A stretch of DNA of 64,000 bases from an uncultured bacterium (GTDB lineage Bacteria; Verrucomicrobiota; Verrucomicrobiia; Verrucomicrobiales; DEV007), in NCBI GenBank assembly GCA_963977015.1, contig CAXBMO010000016.1:87045-151044 (forward strand), read 5' to 3'. This document shows, in pieces, positions 1 through 64,000 of this stretch. The notes under the pieces were generated by a model that made no database searches, had not been told where the DNA came from, and worked only from the letters and a program-made list of their open reading frames with translations. The translations under genes were made by a program, and so were the position numbers. Positions within the stretch are counted from its first letter, which is position 1, and each line of letters starts with the position of its first letter.

Positions 1-418
1 TTTTCCCGGTATGCGGAAGGTCGAGGTCGAGACCGAGGCGATTCTTGATTTCCACCCACCCGTCCTGCAGATTTTCGAAGCGACCGACGAAGTCGAGTTC
101 TTCATCCAACCAGTAATCATGATACGCTTTCTGGAGCGAAGTGATGTTGGCCACGAAGTCGCGAAACGTGCTGTCCGGCATGAGGCGATCCTTGAACTTG
201 CGCATGGAAACCATGCGATCATAGGGGTTCCTCACAAACCCGAACTTAAAGTACTCATCCCAGTATTCCGCATAGCGTTTCCGGGCATGGGAAGCACGCA
301 GGTGCTTGGCTTCCGCGTCAATTTTCCAGAAATCGCGTCCAAACAAGGCCTTCTCCATCGAGGTCATTCCCGTCCGCGGAATGTGGATCCCGATTAACTT
401 TCGCTCGTGACAAATCAT
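1..418 (-). CDS. Sulfotransferase family 2 protein (3' end runs off the window)
   Basis: Not in the ORF track; translated by hand from ATG at 418: MICHERKLIGIHIPRTGMTSMEKAL...FKFGFVRNPYDRMVS...LDFVGRFENLQD. HIPxTGxTS, FVRNPYDRxVS and DFVGRFENL are typical Sulfotransfer_2 motifs. Confidence 0.85.
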   Translation of the reverse strand, partial: MICHERKLIGIHIPRTGMTSMEKALFGRDFWKIDAEAKHLRASHARKRYAEYWDEYFKFGFVRNPYDRMVSMRKFKDRLMPDSTFRDFVANITSLQKAYHDYWLDEELDFVGRFENLQDGWVEIKNRLGLDLDLPHTGK

Positions 419-465
419 CAGTCCTCACACTGGACCTGATTGACGGGCAGATTTCAAGTCTGCGG

Positions 466-1308
466 TCACTTACAAAGATGCGGAGGATGGAGGCTCCACT
501 GGCAGCCTTGAACCCAAAATGCGCCAAACTTGTCTTTGTCGATACCGGGAATCAGTCCGCTTTCCCCAATGGGAGGGTCGAATTTGCGATCGACATAAAG
601 CTCCACATCGGTCGCCTTGATCTTGTTGCCCAGGTCGTAGTGAAGATCCTCGCAGACGCGCACAAACGTCACTTCGATCACGTCTTTGAGTCCGAAACTC
701 TTCTTGATGGAGTCCGTGTAGGAGCCGAGCACCGGATGGGTGAAAACCTCGCGGATTGCGTCGATCCGCGGTTTTGCCTCCGGCCCCAGCTTGCGCCGCT
801 TCCGTTCTGTCAGCTTGACCAGGGGCGTTCCCGGAAAATCGAACAGCTCATCGATCATAAACCCTTTCCGGCTCATCACGAGATTGGCGAAGTACTTGTT
901 GATCGCTCCAACCCAACCCAACAACACGCCGCGGGGATCCTTGAGATAGAGCGAAACTGGGTAATTGCGGGGTTCATCTCCACAGCCGCGCGCATACGGA
1001 ATGACACAGGCCGCTTCGAGGTAATTCAAATTCCGGGGCAGCACCGGAATGTCAGGAACCGGGCTGACGCCGTGATAGTTGCCGCAAAGAAACAGCACGG
1101 GGTGGAAATCCTCGTCCGGCCGAATCGCTTCCGGAATGGATTCATTCGGCATCAACCCTACAAAGTCGGGCAAACACTCTCGAAGCGTTTCCTTATCGAC
1201 TTCCCGAAGGATGACCCAAGTGTCGAGTTTCCCCTCGTAGTGAAAGTCTTCTTTGACTTCGAATTCGGGCTGCGGGACGCGGAAAAGGGGCGAGGTCTGA
1301 AGTTTCAT
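466..1308 (-). CDS. Putative acetoacetate-decarboxylase-like (ADC-fold) protein
   Basis: Probable start MKLQTS at 1308 overlaps the upstream stop (ATGA). LRECLP...HPVLF...YLEAACVIPY...LYL...GVLLGW...NK pattern resembles ADC-superfamily proteins. Confidence 0.55.
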   Translation of the reverse strand: MKLQTSPLFRVPQPEFEVKEDFHYEGKLDTWVILREVDKETLRECLPDFVGLMPNESIPEAIRPDEDFHPVLFLCGNYHGVSPVPDIPVLPRNLNYLEAACVIPYARGCGDEPRNYPVSLYLKDPRGVLLGWVGAINKYFANLVMSRKGFMIDELFDFPGTPLVKLTERKRRKLGPEAKPRIDAIREVFTHPVLGSYTDSIKKSFGLKDVIEVTFVRVCEDLHYDLGNKIKATDVELYVDRKFDPPIGESGLIPGIDKDKFGAFWVQGCQWSLHPPHLCK

Positions 1309-2459
1309 GGATGATTCAAGAGTTCGGGCGAATGTTGGTTGGATGAAAAGTTCGGGCTTGGCTCGGCTGCTTTCGAACGTTGATCGAGAATGCGTCGAGC
1401 CATTGGAAAGACAAGCCGATTCAGGGCGGAAGGCGCACAAAGCCCATGCAGGTAGTTCTGCAAATTGCGACTTCGCGAAGCGGTTGCGAGGATGGCTCGA
1501 TAACCGGCGTGCCCCAGCGTTTCCCACGCCCAACGATTCACCACCCCGGCCCGAACCAAGGGCGTAAACCGGGACTCCGCCACCGCCTCGTAGTCCAACT
1601 GATTCAGCAGGCCTTGGGCGGCGAGAAAGCCGGATGTCATCGCATTGCGAACTCCGAATCCCCAGAGCGGATCCTGAAGACCGGCGGCCTCGCCGGCAAA
1701 GAACTGGTCACCACCGGAAAAACGCGGAGCCGCGCTGTAGGTCGTGAATCCCCCGGTCGAGTTCCCACCTTCCAGGTCGATTCCGGAAACGCGGCTCAGC
1801 TTCGCTTTGGCGATTTCCAACTGTTGTCGAGCCGTCGAAAAATCGGCGAAGAGAATGGAGGCGAGACAGCCATGTCCTCCAGCAATCAGCAAATAGGCGT
1901 ATCCTTTTGAAGCCGCCGAATTGTCGAGCAAGACATAAGCCTGATCTTCGAGATCGGTCTCAAACACCTCACTCACCGCCAAACCTCGCTTTGGTTTCCC
2001 GACCGGCCCCGAAGTCACCAGATTCGCCTCCTCATCCGCAATGGGCTGCTCAAACTGAAGCCGGACTCCTGCCTGCAACGCCTGTCTTTGGAGGCTCTGA
2101 TCGAGCGAATCCCAAGCCGAACCACGTTGGATCACATAAAAGATGGTCGAATTTCGCCCCATCATGACGCTTCGCTCGCGATCGTCAATGCCGAGAGCTT
2201 TCTGGAACGGGCGCGCCATGAAATCGGCCTCAATCCCCCAGTCGCGCAGGTCATCCAGGAAATCCGTCGTTCCCAACCAGTTTTCCACCCCCTGCAGATC
2301 CCCATGAAACCGCGCACCACAATCCTTCCGGCTCTCAAACACCTCCACAACAGCACCTTCACGCGCCAGCGCAATGGCAGCCGTCAATCCCGCAGGGCCT
2401 GCGCCCTTGATCCGAAAATCCGCCTTCACAGATTGTCCCGGAAATATTTGCGTTTCCAA
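1305..2459 (-). CDS. FAD-dependent oxidoreductase, geranylgeranyl reductase-like
   Basis: GAGPAG dinucleotide-binding motif, GYAYL, and [22 protein letters not shown] (GDAAG..DP..G.G family motif). Confidence 0.8.
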
Positions 2460-4723
2460 CGGCGAAACAGTTGGGCGGTCTTGGATCCCGGGTAGCGATC
2501 GCGCTCGCTGAAGATGACCGCCGGATAACCGGAGATCGCTCGCGACGCCTGTTTGCCTGATGTCACCGTGCTTTCCACCGCCCCCACATTGATCCCGTTA
2601 TCAATCCAGTCCCCAGCCAAAACCAGGTTGCGGAATCCGGACTCATCGGCGCGCATCCGGCGCTTGCTACTACCCGGAATACTCAGCACATAGCGATCGG
2701 CGGGATTGATGTTTGGCCGAAAGTACTGGGAATCAAAGGGCCCCGCACCAAAATCGGCCAAATTGCTCCAATCAAATTTCCCTTCCGCGTCAACCACGTT
2801 GGGCCAGAGTTTGTGGGCGTGTTCCTCCAAAAACTTGCGGCCCAGCTCCTTGACCCGCTCCCGTTCCCGCACCGGAACGTGATCGCCTACCATGTCCGGC
2901 GCATCGGTCAGGGAGTCGAGCAGATACGCGAGATGGCCAACGCCGGCGGCTGATGGAAGATTCTCCCGCTTCGCCACCTGGTCATAATCCGCCCAGGTGT
3001 CGACCGGCCGACGAAATCCGAGCTCAATGAGCGGGTGAACCGATTTCCAGCCCAGCTCGCGAACCGTTTTCGTGACCCAAAGCTGAATGTTGAGCGTCTG
3101 GATGGTGCGCAGGGAATCGGGACGCCCTTTCTCCAACATCCAGGCCCATCGCTGGCTCCGCGCCGACAACTCCGTGCAGATGGAAGGAAGCGCACCAACC
3201 GGAATCGCGAGAACCACCTGGTCAAAATCCTCGCCACGCTTCAGCGTGATTTGCTTGTCCCAGGACTGCTCCGGCATCCATCCGCTTTCGAGATCAATGT
3301 TCTTCTCCGCATGCAGCTGCTTTAACGATTCTGCCTGAGCAGGATCGATCAGATCATACTTGGGCTCGGCCGGCCAACAATTGAGGATTCCTTTCGGATC
3401 GGGAATCGGGACCAACGGGTCATAACTTTCGATCGCTGCGCCGTCTTTCAGGTCGACCTGCTGCCGAATCGCAATGGTGCCGATGTTCCTTCCCTCCAAT
3501 CCCAGATTCTCGACCTTGTGGAAAAACTTGAACTTCACTCCACGCGCTTTGAGCGCCTCATACAGCGGCGTGATCACCGCCTCCCCCATTCCCGCCTGCA
3601 TCTTCCAAACGAACGCACCGCGGTAATCGAGGAACAATCGCAGCGAAAACCGGACCGCAACGCCGGCGGAGAGTTTTCGCTGACCGTCGTCGTCAGGATT
3701 GTAGGCGAGTGGAACGGCGTAAAGCGCTCGCATCAGAGCCGAATCGGTTACCATCTCCGGCGCACCGTATTTCTTGATCCAGTCCGTGAACTCGTGCTGA
3801 TCCAGACAATCGAAGCCTTTGAGAAAGGCGCCCTCCCTGAGAATTCCACGTGCAATGGCAGTGGCGAACCGAACCTCGATCAGGAAATGGCGGCGCTCGC
3901 TATCATCCAAGTTTGCTTCATCCGCGATTTTCTCGCTGTCTTCCTCGATCCGGCCAATCAACCAAAGGATACTGCGTCGCGCACGACGGGTGACGGGCGC
4001 ATCCGGAAAATTTTTCGCGATGTCATAGGCCAGATCCGCCGCATTTCGCGGGTCGGTAATCACGGCGTCGAGATTCCGGATCACCTTGATCGCGAATCGA
4101 ACCACGCGGGGGATGAACCGCTCGTCCCGACCAAAAATAATCGAGCTGTCGCTGGCATGCACCGCATCCACCCGGTCTTTCAGCCACGCGAGGAGCAGGA
4201 GGAGAAGCGCCCAGATCGTCGGTCCCTTGTCTCCGGCCCGGCTTCGTTTTCCTGGCACGGTCCGAGTATCTTCCGGCATTCCGAAATCCCAGGACTTCCA
4301 AACTCCGTCCTTTTCTTCCATGAAGGAGAAGGTCGCTTTGTTTTCCCCACCCAAGGCATTGCGCAGCGGTTGAAACGCGGGATCGCGAACGCCGGTGGGA
4401 TCCGGGAAACAGGTCGAAAGGGGCTCGTCAGCGCCGCGATTCAGCTCCTGAAAGCAATCGTCCAGCATGTGGAAGGCATTTTCATAGCAGCCTGCCAGGT
4501 AGTGAATCCCATGTTCCAGACTGCGATTCATCACCTGACCATCCGGACCGACCTCGTGTGTTCGGCCGCTGGCACACTTCCCACCCAACCTCCATCCCAT
4601 CTGATAGACGGTGATGTCGTATTGCTTCGGATTCTTGGGATCGCTCAGGTAAAACGCCGATGTCAGCCCGCCAATTCCTCCCCCAAGGATGGCAATTTTC
4701 GATTTTGAAGTTGAATCGCTCAT
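2426..4723 (-). CDS. Large NAD(P)/FAD-binding oxidoreductase (COG3349-like, carotene desaturase/HpnE superfamily)
   Basis: [33 protein letters not shown], and C-terminal [25 protein letters not shown]. Confidence 0.75.
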
Positions 4724-5193
4724 GAATATCGTTCTGCGGAAGACCTATCGAAACGAACTACACACGTGCTCCTCACGCGTTGCGCCCAACTGTCTCTCGC
4801 AAACTTTTGGGCTGCTGGCAAGCTTTACCAGAGCACGAGGGCCACCGGGGATAGAACCCGGAAGCCCTGCCCGATGTTCTACGTTCTAACCCTGCCAAAA
4901 TCCTCGATGCCCAATATCCCACGATCCCCCCGATTGTCCCCCAATCCTTCCATCTCCAATACGAGAAACCCGGTGGCAGCCAAAGCTGCCAATGCTGTTG
5001 CCCAGCCATAAAATTCTGGTTGTTCACATGGTTCGAAATATGAACTCTGTTTGCGATTTCTCATACCGTTGTACGCGTTATCCCTTTCTAGGAAAGCCGC
5101 GCACAAACGTGACAAACAATTTTAAAAAAATCGCAAAACCGGGCTGAAGACGCCCGAAACCTCGTCAATCCGAGGTAAAATCCGGCCCTCGGC

Positions 5194-6462
5194 TCAGAAA
5201 TTGATCGTGTGGCTGATCGTAAAGACGTCCCACTGGGACTCGTAGTTCCCATTGAACTGGGGAACGACGTTGGTGCGAATCTCTCGATCCTGGTAGAAGC
5301 CCGCCACGTAGGCGAAATCCCAGGAGCCCCGCTTGGTTTGATAGCCCAGGCCAAAAGTCACAATATTGCGATCCGCACCGGGAATCAGCGGAATGTAGGT
5401 TTCGTCAGGAATCGGAGTTTGGGTGTAAAGATAGCCGAGACGAAGGGTCAACTTCTCATTCACGCGGTAGTCCAAGCCTGTTCCCACGCTGAAGCTGTCT
5501 TCCCAATTCAGCCCAACACTATCAGAAGGCGCAAGGGCTTGATTGACACCAATATCGACCGGCAAATCGTCGTGGGTCGAATTTCCGATGTATTCGAAGT
5601 CAAACCCGAGGGTCACGGCTTCGCAAAGATCAACCGCATAGCCGACCCCATAGCTCCAGGGAAATTCCATCTCGGTGTTGTAGTCGCTCCGGTCGGAAAA
5701 AAACGGCTCCAGAGGCGCTGGAATATTGGTGATGGTGTAGTCGCCACTCAAATCGGTGGGAATGGACAACCGCCCGGTCGCCGCAATGCGGTGTCCTTCC
5801 GCGATTTCATGGGTAATCCCGAAGGTCGCCCCAACTCCCCAACCATCGCCATCAAACTCCTGCACTCCGTTTGGAGTTCCCGGAACTCCCGTCAGCGCCA
5901 CCCACGGAAAATCCTGCTCCAAATTCAATTGGCTCCACATCACGTTCAGGGCCGCACCAACGGTCGTTTTTTCGCTGATTTGATAGGAAATTGCCGGGCT
6001 CAAATCCAACGTGACCAGAGATGCCTCATGAGGCAACGCGAACTCAAAGACGCCATCCCGCTTCCAACGCATGTCGACACCGTAGGGCGCGCTGGCGCTG
6101 AATCCCCAGGAAAAGGGAGAATCGCCAATCGGCCCACCCAGGTAAAGACCACCCGTGTATTTCAGGGGATCGCCCATTTCCTCGCTGGTTCCAACGAGTG
6201 ACTGAAAATCAACCTCACCATACCAAACTGACGCGCCAACCAACACCTGAGTGCCATCCAGAAAGCTGAGATTCGCCGGATTAAAACGCGTCGCGGTGGG
6301 GTCATCAACAGTCGCGAACTTGGCTCCCATTTTTCCGGACACTGCAGCGGAATCCGGTAGCGATCGGAGTCCTTCCTGGGCCCGGCCAGATTGAACGAAA
6401 ACGGAAAAGAGCGTTGTCGCCAGCAAAACAACTGCCCGCGAACGAATTGAAGAAATGATCAT
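5194..6462 (-). CDS. OmpP1/FadL/TodX family outer-membrane channel for hydrophobic compounds
   Basis: Signal peptide, DDPTATRFNPANL (NPA motif), APYG, amphipathic beta-strands, LRLGYLYTQTPIP, C-terminal Phe. Confidence 0.85.
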   Translation of the reverse strand: MIISSIRSRAVVLLATTLFSVFVQSGRAQEGLRSLPDSAAVSGKMGAKFATVDDPTATRFNPANLSFLDGTQVLVGASVWYGEVDFQSLVGTSEEMGDPLKYTGGLYLGGPIGDSPFSWGFSASAPYGVDMRWKRDGVFEFALPHEASLVTLDLSPAISYQISEKTTVGAALNVMWSQLNLEQDFPWVALTGVPGTPNGVQEFDGDGWGVGATFGITHEIAEGHRIAATGRLSIPTDLSGDYTITNIPAPLEPFFSDRSDYNTEMEFPWSYGVGYAVDLCEAVTLGFDFEYIGNSTHDDLPVDIGVNQALAPSDSVGLNWEDSFSVGTGLDYRVNEKLTLRLGYLYTQTPIPDETYIPLIPGADRNIVTFGLGYQTKRGSWDFAYVAGFYQDREIRTNVVPQFNGNYESQWDVFTISHTINF

Positions 6463-6683
6463 TGTGCGTGTGCCTCTAGGTGAATGAAGGCTTTGCCTTC
6501 ACGGTTTAAGGCATTGTTCCTGTCAACAAATGACGCCGACGGCAAGGAAAAAGTGTCGAGCGACGAGTTGAACGGACCTTTGCATGGGTTTTTTGGCAAT
6601 AAACCGGACTCCCAACCTGCCAGCGCTCGATTCTGAAGACCCGAAATTCGCTCGACCAACCCGCGAGGCTCTGGGAAACTTGA

Positions 6684-7466
6684 GTGATGGGCCAGTTCCA
6701 GGAAATCACCCAACACGCGATCTCCAACGCCAGCTACCTGCAAATCTTTCTGGGGATTTACATCACGTTTGGGTTGTTCTATTTCGGGTTGGCATTTCTC
6801 ACCTTGCGCTTCACGCGCGATTGGCTTCCCAAAGCTGGAATTGGGCGTCTCATCGACGGTCGGCCCCTCAAGCCGGGCCAGATGAAACGCGAGATGAAGA
6901 ACTCCCTCGTTTCCATCGGTATTTTCGCCCTGTACGGAGTGCTGACCATCGCGTTGGAACGGAAGGAGTGGCTTGTGATTCAGTGGGAATTCGGATTTTG
7001 GGACTTTGTGATCGACCTCCTCGTGATTGCGCTCTGGAACGAACTGCATTTTTACGCGTGCCATGCGTTGCTTCATCGCAAGTGGCTCTATCGGAGGATC
7101 CATCGGGAACACCACCGATCGGCCATCCCCACGCCTTTTTCGACGTTCAGCTTCCATTGGATCGAAGCCGTCATGTTAAGCAGTGTGATGATTCTGCTGA
7201 TGCCGTTCCGGCATTTGAACATCGGCGTGATCCTCTTTTTTCCCGTCGCAAGCCTGATCTACAACAACATCGGTCACATGAACTACGCGGTGTTTCCACA
7301 GCATCGGTTAGGAAGCTTTTTTTCCTCCTGCCGCCGTCACACCATGCATCACACCCGAATCCGGGGAAACTACGGGTTCGTGTTGCCGTGGTTCGATTTT
7401 CTTTTCAAAACCCGAGCGCGCAACGTGGACTACGACGCACCTCTCGAAGACCTGCCCGAAGCTTAA
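6684..7466 (+). CDS. Sterol desaturase / fatty acid hydroxylase family membrane di-iron enzyme
   Basis: His boxes HALLH, HREHH and HTMHH, plus FHWIE and NYG motifs; hydrophobic segments. Confidence 0.9.
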   Translation: MMGQFQEITQHAISNASYLQIFLGIYITFGLFYFGLAFLTLRFTRDWLPKAGIGRLIDGRPLKPGQMKREMKNSLVSIGIFALYGVLTIALERKEWLVIQWEFGFWDFVIDLLVIALWNELHFYACHALLHRKWLYRRIHREHHRSAIPTPFSTFSFHWIEAVMLSSVMILLMPFRHLNIGVILFFPVASLIYNNIGHMNYAVFPQHRLGSFFSSCRRHTMHHTRIRGNYGFVLPWFDFLFKTRARNVDYDAPLEDLPEA

Positions 7467-7788
7467 AGCGCGCGCCGCGGCGGCCGGGAAGCACTACAAC
7501 CAAGCACTTCCCGACCACCCACCTCGCGCGAGAGATGGCCCGTACACCTCTCATCCACTCGACCTTCACAGGTCGTTTCGTTCTACCTTCTGACCTCCCA
7601 AATCCGCATCAAGGTTGCCCTCCCTGATTCGAACTCAGTCGATCGCCCCAAGTCGGCGATCTCATTCGTTTCTTGGGGAGAAGTCCTCGAAAGTGACACC
7701 CCAAAATGAAAAAAATTTCAGGAATGTGCTGAATTCCTTGCTAATGGTGCTGGTCGATTGGATAGATGCCCTAGTTGAAGATGATGTC

Positions 7789-8502
7789 ATGAATCAGGAA
7801 GGAAACGCAGCATTTCCAACCACCGCGTGGAGCACGGTTCTTCGTGCCAAAAAAGGAAGCGAGGCCGACTTCGAAACTTTGTGCAAACGCTATTGGTATC
7901 CCCTTTATGCCTTTGCCAGGCGCTCTGGAAAGTCCCCCGAGGAAGCGGAAGACCTAACGCAAGGCTTTATCTTCAAGCTGATGCAGCGCAATTGGCTTGA
8001 GCAGGTCAATCCAGACGACTGCAAGCTCCGAACCTTTCTCCTGACGCGGCTCAAATCCTACATGAGGGATGAGTGGAAGAAGCAGACCGCCCAAAAACGC
8101 GGTGGTGTCGAAGCCCTCCCCAAACTCGATTACGAGTCCGCAGAGCGCTTTTACTCCTCTGAAATGTCCGACAAACTCAGCGCCGATCGTGTCTATCTGC
8201 GGTCTTGGGCCTCGGAAATGCTTCGAAGAACGCATCGCACGCTTCGCAATTACTACGCCAAGAAAAACCAGGCCAAGGAATTCGAAACGCTCTATCCCTA
8301 CATTCCGAAAGACGAGAAGCTCAAACCTTATTCCGAGGTCGCCGCAGAACTCGGGACCACCGAGGATTGGGTGAAAACCAACGTTAGCCGGATGCGAAAG
8401 CGCTATCGCATGGTTCTGGAAAGCGAAGTTCGTGAAACGTTGGCCAGCGCCTCGGAGTTGGAAGAGGAACTCGCCAGCCTGATGACGGCTTTCAGCAGTT
8501 AG
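7789..8502 (+). CDS. PVC-type ECF RNA polymerase sigma factor
   Basis: FPTTAWSTVL N-terminus, YWYPLYAFARR, AEDLTQGF, LRTFLL, and region-4 YSEVAAELG...VSRMRKRY. Confidence 0.9.
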   Translation: MNQEGNAAFPTTAWSTVLRAKKGSEADFETLCKRYWYPLYAFARRSGKSPEEAEDLTQGFIFKLMQRNWLEQVNPDDCKLRTFLLTRLKSYMRDEWKKQTAQKRGGVEALPKLDYESAERFYSSEMSDKLSADRVYLRSWASEMLRRTHRTLRNYYAKKNQAKEFETLYPYIPKDEKLKPYSEVAAELGTTEDWVKTNVSRMRKRYRMVLESEVRETLASASELEEELASLMTAFSS

Positions 8503-8667
8503 CGCATAACCTGAAAACTAACCCGACCTCGAATCGGTTTGGGATCGAGAGATAGCCCCTTCGCTTCGCGGCATGGATTGGTGATTGTGAATCTTCTGCC
8601 CGATCTCACCGTTGCGTCTTCAGACACGAAGCTCGCAAAGCCTGCCCACAGCCCCTAACGACTACCC

Positions 8668-9159
8668 TTAGACTGGAAGAACCAGATAAACGCTATCGTT
8701 CTCCGTCTGGAAAACAGCTTGGTTGCACTTCAACATCTCCACCGTCGACGTGGGAGCTGTGTTGTTGAAAACGCGAACTTCGACCACCGCGAGTCTCGGA
8801 CAATTCGACAACTCGACCGGTAAACTCCCCAATCGCGGATCCCTTCCATCGGTTTGAAACGTGCTCATCTGAAGTGCGCCGCCGTTCTCGGCACATTTCA
8901 TCGATTGTACCATCAAATTCGTAATGATTTCCGTCACTTCTTCCTCCGGGGTGGCAACCAATGGTAGATCCAGAGACAGCGCAGTTCGGAGGTTGATGCC
9001 CGCGCATCGTAGGTGGAAGTGCAACCGCTTCAGGCACTTCTTGACCACTTCGGTCAAATCCGTCTCCCCTTGGCTGCCTCGTGTTGTGGGCCGCTCAACT
9101 TCGTGGTTATCTGCATATTCTGCGGAACCACCCACCACTGAATCACTTTGCTCGATCAT
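8668..9159 (-). CDS. Hypothetical protein resembling a degenerate histidine-kinase ATPase N-box region
   Basis: DLTEVV...LSLDLPLV...EIITNLMVQSMKCAENGGALQMST resembles the kinase pattern QVLMNLxxNAxDAMPxGGxLxIxT; no H-box or G1/G2 boxes visible. Start uncertain. Confidence 0.45.
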   Translation of the reverse strand: MIEQSDSVVGGSAEYADNHEVERPTTRGSQGETDLTEVVKKCLKRLHFHLRCAGINLRTALSLDLPLVATPEEEVTEIITNLMVQSMKCAENGGALQMSTFQTDGRDPRLGSLPVELSNCPRLAVVEVRVFNNTAPTSTVEMLKCNQAVFQTENDSVYLVLPV

Positions 9160-9266
9160 TCTCTCTCGCTTTCTGTTCACTACGAGGACAGGCGATGACG
9201 AAGGTGACACAACTCCGCGAAAAAAAAGAAACCCCACCCGCTGTGACGAGTGAGGTTCAGAAAATT

Positions 9267-9674
9267 GAAATCAATCTTCATAAGCCGAATTTTGTCCCGC
9301 CCGAAAGCGGTGACGGCCATTTATCTAATCACTCCGAAGAGCAATTCCCGCCCGAAGGCAGGTGCGACTATTACCCGGGTTTATCCACCGTAAGGTGACC
9401 GAACTGGCAGCTCGTTCGCCCTGTTATGTCTTGCACCGCACGGGGTTTACCTTGCCTCCCCGGTTACCCGAAGGAGCGGTGAGCTCTTACCTCGCCATTT
9501 CACCCTTACCCGCACCCGAAAGCACAGGCGGTATCTTTTCTGCGGCACTTTCCGTCGATCCCGCATTATACGGAACCTCCCTGGTTTTCACCAGGCATGC
9601 TGCCATGTGGTGTTCGGACTTTCCTCTCGCCAAAAACCGAAATTTCTGACGAGCGACCGTCTCGGATTGATTTC
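9267..9674 (-). ncRNA. rnpB: RNase P RNA (type A)
   Basis: Minus strand carries GAGGAAAGTCC, GAAAGTGCCGCAGAAA, GGTAAACCCC and ACAAAATTCGGCTTA. Terminal P1 pairing GAAATCAATC/GATTGATTTC defines the ends. Confidence 0.95.
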
Positions 9675-9792
9675 CCCTCAGGTTAATCGCTGCAAAAAAA
9701 TTCGCAACATTCACTTTTGGCGTGACTCGGATTTTCAAATCCGATACCCTGCAGCCAGCCTGACACGTCTCTTACCCTCAAACACACAATCT

Positions 9793-10296
9793 ATGAAAAT
9801 CCTACGCCACTCCCCCGAGTGGATGCGGGCGGTCGCGAAGGCATCGGATGGAAAAACGACCAACTGGTTGTCAGTCGTCGTTCTCTATGATGACGCCCAA
9901 CTCGCCCATGCCGCATCGCGAAAATGCCGCGAAATTGAAAAAAACGTCGATCACGCCAAGATCTACGCCATTCGGACGATCAACCTGAACACCCTACCGG
10001 GCAGCGAAGGCTCTCAGATGGCCAGCGCGGAAGCCGCAACCGCCGATCTCGTGTTCGTTTGCCTTAAAACTGATCACGAACTCTCCCGCTGGACCCAGCT
10101 CTGGATGCGGGAATGGGCCTCCAAACGACAGCAGAACGCTGGCGCGTTAATCCATTTCTGCCATCAAGAACATTGCGATGATTGGAGAACGACTCTCGTC
10201 CGCGAGTTTCTCGGAACGGTCGCATCCCTGGGGCACATGGAACTTGTCGAAGCCGGCACTGAGCAAAACACACCGACCTATTCCGGACTGAATTAG
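9793..10296 (+). CDS. Conserved hypothetical protein (Verrucomicrobia-like)
   Basis: Clean ORF with alpha/beta pattern (VVVLYDD...AEAATADLVFV...WMREW...GALI). Confidence 0.6.
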   Translation: MKILRHSPEWMRAVAKASDGKTTNWLSVVVLYDDAQLAHAASRKCREIEKNVDHAKIYAIRTINLNTLPGSEGSQMASAEAATADLVFVCLKTDHELSRWTQLWMREWASKRQQNAGALIHFCHQEHCDDWRTTLVREFLGTVASLGHMELVEAGTEQNTPTYSGLN

Positions 10297-10388
10297 TGCC
10301 TTTTGCCGGCACTACCCAGTACGCTTCGCGGTTTTTCCAGCCGGTTCGTTTCCAGACGATCCTCTGAGTGGGGCTCAGGCAGCCAAAT

Positions 10389-11525
10389 TTAGCCAACGGC
10401 TTCGAGCGTCCGCTTCAGCGTCCCCGTCAACTCATCGGCTGCCGCCGCCGAGAGCGGAGCTTTCGTCACCATACTGAGGCAAACCGGGCCGTAGCGCGTT
10501 TCACAGCCGAGCACGCAAAGCCACTGTTCCGATCCCATCGGTAAGTAAACTCCCGAACTGGCTCCTTCTCCGCCAACTTTCGGCCCAACGTTCTCGAGCA
10601 CTTTCATGAGCTGGAGAGCCGACCCCACAAACGAAGCTTCCTGCTGCTTCTCGTCTTCCATCAGGGAATAACCCTGACCATCGGTGATTTGAAACCGGGT
10701 GCATTCGGTCACTTGATGAACCCAATCACCATAGGCCTGCAGTCGAATGCGAAGCGATCCTTGAGGCAGCAACAGAACCTGGTCGAGATTCTCGGCAACT
10801 TCCTCATCCTCAGCCGATTCCGGCTCTCCTTCGACGATCTGCTCAACTTCTTCTTCCTCTTCCGGTAAAACGGCCTCCACGGGTGGCTCGGGAACCGAAC
10901 TTGGCGGCTGGGGAAGATTTTCCGAAACGGGAATCTCTTCCGCTTCTTCTTCGATCGCCTCCGGATCGGACTCGGCCTTCAAGAAGGGCTCTGTATCTTC
11001 GGCTTCCGGAAGGGAACTACGTCCCAAGCGCCGAATATGGGCCAGCGTTTCGTCCGCTCGCACCTTGCTCTGCATCGAAATCACTTTGGGCGGTGGAATA
11101 TCGTCTTCGTCTTCGACAATCTGCTCATCCTCTCCCGAATCCGGCTCCACAATGGCTTCCGGCTGATCTGGCTCTTCAGAAGGGGGAGCCAGATCCTCCT
11201 CAACAGGTGCCTTTTCCGTGAAGATAGCTTCCGATTCAACGATCTTGTCTTCCGCAACCTCCTGTTTTTGAGGCACTTCCAACTCATCCAAGCTGGGAAA
11301 CGAACTCAACCCGTCGGATTGAACCTTCTCCCAAGCCAACGGAATGTCGGGCACCAGTGAAACTGGCGCGTCGTCCAAAGAAGAACCTGCCTGAGGGGAG
11401 CGAAGCGGCGGAAGTTGCGGAGGTTGCCCGGAATCTTTTGCCTTTTCGTCGGGCATCAATTGCTCGACCAGCTTCGCGATCTCGCTGAGATCAATCCATG
11501 AGTCGGATGAGTCGTGGGGTGGCAT
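10389..11525 (-). CDS. Hypothetical protein: Glu/Pro-rich linker plus globular C-terminal domain
   Basis: Overlaps the ParA stop. Long acidic low-complexity middle and a ~125-aa alpha/beta C-terminus. Confidence 0.7.
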   Translation of the reverse strand: MPPHDSSDSWIDLSEIAKLVEQLMPDEKAKDSGQPPQLPPLRSPQAGSSLDDAPVSLVPDIPLAWEKVQSDGLSSFPSLDELEVPQKQEVAEDKIVESEAIFTEKAPVEEDLAPPSEEPDQPEAIVEPDSGEDEQIVEDEDDIPPPKVISMQSKVRADETLAHIRRLGRSSLPEAEDTEPFLKAESDPEAIEEEAEEIPVSENLPQPPSSVPEPPVEAVLPEEEEEVEQIVEGEPESAEDEEVAENLDQVLLLPQGSLRIRLQAYGDWVHQVTECTRFQITDGQGYSLMEDEKQQEASFVGSALQLMKVLENVGPKVGGEGASSGVYLPMGSEQWLCVLGCETRYGPVCLSMVTKAPLSAAAADELTGTLKRTLEAVG

Positions 11526-12309
11526 CTTCGTCTTCTGAGGTATCAAGGTTCATGCGTCCCTCCAATTCGGCCGCCAATTGCTCGAAAATCAGCGCCAAGG
11601 GCGTCGGGTTCTTCTGCAACAAGCCTAGGGGAACGCCGTAATCGCTGGCCCGGAGGAACATGGGGTCGCGCGGAATGGTCGTATCGAGCATCAACTCGCC
11701 GGGCAGCATCTGGCGCATTTTTCGCAAAACATCAAGGCTGGTCGGATCGTCCCGCTGCACCATGGTCGCCAAAATTCCGGCAACCTTGATCGGAGGATCC
11801 TTCTTCGATAACTCCGCCATGCGTTGCAGAACCTGTGGCAAACTCCGCATCGCAAGCGGCTCCGCCTGCTCGGGAATCATCACGTAGTCCGCCACGCTCA
11901 ACAAATCGCTGGTCACACTGTGTGTTCCCGCCGGGGTATCGATCACGATAATCTCGAAATCCATCAGGTTGATTTGCGAGAACAAGGTCTCGACCTGAGC
12001 GCGGCGGGCGTCCGGATCAACGGCAATCGGCGTCTTCAAAAACCGCTCGTAGTCTCCCGCCGTCAAAATCTGGAACTCGGGCAACCGAGTCTTGATCATG
12101 AGTTCTTCCAGGCTATCACCGACCATGGCATCAAAAAACCCACGGTTGGAGTTGGCTTTGTCCGTCACGGAAAGGCCCACGGATCCCTGGGGATCACAAT
12201 CAAGTAGCAAAACCCGCCAGCCGCGTCGTGCCAGGCTGTAAGCAAGGTTCACGGCGACCGTGGTTTTCCCCACGCCTCCTTTTTGGCTAGATATACAAAG
12301 CTTCGTCAC
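11491..12309 (-). CDS. ParA/Soj family ATPase
   Basis: SQKGGVGKTT deviant Walker A, LLLDCDPQGS, IVIDTP. GTG start at 12309 is probable. Confidence 0.9.
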   Translation of the reverse strand: MTKLCISSQKGGVGKTTVAVNLAYSLARRGWRVLLLDCDPQGSVGLSVTDKANSNRGFFDAMVGDSLEELMIKTRLPEFQILTAGDYERFLKTPIAVDPDARRAQVETLFSQINLMDFEIIVIDTPAGTHSVTSDLLSVADYVMIPEQAEPLAMRSLPQVLQRMAELSKKDPPIKVAGILATMVQRDDPTSLDVLRKMRQMLPGELMLDTTIPRDPMFLRASDYGVPLGLLQKNPTPLALIFEQLAAELEGRMNLDTSEDEDATPRLIRLMD

Positions 12310-12456
12310 GCAGGTTCGACTATTAGCGAATCCTAACAGGTTGCAAGGCCGAGAATTTGAGGAAAGGCGGATTTCTTCGATCAAATCTGCGACACCCTGA
12401 CGCTCAGCCAAATCGAGCACGTTCACGCGCCCTGACACCGATTCGATCCCTGACCA

Positions 12457-12957
12457 TCAATGGAGCGTAACCGGTGTTCCAATCGCCGATTCGTAGACCT
12501 GATGGAGGAGAAACGTCTGTTGTGCACCCAGTTTCTGGCCGATCTGCGCGATGGCATAGAGGGCGAGTGCCGCCGCCAAAAACCCTCCAAAAATCCAGAA
12601 CCCCCATGGTCTGGAACCAATGGACCACTGGCAAAACGCAAAAATCCCCGAAACGAAGCCGAGGAACCCGACGATGATGTAGCCGTAGAGAAACAGGGCC
12701 CAGACGTTCGCGTTGGGCCCGTAGACGCCGCGAATCAGCGTTTCGCCTTCGCCGGTGGATTCCAGATTCAAATGAAGTCTGGGTGACCAGAAATGTTGAT
12801 CCTGCTCGGGAATCCGAAGGCAGAGAAACCCGGAGAACCGTTTGAGCTCACATCGATCGCTCTGCTCCGCAATGCTGGTTTGGATCTGCTCTTCGACTTC
12901 GTCGGGCTTCAAGGCCACCACTTGGCGGAATTGGAGCCTGATCTTGAAACTGCTCAT
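12457..12957 (-). CDS. Hypothetical membrane protein
   Basis: FWSPRLHL and GPNANVW, followed by two hydrophobic helices. Confidence 0.65.
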   Translation of the reverse strand: MSSFKIRLQFRQVVALKPDEVEEQIQTSIAEQSDRCELKRFSGFLCLRIPEQDQHFWSPRLHLNLESTGEGETLIRGVYGPNANVWALFLYGYIIVGFLGFVSGIFAFCQWSIGSRPWGFWIFGGFLAAALALYAIAQIGQKLGAQQTFLLHQVYESAIGTPVTLH

Positions 12958-12962
12958 CGCTC

Positions 12963-15056
12963 CTACCAGTTTGCGTCGCTGCCGAAGAAGCTGTCAATCC
13001 TGAAGGTTTGCATCGTTACTTTGGGTGCGGGCGTTTCAATCTCGTAATGGAGAATGTTGCCGGAAAACCGGTTCGGCGTCTCGTAGTCACCAACCGGATC
13101 CTTGAAATCTTCGTTCAGGTAGAGACCGATCGCGGGTTGGTTCGTGAGGAGCCCGGATGATGGAGCTGTCGCCACCGTGACGCCATTGACGGCCACCGAC
13201 AGTTGCTCAGCGTTCAAGGCAGCGGAGATCGTGACCTTTCCGGAGACTGGCATCCGCGCTTGCACCGAAAAGAGTTCGCCTTCGTTCCGGACCGAAAAAA
13301 CCGGGCACCCATCGACAAAATGCACCGCATACCCAAAGGCAAATCCCCCATGAGAAAGCGCAACGCCGGACGGTCTCGGATGATCAATCGTCACCGAAAC
13401 AGTGAATTCCCGGCCCTGAACTTGAGGTGGGTTCGGAATCCCTTGGGACGGCACCTTCTTCGGGTAAACGCCGACTCTCGCAGCCCAGTCATCCCACTTT
13501 TGGGCAAGCGCTTTCACGATCCCCGGATTGCTCGCCGCAAGGTTCGTCGTTTCCGTTCGATCCTTGACCATGTTGTAGAGTTCCCACTTGGTTGGATCAA
13601 CGCCTTGATTGGCGGCAACTCCTCGCCCCACCAGTTTCCAACCGGCATCGCGAACAAACGCGTTGTTTTCGTGCTCGATGAAGAGGGGAGCCTTGCGTTT
13701 CAGGGGCTTCGCGCCAAATGCAGGCCGCAGGGAAACTCCGTCCAACGCGGGTAGGTCGTTCCCATGAAACGTCTTCGGATACCTGGCGCCGGCAACATCC
13801 AGAATGGTCGGCATCACATCGATCAACTGACCCGGCTCCGCATACCAATCCTCGTGCCTGGCGATCTTGGCCGGCCAATGCATGAAAAACGGTGTCGCCG
13901 CACCTCCCTCGTGAGCAAAATGCTTGTAGAGCCGAAACGGCGTACTGCCCGCGTTCGCCCAGGCTTCGCCGTAGCTGTTCGCACTTTCCTGGTTTCGCTT
14001 CTCAATGTCGTAAAAATTTCCGCGCCCCAACTTTCCGCCCTCCTGACACGCGCCGTTGTCCGACAGAAAAAGTATCAGGGTATTGTCAAACATTCCGGCC
14101 TCTTTCAGGAACCCAACCAACTTCCCAACATTCTGGTCAACGCGGTCAATCATCGCGGCATAGACCGCCATCTTCAGATCCATCTCGTCCTGCTTTTTCT
14201 CATCCAGCGACTCCCAATCCGGAATGCCCGGCGTTCTCGGCGAAAGCTCCCATTCAGGCTTGATCAATCCCAGTTCAATCTGCTTTTGATAGCGGGCCTT
14301 GCGCAACGCATCCCAACCCGCTTTGTACTTCCCGCGATACTTCGCAATGTCATCCTCGAATGCCTGCAACGGCCAATGCGGTGCGGTGTAGGCCAGGTAC
14401 AGAAACGAGGGCCGCTTCCTCCCTGCCTGCTCTTCTTTCAGAAAGCGGATCGCATGATCAGTAAAGGCATCCGTGGTGTAGAATGCCTCCTCCGTTGTGC
14501 TTTCCGGCTTCTCGACATGCTCGTTACCCGAGGTCATTCCCCGAGGGGCTTCGGGATGAAAAAACCGGGTCGCACCGGAGATGCAGCCGTAGAATTTTTC
14601 GAATCCGCGCTGCATGGGCCAACGGTCCTGATCGTTGTATCCCAAGTGCCACTTCCCGGCCATCAAGGTCGCATAACCGCTTTCCTTCAGCACCTCACCG
14701 ATGGTGACGCATTGCTTGTTGATATAGCCCTGGTAGGCAGGCGGTTCACTTTTGCCCCGCTCCTTTCCCGGCGGTTGCGTCATCCAGCCAATCCCGGTTT
14801 GGTGCGGGTGCAGCCCCGTCATCAACGTGGCCCGGGTCGGGCAACAGCGACCGCTGTTGTAAAACTGGGAGAATCGAACTCCACCATGGGCGAGGCGATC
14901 CAAGTGGGGCGTCTCGATCTCACTTCCGTGGTAACCAAGATCAGAGAATCCCATGTCATCGACCATGATCAAAATGACGTGAGGACGTTCGGCGGCCACG
15001 GCGTTGGCCAGGATCCCGAACCAGAGCGCCAGCAGGAGAAAAGGAGGGGTTTTCAT
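12963..15056 (-). CDS. Arylsulfatase (formylglycine-dependent) with C-terminal LamG-like beta domain
   Basis: Signal peptide, VDDMGFSD, CCPTRATLMTG (CxPxR), GKWHLG, APHWPL, SDNG. Confidence 0.92.
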   Translation of the reverse strand: MKTPPFLLLALWFGILANAVAAERPHVILIMVDDMGFSDLGYHGSEIETPHLDRLAHGGVRFSQFYNSGRCCPTRATLMTGLHPHQTGIGWMTQPPGKERGKSEPPAYQGYINKQCVTIGEVLKESGYATLMAGKWHLGYNDQDRWPMQRGFEKFYGCISGATRFFHPEAPRGMTSGNEHVEKPESTTEEAFYTTDAFTDHAIRFLKEEQAGRKRPSFLYLAYTAPHWPLQAFEDDIAKYRGKYKAGWDALRKARYQKQIELGLIKPEWELSPRTPGIPDWESLDEKKQDEMDLKMAVYAAMIDRVDQNVGKLVGFLKEAGMFDNTLILFLSDNGACQEGGKLGRGNFYDIEKRNQESANSYGEAWANAGSTPFRLYKHFAHEGGAATPFFMHWPAKIARHEDWYAEPGQLIDVMPTILDVAGARYPKTFHGNDLPALDGVSLRPAFGAKPLKRKAPLFIEHENNAFVRDAGWKLVGRGVAANQGVDPTKWELYNMVKDRTETTNLAASNPGIVKALAQKWDDWAARVGVYPKKVPSQGIPNPPQVQGREFTVSVTIDHPRPSGVALSHGGFAFGYAVHFVDGCPVFSVRNEGELFSVQARMPVSGKVTISAALNAEQLSVAVNGVTVATAPSSGLLTNQPAIGLYLNEDFKDPVGDYETPNRFSGNILHYEIETPAPKVTMQTFRIDSFFGSDANW

Positions 15057-15191
15057 GATCCTACCCATACGAAACCTCAAACTCGGGTTCTAGGGGAATT
15101 CCTGCCGATTTTTGGCAAAACCTGACCATCCGAACTCCCTCGAACGATTTCTGATCGGGATGACCGACGAATTGCGTGAACTCGCCGGGAA

Positions 15192-15845
15192 TCAGTTTTC
15201 TACCGGAACCGCCGCCCGTTGAAGCTGCAGTTGGTCAAGCTCCGTTTGGTGCCGGCGACTCAAGAAAACGACCGCAAACACCGCCCCGACAAGCGCGAGA
15301 AACATGTCCCACTGCGTATCCCAGATATCTCCCTGCATCCCGAGGAACTGATCCGCCGTCTCATCTCCGGTCGAAATCGCGACCCACCATTCCAGAATCT
15401 CATAAAAGGCGCTGAAGGCGAGACAGGAGGCGATCACAAAACTCCATAACCAGGGACCTCGCCGCAGTGGCGTGTGGCGGACCACCAGTTCCCGAATCAA
15501 GATGGCCGGGAAAAAGCCCTGGGCCAAATGACCAATGCGATCATAGGGATTGCGTTCCCAGCCAAGCCATTCCTGCAAGGTAAAGCCCAGCGGAACACGG
15601 GCATAGGTATAATGGCCACCCACCACGAGAATCAGCCCGTGAACAAACAGCAGCCGATAGGTAAGTGGAGTCAGAGGAAACCTCCGATAGGTCAGAAAAA
15701 GCACGAGCACCCCAACCAGCACGGGGGAGGTCTCCAGGAACCAGATAAGCTGACCGTACGGTTGAATCCCTGAAATCGCGAATGCGATCAGGCTCGCCGT
15801 GAGCAAAATCAGGGGTTCGTTGCGGTGGGGGGCTTTTTTCGACAC
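15192..15845 (-). CDS. DUF2238 (YjdF-like) membrane protein
   Basis: GGHYTYARVPLG, RNPYDRIGH, FLGMQGDIWDTQWDM. Confidence 0.85.
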   Translation of the reverse strand: MSKKAPHRNEPLILLTASLIAFAISGIQPYGQLIWFLETSPVLVGVLVLFLTYRRFPLTPLTYRLLFVHGLILVVGGHYTYARVPLGFTLQEWLGWERNPYDRIGHLAQGFFPAILIRELVVRHTPLRRGPWLWSFVIASCLAFSAFYEILEWWVAISTGDETADQFLGMQGDIWDTQWDMFLALVGAVFAVVFLSRRHQTELDQLQLQRAAVPVEN

Positions 15846-15915
15846 GTGTTTCTTTTAAGGTCAGGTGTTTTCCGGCACTTGCAATCCCTCCCACTTGCTC
15901 CGTCCCGAACCCCGA

Positions 15916-16034
15916 TCACTTGAGGTGACGATCCAGAAAATTGGCCGAGTGATTCACGCAAACGTCGAACCGTTCCTGACCGCTGATGAATCCATGCGGC
16001 GCCCCTGGAATCATCGTAAAGCTGCCTTCAACTC
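15916..16034 (-). pseudogene. Orphan C-terminal fragment of an alpha/beta hydrolase
   Basis: Hand translation (..AGVGVEGSFTMIPGAPHGFISGQERFDVCVNHSANFLDRHLK*) matches typical esterase C-termini (GAxHGF...FLDxHLK). In-frame stop shortly upstream. Confidence 0.5.
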
Positions 16035-16415
16035 CTACTCCCGCTTTTTGCTGTAACGGCGGGACGTTGGCCCGGAAGGTCCACCGGCACCGGCAGGAGC
16101 ACGCTTGCGAACCTGGGCCTCACGTCCCGGCTCATCGGAATTCGACCGGATCAACGGGGGAAGAAAGCTCGTCCGTGTCGAACTTGTGCCCGAGCTCAGT
16201 TCCGATTTTGCAATCGCCTGATTCCCATCCGCATCCACCGAACTCACCAATTCCTGAAATCGCTTGGTATGGTAGGCGATGAACTCGCTTTGCGTGATTT
16301 CACCATTTTGATCGGCATCCACCCGATCAAAGGTGGATGAGAGGCTTTCCTGGGCTTGTGATGGAACCATGAGGCCAACGACCAGGAGCAATAGAGTTGA
16401 GAGGGAGCATTTCAT
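16035..16415 (-). CDS. Small secreted EF-hand protein
   Basis: Signal peptide; DADQNGEITQSE and DADGNQAIAKSE loops. Confidence 0.7.
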   Translation of the reverse strand: MKCSLSTLLLLVVGLMVPSQAQESLSSTFDRVDADQNGEITQSEFIAYHTKRFQELVSSVDADGNQAIAKSELSSGTSSTRTSFLPPLIRSNSDEPGREAQVRKRAPAGAGGPSGPTSRRYSKKRE

Positions 16416-16552
16416 GTCGGGGGAGATTATGACCAGAGTTGGGCAAAATGCTAGAACCGATTTTTGGACAGATTTCGGCCCCCGACATTCGCCTCACCGT
16501 CCAGAAATCACTTGGCTTTGCCGCGATTCTACGCGTTGGAGTGAATTCACCC

Positions 16553-17833
16553 ATGATGAAACCTCTTCTCTTTTTTATCGCCCTACTTCTCACTGCGCCC
16601 CACCTCTTTTCGGAGGACGATTACCCGCTCCGCGACGCCGTGGAATGCCATCCCCGCAGCGGTCTCCCCAATGTGTTGGCAAAGCTGGAAGCCGGCGAGC
16701 CGGTAAAGGTTGCCTATCTCGGCGGGAGCATCACCGCCGCAGCAGGTTGGCGCGTCGGTTCACGAACCTGGCTCCAGGAACAGTATCCGGATGCTGAAAT
16801 CAGTGAGATTCATGCTGCCATCGGTGGAACGGGCTCGGATCTCGGCGTTTTTCGCCTCGGACTGGACGTTCTTCGTCACCAGCCGGATCTGCTCTTCGTC
16901 GAATTTGCCGTCAATGATGGAGGTGCCCCTCCCGCGCGGATTCACAAGGCGATGGAAGGAATCGTCCGCCAAACCTGGAAGGCGAATCCGGACATCGACA
17001 TCTGCTACGTTTACACGTTGACCGACAAAATGCTCCCAGATCTGCATGCCGGAAAGATGCCGCGGGCAGCAAGTGCCATGGAGGCTCTCGCGGATCACTA
17101 TCAGATTCCCTCCATCCATTTTGGAGTGGAAGTGGCGAAGCTTGAAGCGGCCGGAGAACTCGTTTTCAAAGCGCCCAAGCCCGAGGATCTCGAGACGGCA
17201 AAACCGATGGTTTTTTCATCCGACGGGGTCCATCCCCATGCCCAAACCGGTCACAAACTTTACACCGAAGCGATCGCAAGATCCTGGCCCGCCATTCAGA
17301 AAGCCAACTCTGATCCCAAGCCCCATCCTCTGCCAAACCCGTTCCGCGAGGACAACTGGGAACGCGCAACCCAGGTTCCCATTACTCCCGCGATGCTAAG
17401 CGGAAACTGGGAAAAACTCGATCCCGAGCACACCCTCGCCAAGCGCTTTGCCCGCAACATGCCGACCATCTATCAGGCCAAGGAAGCGGGCGCCTCGCTC
17501 ACCTTTTCCTTCAACGGCACCACTGCGGCGGTCTTCGATCTTCTCGGTCCGGATGGATGCGAAGTTTCCGTTCAGGTTGATGACGAGACACCTGCCATGA
17601 AGAAACGGATCGATGGCTATTGCACCTATCACCGGATGAGCAAACTCAACGTTGCCAGCGAATTGGAGGAAGCTACTCACGCCATTACCGTGACCGTAAC
17701 GCCTACCGCGCTCGACAAGCGCTCGATCCTTTTTGAGAAAAATCGAGAGACCTACGACAAGAATCCTGACAGATACGCCGACCACACGTGGTATGCAGCG
17801 TCGCTTCTGATTCTGGGTGAGCTGATCGAGTAA
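16553..17833 (+). CDS. SGNH/GDSL hydrolase family protein
   Basis: AYLGGSIT, GGTGS, EFAVND and DGVHP blocks; signal peptide. Confidence 0.9.
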   Translation: MMKPLLFFIALLLTAPHLFSEDDYPLRDAVECHPRSGLPNVLAKLEAGEPVKVAYLGGSITAAAGWRVGSRTWLQEQYPDAEISEIHAAIGGTGSDLGVFRLGLDVLRHQPDLLFVEFAVNDGGAPPARIHKAMEGIVRQTWKANPDIDICYVYTLTDKMLPDLHAGKMPRAASAMEALADHYQIPSIHFGVEVAKLEAAGELVFKAPKPEDLETAKPMVFSSDGVHPHAQTGHKLYTEAIARSWPAIQKANSDPKPHPLPNPFREDNWERATQVPITPAMLSGNWEKLDPEHTLAKRFARNMPTIYQAKEAGASLTFSFNGTTAAVFDLLGPDGCEVSVQVDDETPAMKKRIDGYCTYHRMSKLNVASELEEATHAITVTVTPTALDKRSILFEKNRETYDKNPDRYADHTWYAASLLILGELIE

Positions 17834-17896
17834 ACGCCCGGTTAACCACCGTCCGCAAATTCCCGTTCACGCTCGGGGATCAGCCGTCGGCATCCC

Positions 17897-19396
17897 CTAC
17901 CTCCGAGTCCGAGGTTTCGCTTCCGGGTAAGCCGCCAGCTTCGCCCGCAGTTCCTGAACCACTTCCGGCAACTGCGCGGCCAGGTTCGCGGTTTCAACGG
18001 AGCCGTTCTCGTAGTCATAGAGCTCAATCTCGGCACTTGCCGGGTCCGCTCCGGGCGCTTTCCATTCCACCAACCGGTAGCGCTCCGTGCGAATCGCCCG
18101 GCCCAACTTCCGTTTTGGGTAGGCATGAAACGCGTGATCGCGCACCCGTGCCTCAGGATTTTTCAAGACCGGAACCAACGAAACGCCGTCGATTGGCTGC
18201 GGGCCTTTCGGCGCGGGCAAACCTGCAAGCTCAGCCACGGTCGGAAAAAGATCGACACTCTCGGCAGGTTGATTGGTATGGGAACCCGGTTTGGTCACTC
18301 CGGGCGCCGTGATCAAAATCGGGATGCGGGTCGCTTGCTCATAGTTCGTGTGCTTGGTCCAGATTCCCAAGTCACCGAGATGAAAGCCATGGTCGCCCCA
18401 CAACACCACGATCGTATTCTCCGACAACCCCAACCGATCCAGCTCAGCCATCACCTTGCCGATTTGGGCGTCCACGAAACTGGTGCTGGCATAATAGCCA
18501 TGAATGAGTTTGCGCTTCAATTCCTCGCTGAATTCGCCATTCACCGGCACCGGCTCGTACGCGGCGATCTCCCCTCCCCGCTTGTGCGCCACGGTTGGCG
18601 AATCCTGCGGCACCTCTTCGATCGACGGCAGCGGCAACTCGTCCGGATGATAGAGATCCCAATATTTTTTCGGCGCACTGAACGGCAAATGGGGGCGAAC
18701 AAACCCCGCCGTGATCAAAAACGGGGTTCCCTCTTTCTCCCGGAGTTCCCGGGCTGCCTGCAATCGCGCCACCGTTTCCGCCGCCACTCTTCCATCGGCA
18801 TACTCTTCATCCTCAGCCTCGGGAGATTCAAACGCGGCCCCGCGCGGCAGGGATTTGATCTCTCCAAGGCGCTGGTTGGTGAACAACGCCTCTTCGCGAG
18901 TCAACTTTCCCCCATCCGTGCTGGCGGGATCCAGATACTCAATCACCAGGTCCTTGAAATGCGGCACGCTGAAGGACTCCGGATCGCCTTCATTGCCGTG
19001 CCCGATATGGAAGACTTTGCCGAGCGATTCCGTTCGGTAACCATGGTTGGCGAAATGCTGCGGCATCGTCACCGCGTCCGGCAAAACGTTCCGCAGCTTG
19101 CTGCCAAGTCCATAGAGCCCGGTCGAGGTCGAATGCGATCCCAACATCAAGGTAAATCGTGAAGGAGCACACACCGCCTGATTGCAGAACGCGAGATCGA
19201 AGCGCATGCCTCGCTCCGCCAACGCATCGAGGTGCGGCGTCTTCGCCACGGGATCCCCATAACACCCCAACGAAGGCTTGAGATCGTCCACCAGCAGGAG
19301 GAGCACATTCGGTCGCTCGGCAAAGAGCGGTGGCGCGAGCAGAACGAGGAGAAGCAGACAACAACAATGGGGTTTGGTCATGGCAAGGCCCAGCAT
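17897..19396 (-). CDS. Sulfatase (iduronate-2-sulfatase/choline-sulfatase-like)
   Basis: VDDLKP, VCAPSR, GKVFH, RPHLPF, WGDHGFHLGD. Confidence 0.92.
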   Translation of the reverse strand: MLGLAMTKPHCCCLLLLVLLAPPLFAERPNVLLLLVDDLKPSLGCYGDPVAKTPHLDALAERGMRFDLAFCNQAVCAPSRFTLMLGSHSTSTGLYGLGSKLRNVLPDAVTMPQHFANHGYRTESLGKVFHIGHGNEGDPESFSVPHFKDLVIEYLDPASTDGGKLTREEALFTNQRLGEIKSLPRGAAFESPEAEDEEYADGRVAAETVARLQAARELREKEGTPFLITAGFVRPHLPFSAPKKYWDLYHPDELPLPSIEEVPQDSPTVAHKRGGEIAAYEPVPVNGEFSEELKRKLIHGYYASTSFVDAQIGKVMAELDRLGLSENTIVVLWGDHGFHLGDLGIWTKHTNYEQATRIPILITAPGVTKPGSHTNQPAESVDLFPTVAELAGLPAPKGPQPIDGVSLVPVLKNPEARVRDHAFHAYPKRKLGRAIRTERYRLVEWKAPGADPASAEIELYDYENGSVETANLAAQLPEVVQELRAKLAAYPEAKPRTRR

Positions 19397-19486
19397 TCAC
19401 AAAGTTCGCTCAAAAGAAAAGCCTGATTGAACTTTCCTCCTTGTGCATTGCGGCATTGCACCAACCATACAATCAACCCCGCATTC

Positions 19487-20326
19487 ATGACCAACGAACA
19501 AGCCATTCAGGAAAACCTCGAAGGATGGGAGAACGTCGCCCACCTTCATGCGCAAGGCTCCGGAGCCGCGTTCTATCGCATCGAGCAATGGCTTGCCGGT
19601 GAGTGTAAACTGGGAGACTGGGAAGTGGAAGAGATCGGTGAGATTGAAGGCCGGAGCCTGCTTCATTTGCAATGCCACATTGGGACCGACACGCTGAGTT
19701 GGGCAAGACGCGGCGCCAAGGTCACCGGACTCGATTTTTCGTCCAAGGCGATTCAGGAGGCGGAACGTTTTGCTGGCTTGTTGGGAATCGACAGCGCCCG
19801 CTTTGTGATTTCCTCCGTCGAGAACGCGGTCAACACTCTCAACGGCGAGACCTTCGACATTCTCTACACCGGTCGCGGCGCACTCTGTTGGTTACCCGAT
19901 CTCAACGAGTGGGCTGCTGTTTGTCGTCAACTGGTCAAGGACGGCGGCGTACTCTATCTGGAGGAGGTTCATCCCACCCTCAGCTTGCTCGATTGTATCG
20001 AGGTCGATGGAAAGAAGATCCTGGCCCCAAAATATGATCCCTTTCATCAAGGACCGGTCTCTGAAACCTGCGAAGGTTCCTACGCCGACCGCGACGCGAA
20101 GACGGGCCCGATCATCACGCATTGCTGGGAGTTTCGCTTCGACACCCTCATCAACGCACTGGTTCAGAACGGCTTCCGGATCGATTTCCTTCACGAACGT
20201 CCCCAATGTTTCTACAAGCCGCGGGACGACGAAATGTTCGTGGCGGTCGATGAACGCTATTGGCGATTGGCCGACGACCAGGTGCCCATCCCCATGTCCT
20301 TTACGTTGCGGGCGATTGCGGACTGA
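19487..20326 (+). CDS. Class I SAM-dependent methyltransferase
   Basis: LLHLQCHIGTDTLS, VTGLDFS, FDILYTGRGALCWLPDL. Confidence 0.88.
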   Translation: MTNEQAIQENLEGWENVAHLHAQGSGAAFYRIEQWLAGECKLGDWEVEEIGEIEGRSLLHLQCHIGTDTLSWARRGAKVTGLDFSSKAIQEAERFAGLLGIDSARFVISSVENAVNTLNGETFDILYTGRGALCWLPDLNEWAAVCRQLVKDGGVLYLEEVHPTLSLLDCIEVDGKKILAPKYDPFHQGPVSETCEGSYADRDAKTGPIITHCWEFRFDTLINALVQNGFRIDFLHERPQCFYKPRDDEMFVAVDERYWRLADDQVPIPMSFTLRAIAD

Positions 20327-20366
20327 CAACTCCGCGCCCGCCGAGTCGAGGATCTCTCGTTGCTGC

Positions 20367-22778
20367 CTATTTGGTTCGAAAGGCTTCACTGGAGACGACG
20401 ATTTCTACCAGCTTTCGCAAACGGTAATCGTTCTCGGCAAACTCGTGACGTATTCCCTCGATCTCCGGTTCATCGGTGAGTTCCAGCGTCCGGCCCACCG
20501 CATAACTCAAGAGCTTGGAAACCAAGGCGTGAGCAAACTGATCTTTCCGTTCCGTCAGAAGAAAGGCTCGCAGTTCTTCGACGCCCTTTACCTCATGACC
20601 ACCGGGCAGCACATCCATCGCCACCACCGGATTCGAGACAAACTTTTTGCCCGCCTTCCGCCGAATCGTCTCTCGATAGAGCCCGACCGCATCAAAATGT
20701 TCCAACGCGATCCCCCAGGGATCGATCCCGCGATGGCAATCGACACAACCGGGCTCGTCACGGTGAGCGGCGAGTTGTTCACGAACCGTCAACTTCGCGA
20801 AATCCGGGTTCTCCGCGTCCAGACTCGGCACATCGGGCGGAGGTGGCGCCGGTGGATCGTGAAGCAGACGTTCCCGAATCCAGACCGCCCGTTTGATGGG
20901 ATGAGAGTCTTCCCCGGTCGACGCTCCCAGCAACGTGCTCGCCTGAGTCAACAATCCCCCTCGCCGCGAATCGGATGCCAGCACCACTTTCTCAAACGCC
21001 GTGGTTCGCGGGCCATTCTCAAGGCCGTAGTGACGAGCGAGCGGTTCATTTGCCATGACGAAGTCCGAGTCCAGAAACAAAAGCGCTGACAAATTCTGTT
21101 CCAGAATTTCCGCGAAGAACGCCTCGGTTTCCTGACGCATCCACGGCTTCAGCGCAGGATCGAAATCCGGGTAATATTCGGGATTGATCGCCACCCGATC
21201 CAACTGGTCCAGATCCAGCCATTGACCGGTAAACTGCTTCACGAAGCGACGCGATTTCGGACTCTGCAACATCCGCTCAACCTCGGCCGAAAGCGTCGCC
21301 GGATCGCTCAGGGTTCCCGCCTTCGCCAACTCAAAGAGCCGGTCGTCCGGCATCGAACTCCACAGAAAATAGGAAAGCCGCGAAGCCAGTTCATATTCGT
21401 TCAAGGGTCGCTTTTCGTCCGACGAACCCGGTTCCACCAGAAACAGAAACTCGGGCGAGATCAATGCCATCGCCAACGTCTCTCGCGCCGCTTCTTCGAA
21501 GGTCTCAAAGGTGGGGCGAACTTTGGCGAAGTAACGTTGCAGATTCTTCACCTCCACTTCGGTTGGCGGCCGACGAAACGCCCGCGCGAGAAACTGCTCC
21601 AGAACTTCCCTCATATAAACCAACTCCCCTTCTTCCCGGGTCGCCGAGTCAGGCAAAATCTGCCGGTGATGGTTCGGCGGCCAGGCCTCGAAAATCGGCG
21701 ACTTGAACTCGACGGACTCGACCACAATTTGCGGGAAATCGGGATCGGCTTCGTAAATGGTTTTCCTGGACTTCTTCTTCGGGTTCTTGGGATTGACCGT
21801 TTCAATCGTCATCGCCTCCTTCACGTTCTTCCCATCGTGATAAGCATTGGAAACCCAGATCAACAGTCCCGGGTACTTGCTCTGAACACGGCTCTGCAGC
21901 GGGAACTCTTCAAGGCGGCCGCGAAGCACGTACTCCCTGGACTCAGGCGCCACATCAATCCTGGCAACTTCCCGCGACGGTCGCTGCGTGTCGGCACGAT
22001 AACCCAGATCCACTTTCATCACCGGATAAGCCGAGTCCTGCGTCGGCAGCTTCGCGTGAGCTCGGACCCGAATTTCAAACTCGCCTTCTTCCGGAAAATC
22101 GGGAACGCGGGAGACAAACACACCGCTGCGGGCAAGTTGATTCGTGAAGTTCCCCCTACCCTTGTCCGCATCGCTCTTCTCCGTGAGGTGAACAACGGGC
22201 TCGGGCTCGGGACCCAACACGATCGCCCGGCTCAGGGCATTGCGCGCCGTGGCAAGAAAGTGTTCCAGTTGCATCGCCGACATCCCCAACGAAGCGCCGT
22301 TGTTCTGAAATCCATCCGGGCTCAAGGGATCACTCGGCAGATTTCGGACGTAGTTGAGATCCAGCCTCAGCAGATCCTGCATCGTGTTCTGATATTCCAC
22401 TCGGTTCAGCCGCCGAATCACCACCCGACCTCCACTTGACTGCTTCGCCGCAATCGCGCGTTGCAACTCATCATTGATCCAATCGCTCAACACCTTGCGC
22501 TCGGCATCGGACGGCTGAGCTTCGTCGTCAGGCGGCATCTCTCCGAGTTGCAGGGCGTTCAACGCGTCGTGCCAGGTTTCGGCCGCCGCGGAATCGGCTA
22601 GCATGTCCGTCGAAAGCGTGTCGAATCGCACCTTGCCCTTTTCCCGGTCCGGTCCGTGACAACGGATGCAGTAGTCGTTCAAAACGGGACGAACATCACG
22701 GTCAAAATCCACGTCTGCAGCCATGGCAAACGCCGGAATCAAGCAAAGGAAAGGAAGTGGCAGGTGGCGAAACATCAT
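20367..22778 (-). CDS. DUF1592-domain protein (planctomycete cytochrome c + DUF1587/1595/1592/1588/1585)
   Basis: CIRCH, RRLNRVEYQNT, ELASRLSYFLWSSMPD, RGGLLTQ, CVDCH, FDAVG. Confidence 0.9.
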   Translation of the reverse strand: MMFRHLPLPFLCLIPAFAMAADVDFDRDVRPVLNDYCIRCHGPDREKGKVRFDTLSTDMLADSAAAETWHDALNALQLGEMPPDDEAQPSDAERKVLSDWINDELQRAIAAKQSSGGRVVIRRLNRVEYQNTMQDLLRLDLNYVRNLPSDPLSPDGFQNNGASLGMSAMQLEHFLATARNALSRAIVLGPEPEPVVHLTEKSDADKGRGNFTNQLARSGVFVSRVPDFPEEGEFEIRVRAHAKLPTQDSAYPVMKVDLGYRADTQRPSREVARIDVAPESREYVLRGRLEEFPLQSRVQSKYPGLLIWVSNAYHDGKNVKEAMTIETVNPKNPKKKSRKTIYEADPDFPQIVVESVEFKSPIFEAWPPNHHRQILPDSATREEGELVYMREVLEQFLARAFRRPPTEVEVKNLQRYFAKVRPTFETFEEAARETLAMALISPEFLFLVEPGSSDEKRPLNEYELASRLSYFLWSSMPDDRLFELAKAGTLSDPATLSAEVERMLQSPKSRRFVKQFTGQWLDLDQLDRVAINPEYYPDFDPALKPWMRQETEAFFAEILEQNLSALLFLDSDFVMANEPLARHYGLENGPRTTAFEKVVLASDSRRGGLLTQASTLLGASTGEDSHPIKRAVWIRERLLHDPPAPPPPDVPSLDAENPDFAKLTVREQLAAHRDEPGCVDCHRGIDPWGIALEHFDAVGLYRETIRRKAGKKFVSNPVVAMDVLPGGHEVKGVEELRAFLLTERKDQFAHALVSKLLSYAVGRTLELTDEPEIEGIRHEFAENDYRLRKLVEIVVSSEAFRTK

Positions 22779-22917
22779 GAAGAATCAGGAACAGACACGG
22801 AAACCGGTCCGCTGGTATTTCAGCCGGATTCCAACTTTGAAAATCGCGTTCCCCAGCCATCCGCGCCATCCAGGGATCGTCCTTGTTGACCTCCCGTTGC
22901 ACGGGTATGAGTCGTTC

Positions 22918-24432
22918 ATGACCACGAAACTCCTCCTTGGCCTTCTGCTGGCGACGGTCGCCAACTCGATCGCGGAACCTCGCTACGCCCGGATTTTTAC
23001 CGATCACGCGGTCTTGCAGCGGGACGCCAATGTCCTGGTTTGGGGATTCGATGCGGACCCCAAAGTTCCCCTTCAACTCCGATTTGGCGCCATCACCGCC
23101 AATGCCGGGATCGAACCGGACGGCAGCTGGACCGCCGAGTTGCCGCCGATGCCGGCCAGCCAAACCGGAAGAAATCTGGAGTTGCTTCAGGGCGAGACCG
23201 TCGTGGCCGCCCTGCGCGACATTCTGGTTGGTGACGTGTGGTTGGGCGCCGGGCAATCCAACATGCAATTCGTGGTTCGCGGCATGTTGAAAGGACTGCC
23301 GGAAGCTCAACGCTGGGCGGACTCGGCAACGAAACCAACGATTCGGATTCGCCGCATCGACGCGCCGGTTCTGGAGAGTCGAACCCGGGAATCGCGGGAT
23401 CTCCCAAAGGCCGATCCCTGGATGGCGATGACGCCTGAGAGCGTGCCGAATTTCTCCGCGGTTCTCGCGGTCTTCGCCCGCCAACTCAACGATGAACTCG
23501 CGGTGCCGATCGGAATCATCGACACCTCCTGGGGAGGGAAACCCATCGAGCCGTTTATTCCGCGCGAAGCGTTCGAATCGCCCCTCCTCAGCCCCATTCG
23601 CGACCTGGCGGATCGCGATCAGCTGGACGAACTCGCGAAGCACCGTGGCGGCGTCATCATTCGCAATCCCGAGGGACATCCCGGCGCGATTTTCAATGCG
23701 CGGATTCGCCCGGTCATTCCCTATGCCTTGAAAGGCTTCCTCTGGTATCAAGCCGAATCGAACGCCGGCAAAGGCGAGGACCCGCGCAACTATCGGCACA
23801 AGATGGAAGCGCTTGCCAGTGGCTGGCGGAATCGCTGGGCGCATCCGGATCTGCCGTTCTACTTTGTCCAGCTTCCGAGTTATCCCAACGCCACCGGCTG
23901 GATTCGGGTGCGCGAAGAGCAACGCCGCTCGCTTTCGATTCCCCATTCCGGGATGGCCGTGACCATCGACATCCGCGGCGAAGGCATTCATCCGCCCAAC
24001 AAAGTCGCGGTGGGTGAACGGCTCGCCGCCCTCGCTCTCGCCGACATCAACGACACCCCCAGCGGGACCGGCTCCGGCCCGATTTACGCTGGGCACCATA
24101 TCGTCGGTTGGGAAGTGCGCGTCCGGTTTCGCGAAGTCGGTCAAGCTCTCTTCATCGGAGACAAACCCGGATTTGGCCCACCGGAGAAAACTCCGGACGA
24201 ACCCCTCCGCTGGTTTGAACTCGCCGGAGCCGACGGCGTCTGGAAACCCGCCGAAGCGCGGATCGAAGGCAACGAAGTCGTCGTGCTCTGCCACGAGATC
24301 CCGCTCCCCGTCGCCGTCCGCTACGCCTGCACCACCGAACCCCAGGGAGGCAACCTCTACAACGCAGCCGGCCTCCCCGCCTCGCCCTTCTGCAGCGACC
24401 TGGAACTGCTCCCCTGGCAAGATCATCAGTAG
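22918..24432 (+). CDS. Sialate O-acetylesterase family (SASA) protein
   Basis: GDVWLGAGQSNM, SWGG, WYQAESN, IHPPNK, NLYNAAGLPASPF. Confidence 0.9.
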   Translation: MTTKLLLGLLLATVANSIAEPRYARIFTDHAVLQRDANVLVWGFDADPKVPLQLRFGAITANAGIEPDGSWTAELPPMPASQTGRNLELLQGETVVAALRDILVGDVWLGAGQSNMQFVVRGMLKGLPEAQRWADSATKPTIRIRRIDAPVLESRTRESRDLPKADPWMAMTPESVPNFSAVLAVFARQLNDELAVPIGIIDTSWGGKPIEPFIPREAFESPLLSPIRDLADRDQLDELAKHRGGVIIRNPEGHPGAIFNARIRPVIPYALKGFLWYQAESNAGKGEDPRNYRHKMEALASGWRNRWAHPDLPFYFVQLPSYPNATGWIRVREEQRRSLSIPHSGMAVTIDIRGEGIHPPNKVAVGERLAALALADINDTPSGTGSGPIYAGHHIVGWEVRVRFREVGQALFIGDKPGFGPPEKTPDEPLRWFELAGADGVWKPAEARIEGNEVVVLCHEIPLPVAVRYACTTEPQGGNLYNAAGLPASPFCSDLELLPWQDHQ

Positions 24433-24436
24433 CGCC

Positions 24437-24460
24437 GTAGCGGAATTTGCAAAGATTCCG
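24437..24460 (+). repeat. GTAG-type REP-like hairpin
   Basis: GTAG followed by CGGAAT-ttgcaaag-ATTCCG, just after the esterase stop codon. Confidence 0.5.
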
Positions 24461-24493
24461 CCCCACCGGGCTTCGAAACGCTTCGCCCTGATC

Positions 24494-24564
24494 CTCACGC
24501 AAAGCCGCAAAGACGCGGAGTCAGGAATTGAAAGAATCTCTGCGACTCAGCGCCTCTGCGTGAG
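24494..24564. repeat. REP-like inverted pair (27-bp arms)
   Basis: CTCACGCAAAGCCGCAAAGACGCGGAG (24494-24520) and CTCTGCGACTCAGCGCCTCTGCGTGAG (24538-24564). Confidence 0.7.
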
Positions 24565-24627
24565 ACCAAATCTTTCCCCTTGCTTCCAAGTATCTTCCTT
24601 CTTTACCCTCACCCAGATCTTGAGGCC

Positions 24628-27600
24628 ATGGCAGACGAGAATATCTCCTTCACTCTGAAACGCGAATACTGGTGCTTCATCAGCTATCGGCATTCCGATA
24701 ACACCGAGCCCGGTCGCGAGTGGGCCTCCTGGCTCCATCACAGCCTGGAAACCTACGAGGTGCCCAAGGACCTCGTCGGCAAAACCAACGAGCGCGGCGA
24801 AACCATCCCGGCCCAGATCTACCCCGTCTTCCGCGACGAAGAAGAACTTGCCGCCGGCCATCTCAAGGAAGGCATTCGCGCCGCTCTTGCAGTCGCCAAA
24901 TCGCTCGTCGTCATCTGCTCCCCCCGCACGCCGGAGTCGGAATACGTCGACGAAGAAATCCGCACCTACCAGCAATTGCGCAACCAGGAAATCCGCGAAG
25001 GCAAAACACCTCGCCGTGCCGATCCCATCATCATGGTCATCGAGGGCGACCCGCAAGCCGATCCTGCTGACAGCAAAGCAGCCTGCCTCCCGAAAAGCCT
25101 CCGGTATGAGATCGACGAAGCGGGTCAAATTACCGACCGGCCCGCACCGGAATCCCTCTGGATGGATTTCCGCCCGCCCACCGGCGAACCTGGTTGGACG
25201 TCCTCGGGCGCCTACCGCGAAGCTGCTCTGGAAGCCGGTTCTTCCGATGACAAAAAGGCCATCGAGTCCGAAGTCGCCGCCTACGCCAAAAAGCTGGACA
25301 ACCTCAAGCTCCAAATCATCGCTGGGATTCTCGGGGTTCCGCTGGGCGAGGTGCAGAAGCGGGACGAAGCTTATCAGGCGATGAAAGCGCGCAAACGCGT
25401 TCGTGCCTTGCGCCTCTGGTTGGCGGCAGTGGGGGTGTTTGCGGTAGCTGCTGTGATTGGCGGAATTGTCGCGGTCAATCAGCGTGAAAAGACCGTCACT
25501 GCGCAGCTGCTAAGCCAAAAGGAAAAGGCACTCAGGCAAAAGGAAATCGAATATCGTGCGGAAGAGCAAATCCAGCTAGGAATCGCAGCTAGCAATCTCA
25601 AAAATCGAGATGAGGCGGCGATTCGCCATCTGCTCGGCTACGAGTTGGCCGAGACTCATGAAGAAACTCGCCAGGCAGCCACCGAGCTAATTGCCAATGT
25701 TCCGAAACCTTTGCAGATTCTTCGCCACCAAAGTGCCGTTGAACGTGCAAAGTTCATAAGTTCGACAGACCTGTTGATAAGCGTCAGCGAAGATAAGACA
25801 GCAAAAATTTGGAATACCCAAAGCGGACAAATTGTAGGCGAAATTAATGCGCGTCAAAGTGATGTCAGATCGATGGAATTCAGCAATGAAGGTCAATCTT
25901 TCTTTACTCTGAATGGGCGCTCCACAGTTCAAATCTGGGACACACGAAGCGGGAGACGTATCGGTGAGCCGCTTAAACATGAATCATATGTAGTAAGCGG
26001 AGAATACAGCGTAGACGGCAGTCGCATAGCTACAGTCAGTAGCAAAAAGGCGTGGATTTGGGACGTGGGAAGCCGGAGGCAGATCGTCGGACCCCTGGTT
26101 CATGGAAGTTACAATCTGAGAGAGGCACGGTTCAGCGCAGACGGTACAAAAGTCATCACTATAGGCGACTTTGCAGTTAGAATTTGGAATCTAGAAAGTG
26201 GATTGCCCGTCGGCGAGCCGCTAGTTCATGAAGGTAGAATCACCATAGCAAAGTTCAGTTCCGACGACAGGCTTTTGCTCACGGCAGATGATGGCGGTTC
26301 TCTGAAAATATGGGATGCCAAAAGTGGTGTACCGGTTGGTAACGCCTTTCAACACGAACATTCCATTTACGATGCTCAATTCGCTCCAGATAGCCTGCGT
26401 GTCGCTACAGCGAGCAGAGACCAAACAGCACGAATCTGGAACCTACAGAATAGCAAACCGGTCGGTGAGCCCCTTCGGCATGAAGCTTCTGTCGTTAGTG
26501 TTGATTTTAGTGCGGACGGACGCTTTTTAGTCACCGCCAGCGCGGACGGCACTGCGCGAATCTGGGACGCGACCAGCGGACTGCCTGTTGGTGCCCCTCT
26601 CCATCAAAGTGGTCTCGTTGGTGGAGCAAAGTTCAGTGTAGACGGGCACCAGGTTCTCACTTATGGGAGGACCGGTGAGGTTGTGAAAATCTGGGACGCA
26701 GAATATGGCCAATCCGTGGGCGAAGTATCATTCGGCCAAGAGTCAGCCTTTGCTGACTTGCACTTCTCTGCAAAGGGAGCTCGCGTACTCTCGACCACCG
26801 GGAACACGGCACGAATTTGGGACCTGCTGACTGGACAGCCAATCGGCGAGGTTTTTGCGCATGAATGGGATGTCTACGGTGCGAAATTCAGCGTAGACGG
26901 ACGATTTGTGGTAACGGCAAGTTTTGACCGCACGGCTCAAATCTGGGACGCGAATACCAGTTTGCCCGTCGGTGCACCTCTTGAACATGGGGGGATAGTA
27001 AGGAGAGCAATTTTCAGCGCCGATGGGCGCCGTCTCTTGACTATTGGTAGGGACGATCGAATCGTGCAAATATGGGACGCGGTTGCAGGCCAGCGGATCG
27101 GCAACGGCCTTAGCCACGATTCATTTGTAGTGAGCGGGAAGTTTAGTGCGGACGGGCATCGTGTAGTAACGGTAAGCGATAATCGGTTGGCTAGGATTTG
27201 GAACGCAGAAGCCGGGCAGCTTGTGGGTGAGCCTATCGCCCATGAGAGGGTGGTATTCAGTCCTGAATTCAGCCCAGACAGCCAGCGATTGTTTACAGCA
27301 ATCAATAGCGATTCGATTGGTCTTTGGGACTCCAATACGGGGCAATCCATCGGCATCCCTCTCACGCACAGGTTTAGTATCAATGGAGTTCGATTCAATC
27401 CCAACGGTCGAACTTTAGTTACAGCAAGCGACGACTGTACAGCGCAGATTTGGGACGTGCAAAACGGTCATCCTGTTGGTGATTCGCTTCGGCATGGGGG
27501 TAGCGTCTCCAGCGCAGAGTTCCGAGGGGACGGACGTCGTGTGGTGACGGCAAGCTTGGACGGGACAGTGCGGATCTGGGATGCAGAAACCGGTCAACAG

Positions 27601-28092
27601 ATCGGCGAGCCCTTACGCCACGATGACAAGGTATTTCATGCGCGATTCGATGCAAATGGCCGTCGAATTATTTCTCTGGATGCTGAAGGTTCCGCCAGAA
27701 TTTGGGCTACGACAACCGGCCAGCAACTTGGCGAGGCGTTTACCCACAAAAGCAAAATTCGTTCGGCAGAATCCAGTGGCGACGGCCGCTACCTGATCAC
27801 AAGAAGTCAAGATTCGATTCGTACTTGGAATATGCCAGCCCCGGCTTGGGACGACCCTGAATGGCTCAAGCTCTCAGTAGAATACCGCTCAAATCATATC
27901 TACGATCACGAAAGCCGACTGATCCGAAAATTGACTTACCCGGAACACTTAGAGCGCCTGAAGTCGCTGCACGAAGAATACTCCGATGAACTCTGCGACT
28001 CCCCAACGTGGGAGCAAATCGACCGCTGGGTCGCAGAACAACGGCCGGGTTGGGAGAGTATGGTCCAATTTTCGAAGCAATCCGAACCTTGA
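24628..28092 (+). CDS. TIR domain - transmembrane helix - WD40 repeat protein
   Basis: YWCFISYRHSD, VFRDEEEL and LVVICSP...SEYVDEEI (TIR); hydrophobic LWLAAVGVFAVAAVIGGIVAV; 17 repeats of about 42 aa of type LxH...FS.DG..V.T.S.D.TA.IWD. Confidence 0.92.
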   Translation: MADENISFTLKREYWCFISYRHSDNTEPGREWASWLHHSLETYEVPKDLVGKTNERGETIPAQIYPVFRDEEELAAGHLKEGIRAALAVAKSLVVICSPRTPESEYVDEEIRTYQQLRNQEIREGKTPRRADPIIMVIEGDPQADPADSKAACLPKSLRYEIDEAGQITDRPAPESLWMDFRPPTGEPGWTSSGAYREAALEAGSSDDKKAIESEVAAYAKKLDNLKLQIIAGILGVPLGEVQKRDEAYQAMKARKRVRALRLWLAAVGVFAVAAVIGGIVAVNQREKTVTAQLLSQKEKALRQKEIEYRAEEQIQLGIAASNLKNRDEAAIRHLLGYELAETHEETRQAATELIANVPKPLQILRHQSAVERAKFISSTDLLISVSEDKTAKIWNTQSGQIVGEINARQSDVRSMEFSNEGQSFFTLNGRSTVQIWDTRSGRRIGEPLKHESYVVSGEYSVDGSRIATVSSKKAWIWDVGSRRQIVGPLVHGSYNLREARFSADGTKVITIGDFAVRIWNLESGLPVGEPLVHEGRITIAKFSSDDRLLLTADDGGSLKIWDAKSGVPVGNAFQHEHSIYDAQFAPDSLRVATASRDQTARIWNLQNSKPVGEPLRHEASVVSVDFSADGRFLVTASADGTARIWDATSGLPVGAPLHQSGLVGGAKFSVDGHQVLTYGRTGEVVKIWDAEYGQSVGEVSFGQESAFADLHFSAKGARVLSTTGNTARIWDLLTGQPIGEVFAHEWDVYGAKFSVDGRFVVTASFDRTAQIWDANTSLPVGAPLEHGGIVRRAIFSADGRRLLTIGRDDRIVQIWDAVAGQRIGNGLSHDSFVVSGKFSADGHRVVTVSDNRLARIWNAEAGQLVGEPIAHERVVFSPEFSPDSQRLFTAINSDSIGLWDSNTGQSIGIPLTHRFSINGVRFNPNGRTLVTASDDCTAQIWDVQNGHPVGDSLRHGGSVSSAEFRGDGRRVVTASLDGTVRIWDAETGQQIGEPLRHDDKVFHARFDANGRRIISLDAEGSARIWATTTGQQLGEAFTHKSKIRSAESSGDGRYLITRSQDSIRTWNMPAPAWDDPEWLKLSVEYRSNHIYDHESRLIRKLTYPEHLERLKSLHEEYSDELCDSPTWEQIDRWVAEQRPGWESMVQFSKQSEP

Positions 28093-28166
28093 CGTGGTGA
28101 TTTGGGGATTGCTAGTGGAATTATTCGGACCCTCAAACAGTTACCGGTGGGCGAAAGTGAGCACAA

Positions 28167-28478
28167 TTGGCGGCTCTCTATCTCAAGGCGCTGGAGGCGG
28201 AAAACTGGGCTGCGGCGGAGACTTTTACGTCACAGCGACTGGCCAAGATGAAGCCGGGGGCGGAACGGCTCACCTGGGCCAATTCGAGCGTCGTCTGGGC
28301 CGTGACGCAGGTGATTCCCAACCAAATCGACGCTGCCTTGCAGAACGGCTTCATCAAGCTGGCCGAAATGCGCCTCGCCTCTTCCAAGGTGTTTGCCGCG
28401 ACGTTGCCGGAGGCGCATCGGGCGCATTTCGCGGATCTGGAGCGCAAGATTGCGGAGGCGAGGGCCAACGCGGATTAA
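28167..28478 (+). pseudogene. Orphan helical C-terminal gene fragment 1
   Basis: TTG-initiated ORF with no obvious RBS and host-like codon usage; its last ~30 aa are homologous to 28584-28680. Confidence 0.5.
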
Positions 28479-28485
28479 ACGACAA

Positions 28486-28582
28486 GGAGCGGCGACAATC
28501 CTGTCGCCCCCGGTGCCCTTGAATGACCTGCCGCGCACGAACTGCACGGATACTTCGCGGGCGACAGGATTGTCGCCGCCCC
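28486..28582. repeat. GGAG-type REP-like inverted pair
   Basis: GGAGCGGCGACAATCCTGTCGCCC (28486-28509) and GGGCGACAGGATTGTCGCCGCCCC (28559-28582) match at 23/24 as reverse complements; each arm is itself a hairpin. Confidence 0.8.
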
Positions 28583-28583
28583 G

Positions 28584-28680
28584 TGCGCCTCGCCTTGGCC
28601 AAGGTGTTTGCCGCGAGGCTGCCGAAGGAGGAGAAGTATCGCGCGCTTTTTGAAGACCTTGCGCGGAAGATTGCGGAGGC
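28584..28680 (+). pseudogene. Orphan C-terminal gene fragment 2 (diverged copy of 28369-28459)
   Basis: RLALAKVFAARLPKEEKYRALFEDLARKIAEA versus RLASSKVFAATLPEAHRAHFADLERKIAEA. Confidence 0.6.
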
Positions 28681-28712
28681 CCCAAGTTTCCGAGCTACTG
28701 ACCAGAATCTGA

Positions 28713-28739
28713 CTCTGCGTCTTGGCGGCTCTGCGTGAG
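28713..28739. repeat. Solo 27-bp repeat of the same family as 24494-24564
   Basis: CTCTGCGTCTTGGCGGCTCTGCGTGAG is 24/27 identical to the reverse complement of 24494-24520. Confidence 0.7.
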
Positions 28740-28776
28740 GGTTCCCGGCAACCTGAGATCCGACTTCGCTCGCAGC

Positions 28777-29229
28777 CTACCGCCTTCGTTTCGGCGGCAA
28801 TTTGATCAGCTGGGTGCCTTCCAGATCTTCCCGTGCCTGGCGGGCCATGGCGGCGGCCACTGGATTGACATCGGAATCTCCTTCGTCCATCGGCTCGGGA
28901 ACTTCCAATTCCTCCACGGTCAGGATGTTGAGTGTGACGGCTTTGCCGAGGATGACTTCGTCGCCGTATTGGATCAACAAGGCATCCCAGCCCACCGCCA
29001 TCCCATTGATCTGAGATCCATTGGTCGATCCGAGGTCGCGAAAGATCCATTGGGAGGAGTCCGCGCCTTTGACAAATTCGCAGTGCGTGTTGGAGAGCGC
29101 TGGATTGTCGATCTGGAGATGATTGTGCTTCGAGCGTCCAATGCGAATCAGGTCTCCGTCAACGTGGAAACAGCGAGGTGCCTCGTTCGACACCGTCACC
29201 ATGAGAACAGTCTTGAGTATTAAGCTCAT
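28777..29229 (-). CDS. FHA domain protein
   Basis: IGRS, LSNTHC and DLGSTNGSQING FHA motifs. Confidence 0.9.
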   Translation of the reverse strand: MSLILKTVLMVTVSNEAPRCFHVDGDLIRIGRSKHNHLQIDNPALSNTHCEFVKGADSSQWIFRDLGSTNGSQINGMAVGWDALLIQYGDEVILGKAVTLNILTVEELEVPEPMDEGDSDVNPVAAAMARQAREDLEGTQLIKLPPKRRR

Positions 29230-29593
29230 TGAAAAAGTACCTCGCTACTTTTATGCCATCTGTCGCGGCAAATTCCTAAAAAAATCCGGAATTTTCTGGG
29301 TTTTTTCCGCTCTTTGCCGGAATTCGCTCGGAAGGGAGATTTTCCCAGCACAAAACAACGATTTTGGCCAAGTGCCGCGACTGGATTTCGCATTCCCCGG
29401 ACATTGCGACCGATTTCCGGTCGCGGTCCGCTCACGCTCGAGAAAAGCGGGGTTGGCGTCCGTGGTTCATGTGCCGAAATGGACAGCAAGTGCGGCTTGC
29501 ACGTTGATGGTGTGTTCGCGGTTTGGCGGCAACGCACCGGCGCCGAAATCGACCCTGGCGAAAGATGTATTGTGATCGGTCCGTGCAAACCAT

Positions 29594-30922
29594 ATGACCA
29601 AATCGTGGCATCTTGATCGTCGCACGCTGCTTCACGGGGCGGGCGCTTCCCTTGCGCTTCCTTTTCTGGAATGCATGGGCGCAGCGACTCCGGCGTCCGA
29701 GCTTCCGAAACGATTTTGCGCAATGTATTTCCCCTATGGCGCGAGCACGCCGCCGGACAATCATGAAGACCGAAAGTGGGGATTTTTGCCGACGGGCGAA
29801 GGGCGCGATTTCCAGTTTACGGAGAGCCTGAAATCGCTCGAGCCATTGCGTGACCAGGTTTCCTTCCTCCAGGGCCTGTCTCACCCCAACGGGCGAAGCA
29901 TGGGAGGTCACGATACTGCCGACATTTTTTTGACCGGCGCCAAGCTCAAAGGCGGTGAGCTGAAAAATTCCATTTCACTCGACCAGGTGCTGGCCCAGCC
30001 GATTGACGGGCAAACGCGCTTTACCTCGCTCGCGCTTTCGACCGATGGAGGCGTGGGCGAGCCGAGCCGTTCGAGCACGCTCTCGTTCAGTCAAACCGGT
30101 CAGCCCATTCCGGCCCTGAACTCTCCCCGGGTGCTGTTCGATCAACTCTTTGGGGCAAACAGCGCCTCACTCTCAGCCCAACGCCGCGAACTGGTCAATT
30201 CCGGGAGCATGCTGGATCTGGTTCTGGAACACGCGAAGTCGGTTCGCGGAAATCTCGGCCGTCTGGACCAACAGAAGTTTGACGAGTACCTCGATTCGGT
30301 TCGCCAGATCGAGCAGCGCGTCGAGCGCTCGCAGGAGTGGCTCACGGTTCCCAAACCCCAGGTCAACGCCACGGGCCTGCATCTCGAAGCGGACGACAAC
30401 ACGCCCGCCGATTTGATCCGCACGATGTATGATCTGCTCTTTCTCGCGTTTCAAACCGATTCCACCCGAGTGGCGACGTATCAGCTCGGCAACATGAATG
30501 GCGCGACCTCGATTGCCGGGAAGTTTCCCCAGCTGCTCGGCCTCGGGAAGACCATGCACAGCACCGCTCATGGCGCCGGCAAACCCGGCGGATTCAAGGC
30601 ACAGGGAAAGTGGGATCAATTCCTCGCGTCCCAACTGGCCTACTTCCTGAACCGGCTGGCCTCCACGCCGGAAGGATCGGGAAGTCTGCTGGACCGCACG
30701 GTCGTGTTTTACGGGTCGAGCAACAGTCGCACCCACAACAACTCGAACTACCCGCTGGTTCTGGCCGGAGGCAAAGACCTCGGGTTCCGTGGCGGGGCGC
30801 TGCACAAGTTCGACGCCAAAACGCCGCTCTCGAATCTCTTCGCCACGATTCTCCATCAACTGGGCAATCCGGCGGAAACGTTTGCCGACAGCCGCGGGGA
30901 GATGACCGAGGTTGTGGGTTAG
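29594..30922 (+). CDS. DUF1552 domain protein
   Basis: LDRRTLLHGAGASLALPFLE, YFPYG, NSISLDQ, LDRTVVFYGS, YPLVLAGG. Confidence 0.9.
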   Translation: MTKSWHLDRRTLLHGAGASLALPFLECMGAATPASELPKRFCAMYFPYGASTPPDNHEDRKWGFLPTGEGRDFQFTESLKSLEPLRDQVSFLQGLSHPNGRSMGGHDTADIFLTGAKLKGGELKNSISLDQVLAQPIDGQTRFTSLALSTDGGVGEPSRSSTLSFSQTGQPIPALNSPRVLFDQLFGANSASLSAQRRELVNSGSMLDLVLEHAKSVRGNLGRLDQQKFDEYLDSVRQIEQRVERSQEWLTVPKPQVNATGLHLEADDNTPADLIRTMYDLLFLAFQTDSTRVATYQLGNMNGATSIAGKFPQLLGLGKTMHSTAHGAGKPGGFKAQGKWDQFLASQLAYFLNRLASTPEGSGSLLDRTVVFYGSSNSRTHNNSNYPLVLAGGKDLGFRGGALHKFDAKTPLSNLFATILHQLGNPAETFADSRGEMTEVVG

Positions 30923-30951
30923 TTAGCGCCGGTTCAACGAGACCCAACCAA

Positions 30952-32793
30952 CTAAAGTTCCTCGAGAAACTTGTCGACGTTCAACGTCCCGAAGCCGCAG
31001 CAGGGATCGTGAGATCCGTCGTAGCCGCTGCTGGAATGGATCAGGGCGTGGCGGATCTGGGTCGCGTTGGGCAAGGGCTGGCCGGCTTCCATCTTTTTCG
31101 CCATGAGCAGCGCGATGGCGCCGCTCACTTGAGGCGCGGCAAAACTGGTGCCCGTAACGGTCATCAATCCTGTTTTGGTATGCGCTTTGGCTCCCCGGAT
31201 ATTGGATCCCGGCGCACAGATTTCCGGTTTTGGTTTTCCGTCCCGAGTGGGGCCCTGGGATGAGTAGGGAGCGGCGACTTTCGGACGATCAGCCCGAATC
31301 ACGGCCCCCACGGTGATGAGGTGGTCCGCGGTTCCGGGAATGGTCAGCGCCATGTCGTTGGTGGACCGGACAAAGCGCATCGGCGTGAGAACCGGCGAGT
31401 CCCGCAAATCGAGCCAGGCATCGACGCGCGCGGTTTCGCGGTTGAAACTGAGCAAGCGGCGCAGGCGGATCGTCCACGTCCCGGTTTCATAGCCGGTCAT
31501 TCCTTCGCCGGGATGAATGCGAAGCGAAACCCGAGTCGCACCGTTGTCACTATCATAGCGATTCGACGTCAGCAGAACCTGGTTCTTCTTCGCGGTGGTC
31601 TGTCCTTCCGCCTTGGGTTCAACGCCGGGTTTCACCGTCAAGGTGGCGACCTCGCGTTTGTCCGGGGAAATGGCGGTGACTTCCATGGGGAAACAGCTTT
31701 CGAACCAAAGCTCGACGCAGAGTGATGGCGGAATCCCATCCTTCAGAATCTGAAAATCGATCGTCTTTTTCCCGTTGAACGGAACTTCGGTCGATGTGTG
31801 TCCCTGGCGATTGCCGACGTTGCCCGCCGATTTGACGACACAAACTCCGGAATCCCGGCCATCGCCGGAAAAGACGCCAAACTGGGACTCCAACAGGGTG
31901 GAACCATCGTGACCACCGACATGATCCCCCCGGCTCAGGTTCACGACCATGGCCTGGCGGCCAAACTTCGGCGCAAGCTGCTTCAGCCACTTGAGAATCA
32001 TCACCAGGCTGAGGGAGTAGCCCAGATTCTTGCTTTTTTGCTCCTCGTATTCCTGATCCGCGCTGCAAATGAAAATGATGTCGGCTTCGGGCGCGACGCC
32101 GCCGGGATAGGATTCCCCACCCTCTTCATAGCCGGAACCCGCCGCGATACTGGCGACCATAGTTCCGTGGTTCGGGTTCCACTGAAAGGGGAGATCCTTG
32201 CGCCCCTCATCGATCAACTTCTGGATGTCGTCCTGAAAGTAAAGACCGTCGATACTGCGGTCGCCTTCGACCTGAAACGACGAAGCGAACTTGCCCATCC
32301 GGTTGCCGACCTGATCGTAGATCGCGAAAATCCGGGTCTTGCCGTTTTCGTCGAGAAACGCACGATGAAAAATATCGATGCCGCTGTCGATGATGATGAT
32401 GGCGGCACCTTTGCCCTTGTGCCCGGCCTTACTGGTCAGAGGATCGACATGGGCCGGCGGCTTAACGCCAAAGCCGAGTTTCGAAAGCAGGGTCGGTTTG
32501 TCAGGAATGACATCGTCTTTGGCGGCCGGCTCGGAGACGTTGAGCTTGGCGACGCAGTGAAGGCCGCGCAATCCCGGAAGTTCGGTGCGATCCACGAGGG
32601 CGGTGACGATGCGTTCGGGAAGGTCCGGGTCGTTGGACGAGTCTTCCACCTGGGCGTCTGCCGGGGCGGAGAGCGCCGCGATGAAGTCCTGGGTGGTGGT
32701 CCCGTCCCGCAATTCGACCATGACGCGCACCCGCGTGTCGGCCTCGGGTGGTGCGGTGGAAGAGGCGGCGGCGGTCGAACTGGTTTCAGACAT
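30952..32793 (-). CDS. S8 family subtilisin-like serine peptidase with inserted beta domain
   Basis: Triad motifs IIDSG, HGTMVASIAAG and GTSFAAPQVSG; oxyanion SAGN; N-terminal prodomain-like region; no signal peptide. Confidence 0.92.
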   Translation of the reverse strand: MSETSSTAAASSTAPPEADTRVRVMVELRDGTTTQDFIAALSAPADAQVEDSSNDPDLPERIVTALVDRTELPGLRGLHCVAKLNVSEPAAKDDVIPDKPTLLSKLGFGVKPPAHVDPLTSKAGHKGKGAAIIIIDSGIDIFHRAFLDENGKTRIFAIYDQVGNRMGKFASSFQVEGDRSIDGLYFQDDIQKLIDEGRKDLPFQWNPNHGTMVASIAAGSGYEEGGESYPGGVAPEADIIFICSADQEYEEQKSKNLGYSLSLVMILKWLKQLAPKFGRQAMVVNLSRGDHVGGHDGSTLLESQFGVFSGDGRDSGVCVVKSAGNVGNRQGHTSTEVPFNGKKTIDFQILKDGIPPSLCVELWFESCFPMEVTAISPDKREVATLTVKPGVEPKAEGQTTAKKNQVLLTSNRYDSDNGATRVSLRIHPGEGMTGYETGTWTIRLRRLLSFNRETARVDAWLDLRDSPVLTPMRFVRSTNDMALTIPGTADHLITVGAVIRADRPKVAAPYSSQGPTRDGKPKPEICAPGSNIRGAKAHTKTGLMTVTGTSFAAPQVSGAIALLMAKKMEAGQPLPNATQIRHALIHSSSGYDGSHDPCCGFGTLNVDKFLEEL

Positions 32794-32894
32794 GGGAAAA
32801 TCGGCTGGGCGTGAACGTGAAAGGGTTCCTCAACAGTCGGCCCCGAGACACCCGAAGCCACATTTGGCTCACCATCGACGGCGGTGTATTCGCG

Positions 32895-33806
32895 TCAAGC
32901 GTTGGCTGAATCCCGCCCCTTGCCAAACCACGCAAAAAGACCCTTTCGCTTCTTCTTGGGTCGACCGTTGTCCGGGCCCGTTGGCTTGGGAGGTTGGTCG
33001 GGCACGTCGGGGAAGATGATCGACGCCTTTTCCTGCCACGCAATGATCTGGCCGGCGACATCCTGGGCCAGCAACGGTCCCGAATTGACTTTCTCCCCCT
33101 CGGCGGCGTCCTTGGCAAATCCGTCGGAATGAATTCCCACAACCTGCGGGTCATCACCGGGATATTGCACCACGAAGATCGGCGATCCACTTTGGCCTTT
33201 GGAGCTGTCGGTCTTGTAAAACACGCGTCCGTCGGCAACCCGGGTCACCACATCAGCATGGCGATACTGTTTCTGGCCCAGCCCAAGTTTGAAATCGCCG
33301 GGATAACCGCCGACGTTGACCTTCTGGCCGATCAACTCATTCGGATCGGCAACTTTCATCTGGCGAAACCGTCCCAATCTCTTGGGCCACGGTTTGGGGA
33401 CGAAAATCGCCCCGTAATCGTGACGATCATCTTTCTCGACACCGAGTTCCTCCCAGGCCGCTTTGAATTCGGTGCTTTCCTGGCATCCGAACGGAAAATC
33501 ACCTTCGTGGCGCCCCGGAATCACCCGAATTTTCGTGAGGCGTTCGGTCGTCCGCTTTGGATGAAACAGGCAGTGGCCCGCGGTGACGACCAGTCGAGGA
33601 GCCGCAATCCAACCCGTTCCCATCGGAGCCCAGATTGAGGCTTCGTCGTCATAATATTCCAGGGAACAAATCCGGGCCCAGGGAATCTCCGAGCAATTCC
33701 CGACCGGCTTCCGTTCGTCCATATCCGCCACGCTTTCGAAAGAAGCGTCAAACTTCCCGAGAGCGAGGCTGCTATCGACCGGTAATGGTTCGTCGTCGTT
33801 GGACAT
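32895..33806 (-). CDS. Trypsin-like (V8/glutamyl endopeptidase-like) serine protease
   Basis: TAGHC, DYGAI, GYPGD, GQSGSP, GIH; no signal peptide. Confidence 0.9.
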   Translation of the reverse strand: MSNDDEPLPVDSSLALGKFDASFESVADMDERKPVGNCSEIPWARICSLEYYDDEASIWAPMGTGWIAAPRLVVTAGHCLFHPKRTTERLTKIRVIPGRHEGDFPFGCQESTEFKAAWEELGVEKDDRHDYGAIFVPKPWPKRLGRFRQMKVADPNELIGQKVNVGGYPGDFKLGLGQKQYRHADVVTRVADGRVFYKTDSSKGQSGSPIFVVQYPGDDPQVVGIHSDGFAKDAAEGEKVNSGPLLAQDVAGQIIAWQEKASIIFPDVPDQPPKPTGPDNGRPKKKRKGLFAWFGKGRDSANA

Positions 33807-33858
33807 CTGGCTCCTGGATTGAATGGAGTTGGGAAGCGATGATCGATCGATCGGCAAC

Positions 33859-34401
33859 TTAGCCGCGAATTTCGTCCCACGTTTCCCAGCGCATTTCTTC
33901 CAACTGCGAAACGAGCAAACTGACGCTTTCGGCCCGTTTCGCATCCGCAAAACTCTTCGCCTTGGAAGCAACCTGCATCACCATGCCGAGCGCAATCGCG
34001 GACTCATCGGTTTCGCCACCGGCGGTCGTGACCGCTTCCTCAAAGCTGTTTTTGGCCCGCACGATGCTGCTGATGGAATCGGGCGACAGATCGACCTGAC
34101 CGATGCTTTTGAGCGCGAGGCGCTCGGCTTCGGCGGTCTTCTGGTCGATCCATTTGTCGACCATGCGCTTGGTAATCGTGTATTTGGCCTTGGCGCTATC
34201 GTCCGCCGCCAACTCGACCAGAACTTTGCATTCCTCCTCGAGATACGCGAGATTCTTCATCCCCTCGGCGTTCTTCGGCACCACACTCGTCAGGCCAAGT
34301 CCGGTTGCGGCTCCGTCACCACCGCCGTCCAGATTGTTGGAGGTGCAGCTTGTAAAAATGGCCAAGGAAAGGCAGGCGGATAGAAAAAGTGGAAGTTTCA
34401 T
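33859..34401 (-). CDS. Putative helical lipoprotein
   Basis: MKLPLFLSACLSLAIFTSC lipobox-like signal followed by an alpha-helical body. Confidence 0.7.
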   Translation of the reverse strand: MKLPLFLSACLSLAIFTSCTSNNLDGGGDGAATGLGLTSVVPKNAEGMKNLAYLEEECKVLVELAADDSAKAKYTITKRMVDKWIDQKTAEAERLALKSIGQVDLSPDSISSIVRAKNSFEEAVTTAGGETDESAIALGMVMQVASKAKSFADAKRAESVSLLVSQLEEMRWETWDEIRG

Positions 34402-34580
34402 GTTGTGATGGAGTGTAGATTGAAGTGCTGAATGGCAAACTCGTTCAAAGCTGCTTACCTCATTCACGTTGAGGATTCCACAAGCCCTTTCACGTAGCCA
34501 GCTGCCACACTCCCGATTTAGCGGGGAACGCTCTAACTTGGCAAGCAATTTTTCGAAAAGCCGTTAGGATCGATCGGCTG

Positions 34581-36206
34581 CTAGAACGACAGCACGATAT
34601 AGAGCACGAGGACAAACGCCACCAACCCAAGGCCCACTTTGGGAGCGTGCTCCCACGGCGTCAGATCCACGAGCCCGGCGTCCTTCTGCACATACGGCGT
34701 TGAGCGGATCATGGTCCGGCCCAAGACCATCTGCAGGGCAATCTGCCCAATGAAGACGGCTCCCATGAAGTGATACCCGGAGCCGAACACTTTTGCCATG
34801 AGGTCTCCACCGATAAACGTGCCATAAAACATCGCCACCAACCCGACGAGGATCGAAATAAAGGCCGACTGACCATTCGCGGTCTTGTTGAACATGCCCA
34901 CGAGAATCGCGGCAAAGAGCGGGATGAAGTAAACGCCGTTCAGCTTCTGGAAATACCCGAAAATCCCATCCTGCCCCATGAACACCAGCGGAGCCGCGAT
35001 CGCGGAAAACACCGCCACCGCAATACTGCAGCCCCGGCCCGACTTCACAACTTCAGCCGGCGTCGCGTTCGGCTTGATGACCTTCTTGTAAACTCCGAGC
35101 GAAAAGAGCGTCGCGCTCGAGTTCAACACTGAGTTGTAGGTTGAAAGGATGGAACCCACGATCACCGCGGCGAAAAAACCGGTGAGCGGAGCGGGAAGGA
35201 CGAGGCGCACCAGCGATCCATAAACCCGCGATCCGTCGCGTTCGCCGTCCGAATCGAGCAAACCCTGGTTAAACTCCGGGTTCTGCGTCGCGATATACAG
35301 CGCGATGATTCCCGGCAACACCAGGATGAGCGGCGCGAGAATCTTGAAAAACGCGGCCAGCAAAACCCCCTTTTGTCCCTCGGCCAGACTCTTCGCGCCG
35401 AACGTGCGCTGAATGATCTGCTGATTGGTGGTCCAGTAGAAGAAATTCAACAGCAGCACGCCGGAGAACAAGGTCGGCCAGTGCACGTCTTCCCCCGCTT
35501 TTCCGAAGGACTTGAACGCGTCGGGATTGGTTTCCTCGATCGCGGCAAACACCTGGAAAAACGATCCGGTCTCGCCCGCCGCGTACTTGAGCGAGAAAAA
35601 CGTGATCATGAATCCACCAATCAGCAGACCCACTCCGTTGAACGTGTCCGAAACCGCCACGGCGCGGAGACCGCCAAAAATCGCGTAAGCCGATCCCACG
35701 ATCGCGATAAACATCACGATGAGCCAGATCGTCGCTCCGTCGCTCATGCCCAGCTGCGTCGGGAGGTCCAACATGTAGGCCAACGCGCTCGCCCCGCTGA
35801 AAAGCACGAACGGCAGCAAAATCAACATGTAGGCAACGATGAAGATGCCGGTCGTGAGGCCGCGGATCCTGGCATCATAGCGCTCCTCCAAAAACTGGGG
35901 AATCGTCGAAATTCCAGACTTCAAATAACGCGGCAGGAAAAACAGCGCCAGAACCACGAGCGAACAGCCCGCCACCACCTCCCACGCCATGACGGAAAGC
36001 CCCTCATTAAAAGCGCCGCCATTGAGACCGACCAATTGCTCCGTCGAAAGATTCGTCAGAAGGAGCGAACCCGCGATCACCCAAAACGAAAGACTGCGTC
36101 CCGCGAGGAAAAAGCCATCCTCGGTATTCGTCCCTTTTCCACGAGTGATTCGCCAGGTTAAAAATGCGACCAGGACGGTAAAAAACAGAAAGGTGAGCAA
36201 TGTCAT
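34581..36206 (-). CDS. Solute:sodium symporter (SSS, YidK-like sugar transporter)
   Basis: FFLAGRSL, SLLLTNLSTEQLVGLNG, FYWTTNQQIIQR; many transmembrane helices. Confidence 0.92.
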   Translation of the reverse strand: MTLLTFLFFTVLVAFLTWRITRGKGTNTEDGFFLAGRSLSFWVIAGSLLLTNLSTEQLVGLNGGAFNEGLSVMAWEVVAGCSLVVLALFFLPRYLKSGISTIPQFLEERYDARIRGLTTGIFIVAYMLILLPFVLFSGASALAYMLDLPTQLGMSDGATIWLIVMFIAIVGSAYAIFGGLRAVAVSDTFNGVGLLIGGFMITFFSLKYAAGETGSFFQVFAAIEETNPDAFKSFGKAGEDVHWPTLFSGVLLLNFFYWTTNQQIIQRTFGAKSLAEGQKGVLLAAFFKILAPLILVLPGIIALYIATQNPEFNQGLLDSDGERDGSRVYGSLVRLVLPAPLTGFFAAVIVGSILSTYNSVLNSSATLFSLGVYKKVIKPNATPAEVVKSGRGCSIAVAVFSAIAAPLVFMGQDGIFGYFQKLNGVYFIPLFAAILVGMFNKTANGQSAFISILVGLVAMFYGTFIGGDLMAKVFGSGYHFMGAVFIGQIALQMVLGRTMIRSTPYVQKDAGLVDLTPWEHAPKVGLGLVAFVLVLYIVLSF

Positions 36207-36428
36207 GGGGTTTGAATAAGGGTCAATTGAGTGGGCCGTTGGCTTCCGCCATAGAGGAAATGAAAGTTCGATCAATCGGCCAACCCTTTTTTCAAAGCCT
36301 TTTTCTCAATTTGGGCGAATTTTGCCGCCTCAAGCTCCGCTTTGGGGCCGGAGCGGTGGTGATTTGGGCAAACGTTCGCGACCTGATCGCTTTACCCCCT
36401 TCCAAATTGCGCTATCTCGGAAGAACCG

Positions 36429-36926
36429 ATGCCCAAACCCATTCGACCCTGGTACTGGCCTGAAAACGGCCAACCCGAACGAACCGAACCATTCACCTGG
36501 ATCGTGGAAGACGTCATCGCCGCCTCCTGGTGGCCCGATCCCTACGTCTTCGACATCTACGAGGAAAACAACATCCGGGCCGTGGTGAACTGTTGCGAGT
36601 TCGACAATCGCCGGGATGTGCCGGATCAGTTCGCCTATCATCACATCAACGTGCCCGACTACGGGGTGCCCACCGATGCCCAGATCGAGAAATTTCTCGA
36701 TCTCATGGATCAACATCACCAGGCCAATGAAGCGGTCGCTATCCACTGCGTTGCGGGCTGTGGCCGGACGGGACAGTTCATCATCGCCTGGTGTGCCAAA
36801 GCCGGATTCATTCCCAAAGGCACCAATCCCGTCGCATGGATCCGGGCACGCCGGAAGTGCTGCCTGGAAACCGAGGAGCAGATCAAGTGCGCCAAACGGT
36901 TCACCCAAAAGCATCAGGGCACTTAG
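36429..36926 (+). CDS. Dual-specificity/protein-tyrosine phosphatase
   Basis: HCVAGCGRTG (CX5R), VPDYGVP acid loop, ETEEQ. Confidence 0.9.
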   Translation: MPKPIRPWYWPENGQPERTEPFTWIVEDVIAASWWPDPYVFDIYEENNIRAVVNCCEFDNRRDVPDQFAYHHINVPDYGVPTDAQIEKFLDLMDQHHQANEAVAIHCVAGCGRTGQFIIAWCAKAGFIPKGTNPVAWIRARRKCCLETEEQIKCAKRFTQKHQGT

Positions 36927-36997
36927 AGCTTCAACGAAGTGACCATGCTCGTTGCGAGCCTTTTGAATTTGTCGGTTGAGCCCGGCCCGTGAGGTTC

Positions 36998-37288
36998 CTA
37001 TCCGGATTTGAACTCGCTAATGGCTTTTTGAACCGCTCCCTTCATTTCACTCCAGGATTTCTTGCATCCATCGGCCAAGTCCTCCCAGGCATCTGACGTG
37101 CTATTTTGGAGCTTGTGGATATCACCTTTGACCTTGTCTCGTTGCTCTTCCAAACTCGCGATTCGTTCCTCCAGCGCATCCTTCGCCTCAGCCTTGGCCA
37201 AATGCGTTTTCAGCTTCAATTCGTCAATGGTTCCCGATGCCTCATCGATCCTTTCATGCAATTCAGCTACGATTTTTTCCTTAGTCAT
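36998..37288 (-). CDS. Small coiled-coil protein
   Basis: IDELKLK..AKAEAK...DAWEDL heptad pattern. Confidence 0.7.
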   Translation of the reverse strand: MTKEKIVAELHERIDEASGTIDELKLKTHLAKAEAKDALEERIASLEEQRDKVKGDIHKLQNSTSDAWEDLADGCKKSWSEMKGAVQKAISEFKSG

Positions 37289-37396
37289 CCCCTAACATGC
37301 ATCGTCCCAATCCATCTTGCTGCTCCTATCCTGCCAAATGCAGATCCGCATTTGCTTCGTGGATGTGATTTGGCTGCACAGGAAATTACGCTTCGT

Positions 37397-38008
37397 CTAG
37401 TGTGGATATCTGATCTCCTTCAAATCGTCCAAGATTTGTGGCATTGACGCATCAGGATTGATCTCAGAAGCCAAAGAAGGAGTGAGTGGCTCGTGTTCAA
37501 AGATCCTGTCGATGACAGAAACATCAAGATCCCTCTCAAAATATTCGCAGGCGAATTCTTGGTAACCACTCGCACCGGAAGACAAAATGCTCAGCAATGC
37601 GTTGGCCCCAGTCTCCAATTCCTCCTGCTCACTCGGTTCTATCCAAACTTCCTCAGATTTCAGCCACCAGAAACAGAATGACGTCGAATCCCAACGAAAA
37701 GCAGGCTCCTCAGCGAATCCCGCAAGCTGAACGGGAACTCCAGCCTGCAGTCTCTCACTTAGTCCCTTATCTAGTGCTGCCGGAGCCTCGTGAGCGAGTC
37801 CCTTCAGTCCCGCATTTCCATCACTGTCAAAAAGGAGAAACCATTCATCCCCGCATCCGTTTCGCATACTCGCCATTTGCTCCGTGTCCGACCAACGCGA
37901 ATTGTAGCTATAGTAGCGGTATTGCCATTCCGGCTCATTAATGAGATCCAGAGTCGCTAGCGATTGAGCGATCCTTTTCAGCTTTGGAAGGTTGGGAATC
38001 TCGATCAT
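37397..38008 (-). CDS. Conserved hypothetical protein
   Basis: LATLD..EPEWQYRYYSYNSRW...ASMRNGCGDEW; lower GC than the flanking genes. Confidence 0.7.
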   Translation of the reverse strand: MIEIPNLPKLKRIAQSLATLDLINEPEWQYRYYSYNSRWSDTEQMASMRNGCGDEWFLLFDSDGNAGLKGLAHEAPAALDKGLSERLQAGVPVQLAGFAEEPAFRWDSTSFCFWWLKSEEVWIEPSEQEELETGANALLSILSSGASGYQEFACEYFERDLDVSVIDRIFEHEPLTPSLASEINPDASMPQILDDLKEIRYPH

Positions 38009-38016
38009 CTCGTTCT

Positions 38017-38137
38017 AAGCAACGTCAAAGGCACCCCATCCCCGATCAAGGTTGCGGATGAATTGAAGTGAACGTGTTCGAAATACGTTCATGCGCCAAC
38101 TCCACAGCAGGTCGGGGTTTGATCATCGCTGACTTGG
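38017..38137 (-). other. attC-like imperfect hairpin
   Basis: Arms AACGTCAAAGGCACCCCATCCCCGATC and GGTCGGGGTTTGATCATCGCTGACTTGG with inner TGAACGT/ACGTTCA. Overlaps the stop of the upstream ORF; minus-strand GTT lies 12 nt before the next ATG. Confidence 0.5.
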
Positions 38138-38464
38138 TATCTCTGTATCAATGCTCCTCCACTGGCGAATCATGTCATATTCTGCATCCGCATGAATTCG
38201 TTCCAGTCGCTTCTGCGAAACGTTCTTCGATTGAACCTCAATGTGAGCCGATTCGGGTTCATATTCGTACACTCGAACCTGAACCTCCACATTCCCATTC
38301 GAATAGAGCGTGTAATGCTTCGCTGAAACTTGATCGTCCTGCGCATCGGCAAAGATACTTTCGATTTGCTTGCTTGATAAATTTACATCCAAGACACAAC
38401 GGAGCCCGAATAGAGTGCGTCGCAACCGCTCATCGATTGTCGCCAAGATGGATGCTCTCTTCAT
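38123..38464 (-). CDS. Hypothetical protein
   Basis: 113-aa ORF in a low-GC segment; no recognised motif. Confidence 0.5.
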   Translation of the reverse strand: MKRASILATIDERLRRTLFGLRCVLDVNLSSKQIESIFADAQDDQVSAKHYTLYSNGNVEVQVRVYEYEPESAHIEVQSKNVSQKRLERIHADAEYDMIRQWRSIDTEIPSQR

Positions 38465-38736
38465 TTCTTTAGATACCTTTATGTGGGTGACAGATGTTTC
38501 AAATCAACCCAACAACTTTGACACGGAAATGGGTGGTGCGTTGAGGGGACGAAATCTTGAGGAACCTACTCTCCATACTGCAAAGAGAATTCGATGCCGG
38601 CGGAAAGGTCAAGGGGCTATTTGGAACTGGATTCGAGCGGAGGTCGTCATTCTTTAACCCGTTTTCGATGTCGGGCAAGGGACGTTGAAGAGCAATGGTT
38701 CCCTCCTGTACTACCTCCCAAACCCAGCCATCAAAC

Positions 38737-39900
38737 TCAATCAGGCATCGGCAAACCGAACGCCTCCCGAGCCGCTTTGACCCGCGCCAAGGCTTCATCG
38801 AGCGAATCGGCAACAAACGTGGCGTGACCCATTTTACGGCCGGGTTTGGCCCGTTCCTTGCCGTAGAGATGGAGCTTGGCGCCCGGCGTTTTCAGGATCG
38901 GGGAGAAGTCGGGAAACTCGGTTTCGGACGGCCAGAGATCGCCTAACAAATTCCACATCACGACAGGGCAGAGCAAGCCGGTGCCGCCAATGGGTTGGTT
39001 GGTTACGGCGCGGAGTTGCTGTTCGAATTGGGACGTTTCGCAGGCGTCGAGCGTGTGGTGACCGCTGTTGTGCGGACGTGGCGCGATCTCGTTGACGAGG
39101 AGTTTGCCGGACGAATCGAGAAAGAATTCCACGGCCATGACGCCGATGTAGTTGAGGGCGTTGGCGACTTCGACCGCGACGTCCCGTGCTTCGGCGAGGA
39201 GGGATTCCGGATGGCGCGCCGGAACGATCGACAGGTCGAGGATGTGGTTGCGATGAAAGTTCTCCGCCGGGTCGTAGCTCCGGCAATTGCCCTGCTGATC
39301 GCGAACGACGAGGACGGAAATCTCCGAGGCGAGTTCGATTTTTTGCTCCAGCACAGCGCGCGGCGTGTCGAATTCCTGCCAAACGGTTTCCGCATCTTCG
39401 TCCGGCCGCGTGACGCGTTGGCCTTTGCCGTCGTAGCCGAATTCCGCCGTTTTGAGAATGGTGTCCGTCCCGATTTCATCCAATCCAGCTCGAAGCGTGT
39501 CAGCACTGTCGACAAGGTGAAATCGAGCACAGGGAAATCCGTGCTTCTGCAAAAACAACTTCTCGCGTTCCCGATGCTGGCAAGTCGCGACGGCTTCCGC
39601 ACTTGGCATGATCGGCAGGGTCTCGCCAAGGCGTTCAAGCAGGGAACGCGGAATGTTCTCGAACTCGACACTGACGACATCCACCGAGCTGGAGAACTCG
39701 GTAAACGAGGCTTCATCGGCAAAGTTCTTCGCGATGACTTTCTCGGCAACCGCAGCGGGCCCGACTTCGCCATCAACGCCGGTCCAGGTGACGATGGTGT
39801 ATCCAAGACGCCGAGCTTCGAGCGCGAGCATGCGCCCGAGTTGGCCGCCGCCGAGCATCCCTACCGTGCTCCCGGGTGGAAGAATTCGCAGAGGGATCAT
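38737..39900 (-). CDS. purK: N5-carboxyaminoimidazole ribonucleotide synthase
   Basis: GGGQLGRM, EFENIP, GYDGKGQ, NEIAPRPHNSGH, GRKMGH. Confidence 0.97.
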   Translation of the reverse strand: MIPLRILPPGSTVGMLGGGQLGRMLALEARRLGYTIVTWTGVDGEVGPAAVAEKVIAKNFADEASFTEFSSSVDVVSVEFENIPRSLLERLGETLPIMPSAEAVATCQHREREKLFLQKHGFPCARFHLVDSADTLRAGLDEIGTDTILKTAEFGYDGKGQRVTRPDEDAETVWQEFDTPRAVLEQKIELASEISVLVVRDQQGNCRSYDPAENFHRNHILDLSIVPARHPESLLAEARDVAVEVANALNYIGVMAVEFFLDSSGKLLVNEIAPRPHNSGHHTLDACETSQFEQQLRAVTNQPIGGTGLLCPVVMWNLLGDLWPSETEFPDFSPILKTPGAKLHLYGKERAKPGRKMGHATFVADSLDEALARVKAAREAFGLPMPD

Positions 39901-39922
39901 GAGTTTCCGTTCGCGATCAACG

Positions 39923-40432
39923 TTAGTCCTCCAAGGGCGGCAACTCGCTCGCCTCGATTTTGGTGCGAAGCGCCTCGCGATAGTCCTTCAGTTTTTTGGC
40001 AAGGTCAGGATCGTTCCCCGCCAACATGGACACCGCGAACAATCCGGCATTCACCGCGCCGGCGTCGCCAATCGCAAACGTGGCCGTTGGAATCCCCGCC
40101 GGCATCTGGACAATGGAAAGAAGGGAATCAACCCCATTCAAGGTTCGGCTTTTGACCGGAACGGCCAGGACGGGAACCGTCGTAATGGCGGAGGCCATCC
40201 CGGGAAGGTGAGCGGCGCCGCCGGCTCCTGCGATGATACATTTCAGTCCGCGCTCCGCGGCGGTTTCGGCGTAATCATAGAGCAGTTGAGGTGTGCGATG
40301 CGCGCTGACGACGCGGGACTCGAACGGGACGCCAAAATCGCGAAGCGTGCTCGCGGCTTTGCCCATCGTGGGCCAGTCGGACGTGCTTCCCATAATGATG
40401 CCAACCAGGGGCTGTGGATCGGTGGATTCCAT
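39923..40432 (-). CDS. purE: N5-CAIR mutase
   Basis: [36 protein letters not shown]. Confidence 0.98.
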
Positions 40433-40585
40433 CGTGAATGTGTGAGGGCCACTGCATACGCTTCGAGAACGCGTTCGGCAAGTCGATCTCGATTTTTAGC
40501 AGGTTCGGGAAAAATCCGGGCTCGGAATCGCAGAGGAACGTTTTCAAAGGATGACGGACGCGCACGTTGTTCCCAGTTTCCCACC

Positions 40586-42001
40586 CTAGGCCAGCAACGG
40601 GCGAATCACCTTCGCTTTCTCGACCCCGGTCAACCGCATGTCTAACCCTTGAAATGGGAAGCTAAACCGCCCTCCGTCGATTCCCAATTGGTGAAGCATG
40701 GTCGCGTGAAGGTCGCGAACGTGAACCACGTCGTTGACCGCGTGATAGCCGAGTTCATCCGTTTCCCCATGGCTCACGCCCCCTTTGATTCCGCCCCCAG
40801 CCATCCACATGGAAAAGCCCTTGATGTGGTGATCGCGACCCGGCCCGCCCTTGCCTTGAAACATCGGCGTCCGGCCAAACTCCCCACCCCAAATCACCAG
40901 GGTGTCGTCGAGCAGGCCGCGCTCCTTCAGATCCGTCAGCAACGCCCAGGTGGGCCGATCGGTGAGGCCGCAACAGATGTCCATGTATCGGGCAAGATCG
41001 CCGTGGTGATCCCAACCACGATGATAAAGATGGATGAACCGGACTCCGCGTTCCGCCAATCGCCGTGCCAGCAGACAGTTCGACGCATAGGAACCATCAC
41101 CCGGTTGAGCACCGTAGAGATCGAGAACGTGCTGCGGTTCCTGGGAAATATCCATCAACCCGGGAACGGATGTCTGCATCCGAAACGCCATCTCGTAGGC
41201 GGCGATTCGCGTGTCGATCTCGGGATTGGCGACCGCTGCGTTTCGTTGCTGATCGAGTTGATTGATCGTTCGGATCAACTCCGCCTGTTGATTCGCACTC
41301 ACGCCCTTGGGGTTCTGCACATAGTGAACGGGATCGCCGGTCGAGTTGAACTCCACGCCCTGAAAACGACTCGGCAAAAATCCGGCGGACCATTGCCGCG
41401 AAGCAATCGGTTGAGGGTCCCGCCCACCGACGCTGGTGAGAACGACGAACCCGGGAAGCTCCCTCGTTTCCGAGCCGAGACCGTAGGTGACCCAGGAACC
41501 CATCGACGGACGCCCGCTGATCACCGTCCCCGTGTTCATGAAGGTATGCGCCGGATCATGATTGATTTGTTCCGTGACCATGGAGCGCATCACCGCAATC
41601 TCGTCAGCCATTTTTGCGGTCCACGGGAGATAGTCACTGATGAGTTGGCCACTTTGGCCATGGCGCCGGAATTTGGTCAAGTGCCCCTGAACCTTCAGCG
41701 CCTGCCCTTGAAGTTGGGCAATCGGTTGACCCTTGGTGAACGACTCCGGCATCGCCTTCCCATCGAGCTCGTCCAATTTCGGTTTGTAATCGAACGTTTC
41801 CAAATGGGACGGGCCGCCCGCCATGCAAAGGAAAATCACGCGCTTTGCTTTCGCCGCAAAATGAGGCATCCCGACCCGCGGAGCAGCCTGCGCATCCTGC
41901 CCTAACAAACTCGCCAACGCGGCCGAGCCCAGACTGAGGCCGGACTGACCGAGAAAATTCCGACGAGACGCAATCGGGACGGTTGGAGAAGTGGTCTTCA
42001 T
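40586..42001 (-). CDS. DUF1501 domain protein
   Basis: Tat-like SRRNFL, GGPSHLETFDYKP, GWDHH, WGGEFGRTP, GRDHH. Confidence 0.93.
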   Translation of the reverse strand: MKTTSPTVPIASRRNFLGQSGLSLGSAALASLLGQDAQAAPRVGMPHFAAKAKRVIFLCMAGGPSHLETFDYKPKLDELDGKAMPESFTKGQPIAQLQGQALKVQGHLTKFRRHGQSGQLISDYLPWTAKMADEIAVMRSMVTEQINHDPAHTFMNTGTVISGRPSMGSWVTYGLGSETRELPGFVVLTSVGGRDPQPIASRQWSAGFLPSRFQGVEFNSTGDPVHYVQNPKGVSANQQAELIRTINQLDQQRNAAVANPEIDTRIAAYEMAFRMQTSVPGLMDISQEPQHVLDLYGAQPGDGSYASNCLLARRLAERGVRFIHLYHRGWDHHGDLARYMDICCGLTDRPTWALLTDLKERGLLDDTLVIWGGEFGRTPMFQGKGGPGRDHHIKGFSMWMAGGGIKGGVSHGETDELGYHAVNDVVHVRDLHATMLHQLGIDGGRFSFPFQGLDMRLTGVEKAKVIRPLLA

Positions 42002-44473
42002 TTAATTGCGGGTGATGGTTTCGTTCAAATTGAGGAGCGCCCGGGCCACCGATGTCCAGGTTGCCAGTTCAAGCGGATCCAGGTTTTTGGAAACGGGAGC
42101 GAACCCGGTTTTGAGCAGGTCTGCCGCCAGATCTGGATTCGCCTCATAATCAGATTGGGTTGAGGCGACCAATTCGCTTAGCAACTTCGTCTCCTCTGAC
42201 TGGGGCGGACGGGAGAGCACTTCGCGATAGGCAAACGCCAGCCGCGATTCCGTGGTTGTTCCGCCTTCGCTCAAAATTCGCTGCGCCAGGACGCGGGCCG
42301 CCTCCACAAACGTGGGATCATTCAGCAGGACCAACGCGGCGTTGGGCGTATTGGAGCGGGGACGTTGCGCGGTGCATTCCTCGCGGCTCGGCGCATCCAT
42401 CGCTTTCATCATGGGATGGAGAAACATGCGCTGCCAATGGACATACAGTCCACGGCGCCATTGATCTTCGGATTTCTGGACGTGGTAGGACCGTTTCGGA
42501 AAGTTCAAATGACGGTAGTAGCCGACGGGTTGATAGGGCCGGACACTGGCCCCACCCTGTTCCCGCACGAGCAGTCCGCTCACGGCAAGGGCATTGTCTC
42601 GGATCAATTCTGCGGGAAGGCGGTAACGCGATTGCCGAGCCACAAGTTGGTTGTAGGGATCGCGTTCAACCAATTCGGGAGAGGCGACTGACGACTGTTG
42701 ATAGGCGCGACTCGTCACCAGCAAGCGCGCCATCTCCTTCACGTTCCAGCCCGACTCGTAAAAAGCGACCGCCAGGTTGTCGAGAAGCCTGGGATTGACC
42801 GGCGGTTCACCTTGACCGCCAAAATCGTCGAGAGATCGGGAGATCCCGACTCCGAAAAACAGATACCAAAATCGATTCGCAAACACTCGAGCCGTGAGCC
42901 CGCCCTGGCCCTTCTCTGGATCCGTCAACCAGTTGGCAAGATCGAGGCGCGTGGCGAACTGATTCTCCGCAACGGAGATCTCGCCAAGAAAGGTGGGAAC
43001 GGCCGCACGAACGACTTCGCCGCTATCATCCTGCCAGTTCCCCCGCGGCAACACGCGCATTTCGCGGGGTGCTTTGGCAACCGTGACCATGATCGAACGC
43101 GCTTGCTTTTGAATCTCCCATTTCCGGCTCAACAGTTGATTCCAGGCTGCCCGTTTCGAGTCAGCCACCACCTCGGCGATCCGGGCCTCCAAACCCGTTA
43201 TCTGCGTCTCGAGTCCGGCCTTCGATCCTTTGCCAACTTTGGTTTTCGCTTCGAGACCCGCCTTTTGCCGCTCCCATTCTTCAACCTTCCCCATCGCCTC
43301 TTTGCCCAACAAATTGCTCATCCGGCTCTCAATCTCAGCCAACTCCTTTTCCTCGGCGTCCGAGTAAAACTTCATCTCAGGCGGCCGATTCGAGGGCAGC
43401 GAGTTCCCATTGTAGCCGACATCATGAATATCGGCGAAAAACGCGGCCAGGGCGTAGTGATCCTTGATCGTGTAGGGATCGTACTTGTGATCATGGCATT
43501 GGGCGCAACCAACCGTGGCTCCCATCCAAACCGCCGAAACGTTGCGAACCCGATCCGCGGCATAGATCGCGTCATACTCCTTTTTCTGAATCCCACCTTC
43601 GTGGGAGGTCTGGAGCAACCGGTTGTAGCCGGATGCGACGCGTTGCCACTTGTCCGGGTTTGGCAACAAGTCGCCAGCCAACTGCTCACGAGTAAATTGA
43701 TCGAAGCTGAGATTGGAATTGAACGCACGAATCACGTAGTCGCGATACGGCGAGATGTTGTGGGTTTGGTCTCCGTGGTAGCCGACCGTGTCGGCAAAGC
43801 GAACGAGGTCGAGCCAGTAGATGGCCATGCGCTCGCCAAAATGCGGTGATTCCAACAACCCGGTGACGACGGAATCCAGATTCTGCTCCCCACGGACAAA
43901 GGCATCCACATCCTCGGGAGTTGGCGGAAGACCGGTGAGATCAAAGTGCAGACGCCGGATCTGCGTGATCTTGTCCGTATCCGGCGATGGCTTCAGCCCT
44001 TCCGCCTCCAGGTTTGCGAGGACAAACTGATCGACCCAATTCCTGGCCCAAGTTTCGTCGTTGGGCGTTGGAACCGGATGCTTTTTCGGCGCGACATAAG
44101 CCCAGGGTTCGGAATACGTTGCGCCATCCGCGATCCAACGCGTCAGCAGCTCCATCTCCTTCGGCTTGAGTTTCTTGTGGGAGTCCACCGGCGGCATCGG
44201 GTCCTCACGATCCTTCATTCTGATCACGAACTCGCTTTCCTCCGGTTTCCCGGGAACGATCGCAGCATACCCGCCCAAATCCGCGTAAGCTCCGTCGGCG
44301 GTATCGAGCCGCAAGTCCGCCTTCCGCTCATGAGAGTCCGGTCCGTGGCAAAAGAAGCATTTATCCGAGAGGATCGGGCGAATCTCGCGGTTGAAGTCGA
44401 TCGATTTGGACTCTTCGGCCAGTCCCAAAGGAGCAGCGACAAGGATCCAGAGCAGTGAAAGTGGGAGTCTCAT
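42002..44473 (-). CDS. PSD1/planctomycete cytochrome c protein (DUF1549 + DUF1553)
   Basis: CFFCHGPD, RRLHFDLTGLPP, CAQCHDHKYDP, ARVFANRFW, AELIRDNAL. Confidence 0.93.
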   Translation of the reverse strand: MRLPLSLLWILVAAPLGLAEESKSIDFNREIRPILSDKCFFCHGPDSHERKADLRLDTADGAYADLGGYAAIVPGKPEESEFVIRMKDREDPMPPVDSHKKLKPKEMELLTRWIADGATYSEPWAYVAPKKHPVPTPNDETWARNWVDQFVLANLEAEGLKPSPDTDKITQIRRLHFDLTGLPPTPEDVDAFVRGEQNLDSVVTGLLESPHFGERMAIYWLDLVRFADTVGYHGDQTHNISPYRDYVIRAFNSNLSFDQFTREQLAGDLLPNPDKWQRVASGYNRLLQTSHEGGIQKKEYDAIYAADRVRNVSAVWMGATVGCAQCHDHKYDPYTIKDHYALAAFFADIHDVGYNGNSLPSNRPPEMKFYSDAEEKELAEIESRMSNLLGKEAMGKVEEWERQKAGLEAKTKVGKGSKAGLETQITGLEARIAEVVADSKRAAWNQLLSRKWEIQKQARSIMVTVAKAPREMRVLPRGNWQDDSGEVVRAAVPTFLGEISVAENQFATRLDLANWLTDPEKGQGGLTARVFANRFWYLFFGVGISRSLDDFGGQGEPPVNPRLLDNLAVAFYESGWNVKEMARLLVTSRAYQQSSVASPELVERDPYNQLVARQSRYRLPAELIRDNALAVSGLLVREQGGASVRPYQPVGYYRHLNFPKRSYHVQKSEDQWRRGLYVHWQRMFLHPMMKAMDAPSREECTAQRPRSNTPNAALVLLNDPTFVEAARVLAQRILSEGGTTTESRLAFAYREVLSRPPQSEETKLLSELVASTQSDYEANPDLAADLLKTGFAPVSKNLDPLELATWTSVARALLNLNETITRN

Positions 44474-44636
44474 GGGGTTTAGCAGCCATCTTCCAACGGC
44501 GCAGTGACACGTATCTTACGGAATTCGGCAGGATTTTGCGCGCAACGTTCAAACTTTGTGGTTCGTGACGGTTTTGCGCAGAACGTCCTCAACTTCGTTC
44601 AGTCGGCCAGGGAGCGTCTGAAAATGAGGTCGCTCC

Positions 44637-45557
44637 CTAATCTTTCAATTCCCAAACTCGCACATAATCGACCAGCATCGATGTTGGAAGCGCGGTCACG
44701 TCCGCCTCATGGTTTGCGAAAAGCCGGTTGTCGTGAAAAACCGTAAAGGGCGATCGCAGGCCAAACGACAGGGCGACATTCATCGGACGATGCCAGAATT
44801 CGTTGGGTTTTCTACCGACTTCCACGCCATCAACATACCAAACGATCTCGTCCTTGCTGACGTGGCAACCATAGGTGTGAAAGTCTTCCCGTGGGTCAAA
44901 TGGAGCGTGATACTCGATGGCTTGGGCTTCGCGATAGCGCGGGTCATTGGGCCGCCTCCAATCTCGCCCTGGAATTCCCTGCTTCCCGTTGGAAAGAATC
45001 GCGTGGAGGTTGTGATCGGAAATGCGTTCGTTGCCTTCGATCCGGTTTCCCCGTTGCGTCAGCTCCACGATATCGACTTCGCAGTATCGAACGGACCCGG
45101 CTTCCAATTCCGAATCCTCGATCGTGCTGTAAATCCAAAAAGCCGGACAAACTCCCGGAAAGAGCGGCGCACCCTTGATTCTGGCCTCGTAAAATCCGTA
45201 GCATCCCTTGGCGTAGGATTTCAGCATCCCTGATGTATAAATAAGTCCCGAATCCTTTCCGGCGGCTGACTTCCCTTTCATCGCCCGCTTCTCGTGGCGA
45301 ATGGTGATCTTGAGTTTTCCATCCGACACGGAGGTGCTTTTCGGATTGTCCCATGTCCAGGCAAAGAACTTTTCGGGCTTGGGATTCCACTTTTTCCAAT
45401 CGATCTCGCTCTCGTTGAAATCATCCGAACGATCCCAACGAATCGTCCAATTTTCTCCGTTCTCGGCGCCCTTCGGCTTCGAGTTGATCGTCGTCTGAGG
45501 AAACGCGCAGGTCGCACCCAGGAAGGTGGCGACCAGAGTAAGGTTTAGGGTCTTCAT
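44637..45557 (-). CDS. GH16 glycoside hydrolase, kappa-carrageenase-like
   Basis: GVCPAFWIYST...YCEVDIVELTQ (ExDxxE), DHNLH, FHTYGC, VDYVRVW; signal peptide. Confidence 0.85.
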   Translation of the reverse strand: MKTLNLTLVATFLGATCAFPQTTINSKPKGAENGENWTIRWDRSDDFNESEIDWKKWNPKPEKFFAWTWDNPKSTSVSDGKLKITIRHEKRAMKGKSAAGKDSGLIYTSGMLKSYAKGCYGFYEARIKGAPLFPGVCPAFWIYSTIEDSELEAGSVRYCEVDIVELTQRGNRIEGNERISDHNLHAILSNGKQGIPGRDWRRPNDPRYREAQAIEYHAPFDPREDFHTYGCHVSKDEIVWYVDGVEVGRKPNEFWHRPMNVALSFGLRSPFTVFHDNRLFANHEADVTALPTSMLVDYVRVWELKD

Positions 45558-45698
45558 GAAGGGATTTCGCGGCCGAAACCAAGAAATACCCCAAAACCAC
45601 CGCTTCTGGCGAGAACGATTGCGTGGCGCCAAACCGTTAGACATCGCCAAACACGCAATCACTTTCCAAATCCCGAATTGCCGCGATTCTTGCCGCCA

Positions 45699-46610
45699 AT
45701 GACATGGGTCTTCCTGGCGGTTCTGTCCGCGTTATGCCTCGGAGTTTACGATCTGCTCAAAAAGAACGCGGTTCGGGAGAACGCCGTCCTTCCCGTGCTC
45801 TTTTTCGGCGTGGTGAGCGGCGCCTTGGTCTGGCTCCCGTTTGTGGTGTGGTCAGCGATTGCTCCCGAATCCGTGCCGCACGAATTTTTCCAGGTTGGCC
45901 GGATGAGTGCTCAGGAACATCTCTGGCTGCTCGCCAAATCCGCGCTTGTTTCCGCATCCTGGCTTTTCGGCTACTTCGCCCTGAAACACCTGCCGCTTTC
46001 CACGGCCGGCCCGATCCGTTCGACCGGACCACTGTGGACGATTCTGATCGCAACGCTCTTTCTCGGCGAATCCCCGAATGCGTGGCAATGGGCCGGGGTG
46101 CTCACCATTCTGGCCTCCTTTTACGCCTTCTCGCTCGTGGGAAAACTGGAAGGGCTCCATTTCCATCGGGATCGCTGGGTCTGGTTCATGGTCGCAGCCA
46201 CCTTGTTAGGAGCCACCAGCTCAATCTACGACAAGTTTCTCCTGCAACAGGTCGGGATTCCGCCATCGACGGTTCAAGCCTGGTTCTCGATTTACCTCGT
46301 GGCGGTGTTGTTCCCCTTCCATTTCTGGTGGCGCAATGCCACTTGGCGAACTGGGAAGTTTGAATGGCGCTGGTCGATTCCCTTGGTCGGGATCACGCTC
46401 TTGATTGCCGACATCTTCTACTTCAACGCGGTCCAGGATCCGGATGCACTCATCGCCGTCATCTCGCCCGTGCGCCGCATGTCCGTCCTCGTGACCTTTT
46501 TTGGCGGCGTGCTCCTGTTTGGCGAAACGACCCGCGTGCGCCTCAAATCGATCTGTCTGCTGATTCTCCTGGTTGGCGTGGTTCTCCTGAATCTACGCGG
46601 AGCCGGATAG
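45699..46610 (+). CDS. DMT/EamA family transporter
   Basis: About 10 transmembrane helices in two repeats; LGVYDLLKK, ALKHLPLS. Confidence 0.85.
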   Translation: MTWVFLAVLSALCLGVYDLLKKNAVRENAVLPVLFFGVVSGALVWLPFVVWSAIAPESVPHEFFQVGRMSAQEHLWLLAKSALVSASWLFGYFALKHLPLSTAGPIRSTGPLWTILIATLFLGESPNAWQWAGVLTILASFYAFSLVGKLEGLHFHRDRWVWFMVAATLLGATSSIYDKFLLQQVGIPPSTVQAWFSIYLVAVLFPFHFWWRNATWRTGKFEWRWSIPLVGITLLIADIFYFNAVQDPDALIAVISPVRRMSVLVTFFGGVLLFGETTRVRLKSICLLILLVGVVLLNLRGAG

Positions 46611-46623
46611 ACCGGACTCGCGC

Positions 46624-48216
46624 TCAAACGTTCGGCACGGTTAGAATTCCCAACGTCTTCGGCAATGGTTCAGGATCAATCTGGCCGACTTCACGGCTTT
46701 GCACCTTCGCTTCGGCTGCGGCGAGCCCGGCGACCTGACCCGTCGTCATCCAGACCGGTTCCATTCGCAAAACGCTCATCGCGATATGGGTTGAAGACAT
46801 CGCGACCGGCACGATCAAGTTGTCCAGGTTCCTGGGCAGCAACGCTCCCCACGGGATCTGACCAGGTTGAGCGGGACCATCCGCTTTCTTTGGATACCAA
46901 AGCACGCCTTCCATCCAACGGCCGACGGCGTAACGGCGATCGTGGCAGGGGTGGATGTCGAACGAATGCTCGCCAAGCGCGATCGCTTGTTCGACGCGAG
47001 GCGTTTGTCCGGTTTTGGGATCCACGATGAACGAGTGCTGGGTCATGTGCGCCCGGCCCTCGATGCGACGTCCCTGGCGGACGTAGATTTGCCAGGGCCA
47101 ATGACCGTTCTCCGGAAACTCATCGCGATGCAGACCGGCCGTTTTCCAAAGCGCCCGAACGTGATCGGGAACCCGCGGATCGTTTTGCAGAAACCAGGCG
47201 TAGCTGGCGGCGTGGTCGAGATGAAATTGCTCGAGGCGCGCGCGGTGATGCCGCTCTGCGTCCGGCCACGCCCAGCTCACGCCCGGACAGTTCAAGCTCG
47301 TTTGCTGAACGATGGAACCGTTGAGCTGAAATTTTCTTCGCGGAAGCGGGGTTCCCAGCGTGCGTCGCTTCACCCGGCCGGAGGCGAACTCCTCGATCAT
47401 GGGAAGCATGTCAGGGAGATGCTGTTCGTAGGTGTCGGGCTTCTCAAACGGAATGCGCTTCTCGGGATCGGTCGTAAAAATGCAGCGTGCGCAATACGCC
47501 TGAATCGCCGGTGATGGCTCGCCTGTATCCGGCGTCTGGATTTGCACGGCGTTCTTCCAATCCATGTAGTGAATCCCGGCCAACGACTCGCCGTATTCTT
47601 CCCTCCCCTCCCGTCCCACGCGATACGGCACGCCTGCCTTGGCGGCAAGATCGCCTTCGTAGGTTCCGTCGATGTACGTTTGCGCGATCACACGGCGCTT
47701 GCCCTGATTGTTCGGCTCATCGAGCATGATCCCGGTGATGCGACCTGCCTCTGTCTGCACCGCCGCAAGATGTCGTCCCCGCAAAAAGGTTAGGCGATCC
47801 GCCTGCTCCCCCAACATCTCGTCAAAGACGATTTCAGCGACGGACGGCTCATAGAACCAGCCGTCCCGGGTCAGGGCGTATTGCGCCTCATTGTTTCCCA
47901 ACTCCCTTTGGTAGTGCGCGCGAACGCGACCGATGAACTCTCCAACCAATCCTCCAAACAGTTCCTTTCGGACGGCGTCCGTCGTGCAAAGTCCACTTGC
48001 CGTCATCCCGCCCGGGTTCACTTTGGGACACGCCAACACCACCTTGCATCCCCGCCGTGCCGCTTCCAGCGCTGCCGAAATTCCTCCCGGAGTCGATCCA
48101 TAAACGAACACATCCGAGGTCTCTGCCGGAGCGGCACCCTCCATCCGTTGAAGTGAGGACGCGGTGAGCGCCGAGAGGGCTAGAAAATCCCGGCGGGAAG
48201 TCGTGAAACGGTTCAC
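46624..48216 (-). CDS. Tat-exported FAD-dependent oxidoreductase (FAD_oxidored family)
   Basis: SRRDFL, VYGSTPGG, IDGTYEGDLAA, YVRQGRR, RMEPVWM. Confidence 0.88.
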   Translation of the reverse strand: MNRFTTSRRDFLALSALTASSLQRMEGAAPAETSDVFVYGSTPGGISAALEAARRGCKVVLACPKVNPGGMTASGLCTTDAVRKELFGGLVGEFIGRVRAHYQRELGNNEAQYALTRDGWFYEPSVAEIVFDEMLGEQADRLTFLRGRHLAAVQTEAGRITGIMLDEPNNQGKRRVIAQTYIDGTYEGDLAAKAGVPYRVGREGREEYGESLAGIHYMDWKNAVQIQTPDTGEPSPAIQAYCARCIFTTDPEKRIPFEKPDTYEQHLPDMLPMIEEFASGRVKRRTLGTPLPRRKFQLNGSIVQQTSLNCPGVSWAWPDAERHHRARLEQFHLDHAASYAWFLQNDPRVPDHVRALWKTAGLHRDEFPENGHWPWQIYVRQGRRIEGRAHMTQHSFIVDPKTGQTPRVEQAIALGEHSFDIHPCHDRRYAVGRWMEGVLWYPKKADGPAQPGQIPWGALLPRNLDNLIVPVAMSSTHIAMSVLRMEPVWMTTGQVAGLAAAEAKVQSREVGQIDPEPLPKTLGILTVPNV

Positions 48217-49121
48217 GGCGTGGCCAGTTTGAGGGATTCGAAAAACTTGGAACTGGCGTCGATCATTTCCTGATAGAGCGACTCTTTCCGCATCAGGTAA
48301 CCGTGGCCACCACCATCGTTCACCACCAGTTCACTGTGGTTGCCGGCGGCGATCATTTTCTCGTGAAACTCCTTGGCTCCTTGGAACGGCGTGACCACAT
48401 CGCCGGTTCCATGAAACGTGATGGTCGGTGGAAGCCCGGCCCGGACGTGATGGACTGGAGAAAGTTCCTGCCAGCGATCTCCAATCTTTTTCTGACCATA
48501 CCCCTCAGCCGAGGTGTCGATCACCGGAAAGAACAGGACCATGGCATTGGGAGCGGTGGAAACGGAAAGATCGTCACCTTCCTCATTCACCTCATCAAAG
48601 AGCGCCGTCGATGCCGCGAGATGACCACCGGCCGACCCGCCACTCACGATGATCTTGTCCGGATCAATTCCCAGCTCTTCGGCGTGTGCGCGAACATAAC
48701 GAACCGAGGAACGCGCGTCCTTCACGCAGTCAAACACCGTGACGGAGCGGTCCGCCTTGGCGAGACGATACTGGACGCAGACTCCCACCATCCCGTGGCG
48801 TTGCACGAAATCCGCCGCAAAGGGATACATGCGACTCGGATCCATTCCCGTCCAGCCACCTCCATGAATAATGTGAAAGCAGGTTCGCTGGTCGGTCGGC
48901 TTCCAGCCCTCGGGCAGGAAGAGATGCAGCTCCAGCTCGCGATCATCAATCCGTTTGTAAATGATTTTGCGATCCGGCTTCAGGTTCAAAATCCGCTGGC
49001 CGACATAGTCCAGCGGACGCGATTTTTTCGACGGTTTCTGATCTGGTGAATCCTGGGCAAGGCCCAACGACCAACCATAACCAAGTAAAATGGCCACAAG
49101 GCAGAAAAATGGGGTTTTCAT
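48213..49121 (-). CDS. Alpha/beta hydrolase (HSL/BD-FAE-like esterase)
   Basis: HGGGW, GGSAGGHL, HGTGD, GHG. Confidence 0.92.
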   Translation of the reverse strand: MKTPFFCLVAILLGYGWSLGLAQDSPDQKPSKKSRPLDYVGQRILNLKPDRKIIYKRIDDRELELHLFLPEGWKPTDQRTCFHIIHGGGWTGMDPSRMYPFAADFVQRHGMVGVCVQYRLAKADRSVTVFDCVKDARSSVRYVRAHAEELGIDPDKIIVSGGSAGGHLAASTALFDEVNEEGDDLSVSTAPNAMVLFFPVIDTSAEGYGQKKIGDRWQELSPVHHVRAGLPPTITFHGTGDVVTPFQGAKEFHEKMIAAGNHSELVVNDGGGHGYLMRKESLYQEMIDASSKFFESLKLATP

Positions 49122-49264
49122 GAGATACCAGAGCCTGACAGAGGGTGCAAATTTGGTCAAGGGATCGGGTGTCGATAAAAACTGAAGGTTCCCCTAGCAC
49201 AACACTTGGGAGTTCACACCACGGTGGTCACCGAATGGCGCAATGCTCGTGAACTGCGAGCCAA

Positions 49265-50515
49265 CTACCAGACGTCTCCCTTTGCCGCCACCTCGACGAA
49301 TGCCTCGATCTCCCGGGACAAGGCTTCCGATTCGGCTAAGCCGGTTTTGAGGTGCTCGGGAAAGTCGTCACTCGCAGCTCCAACCATCAATCCCAACACC
49401 GCGTTGCGATGGACGTTGTCGCCCCCGGCATTGGTGTTTCCGAGGAGCGCTGCTTCCGGATCAAACTCATGATGCGCCGCAAAATACAGCGCCAATGGAA
49501 GGCCGTGCTCCGGATAACAGACCGTTCCGAGTTGTTCGAGCACGACTTCCTCCGGCGCCTGTTTCGCGAATTCGCGGAGGTCGAACGACGAGTCGGAAAG
49601 TTGAACGTGAAGCTCCCACATTTTCCGATGCGGAATATTTCCGGGGCCTTTGTGCTCGCGATACATCGCGAACATTTCCTTGCCGGTGATCTTGGGAACG
49701 CGCAGCGATGCGGATCGAGCCAAAGCTGCTTCCAACGCGTCTTCGCCGGAAATCAGATCCTGCAGCAGTGGCACGGCAACGCCGAGAGCGGCGGCAACGT
49801 TCTCAGAACGGTGGGTCAGGTTCTGATGCTCGATCGCAAAACCGAGCGCCTGATACTCGGTCTCCGCGAGGAGGGACAAGACCATGGGACGGATCATTCC
49901 GCCGTGGGAACCGATCGACCAGACGTTCCGTTGCCGCTCCGCCGCGTTGTGAACCGGACAACCGCGGGAATAGTTCTCGAACCAGCTTCGGAGATAGATT
50001 TCCTGATAGGGATCCCTGAGGTTCCCGGGCGTGGTCATGAAGGCGACAAATTCCCGGAGGAAGGCATCCTCATCATAACGCCCTTCCTGGGCCACCGAAC
50101 GCATCAGCACGCGCGCCAACTGGGCTCCCGTGGTGTTCTCGCCCGCGCCAAGTCCATGATGGTAGTGATAGCGATCCTCCAGCTTCGGCGTCGAATTCCC
50201 GTGCTCGGACTCGCGTTCGCCGGTTTCAATCCCCAAGTTGGAGAAGGACGTGTCATAGAACCGAATGTGCTCGTGAAGCGTGTTGTAGGGACGACCGAGC
50301 CGTTTCGCGGATTCGACATCGGGGTGATAGCCCATGCCGACCATGAAGCTTTCCGGATGCGGATGCGGCGCCGCTTCGTACCGGGTGACTCCGCTGGCAA
50401 AGGTCTCGCGGAGATTGTCGAGACTGTAAAACCAATGGGCCGGCATGGCGAGGGCATCGCCGGCAAAGAGGCCCCAGAGGGCGTTTCGGATTCGGTTCTT
50501 GCGTTCGGTCTTCAT
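49265..50515 (-). CDS. ADP-ribosylglycohydrolase family protein
   Basis: GDALAMPAHW, LTH, NTNAGGDNVHR..VLG..VGA. Confidence 0.85.
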   Translation of the reverse strand: MKTERKNRIRNALWGLFAGDALAMPAHWFYSLDNLRETFASGVTRYEAAPHPHPESFMVGMGYHPDVESAKRLGRPYNTLHEHIRFYDTSFSNLGIETGERESEHGNSTPKLEDRYHYHHGLGAGENTTGAQLARVLMRSVAQEGRYDEDAFLREFVAFMTTPGNLRDPYQEIYLRSWFENYSRGCPVHNAAERQRNVWSIGSHGGMIRPMVLSLLAETEYQALGFAIEHQNLTHRSENVAAALGVAVPLLQDLISGEDALEAALARSASLRVPKITGKEMFAMYREHKGPGNIPHRKMWELHVQLSDSSFDLREFAKQAPEEVVLEQLGTVCYPEHGLPLALYFAAHHEFDPEAALLGNTNAGGDNVHRNAVLGLMVGAASDDFPEHLKTGLAESEALSREIEAFVEVAAKGDVW

Positions 50516-50563
50516 GGCGCCAAGACGGTCGTTCTCGGTCCAACCTCCTTACAAGTTGGCCTG

Positions 50564-51145
50564 CTACTTCGTCGCAGTCAGCCAGGCCGGATCATAGGTC
50601 GATCCGGCGGAAACCTGGATCATCGAAACCCGAATCGTGGTGGGGAAGAATTTTTCATGATCCTGGCGTTTGTGGGCATGCCCCTTTCCGCCGCTCGAGT
50701 CTTTGATCACCAAGGCCATTTTCTTGATGCCTTCGGTCCAGATGATGGAGTCATGATTCCAAAACCCGGTCATGGAGACGTCCTTTTCGTAAACGCCTTC
50801 CTGGGTGTAGGCGGGCGTGTTGGTGCAACCATAGCCATTTTTCTGACCCTGGTTCGGAATGTAGCAGAGGCTCCAGGTGGTCGCCTCATCCCCGGCGGGC
50901 TTCTCCAGAACCTCAATCCGAACGTGGACACTCCCGTTTCGGTAATCGATCGGAGCGGTCCAGTCTTTGGGTGTGCCTTCGCCAAATTGATCGGGCATCA
51001 CGTAGAGATGAGACTTGGTCGGAACCGCTTCTTCGTGCGTGAACGTGAAGGTTTGGTCGAAGAGAACGAATTGCTCGGCGGTCGCGATTCCGGCGTGGAA
51101 AACCAGGTTGGCGAGGATGGATAGGAAAAGGACGGATCGTTTCAT
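50564..51145 (-). CDS. Secreted hypothetical protein
   Basis: Signal peptide followed by a beta-rich body. Confidence 0.7.
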   Translation of the reverse strand: MKRSVLFLSILANLVFHAGIATAEQFVLFDQTFTFTHEEAVPTKSHLYVMPDQFGEGTPKDWTAPIDYRNGSVHVRIEVLEKPAGDEATTWSLCYIPNQGQKNGYGCTNTPAYTQEGVYEKDVSMTGFWNHDSIIWTEGIKKMALVIKDSSGGKGHAHKRQDHEKFFPTTIRVSMIQVSAGSTYDPAWLTATK

Positions 51146-51193
51146 GTTCGAAGCCTCGTGCACCGCGAAGCATCCATCCACCAGATCTTTCAC

Positions 51194-52387
51194 TTACGGT
51201 TCGGCAGCGGAAAAGGCCGGAAACCCCTCGGCAAACACCATGCAGGTTACGCCGGCGGGCCCAGGGAGCGTCGTGCTCTCCCAGCTTTTCCCGCCATCGG
51301 TCGAAATCTTGAGGTCTTCGGTGTATTTCCAATAGGTTTCGAAGGAGTAATAGAGATCGGGACGGAGCGTGGCGAGCGTTCCGGGAAAGGTCTCGCCTTT
51401 GACTTCCTTCCATTCCCGCCCGTCGGCGGATTCCCAGGCCTCGGATCCCCGGGTATTGAGAATGAAGCGTTCGCCATCGTGAACCAGGCTGTTGAACTTG
51501 GTGTTGTCGCCAATCTCCGGCGTGACTTCGGTCCACTCCACCCCGTCGGAGGAATGATGCAGCGTCCGGTCTCCGCGAACGACGAAGCCGTTCGTGTCAG
51601 CTTCGATGAACAAGCGGGATTGGGGTTGCAGACGCTCGGCAAAGGTCCAGTTCTCGAAGTCCCTGGTTGAAACGATGATGCAGTTGTCGCCGGCCCCGAC
51701 AAAGATCCCATTGGCATGGCGCCACCGCCGCACGTTCGACTTGATCTTCTCGTCGAGGCCGAGTTTCTCGGCTTCCTGGGTTTGGAATTCGCGCACGTTG
51801 GCGTCGCCGATGATCTCCCATTCCCGGCCATCCTTCGATGCCCCGACTCTGCCGCCTTCGCCGAAAGCGTGGAACTGGTCGTTCACGAAAATGACGCCTG
51901 ACAACACTCCCATGTTGAACGGGTTTTTCTCCCAATTCACCCCGTCGGAGGTCGTAAAAATGTTCGAACGCGAAAAACCACCGACCACGACACAGACGCC
52001 GTTCCCGACCGCGATCGCCTTGAGATCGTTCTGATCGTGGGCCGGTTTGTCGAAGAACTCGTGATTCGTCCAGGTGAGACCGTCGAGCGATGACATGCGG
52101 TGCCCGCCATTCCCCGCCGCGATGTAGATCCCCTCGCCGGAACCGCCGGAAGCCGCCGCCTGTTTCGCGAGCCAATCCTGATCGGCCCGGCTCAAACTCG
52201 CGATGGGGATGTCATAATTCCGGCCATTGGAAATCCGGCGAATTTTGACGACACCGTCGGCCTGACTCACAAACTCAGCTTCCAGCGCGACACCTTTGTC
52301 GTTCGTCCAGGTTCGAACTTCCGCGAAGCCGTTCACTGCAATCGTCAGCGCAACAACAACCGTTGGGAACAGGGGATTTTTGATCAT
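51194..52387 (-). CDS. SHD1 domain + BNR-like beta-propeller protein
   Basis: RTWTNDKG..LEAEF...IPIASLSRADQ (SHD1); repeated S.DG..W. Confidence 0.8.
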   Translation of the reverse strand: MIKNPLFPTVVVALTIAVNGFAEVRTWTNDKGVALEAEFVSQADGVVKIRRISNGRNYDIPIASLSRADQDWLAKQAAASGGSGEGIYIAAGNGGHRMSSLDGLTWTNHEFFDKPAHDQNDLKAIAVGNGVCVVVGGFSRSNIFTTSDGVNWEKNPFNMGVLSGVIFVNDQFHAFGEGGRVGASKDGREWEIIGDANVREFQTQEAEKLGLDEKIKSNVRRWRHANGIFVGAGDNCIIVSTRDFENWTFAERLQPQSRLFIEADTNGFVVRGDRTLHHSSDGVEWTEVTPEIGDNTKFNSLVHDGERFILNTRGSEAWESADGREWKEVKGETFPGTLATLRPDLYYSFETYWKYTEDLKISTDGGKSWESTTLPGPAGVTCMVFAEGFPAFSAAEP

Positions 52388-52392
52388 GGAAT

Positions 52393-55300
52393 TCAAGATT
52401 CTGGCAATTGATGGATGGAACTGTGAATGACGCGTTTTTCGCCATTGCTCAAGTTGCAAACAATCTCCATGCCCCAGGTCGGCTGCAACTTCGGAATGGT
52501 CAAAACCACCTGATTACCTTTCGTCGCGACGTCCGTCACTTCCAGAGCGCGCTCGTTGTAGTGCTTGGAGCCGTAGTTTGCGGTGCGGCGGAGATCCCAC
52601 ACTTTCACGGCGAACTCGCCACCCTCCGGCACAGGATCACTGAACGTAATGGTGTATCGCCCGTTGCCAGCCTCGAGCCTGGTCGGCATGAACGCCGGTT
52701 TGCCCGTCGCCCGAATCCGGAAAAAGCCGCCGTCCTCCCGCTGCGACCCGGCCCAGGCAAACATCCCTGCGACATAGAGTTGGTTGTTCTCCGGATGAAA
52801 GCGTCCGCGATGCAGCCCGGTCGGCAGATTCTCGATGGGAAAGGCACACATTCCACCCTGGGCCTGACCATTTGGCAAAACCTCATGCGGCACCGTGTAA
52901 ACCTGGCCATAGCCATAGCTGAGGTTCAAAAGCACGCCATCCAGATTGCCCCAACCCGTTTCCTGCGGAACCCAAAGCAACTCAGCCGGGGAACGATCAA
53001 AGGCGTTCGTGATCCAACACAGCGGTTGCTCCATCGCGTCATCGGATTCGTCGGTGACGTCATGATAGCCGAACATGTTGCCGTAGAAGCCACCCTCACG
53101 GACGTAGTTGATGCGGTTCTTCGGATTCCAATGCCCTTCCTGGTCCGTCACAATCCAGGTTCCGTCCGGATTCAGGCAGACTCCGTTGGCAGCGCGAAAC
53201 CCTGACGCGACGATATCCGTTTTCCTTCCATCCGGGCTCACTCGCAGAAGTGTCCCGTGATGAGGAACGACCGCGGTCTTGGCGTGGCGGGCGGACTTCG
53301 CATAATAGAAGTTTCCCGCCTCATCGGTCTGCAATCCCATGGCGAATTCGTGAAAGTGCTCCGTGACCTGATGGTCGTTGTTGAAGCATTCCACGTGGTC
53401 AATTTCCAGATCCCCATTCAGGTCGTGTAATCGCGCAATTTGATCACGGCACGTCACGTAAATCGTTTCATCAACAATCTTGAGGCCCAGCGGCTGAAAC
53501 AAACCCGAGCAGATCCGCCGCCATTTCAGGGATTTCAGGTCTCCGGCGAGACCATCGACCAACCACACATCACCGAGCCAGGTGCACACGGCCGCCCGGT
53601 CCGGATTCCCAGCATAGAAGTCAAACCCACCCAGCCGCATCCAGGATTCCCAGGGGTTTTCCGACGCATTCGGAATCGTGATCGTGTCGACCGCAAACGG
53701 GCCGGACTCGTCGCCCAACTCGCCACGGGTTTCGATCACTGTCTTCCCGAACCGAGCTGGACCGCCCTTCGTCAGCGGTTCCAAATCTCGCGCTTCCGAG
53801 GCGAGACTTTGAATCGTGAGTTGGTCGGCTTTCGAAAGCGCGATGGAAATTTGAACCGGACGTTCGCTGGCGGGAAGGCGCAGTTCGATGGCGTCCTCCG
53901 TACGATGAATCGTGGCTTCCGGATATCCGGCGAGCGTAACGTTCAACGTGGGATCGTTCGGCGCCAATCTGGTGACCAGTTGTTGCGGAACGCGGTTCAG
54001 ATTCAGGTGGCGAACGAAAATCGGCGCGGCGCCATATTCGATCACCTCGGGAAGCTCCAGAATCTCCGACTCGCCAACGGTGTAGTTGAGAACGACTTGA
54101 TCGCCGTGATGGTAGAGGCCTCGATATTGAACCCACTCTCTGGGCAAGGGCCCGAAGTGACGCCCGTCCCTACCGACAATCCGTTGGTCATCCCAATGTC
54201 CCGCGGTGGGATGTTGCCAGGCTGGCGCGTCCGGATTCACGAACAGAGGCTCGCCGGCGATTTTGGTGTGGGTGCCATGAGAACCATCAAACGCAATCCC
54301 CCGCCAATCGGAAAACTTCCCCGTATAAGCGGTCGCAACCCGCATCGTATCCTCATCATAGATCATCCAGGCCTTCCCTTTCGAAATGCCCCCCTCCCCT
54401 GCGTCCAGTCGAACGGAAATCCCTTTCTGAGCAATGTTCCAATCCCCTGGCGAAGTCCCCTCGTTGACTTGATAGGTCCACATGAGGGCCTGACCAAAAT
54501 CCATCTTCTCATACTGCTTTCCGCGATCGACCAACCCCGGTTCCATCAGCGAATCAGCCGTTTCCAATTTCCGGGGGAGTTCCTCCAGGTAGGTTTCGGT
54601 AACGGCGAAGTATTGCCGGGGATTGTGCGGCTTGAGAAACGCCTCCCGGAGATACTGAATCACGGCGTATTTTTGCGCGGCGGTGTATTGCGGCTGCGGA
54701 ACCATCATCCCAAACCCCTTGGAGAGCGTTTGGTAGAGGCGATAGGGATCCGAACCGTTCTTGAATTCGCCTTCGTGGAACTTCAGCGCAGTGGGCAGAC
54801 TTCCCTCCTTCTCCGGGGTGCCGTGGCAGGTGACACACAACGTTTGGTAAATAGCCTTCCCTTGCGCCATCGATTCTTCATTCCAATTCGCCATCAGGTT
54901 CGCATGATCGGCGATCTCCAAGGGTTGCACCCAGGCTTCGTTGACTTGAAACGCGGTCGCGTCGGCCGCGATCGCAATCCGGGTTGGGATTCCCGGGAAA
55001 CCCAAGCCGGAAAAGGTTTCCACCGGAGGGCTGGACGACCAATTGAGGTCGGGCGTGTTCACTTCCTCCAACTTTCCCGCCAACAAGGCCGCGCGTTCCG
55101 CACCGGCGATGGCGCGCGACCAATAGCGAACATTGCCGATCGTTCCACCCGTGAAATCCCCTCCAAAATTCGGTGCGGCCGAGCCGATTTTGAAAACATG
55201 CCCTTCCACATCGTCAGCTCGAAACGGCTTCTTCTTCGCGACCGATTTGCCGTCCACGAAGATCTCCGCCCCGCCATCTTCCACCACGAGGACAACCCGG

Positions 55301-55938
55301 TGAAGTTTCCCATCGTTGACTTTTGGTCCGCCGCGAACCGCCCCCAACCAACCAATGTCATAGACCAAATGGCCGCCCCGAATGAAGAGCGCCTTGGCCT
55401 TGGGCGACCATTTGCCTTCGGGAGCGCACCTGGAAAAAAGGGTTCCGTTCCCGGTGGTTTGGAACGTGGCCGCGACCGTGTAATCGCGATCGCAACGAAT
55501 TCGATCATCCGTCGTTTGAAAATTCGCCCCGGCAATCGATTGAGGAATCTCGTGACCCTGCAACTGCGCCGCGCCATCCAATCGGGAACTGACAAAGGCA
55601 CTTTTGCCTTCGAGATGCTCATAGGTCAGTTCGACGACGTGCGATCCTTTCGGTAAATCGAGGCTCAGATGTTCATGGAGCTTCGCTTTCGTGGCTACCG
55701 AAGCTTCATAAGCCAAATGGAGCCGGAAATTGGCCAACTCGGCGGACGTGAGCTTGTCCCCAAAAACCGGGAACCGCGTCTGCTCAACCTCGATTGACGG
55801 AGGGAACAGCGTTTGGCCATAACCGGTTCCCCACGAGACGAAGAGAGCGACAAGGATCCGGAACAGGCAGCTCGCAGGTGATCGGGAAATCCGATCCCAT
55901 GGGGATCCCTGCGCTTCTCGAGGGGTTGAAGCGGTCAT
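52393..55938 (-). CDS. Large secreted LamG + cytochrome c + DUF6797-like + beta-propeller protein
   Basis: LamG-like NDGKLHRV, CVTCH heme site, GLFQPLGL, GFRAANG, TDQEGHW. Confidence 0.8.
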   Translation of the reverse strand: MTASTPREAQGSPWDRISRSPASCLFRILVALFVSWGTGYGQTLFPPSIEVEQTRFPVFGDKLTSAELANFRLHLAYEASVATKAKLHEHLSLDLPKGSHVVELTYEHLEGKSAFVSSRLDGAAQLQGHEIPQSIAGANFQTTDDRIRCDRDYTVAATFQTTGNGTLFSRCAPEGKWSPKAKALFIRGGHLVYDIGWLGAVRGGPKVNDGKLHRVVLVVEDGGAEIFVDGKSVAKKKPFRADDVEGHVFKIGSAAPNFGGDFTGGTIGNVRYWSRAIAGAERAALLAGKLEEVNTPDLNWSSSPPVETFSGLGFPGIPTRIAIAADATAFQVNEAWVQPLEIADHANLMANWNEESMAQGKAIYQTLCVTCHGTPEKEGSLPTALKFHEGEFKNGSDPYRLYQTLSKGFGMMVPQPQYTAAQKYAVIQYLREAFLKPHNPRQYFAVTETYLEELPRKLETADSLMEPGLVDRGKQYEKMDFGQALMWTYQVNEGTSPGDWNIAQKGISVRLDAGEGGISKGKAWMIYDEDTMRVATAYTGKFSDWRGIAFDGSHGTHTKIAGEPLFVNPDAPAWQHPTAGHWDDQRIVGRDGRHFGPLPREWVQYRGLYHHGDQVVLNYTVGESEILELPEVIEYGAAPIFVRHLNLNRVPQQLVTRLAPNDPTLNVTLAGYPEATIHRTEDAIELRLPASERPVQISIALSKADQLTIQSLASEARDLEPLTKGGPARFGKTVIETRGELGDESGPFAVDTITIPNASENPWESWMRLGGFDFYAGNPDRAAVCTWLGDVWLVDGLAGDLKSLKWRRICSGLFQPLGLKIVDETIYVTCRDQIARLHDLNGDLEIDHVECFNNDHQVTEHFHEFAMGLQTDEAGNFYYAKSARHAKTAVVPHHGTLLRVSPDGRKTDIVASGFRAANGVCLNPDGTWIVTDQEGHWNPKNRINYVREGGFYGNMFGYHDVTDESDDAMEQPLCWITNAFDRSPAELLWVPQETGWGNLDGVLLNLSYGYGQVYTVPHEVLPNGQAQGGMCAFPIENLPTGLHRGRFHPENNQLYVAGMFAWAGSQREDGGFFRIRATGKPAFMPTRLEAGNGRYTITFSDPVPEGGEFAVKVWDLRRTANYGSKHYNERALEVTDVATKGNQVVLTIPKLQPTWGMEIVCNLSNGEKRVIHSSIHQLPES

Positions 55939-56010
55939 AGGGACCAGATTCTGAGCGTCCCCGCCTGAGATACAAGCCCAGACTCCTAAAAATCGTTCAG
56001 AGTCAGCCGG

Positions 56011-56751
56011 TCAGGCTGGAACTCCGATGTCTTCTGACGTCGCCACCAATCCACGGCCACGATCGCGGCTTGCTCTGGATTCCTCCTTGCGCTGCTCAAT
56101 CAGGTCGGAGCAGGTTCTGCTGATGTCGATGAAGGGATGACGGCCCTTCTCAGCAAGATAAGCCAGATTCTTCAACAACAGCCGAAGGTACTTGGTGAGG
56201 TCTGATTTGACCGGGACGAGCCGCGGCGTTTCGGAATTCTGCGTTGCCATCTCTTCCGCTTCCCGTTTCGCGATTTCAAGATAGGCATCGGCCTGAATGA
56301 GCTCCTCCGCGTTCGCCGTCAGTTGCAGGACCTGGAGCGCTCCAATTCTGGAATCACGATCCGGTCCCTGAATTTCCTGGATAAAGTCGCCGATCGAAAT
56401 TTCGGAAGCCTCCGAGCCGATCCACTCTCTCAGGAATTGAAACGCCTGCCGCTCCTCGGCTGAGGTGCCGTCGTGATTGGTTCGAATCTTGGTCCGGATC
56501 TCATCCCAAACCTGATCCCTGCGCTCGCCCAGCATCTGCACTTCATCAATCTGGTTGGCCTTCACGTTCTTCCCCAGCGCGCGGCCGAGATCGAGAACCG
56601 TGAAACGCAGATCATCGAGCAATTCGCCCAGAAAAAAGTCCTCATCGGGCAAATTCGGAATCAGAAAATCGACAATTTCGTTCCCGAGATCGAGGAGCTG
56701 GCCATTCGTGAAATCACGAGCGTTAAAGGAAGTGATGATTTTTTCAGCCAT
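56011..56751 (-). CDS. Helical hypothetical protein (possibly DUF6261-like)
   Basis: All-alpha pattern with ERRDQ motif; family assignment tentative. Confidence 0.55.
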   Translation of the reverse strand: MAEKIITSFNARDFTNGQLLDLGNEIVDFLIPNLPDEDFFLGELLDDLRFTVLDLGRALGKNVKANQIDEVQMLGERRDQVWDEIRTKIRTNHDGTSAEERQAFQFLREWIGSEASEISIGDFIQEIQGPDRDSRIGALQVLQLTANAEELIQADAYLEIAKREAEEMATQNSETPRLVPVKSDLTKYLRLLLKNLAYLAEKGRHPFIDISRTCSDLIEQRKEESRASRDRGRGLVATSEDIGVPA

Positions 56752-56897
56752 GGACCATCTATGACCAAACGCATTTAATAAAGCAAGCTTAATTATCTCA
56801 AACGCTTAATCACGAGAGCCGGGTTCGAATTCGCCAATGAATCGAGTCTCCAACTTTCCGGTTGCGAGTCTCGGTTAGAGTATTACTTTCAGACCCG

Positions 56898-56981
56898 ATG
56901 CGCGTTTTCTTGCACAACGCCCCAATTTCTCTCGAGCTCCTCAACAGCCGTTCGCTGTTGCTAGGGTTGGCTGCCCAATAG
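56898..56981 (+). promoter_or_regulatory. Leu-rich leader peptide (putative leuA attenuator)
   Basis: ATG..TAG encodes MRVFLHNAPISLELLNSRSLLLGLAAQ (8 Leu in 27 aa, including CTG-TTG-CTA), ending 103 nt before the leuA ATG. Confidence 0.75.
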
Positions 56982-57084
56982 TTTCCCTGCCACCCTCACG
57001 CCTCCTTTTCTCTCGTCTGCGCCGTTTCATGGCTTGCCGACTCTCTTTCCCTCTCTCTACTTCCCCGTCTTTTTCTCTTTTCGA

Positions 57085-58761
57085 ATGAATCCCGATTCCA
57101 TCAACAAATACCGTCCGTTCCCGCGCGTCGATCTGCCCGACCGCCAATGGCCGGACCAATCCATCACTTCAGCCCCGATCTGGTGCAGTGTGGATCTCCG
57201 CGACGGGAATCAGGCGCTCCCCATTCCCATGAGCGTGGAAGAGAAGCTGGAGATGTTCGATTTGCTGGTCGGAATTGGCTTCAAACAGATTGAGGTTGGC
57301 TTTCCCGCCGCTGCCGACACCGAGTTCAACTTCCTGCGCCGCCTGGTCGAGGATCAGAAGATTCCGGAAGACGTCACGCTCCAGGTTCTGGTGCAGGCGC
57401 GCGAACACCTGATCCGCAAAACGTTTGAAGCGTTGGAAGGCGTTCCCCGCGCGATCGTGCACCTTTACAACTCGACCTCGCCGATGCAGCGACGCATCAC
57501 CTTTGGGAAGACGAAGGACGAAATTCGCGACATTGCGGTCGAGGGAGCCAAGTTGGTTCGCGAGTTGGTCGAGACCGTTCCCGATACCAAGGTCGACTTT
57601 CAGTATTCGCCCGAGAGCTTCTCCGACACGGAGCTGGACTACGCGCTGGAGGTTTGCGAAGCGGTGAAGGCGGTTTGGGAGCCAACTCCCGAACGAAAGA
57701 TCATTCTCAACCTGCCGGCGACGGTGGAATGGGCCACGCCCAATGTCCACGCCGATCAAATCGAGTGGTTCTGTCGCCACATCAGCGATCGCGAGAACGT
57801 CATCATCAGCCTGCACACCCACAACGACCGGGGCACGGGAACCGCCGCGACCGAACTCGGGTTGATGGCGGGCGCCGATCGCGTGGAAGGAACCTTGTTT
57901 GGCAACGGCGAGCGAACCGGGAACCTCGACATTGTGATCGTGGCGCTGAATATGAACAGCCACGGCATCGAAACGGGACTGGATTTCTCCAATTTGGGGG
58001 AAGTTCGCCAGGTTTACGAGCGCGTGACCCGGCTGAGCGTTCCGGAACGCCAGCCTTATGCCGGAGAGTTGGTTTTCACCGCGTTTTCCGGCAGCCACCA
58101 GGACGCGATCAAGAAAGGAATGGCCCAGCGGGAGCCGGACACGCCCTGGACCGTGCCGTACTTGACGATCGATCCCCAGGACATCGGTCGCAACTATCAC
58201 GCGATCATCCGGATCAATTCGCAAAGCGGCAAGGGCGGCATCGCCTACATTCTCGACACCGAACACGGTCTGGACCTTCCCAAGACGATGCACCCTCAGG
58301 TCGGCCAACGGATCTACACGATGGCGGATCAGCTGGGGCGCGAATTGAGCATCGACGAAGTTCGCGACTTCTTCCGGCGGGAGTTTGTGAACCTGGCGAA
58401 TCCCATGACGCTGCTGGACTACGAGCTCGATCATCACTCCGGCGGTCCCGGCGAAGTGCTTTGCCGGGCCAAAGTCGCGATCAACGGGGAAACCCGCGAC
58501 ATCAGCGGACTGGGCAATGGGCCGATCAACGCCTTTGTCGAGGCGCTCGACAATGACGGACTCAAGGATTTCAAGGTCACCGATTACCGTTCCCATGCCG
58601 TTCGGGGCGGTTCAGACTCGGATTCCGCGGCCTACGTCCAGATCCAGAACGGAGCGAACACCCTGGTTTGGGGATGCGGCATTGATCCATCGATTGAAAT
58701 GGCGGGCCTGAAAGCCCTCGTTTCGGCCGTCAATCTCTCCAAAGCGGACCCAACCGGCTGA
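57085..58761 (+). CDS. leuA: 2-isopropylmalate synthase
   Basis: WCSVDLRDGNQAL, YSPESF, HTHNDRGT, GNGERTGN, FSGSHQDAIKKG, NSQSGKGG. Confidence 0.97.
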   Translation: MNPDSINKYRPFPRVDLPDRQWPDQSITSAPIWCSVDLRDGNQALPIPMSVEEKLEMFDLLVGIGFKQIEVGFPAAADTEFNFLRRLVEDQKIPEDVTLQVLVQAREHLIRKTFEALEGVPRAIVHLYNSTSPMQRRITFGKTKDEIRDIAVEGAKLVRELVETVPDTKVDFQYSPESFSDTELDYALEVCEAVKAVWEPTPERKIILNLPATVEWATPNVHADQIEWFCRHISDRENVIISLHTHNDRGTGTAATELGLMAGADRVEGTLFGNGERTGNLDIVIVALNMNSHGIETGLDFSNLGEVRQVYERVTRLSVPERQPYAGELVFTAFSGSHQDAIKKGMAQREPDTPWTVPYLTIDPQDIGRNYHAIIRINSQSGKGGIAYILDTEHGLDLPKTMHPQVGQRIYTMADQLGRELSIDEVRDFFRREFVNLANPMTLLDYELDHHSGGPGEVLCRAKVAINGETRDISGLGNGPINAFVEALDNDGLKDFKVTDYRSHAVRGGSDSDSAAYVQIQNGANTLVWGCGIDPSIEMAGLKALVSAVNLSKADPTG

Positions 58762-58868
58762 ATTTCGGCAAAACCGGGCTTTGAACCCGGGAAAAGCCGC
58801 ATTTCAGCTTTCCAAGTGCCAATTCTTCGCGGAAGTGACGCTTGCCTTCACGCGAACGGACAAATCAC

Positions 58869-58897
58869 TTGACCGAGTAACAATTTACTCACACAGT
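58869..58897 (+). promoter_or_regulatory. Candidate sigma-70 promoter of rpmB with palindromic spacer
   Basis: TTGACC-17 nt-CACAGT; the spacer contains GAGTAA-caat-TTACTC. Confidence 0.35.
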
Positions 58898-58948
58898 GCC
58901 CGCCCTTTCGAAACCGAAACTATCTCATTTTCTACCCGATAAATCACC

Positions 58949-59212
58949 ATGGCTAAGGTCTGCAGCATCAGAGGTTCACGCGTCACCCGCGGTCGCAAAA
59001 TCCACCGTAGTGGTTTGGCCAAGAAGAAGGGTGGTATCGGACGTCACGTCACGAAGACCGTGAAGCGCTCCTTTTCACCAAATCTCAAGGTGAAGCGAAT
59101 CTGGGTTCCTGAGCTGAACCGATTCGTGAGAGTCAAGCTGACCGCTCGTGCGTTGAAAACGATCGATAAAAACGGTGCTTACGCCACGCTCAAAAAAGCG
59201 GGCATCGTTTGA
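58949..59212 (+). CDS. rpmB: 50S ribosomal protein L28
   Basis: MAKVC..G...RSGLAKKKGGIG...KRSFSPNL...ALKTIDKNG. Confidence 0.96.
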   Translation: MAKVCSIRGSRVTRGRKIHRSGLAKKKGGIGRHVTKTVKRSFSPNLKVKRIWVPELNRFVRVKLTARALKTIDKNGAYATLKKAGIV

Positions 59213-59393
59213 TTGATTCGTTGAGAATCAACCATTTCCAACATTCACCGGAAAGTTTTGTGCTTTTTTTGTTTCAGAACTTCCCAAACCTGCTTTGGGT
59301 GAATTGTGTGGGCGAGGCTAATCATGAGACGCCCTTTCTCACTTTGTGTTTTTAACCCAGACACAAACACCCCTAAAAAAACACATATCTAAG

Positions 59394-59597
59394 ATGGCTT
59401 ATACCGTTAAATCCAAGAAATCCGGAAAAGACTACTTCCTTCACGTTCGCGAAACGAAGCGAAAAGACGGAAACATCACGAGACTCTACTACTTCGCTGG
59501 TGAGGTGAAGAACGAGAGTTCCGTCGACGATCTTCCCGATGGTTACCAGGTCGTTGAGAATGAGCGGACTGGTCTTCCATTCTTGAAGAAAAAGTAA
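59394..59597 (+). CDS. Small basic conserved hypothetical protein (67 aa)
   Basis: MAYTVKSKKSGKDYFLH...LYYFA...LPDGYQVVENERTGLPFLKKK. Confidence 0.8.
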   Translation: MAYTVKSKKSGKDYFLHVRETKRKDGNITRLYYFAGEVKNESSVDDLPDGYQVVENERTGLPFLKKK

Positions 59598-59637
59598 CGG
59601 GCCTTTCAAGCCCTTCTTCATCCTACAACTTTTAACG

Positions 59638-59668
59638 AAACCGCCGAACCACGTTCGGCGGTTTTGTT
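59638..59668. terminator. Intrinsic (possibly bidirectional) terminator
   Basis: AAACCGCCGAAC-cac-GTTCGGCGGTTT hairpin between convergent genes. Confidence 0.75.
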
Positions 59669-59729
59669 GTGTCCCGGCACGGCGCCACTCCGCCTTCTGG
59701 CGCGATGTGCAGGCCTCGATTCCGCAGCG

Positions 59730-61400
59730 TTACTTGGGAACGGCCGCCAACATCCGGCTCAGCCACGGGAACAGCTGCTTCTTCCGGCTCACCACACCGT
59801 CCATCTCGTAGACGCCCTGATCCTTCTTCGGATAATCGACGCGTTCCATCACCTTAGCCGGTCCCTCCATCAGCAGGACGCTGTAGTGGCGCCCGATGTC
59901 GGTGACCATCGCACAGGCGATGTCCAGATTGTGGCTCTTAACCAGATTCTTCAGCTCCGTTTGCAAATCATCGAGCGCCGGCCAGAAGTGATTCAGGCCC
60001 AGCTCCTCAATTTGCGAAATGCTGACACGATAACCGCTTTCCTCGTATTCCTTGCGGTCGCTGCCGAGCGCTTCGGCCGAAGTCGACGTCTTGAGGACGG
60101 ATCCCGCGGCAAAGAACTCTTCCGCAAACTCATCGATGTTGATGCCGGCGATTTTCGAAAGCCAATCGAGCGTTTTCTTGTCTTCACCCGTCGTGGTCGG
60201 TGACGTCAATTTGAGCGTGTCCGAAATCAGCCCGGCGCAGAGGCAAATGGCGATGGAACGGGTCGGCATCAACCCCTGATCCCAGAACAAGCGCGCCACG
60301 ATCGTCGAGGTGGAGCCGACCGGCAGGTTGATGAAGCGAACCGGCTCCTTGGACGTGAGGTTGCCGCTGAGGCGGTGGTGATCGATGACCTCAAGGATCT
60401 GCGAGTCTTCCGCACCGGTCACCGCCTGGGAAAATTCGTTGTGATCGACCAGTACCAACTTTCGAGCCGGCAAATCAATCAAATCCGAACGCGAAAAGAC
60501 GCCGATCAGCTGCCCTTCGCCATCCACCACCGGAAAGAGCGACTGCGCGGAGCCGCGAACTTCCGCCTGAACCGCGGCGACCAGGGTATCCGTCTCAAAC
60601 CGCACGAAATCCGAGGAAATGCCCTCCTCAATCCGGCGCGAACCACGAATGAACTGAATCGTGCTCGCCGTATCGTAGTTCGTGGAGAGAATCGTCGTGC
60701 CATTCTTCTGTGCCTCGCGAATCACATCGCGGGAAACCTTGGAACCTCCGGTGACGAGCAGAACCCGAACCCCGTGTTCTGCCGCCAATTTCTGGACATT
60801 CGATCGATCTCCCGAAAGGAGCAAAAGCTGCTCGGCCGGAAATTGGGCAATCCGCTCCTTCATCACGTCTTCGCTGCTTGCCGCAACCATGATGATGAAA
60901 TCCTCCACCGCTTCCGGGTCGCTGCCCTGGTGAACCACCTCGCCGCCGAGGGTTCGGACGGTATTCGCAATGCTGGTCCGAACGACTCGCATCCGCTCCG
61001 GAGATTCGCCGACCGGCAACAGGAGCTTGAGCAAGTCCTGCAGCGAGAGCATTCCGACAAGGTGATGCTCGCCTTCCACGATCGGGATGCTGCGATACCC
61101 GCCCCAGATCATGCGCTGGTAGACATCGAGAAAGCTCTCATGCGGCGCGGCCGTCGCCACGGTTCGCGTTCCGAGCGATCCGACGTTCAAGCGCACGTCC
61201 ATCACCAGTTCCGGCAGCTCGACGCCCGCCTTTTTTAAAACCCAATCCGTTCGCGCGGTAACGGTTCCACACCGCGCCGCAATGGCTTCCGGCATCCGGG
61301 TGCGTTGCAATAAATCCGCGTAAGCGATCGCAGAACAAATGGCATCGGTATCCGGATTGCGGTGACCAATGACGTAAACAGGGCTGGGTGCCGGGCTCAT
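59730..61400 (-). CDS. ppaC: Mn-dependent inorganic pyrophosphatase with CBS-DRTGG insert
   Basis: GHRNPDTDAICSA, VDHNE, IDHH, SDT, SRKKQ. Confidence 0.93.
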   Translation of the reverse strand: MSPAPSPVYVIGHRNPDTDAICSAIAYADLLQRTRMPEAIAARCGTVTARTDWVLKKAGVELPELVMDVRLNVGSLGTRTVATAAPHESFLDVYQRMIWGGYRSIPIVEGEHHLVGMLSLQDLLKLLLPVGESPERMRVVRTSIANTVRTLGGEVVHQGSDPEAVEDFIIMVAASSEDVMKERIAQFPAEQLLLLSGDRSNVQKLAAEHGVRVLLVTGGSKVSRDVIREAQKNGTTILSTNYDTASTIQFIRGSRRIEEGISSDFVRFETDTLVAAVQAEVRGSAQSLFPVVDGEGQLIGVFSRSDLIDLPARKLVLVDHNEFSQAVTGAEDSQILEVIDHHRLSGNLTSKEPVRFINLPVGSTSTIVARLFWDQGLMPTRSIAICLCAGLISDTLKLTSPTTTGEDKKTLDWLSKIAGINIDEFAEEFFAAGSVLKTSTSAEALGSDRKEYEESGYRVSISQIEELGLNHFWPALDDLQTELKNLVKSHNLDIACAMVTDIGRHYSVLLMEGPAKVMERVDYPKKDQGVYEMDGVVSRKKQLFPWLSRMLAAVPK

Positions 61401-61502
61401 AAAAAGACCTGAAGGTAAACGAAAACGGAAAATAAGCCACATTGTGGCGGTCCGAATTTTCGCTCAACTCCACCGAAATGGAAGCTTAACCGTCGAAAAC
61501 GA

Positions 61503-62915
61503 TCAAATCCCTTCAGAACCGCCCTGGCGGCGCTGTTGTTGCTCGCGCCAAATCGGAATGGACGGTTGAACGCGATCAATCGCTTCCAGAAGCATTTCCG
61601 TGTTCAACGGGACAATCTCATGCTTCTTCATCGCCAGACGGAGGGCGTCTTCAATGGCCAACTCAAAAACCTGGGCAATGTCCGCACCGGAGTAGTCATC
61701 CATTTTGGCGGACAATTTCTGGTAGTCGAGTTCGCCAACCGGCCGGTTCTGAGCCTGCATCTTGAGGATCTTCTGGCGACTTGCGTCATCCGGTGGTGGA
61801 ACCAGGATGCGACGGTCAAACCGTCCCGGACGTAAAAAGGCGGGATCAATGCTCCAAATCGCACTCGTCGCCGCGATCACCAGAACGCCTTCATTGGCTC
61901 CGTCGTAGCCATCCAGTTCCATCAGAAACTGGTTCACCACCGTCCGTGCCGCACTCTGCTTCAATTCGCCACGATCCGCGCCAAGGGCATCCAACTCATC
62001 GATGAAAATGACCGAAGGCGCGTTTTCACGAGCCATCTGAAACACGCTGTTCAGGTTTTTCTCGCTGCAGCCAATGTACATCTCGAGAATTTGATGCAGC
62101 TTCACAGTGTAGAAACTGGCTTCGGTTTCTCCCGCCAGGGCGCGGCAGACGAGAGATTTTCCGCATCCGGGAGGCCCGTAGAGCAAAACGCCCCCACCGG
62201 CTTTCTTCCCATAAGTCATGAACAGGTCCTGGTACTGATACGGATAGACCAGCTTCATCAACAGCTCATCCTTCACATCATCCAATCCGGCGACATCGGC
62301 AAACGAGCCCTGAGGCCGTTCAAACTCGTCAAAATTGAAGATCTCCTCGTCATCAACGAAGTCGAATTCTTCCTGCTCCAGGCCGGAACCACTCAGACCG
62401 GGCAAATCATCGTCAAACGGATCGTTACCCAGGTTGAAATCGAAGTCCTCGGATTCCCAACCGGCATTGGCAACGAGGCGGGGACGATCGTCACCCAAGG
62501 TGTTGCGACCGATCGAGTGACCGCGAAACGCAAGCTCCGCCTCCAATTCCTTGTCGGAAACGAGTTTGCTGATCCCGCGAGCGATATCGTAATGCTCGAC
62601 CGCCTTGATCAAATCCTCTTCGGCAAGGTAAACGCGGGTCAGAAGCAGGTGTACGGGCGCGAAGCCGACGTGTTGGCGCGCAATGGCCTGTCCACGCACC
62701 TCCGCTTCAGAGAGCTTACCCTGTTGAAAAAGAACGTTTGCGACTCCGAGCAACGCCTCTGGTTCGCTGGGGTCGAGCGCGAGCGCTTGCTCAAACGCGG
62801 CACGAGCCTCGTCGAAAATTTTGTCGGAGATGCAGGTCTGGCCGTAGAGCAGCCAAAGTCGCACGTTATCCGGCGCGTCTTGCAGCGCTTTTTTGAGGGT
62901 GGGAAGATCGTGCAT
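61503..62915 (-). CDS. TPR + AAA+ ATPase
   Basis: N-terminal TPRs, acidic linker, GPPGCGKS, IFIDELD, LRPGRFDR. Confidence 0.9.
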   Translation of the reverse strand: MHDLPTLKKALQDAPDNVRLWLLYGQTCISDKIFDEARAAFEQALALDPSEPEALLGVANVLFQQGKLSEAEVRGQAIARQHVGFAPVHLLLTRVYLAEEDLIKAVEHYDIARGISKLVSDKELEAELAFRGHSIGRNTLGDDRPRLVANAGWESEDFDFNLGNDPFDDDLPGLSGSGLEQEEFDFVDDEEIFNFDEFERPQGSFADVAGLDDVKDELLMKLVYPYQYQDLFMTYGKKAGGGVLLYGPPGCGKSLVCRALAGETEASFYTVKLHQILEMYIGCSEKNLNSVFQMARENAPSVIFIDELDALGADRGELKQSAARTVVNQFLMELDGYDGANEGVLVIAATSAIWSIDPAFLRPGRFDRRILVPPPDDASRQKILKMQAQNRPVGELDYQKLSAKMDDYSGADIAQVFELAIEDALRLAMKKHEIVPLNTEMLLEAIDRVQPSIPIWREQQQRRQGGSEGI

Positions 62916-63141
62916 GATTCTTTGCTTTAGGAGTTCGGAGAGCAGATGCAAACCTTAATTTTCATGGAAATTGGTCTAGAAATTATGATTTTTTATTCTG
63001 GATCATTAAAAAAGGAGTGGGGCAAGTTTTTCCATGACGCTCTGACATGCCCCTATTTCATAGTACTCGTTAGGTCAGTTTTGCATTGCCAATTCGAGTT
63101 GGTCGATAACCTCAAGCGAGCTAGAACTGTGCCAATTCCGG

Positions 63142-63885
63142 TCAGGAATGAACCCATCCGTGATCGGCCACGATTTCCTGGCCGGTAATGACGTTACTGA
63201 CCCGGCTGGCCAAAAAAAGCGCCACTTCAGCGACATCCGCTGGCTCAATCAGATCAGGTATGGACTGTAGCTCGTTTTGGAGCCGGACTAAAGTCTCATC
63301 GGTCACAAACTCCCGTTTTTGCCGCTCCGTCATCACCCAACCGGGGGAAATGGAGTTCACGCGGATTCGTTTGGGACCCAATTCCCGGCCCAACGACCGC
63401 GAAAAGCCCTGAATCGCCGACTTGGTCGACACATAGGCGGTCATTGGCTGCATTCCCAATTCGAAGACGATGCTGGAGAAATTCACGATCGAGGCTCCTT
63501 CCGGCATGTGGGGAACCGCTTCACGCGCCGTCAACATGTGGGGACGCAGGTTCGTCGCCATCAAATCGTCCCACACTTCCGCCGTCTGTTCTTCAATCCG
63601 GATTCGGGGATCTTTCGCCGCGTTGTTGATCAAAACCTGGATGTTTCCGCATTCAAAGACGGCGTTCGCGACCCAGTCCACCACTTCCTGTTCGTTGCGC
63701 AGGTCGACCTGGGTAAAGGTTGCCCCCGTGGATTTCGCCAACCGGCTTCCGGCATCGCCATCAAAATCGCAGAAAAAAACAGTCGATCCCTGCTTGGTAA
63801 ACGCGCGAACCATGGCTTCCCCAATCCCGTTCGCGCCACCGGTTATGAGGACGGTTGCGCCGTCCAGGTCTTGATACGTGGCCAT
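63142..63885 (-). CDS. SDR family sugar dehydrogenase (D-xylose 1-dehydrogenase-like)
   Basis: TGGANGIG, NNAAKD, YVSTK, PGWVMTERQ. Confidence 0.88.
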   Translation of the reverse strand: MATYQDLDGATVLITGGANGIGEAMVRAFTKQGSTVFFCDFDGDAGSRLAKSTGATFTQVDLRNEQEVVDWVANAVFECGNIQVLINNAAKDPRIRIEEQTAEVWDDLMATNLRPHMLTAREAVPHMPEGASIVNFSSIVFELGMQPMTAYVSTKSAIQGFSRSLGRELGPKRIRVNSISPGWVMTERQKREFVTDETLVRLQNELQSIPDLIEPADVAEVALFLASRVSNVITGQEIVADHGWVHS

Positions 63886-64000
63886 GTCCGGCAAATTTGC
63901 CAAGCGCCGGGCCGGACTCAAGCAGCTTCTCACCAAAAACCTTCCCGACGCCATGGCCACCTTCAAGGCTGACCACGCATTTCACAACCAGTGCGGGGGG

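Follow-up and report, generated by a model that had tools for sequence, protein, structure and literature searches.

How does a receptor-like gene come to be followed by two diverged copies of a protein end that is not its own? The question is raised by a TIR-TM-WD40 gene and the short stack of fragments behind it in the stretch of DNA analysed here (64,000 nucleotides in all, hereafter the window). Bacterial TIR and STAND proteins that carry a WD40 or TPR body are regarded as sensors of conflict systems, and the locus bears on the way in which their sensor parts diversify. The features of the locus are listed below with the evidence on which each assignment rests.

24628–25485, plus strand: head, with a TIR-like domain and one hydrophobic helix (Pfam; alignment with P0001)
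25486–28092, plus strand: apparently replaced segment, made up of linker B, WD40 body B and tail B (end of DNA similarity; GC3; Pfam WD40)
27781–28089, plus strand: tail B, the present C-terminus, followed by the stop codon TGA (28090–28092)
~28140–28478, plus strand: orphan copy 1, a nearly complete old-type C-terminal domain of ~115 codons (homology to the C-termini of P0001, P0002 and P0003)
28483–28585, no strand: inverted repeat with two hairpins (repeat search, motif count, RNA fold)
28583–28738, plus strand: orphan copy 2, made up of the final 33 codons of a second tail of the old type (28583–28681) and a leader remnant (tblastn)
28777–29229, minus strand: convergent FHA-domain gene, the right bound of the stack (Pfam FHA, 6.3e-13)

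Architecture of the TIR-TM-WD40 gene

The open reading frame spans 1170 codons (24580–28092, plus strand) and encodes a TIR-like domain, a hydrophobic helix near residues 280–300 and a long WD40 region. It opens at a TTG (24580); alignment with P0001 makes the ATG at 24628 the likely start of the gene. The head scores 30.9 bits against Pfam TIR_2 (cut-off 28) and 27.9 bits against ThsB_TIR (cut-off 21.2), so that a TIR-fold domain is recognised. No NTPase family was found by Pfam in residues 1–327, and the protein thus departs from the STAND/NLR-like plan with its central NTPase, unlike its relatives P0003, P0131 and the gene at locus L006, in which a STAND-type NTPase is present. The WD40 region is matched by Pfam WD40, and the best 25 families of the whole-protein comparison are all beta-propellers. 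Of 7997 proteins scored, 446 belong to the family of the head at E<=1e-5; in these it is joined to various bodies, WD40, TPR and ankyrin among them, and the names recorded come mostly from Verrucomicrobiota. Within the 64-kb window, the head query matches 24628–25479 and no second head fragment.

Apparent decoupling of head and body

The head is shared with P0001 at 87% amino acid identity (window residues 17–300), and at the DNA level with the P0001 gene at locus L002 (85.6% over 863 nt, ending at window position 25487). Directly after the hydrophobic helix, the identity between the two proteins drops to the level of any two WD40 regions. P0001 ends in the old-type tail, and its WD40 body and tail are unrelated to those of the window gene despite the shared head. 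P0001, P0002 and P0003, all from one MAG, share a linker (that of P0001 is 50% identical to that of P0002 over 129 residues and 34% to that of P0003), a WD40 body of near-identical repeats (body A) and the old-type tail, and carry three different heads. Similarly, the linker, body and tail of the window gene are found together in P0131, where they follow an NTPase head with its hydrophobic helix. P0131 is the sole protein to share linker B (41–42% identity) together with tail B (55% over 83 residues, at the C-terminus of P0131 as well). Head/body junctions lie just past the TM helix in several of these proteins. Because an 87% identical head is joined to an unrelated body and tail, body A to three heads and body B to an NTPase head, the conserved 5' part of these genes is evidently decoupled in evolution from an exchangeable 3' part.

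Base composition changes at the same place. GC3 is 0.71 in the head, which resembles the neighbouring genes, 0.50 in the body and 0.58 in tail B, and then 0.78 and 0.79 in orphan copies 1 and 2; the other open reading frames of the window mostly range from 0.56 to 0.76, with two low outliers. The compositional break thus falls between the kept head and the acquired body, and the orphans are native-like. A codon seam had been pointed out in a preliminary description of the locus, and the GC3 break indeed brackets the replaced part. Because of this seam and the discontinuity in sequence between head and body, ~2.6 kb (25486–28092) look acquired, set between a native-looking head and a native-looking orphan tail. 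The left junction would lie at the end of the conserved head (~25486) and the right one within 28093–~28140. Among the best 120 of 7372 proteins with E<=1e-20, the outside relatives of the body are 31–45% identical to it and no donor was found. We note that tail B has no Pfam family, that the present tail matches only itself within the window, and that a query with the old-type tail gives no match to 27787–28089; the earlier remark that neither fragment resembles the present C-terminus is borne out.

The WD40 repeats of the P0001 body (L002:7960–9740) are 69–74% identical to each other in DNA over hundreds of bases, which is compatible with repeat homogenisation.

Two orphan tails of apparently different alleles

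The two copies are co-oriented and lie in different reading frames, at 28369–28459 and 28584–28680. Their description as diverged copies of one peptide end with an in-frame indel was confirmed: a repeat search pairs 28369–28413 with 28584–28628 (45 nt, 87%) and 28409–28459 with 28630–28680 (51 nt, 76%), a local alignment of 97 columns contains 75 identities (77.3%) and a single 6-nt gap, and the translated ends, MRLASSKVFAATLPEAHRAHFADLERKIAEA and VRLALAKVFAARLPKEEKYRALFEDLARKIAEA, are 67% identical. When one copy was searched against the 64-kb window by tblastn, the match to the other had an E of 7e-7, compared with 1.3 for the next best; together with the alignment, this means that the match is not due to chance.

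Copy 1 proved to be much longer than the ~30 codons first ascribed to it, the original coordinates holding for its end. Its open frame runs for 105 codons (28161–28475) to a TAA stop (28476–28478), and homology can be followed further upstream as far as ~28140, where it lies in a different frame beyond a 2-nt insertion (+2 frameshift) near 28166–28172. It is 59–65% identical in amino acids to the C-termini of P0001, P0002 and P0003, and its closest match in DNA is the resident tail of L001 (81%). Copy 2 begins 6 nt past the second hairpin and repeats the last third of copy 1. It is cut at its 5' end at ~codon 70 of the domain, carries a private 6-nt insertion and has lost its stop codon, so that its open reading frame reads into a decayed post-stop leader, where the remnant CCCAAGTTTCC corresponds to CCTTGAGTTTC of L002 and L001. 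Neither fragment has a Pfam family, and no small gene follows either copy in the window.

Two co-oriented copies ~215 nt apart could also have arisen if the 3' end of the gene had been duplicated locally in tandem and the copies had then diverged. We rejected this explanation, which we hold to be extremely improbable: copy 2 is nearer to a tail in another genome, the resident tail of L002 (86.5%), than to copy 1 (77.3%), and the flanks are of different types, a hairpin after copy 1 and a leader remnant after copy 2. Because of these identities, the copies are best taken as different alleles and not as products of local duplication. With a frameshift in copy 1, and a lost stop and a 5' truncation in copy 2, both orphans appear to be decaying, and judging from their sequences they are probably silent.

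A rare domain at the end of long WD40 proteins

The origin of the fragments becomes apparent from database searches. In a search limited to longer proteins (1506 candidates, E<=0.01, 105-residue query), three matches were obtained, all of them long WD40 proteins, with 59–65% identity over 89–91% of the 105 residues. When 1.84 billion representatives were searched exhaustively with HMMER, seven proteins had E<=1e-3: the window's own open reading frame, P0001, P0002, the short P0124, P0125, P0126 and one weakly matching protein of 3933 residues. The matched region covers residues 1070–1159 of 1162 in P0001 and 1034–1120 of 1124 in P0002; P0003 (1936 residues) also ends in the old-type tail. Because the matches sit at the extreme ends of long WD40 proteins and number only seven by HMMER, the fragment represents a rare C-terminal domain of ~100 residues in TIR- or NTPase-TM-WD40 proteins. 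The preliminary description had asked whether the family would be found at the end of other such proteins, as it is in three of the three long matches; its stated counter-case, an unrelated small-protein family, does not apply, since the fragments match true C-termini of long proteins.

An AlphaFold2 model of the tail (6-row alignment) is compact and all-helical, with five helices and a pLDDT of 76.8. Foldseek found no match to this model in the PDB at E<=1e-3, the best being TPR-like chaperones (E~0.6), and the structure search gave no functional lead.

Could copy 1 be a functional small protein in its own right, made from the tail domain (ORF 28167–28478, 103 aa)? The intact 105-codon frame, its GC3 of 0.78, the predicted compact helical unit and the existence elsewhere of a tail-only ORF (P0124, 136 aa, on a 556-kb contig) speak for this, as does a dN/dS of 0.25–0.33 against resident tails; the latter compare among themselves at 0.15–0.38, so that no relaxation of selection can be made out. 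The 103-residue ORF has one other record, P0248, which is identical save for the start residue. However, the dN/dS values mostly reflect the time when the tail belonged to a gene, the domain loses its first ~10 codons to the frameshift and has a TTG in its interior as the sole start. The scan returned no promoter-like site, and the corresponding orphans of L002 and L001 are frameshifted. We consider a stand-alone function improbable.

The hairpin pair as a native 3' flank

Between the two copies lies an inverted repeat with 30-nt arms (28483–28512 and 28556–28585, 90% complementary) that contains two 7-bp hairpins (28491–28508 and 28560–28577). The hairpin motif occurs twice in the window, with 0.02 occurrences expected by chance, and the pair folds as RNA at −63.4 kcal/mol (z −4.6). 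A homologous hairpin follows 13 nt past the stop codon in L003 and L004, with its inverted partner also present in L004. Because it follows the stop of related genes, the pair is the native, conserved 3' flank of the old-type tail. The preliminary description had called it a REP-like pair: an inverted hairpin pair is there, but it is not a dispersed REP element, an assignment that we rejected since the motif is confined to a single locus of the window and is homologous to the post-stop hairpin of related genes. The hairpins have no T-tract terminator consensus, and a promoter and terminator scan returned none of either. The five Rfam matches on 27900–29000 all fall far under the gathering scores.

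Tail stacks and toxin-antitoxin cassettes in related loci

One genome scan with the 6-row alignment matched 40 stretches, of which seven were confirmed, giving six loci in two Verrucomicrobiales MAGs.

L002 (P0001 gene): resident tail; antitoxin-like small ORF and ParE gene; frameshifted full-length orphan tail; DUF6883 and DUF4926 genes; partial orphan tail
L001: resident tail; small ORF and PIN-domain gene; one frameshifted orphan tail
L003: tail, no cassette
L004: PIN gene after the tail; no second tail
L005: gene split by a frame change; contig stops 570 nt past the tail
L006: remnant lacking its 5' part and fused into another ORF (with three WD40 repeats, linker and half a tail)

Stacks of tails are therefore present in two of the six related loci, with two orphans behind the resident tail of L002 and one behind that of L001. 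In all material seen, five tails sit at gene ends and seven are remnants (including P0124). The remnant at L006 lies 1.8 kb behind an nSTAND1-WD40 gene with a different end.

Directly after the tails, or between tail copies, we find two-gene modules: ParE and its partner (ParE_toxin, 1.9e-14) and DUF6883 with DUF4926 (6.5e-29 and 6.9e-20) at L002, and PIN with its partner at L001 (1.9e-19), with a further PIN gene at L004 (2.4e-7). The small partner ORFs have no Pfam match or one under the cut-off (Phd_YefM, 19.5 bits). Known toxin families next to small partners, the hallmark of type II toxin-antitoxin pairs, thus occur in the related loci and not in the window. The cassettes occupy L002:10325–10848 and 11451–12027, L001:723–1341 and L004:~11050–11709. 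Those of L002 and L001 are inserts of 0.6–0.9 kb, the tails on either side being 71–81% identical. A post-stop leader of ~45 nt is common to L002 and L001 and reaches the ATG of two unrelated first cassette genes. The two orphans of L002 are 89–95% identical and share an identical 47-nt double-hairpin insertion. The orphan of L001 and the third tail of L002, in two different MAGs, are 87% identical and carry the same frameshift.

These arrangements raise another possibility for copy 2, namely that it could be the scar of an inserted and lost cassette instead of the trace of a second allele replacement. The tail would then be a multi-copy homology or attachment region at which toxin-antitoxin cassettes integrate and thereby duplicate it, through a single crossover of a circle carrying cassette and tail or through an unknown site-specific enzyme, and the cassette of the window would have been lost later. 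Tails interleaved with the ParE and DUF6883–DUF4926 modules at L002, tails flanking the PIN module at L001 and the PIN gene after the tail of L004 all fit this scenario, as do the leader that runs up to different cassette genes, a decayed version of which persists in copy 2, and the frameshift common to orphans of two MAGs. On the other hand, no cassette or cassette remnant lies between the window copies, where we find only the native hairpin flank. Copy 2 is truncated at ~codon 70, while the flanking orphans of L002 and L001 start at the beginning of the domain. Recent homologous recombination would find a poor substrate in tails of 71–81% identity, the inspected parts of the related loci showed no integrase, and the sample amounts to two loci in two MAGs. 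We regard the scar of a lost cassette as a tentative, rather doubtful explanation, and one that overlaps in part with displacement of the gene end.

Because toxin-antitoxin cassettes are flanked by tails in the relatives, our results do suggest that small modules integrate there through the multi-copy tail sequence as an additional process. The tails around these cassettes hint that a gene's 3' end may serve as a landing pad for small selfish modules. Should this role be general, receptor evolution would be linked with toxin-antitoxin mobility; if not, the window holds two pseudogene scraps. Taken further, the ~300-bp tail segment and its flanks might act in these Verrucomicrobiales as a portable recombination anchor, for exchange of sensor bodies upstream and capture of toxin-antitoxin modules downstream. 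This is an unlikely reading; were it true, rhs-like displacement would be acting on genes of the immune-receptor type instead of on toxins.

Minor features of these loci include the position of the 47-nt insertion, which is the same in both orphans (L002:11043–11089 and 12233–12279); the element is absent from all other tails and loci and from the window, and may be a miniature mobile or REP-like element. A tandem repeat with a period of 42/84 nt (5.4 / 2.7 copies, 77–78% matches) lies directly past the orphan tail of L001 (1795–2022). The TIR-WD40-tail gene of L005 (7995–10285) occupies two overlapping frames, 7995–9578 and 9542–10285, owing either to a frameshift or to an assembly error.

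Probable successive displacement of the gene end

With a probability of roughly 0.68, we interpret the fragments as pseudogenised 3' ends that two or more recombinational replacements left behind at a single receptor-like gene. They are homologous to true gene ends, head and body break in sequence as well as in composition, the orphans decay, and stacks of tails recur in related loci. The best reading of these observations in our analysis is that recombination passively displaced the C-terminal part, a process known from rhs and T6SS effector loci, and the original proposal of leftover 3' ends pushed aside by replacement, similar to the orphan modules of polymorphic toxin loci, fits the homology, the head/body break and the distinct alleles.

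The order of events and the mechanism of the replacements we infer as follows. The ancestral gene would have been P0001-like, with a cytoplasmic TIR-like head, a TM helix, a linker, a WD40 propeller, a helical tail of ~100 residues and the hairpin. In an earlier event, an incoming allele ending in copy 1 and the hairpin pair would have replaced the 3' part, with its right junction inside the previous tail, so that the last 33 codons of the latter were left as copy 2. In a later event, the gene would have been replaced from just past the TM helix to just before the tail: an incoming segment of ~2.6 kb with lower GC3 would have brought another linker, WD40 body, tail and stop codon, and copy 1 would have been stranded. 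Copy 2 would consequently be the oldest remnant and the one furthest downstream. The likeliest mechanism may be a recombination event that uses the conserved head as its anchor and joins at the right without homology, or else the integration of a circular intermediate by a single crossover; both have been put forward as models for rhs tips and T6SS effector modules. Since no donor, intermediate allele or orthologous locus was found and the flanks are not syntenic, the ancestral state can be reconstructed only indirectly; between the window and L001–L006, the flanks yielded only paralogous DUF1501-type matches.

Two further findings count against displacement. With its intact frame, its native GC3 and a dN/dS no higher than that between resident tails, copy 1 was either orphaned very recently or is still partly constrained. 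In addition, and unlike the pieces of rhs arrays, neither orphan contains a second copy of the conserved 5' sequence.

Comparison with known systems

In rhs loci, the old C-terminal tip is displaced to a downstream position, where it persists as a frameshifted and silent fragment (Jackson et al. 2009, PMC2935791). According to the excerpted text of that work, the arrays contain degenerate fragments and a break in G+C, which is lower in the incoming part, and the tips recur in other genomes. Our locus shares with this account the decoupling of a conserved 5' part from a variable 3' part, the lower-GC incoming part with its compositional break, the displaced, frameshifted and degenerate old end, and the recurrence of such ends in other genomes. 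It lacks the repeat of the core: in the same excerpts, every dissociated rhs piece begins with a partial copy of the core, to which a different toxin tip and a downstream partner gene are attached. The window pieces, in contrast, are homologues of one another that repeat the 3' tail without any head fragment; the domain that they encode is helical and has no toxin signature, and the gene is receptor-like and not a secreted toxin. Likewise, the toxin tip and cognate immunity gene of a polymorphic toxin locus have no counterpart in the window, where the fragments have no Pfam family and no small gene after them.

T6SS effector-immunity modules undergo sequential displacement by homology-facilitated illegitimate recombination (Kirchberger et al. 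2017, PMC5361080). As far as the excerpts of that study describe them, they have a conserved upstream anchor, a right end joined without homology and successive insertions that push back older 3' ends together with downstream genes, features that our locus would share on the reconstruction given above. They differ in what is kept: immunity genes under selection there, a non-functional tail in the window and complete toxin-antitoxin pairs in its relatives. To judge from these partial accounts (PMC2935791, PMC5361080), the pattern fits rhs C-terminal displacement and may fit homology-facilitated illegitimate recombination, both of them described processes; what is particular here is rhs-type displacement in a receptor-like gene. 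In the open-access full-text literature, we found no description of displaced ends behind TIR-WD40 genes. The locus may be viewed as a concrete footprint of whole-sensor replacement, with the head kept, a foreign body inserted and the old end stranded, a footprint of the same kind as the one that revealed tip exchange in rhs genes.

Bacterial TIR and STAND-NTPase proteins with WD40 or TPR sensor repeats are described from conflict systems (Kaur et al. 2020, PMC7159879). The window protein shares with those in the excerpts of that survey the combination of an effector-type head (TIR or NTPase) with a beta-propeller or TPR body, and differs from them in having no NTPase and a TM helix between head and body. 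The excerpts make no mention of displaced-tail stacks.

The arrangement around the cassettes of L002 and L001 also calls to mind elements that use the end of a gene as their target. The integrative elements e14 and phage 21 in icd carry a replacement copy of the 3' end of the target gene. As with these, a diverged gene end is duplicated on either side of inserted DNA around the L002 and L001 cassettes; unlike them, no integrase is seen, the inserts measure only 0.6–0.9 kb and nothing is inserted between the window copies. An integron-like cassette array would have an integrase and repeated sites, whereas the 14 ORFs neighbouring the window gene include no recombinase and the hairpin motif occurs only twice, as the tail's own 3' flank.

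The preliminary description went further and saw in the locus its best candidate for an undescribed diversifying system. In an active system of this kind, silent tails or bodies would be recombined into the expressed gene as a programmed exchange of sensors. In the material seen, the seven tail remnants do outnumber the five resident tails, head/body junctions coincide just past the TM helix in several proteins, and sensors of related conflict systems are diversified by other means according to the abstract of PMC10907252. We nevertheless consider an active system of this kind very improbable, because the 14 neighbouring ORFs include no gene for a recombinase, integrase, transposase or reverse transcriptase, the orphans are decaying (and are 77% identical to each other), and they have no similarity to the present 3' end of the gene on which switching could rely. 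For DGR-type diversification, too, these ORFs offer no reverse transcriptase. Silent WD40 bodies are absent from the 64-kb window, and the foreign composition of the body points to rare lateral acquisition. The claim of a diversifying system is consequently not upheld.

Surroundings of the locus

The 14 neighbouring ORFs encode sulfatases, peptidases, DUF1501/1552/1592-type proteins and the like. A DUF1592/1588/1585-type gene (20367–22778, minus strand) and a DUF1552 gene (29594–30922, plus strand) diverge, facing apart, and enclose a SASA-esterase gene, the TIR-WD40 gene, the orphans and the FHA gene. The DUF1592/1588/1585-type and DUF1552 families are usually adjacent partners, and the ~7 kb between the two genes may be an insertion. 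The two ORFs of low GC3 elsewhere in the window, 6584–7627 (plus strand, 0.42) and 38068–38472 (plus strand, 0.39), compared with 0.56–0.76 for most, may be other foreign insertions or may not be real genes.
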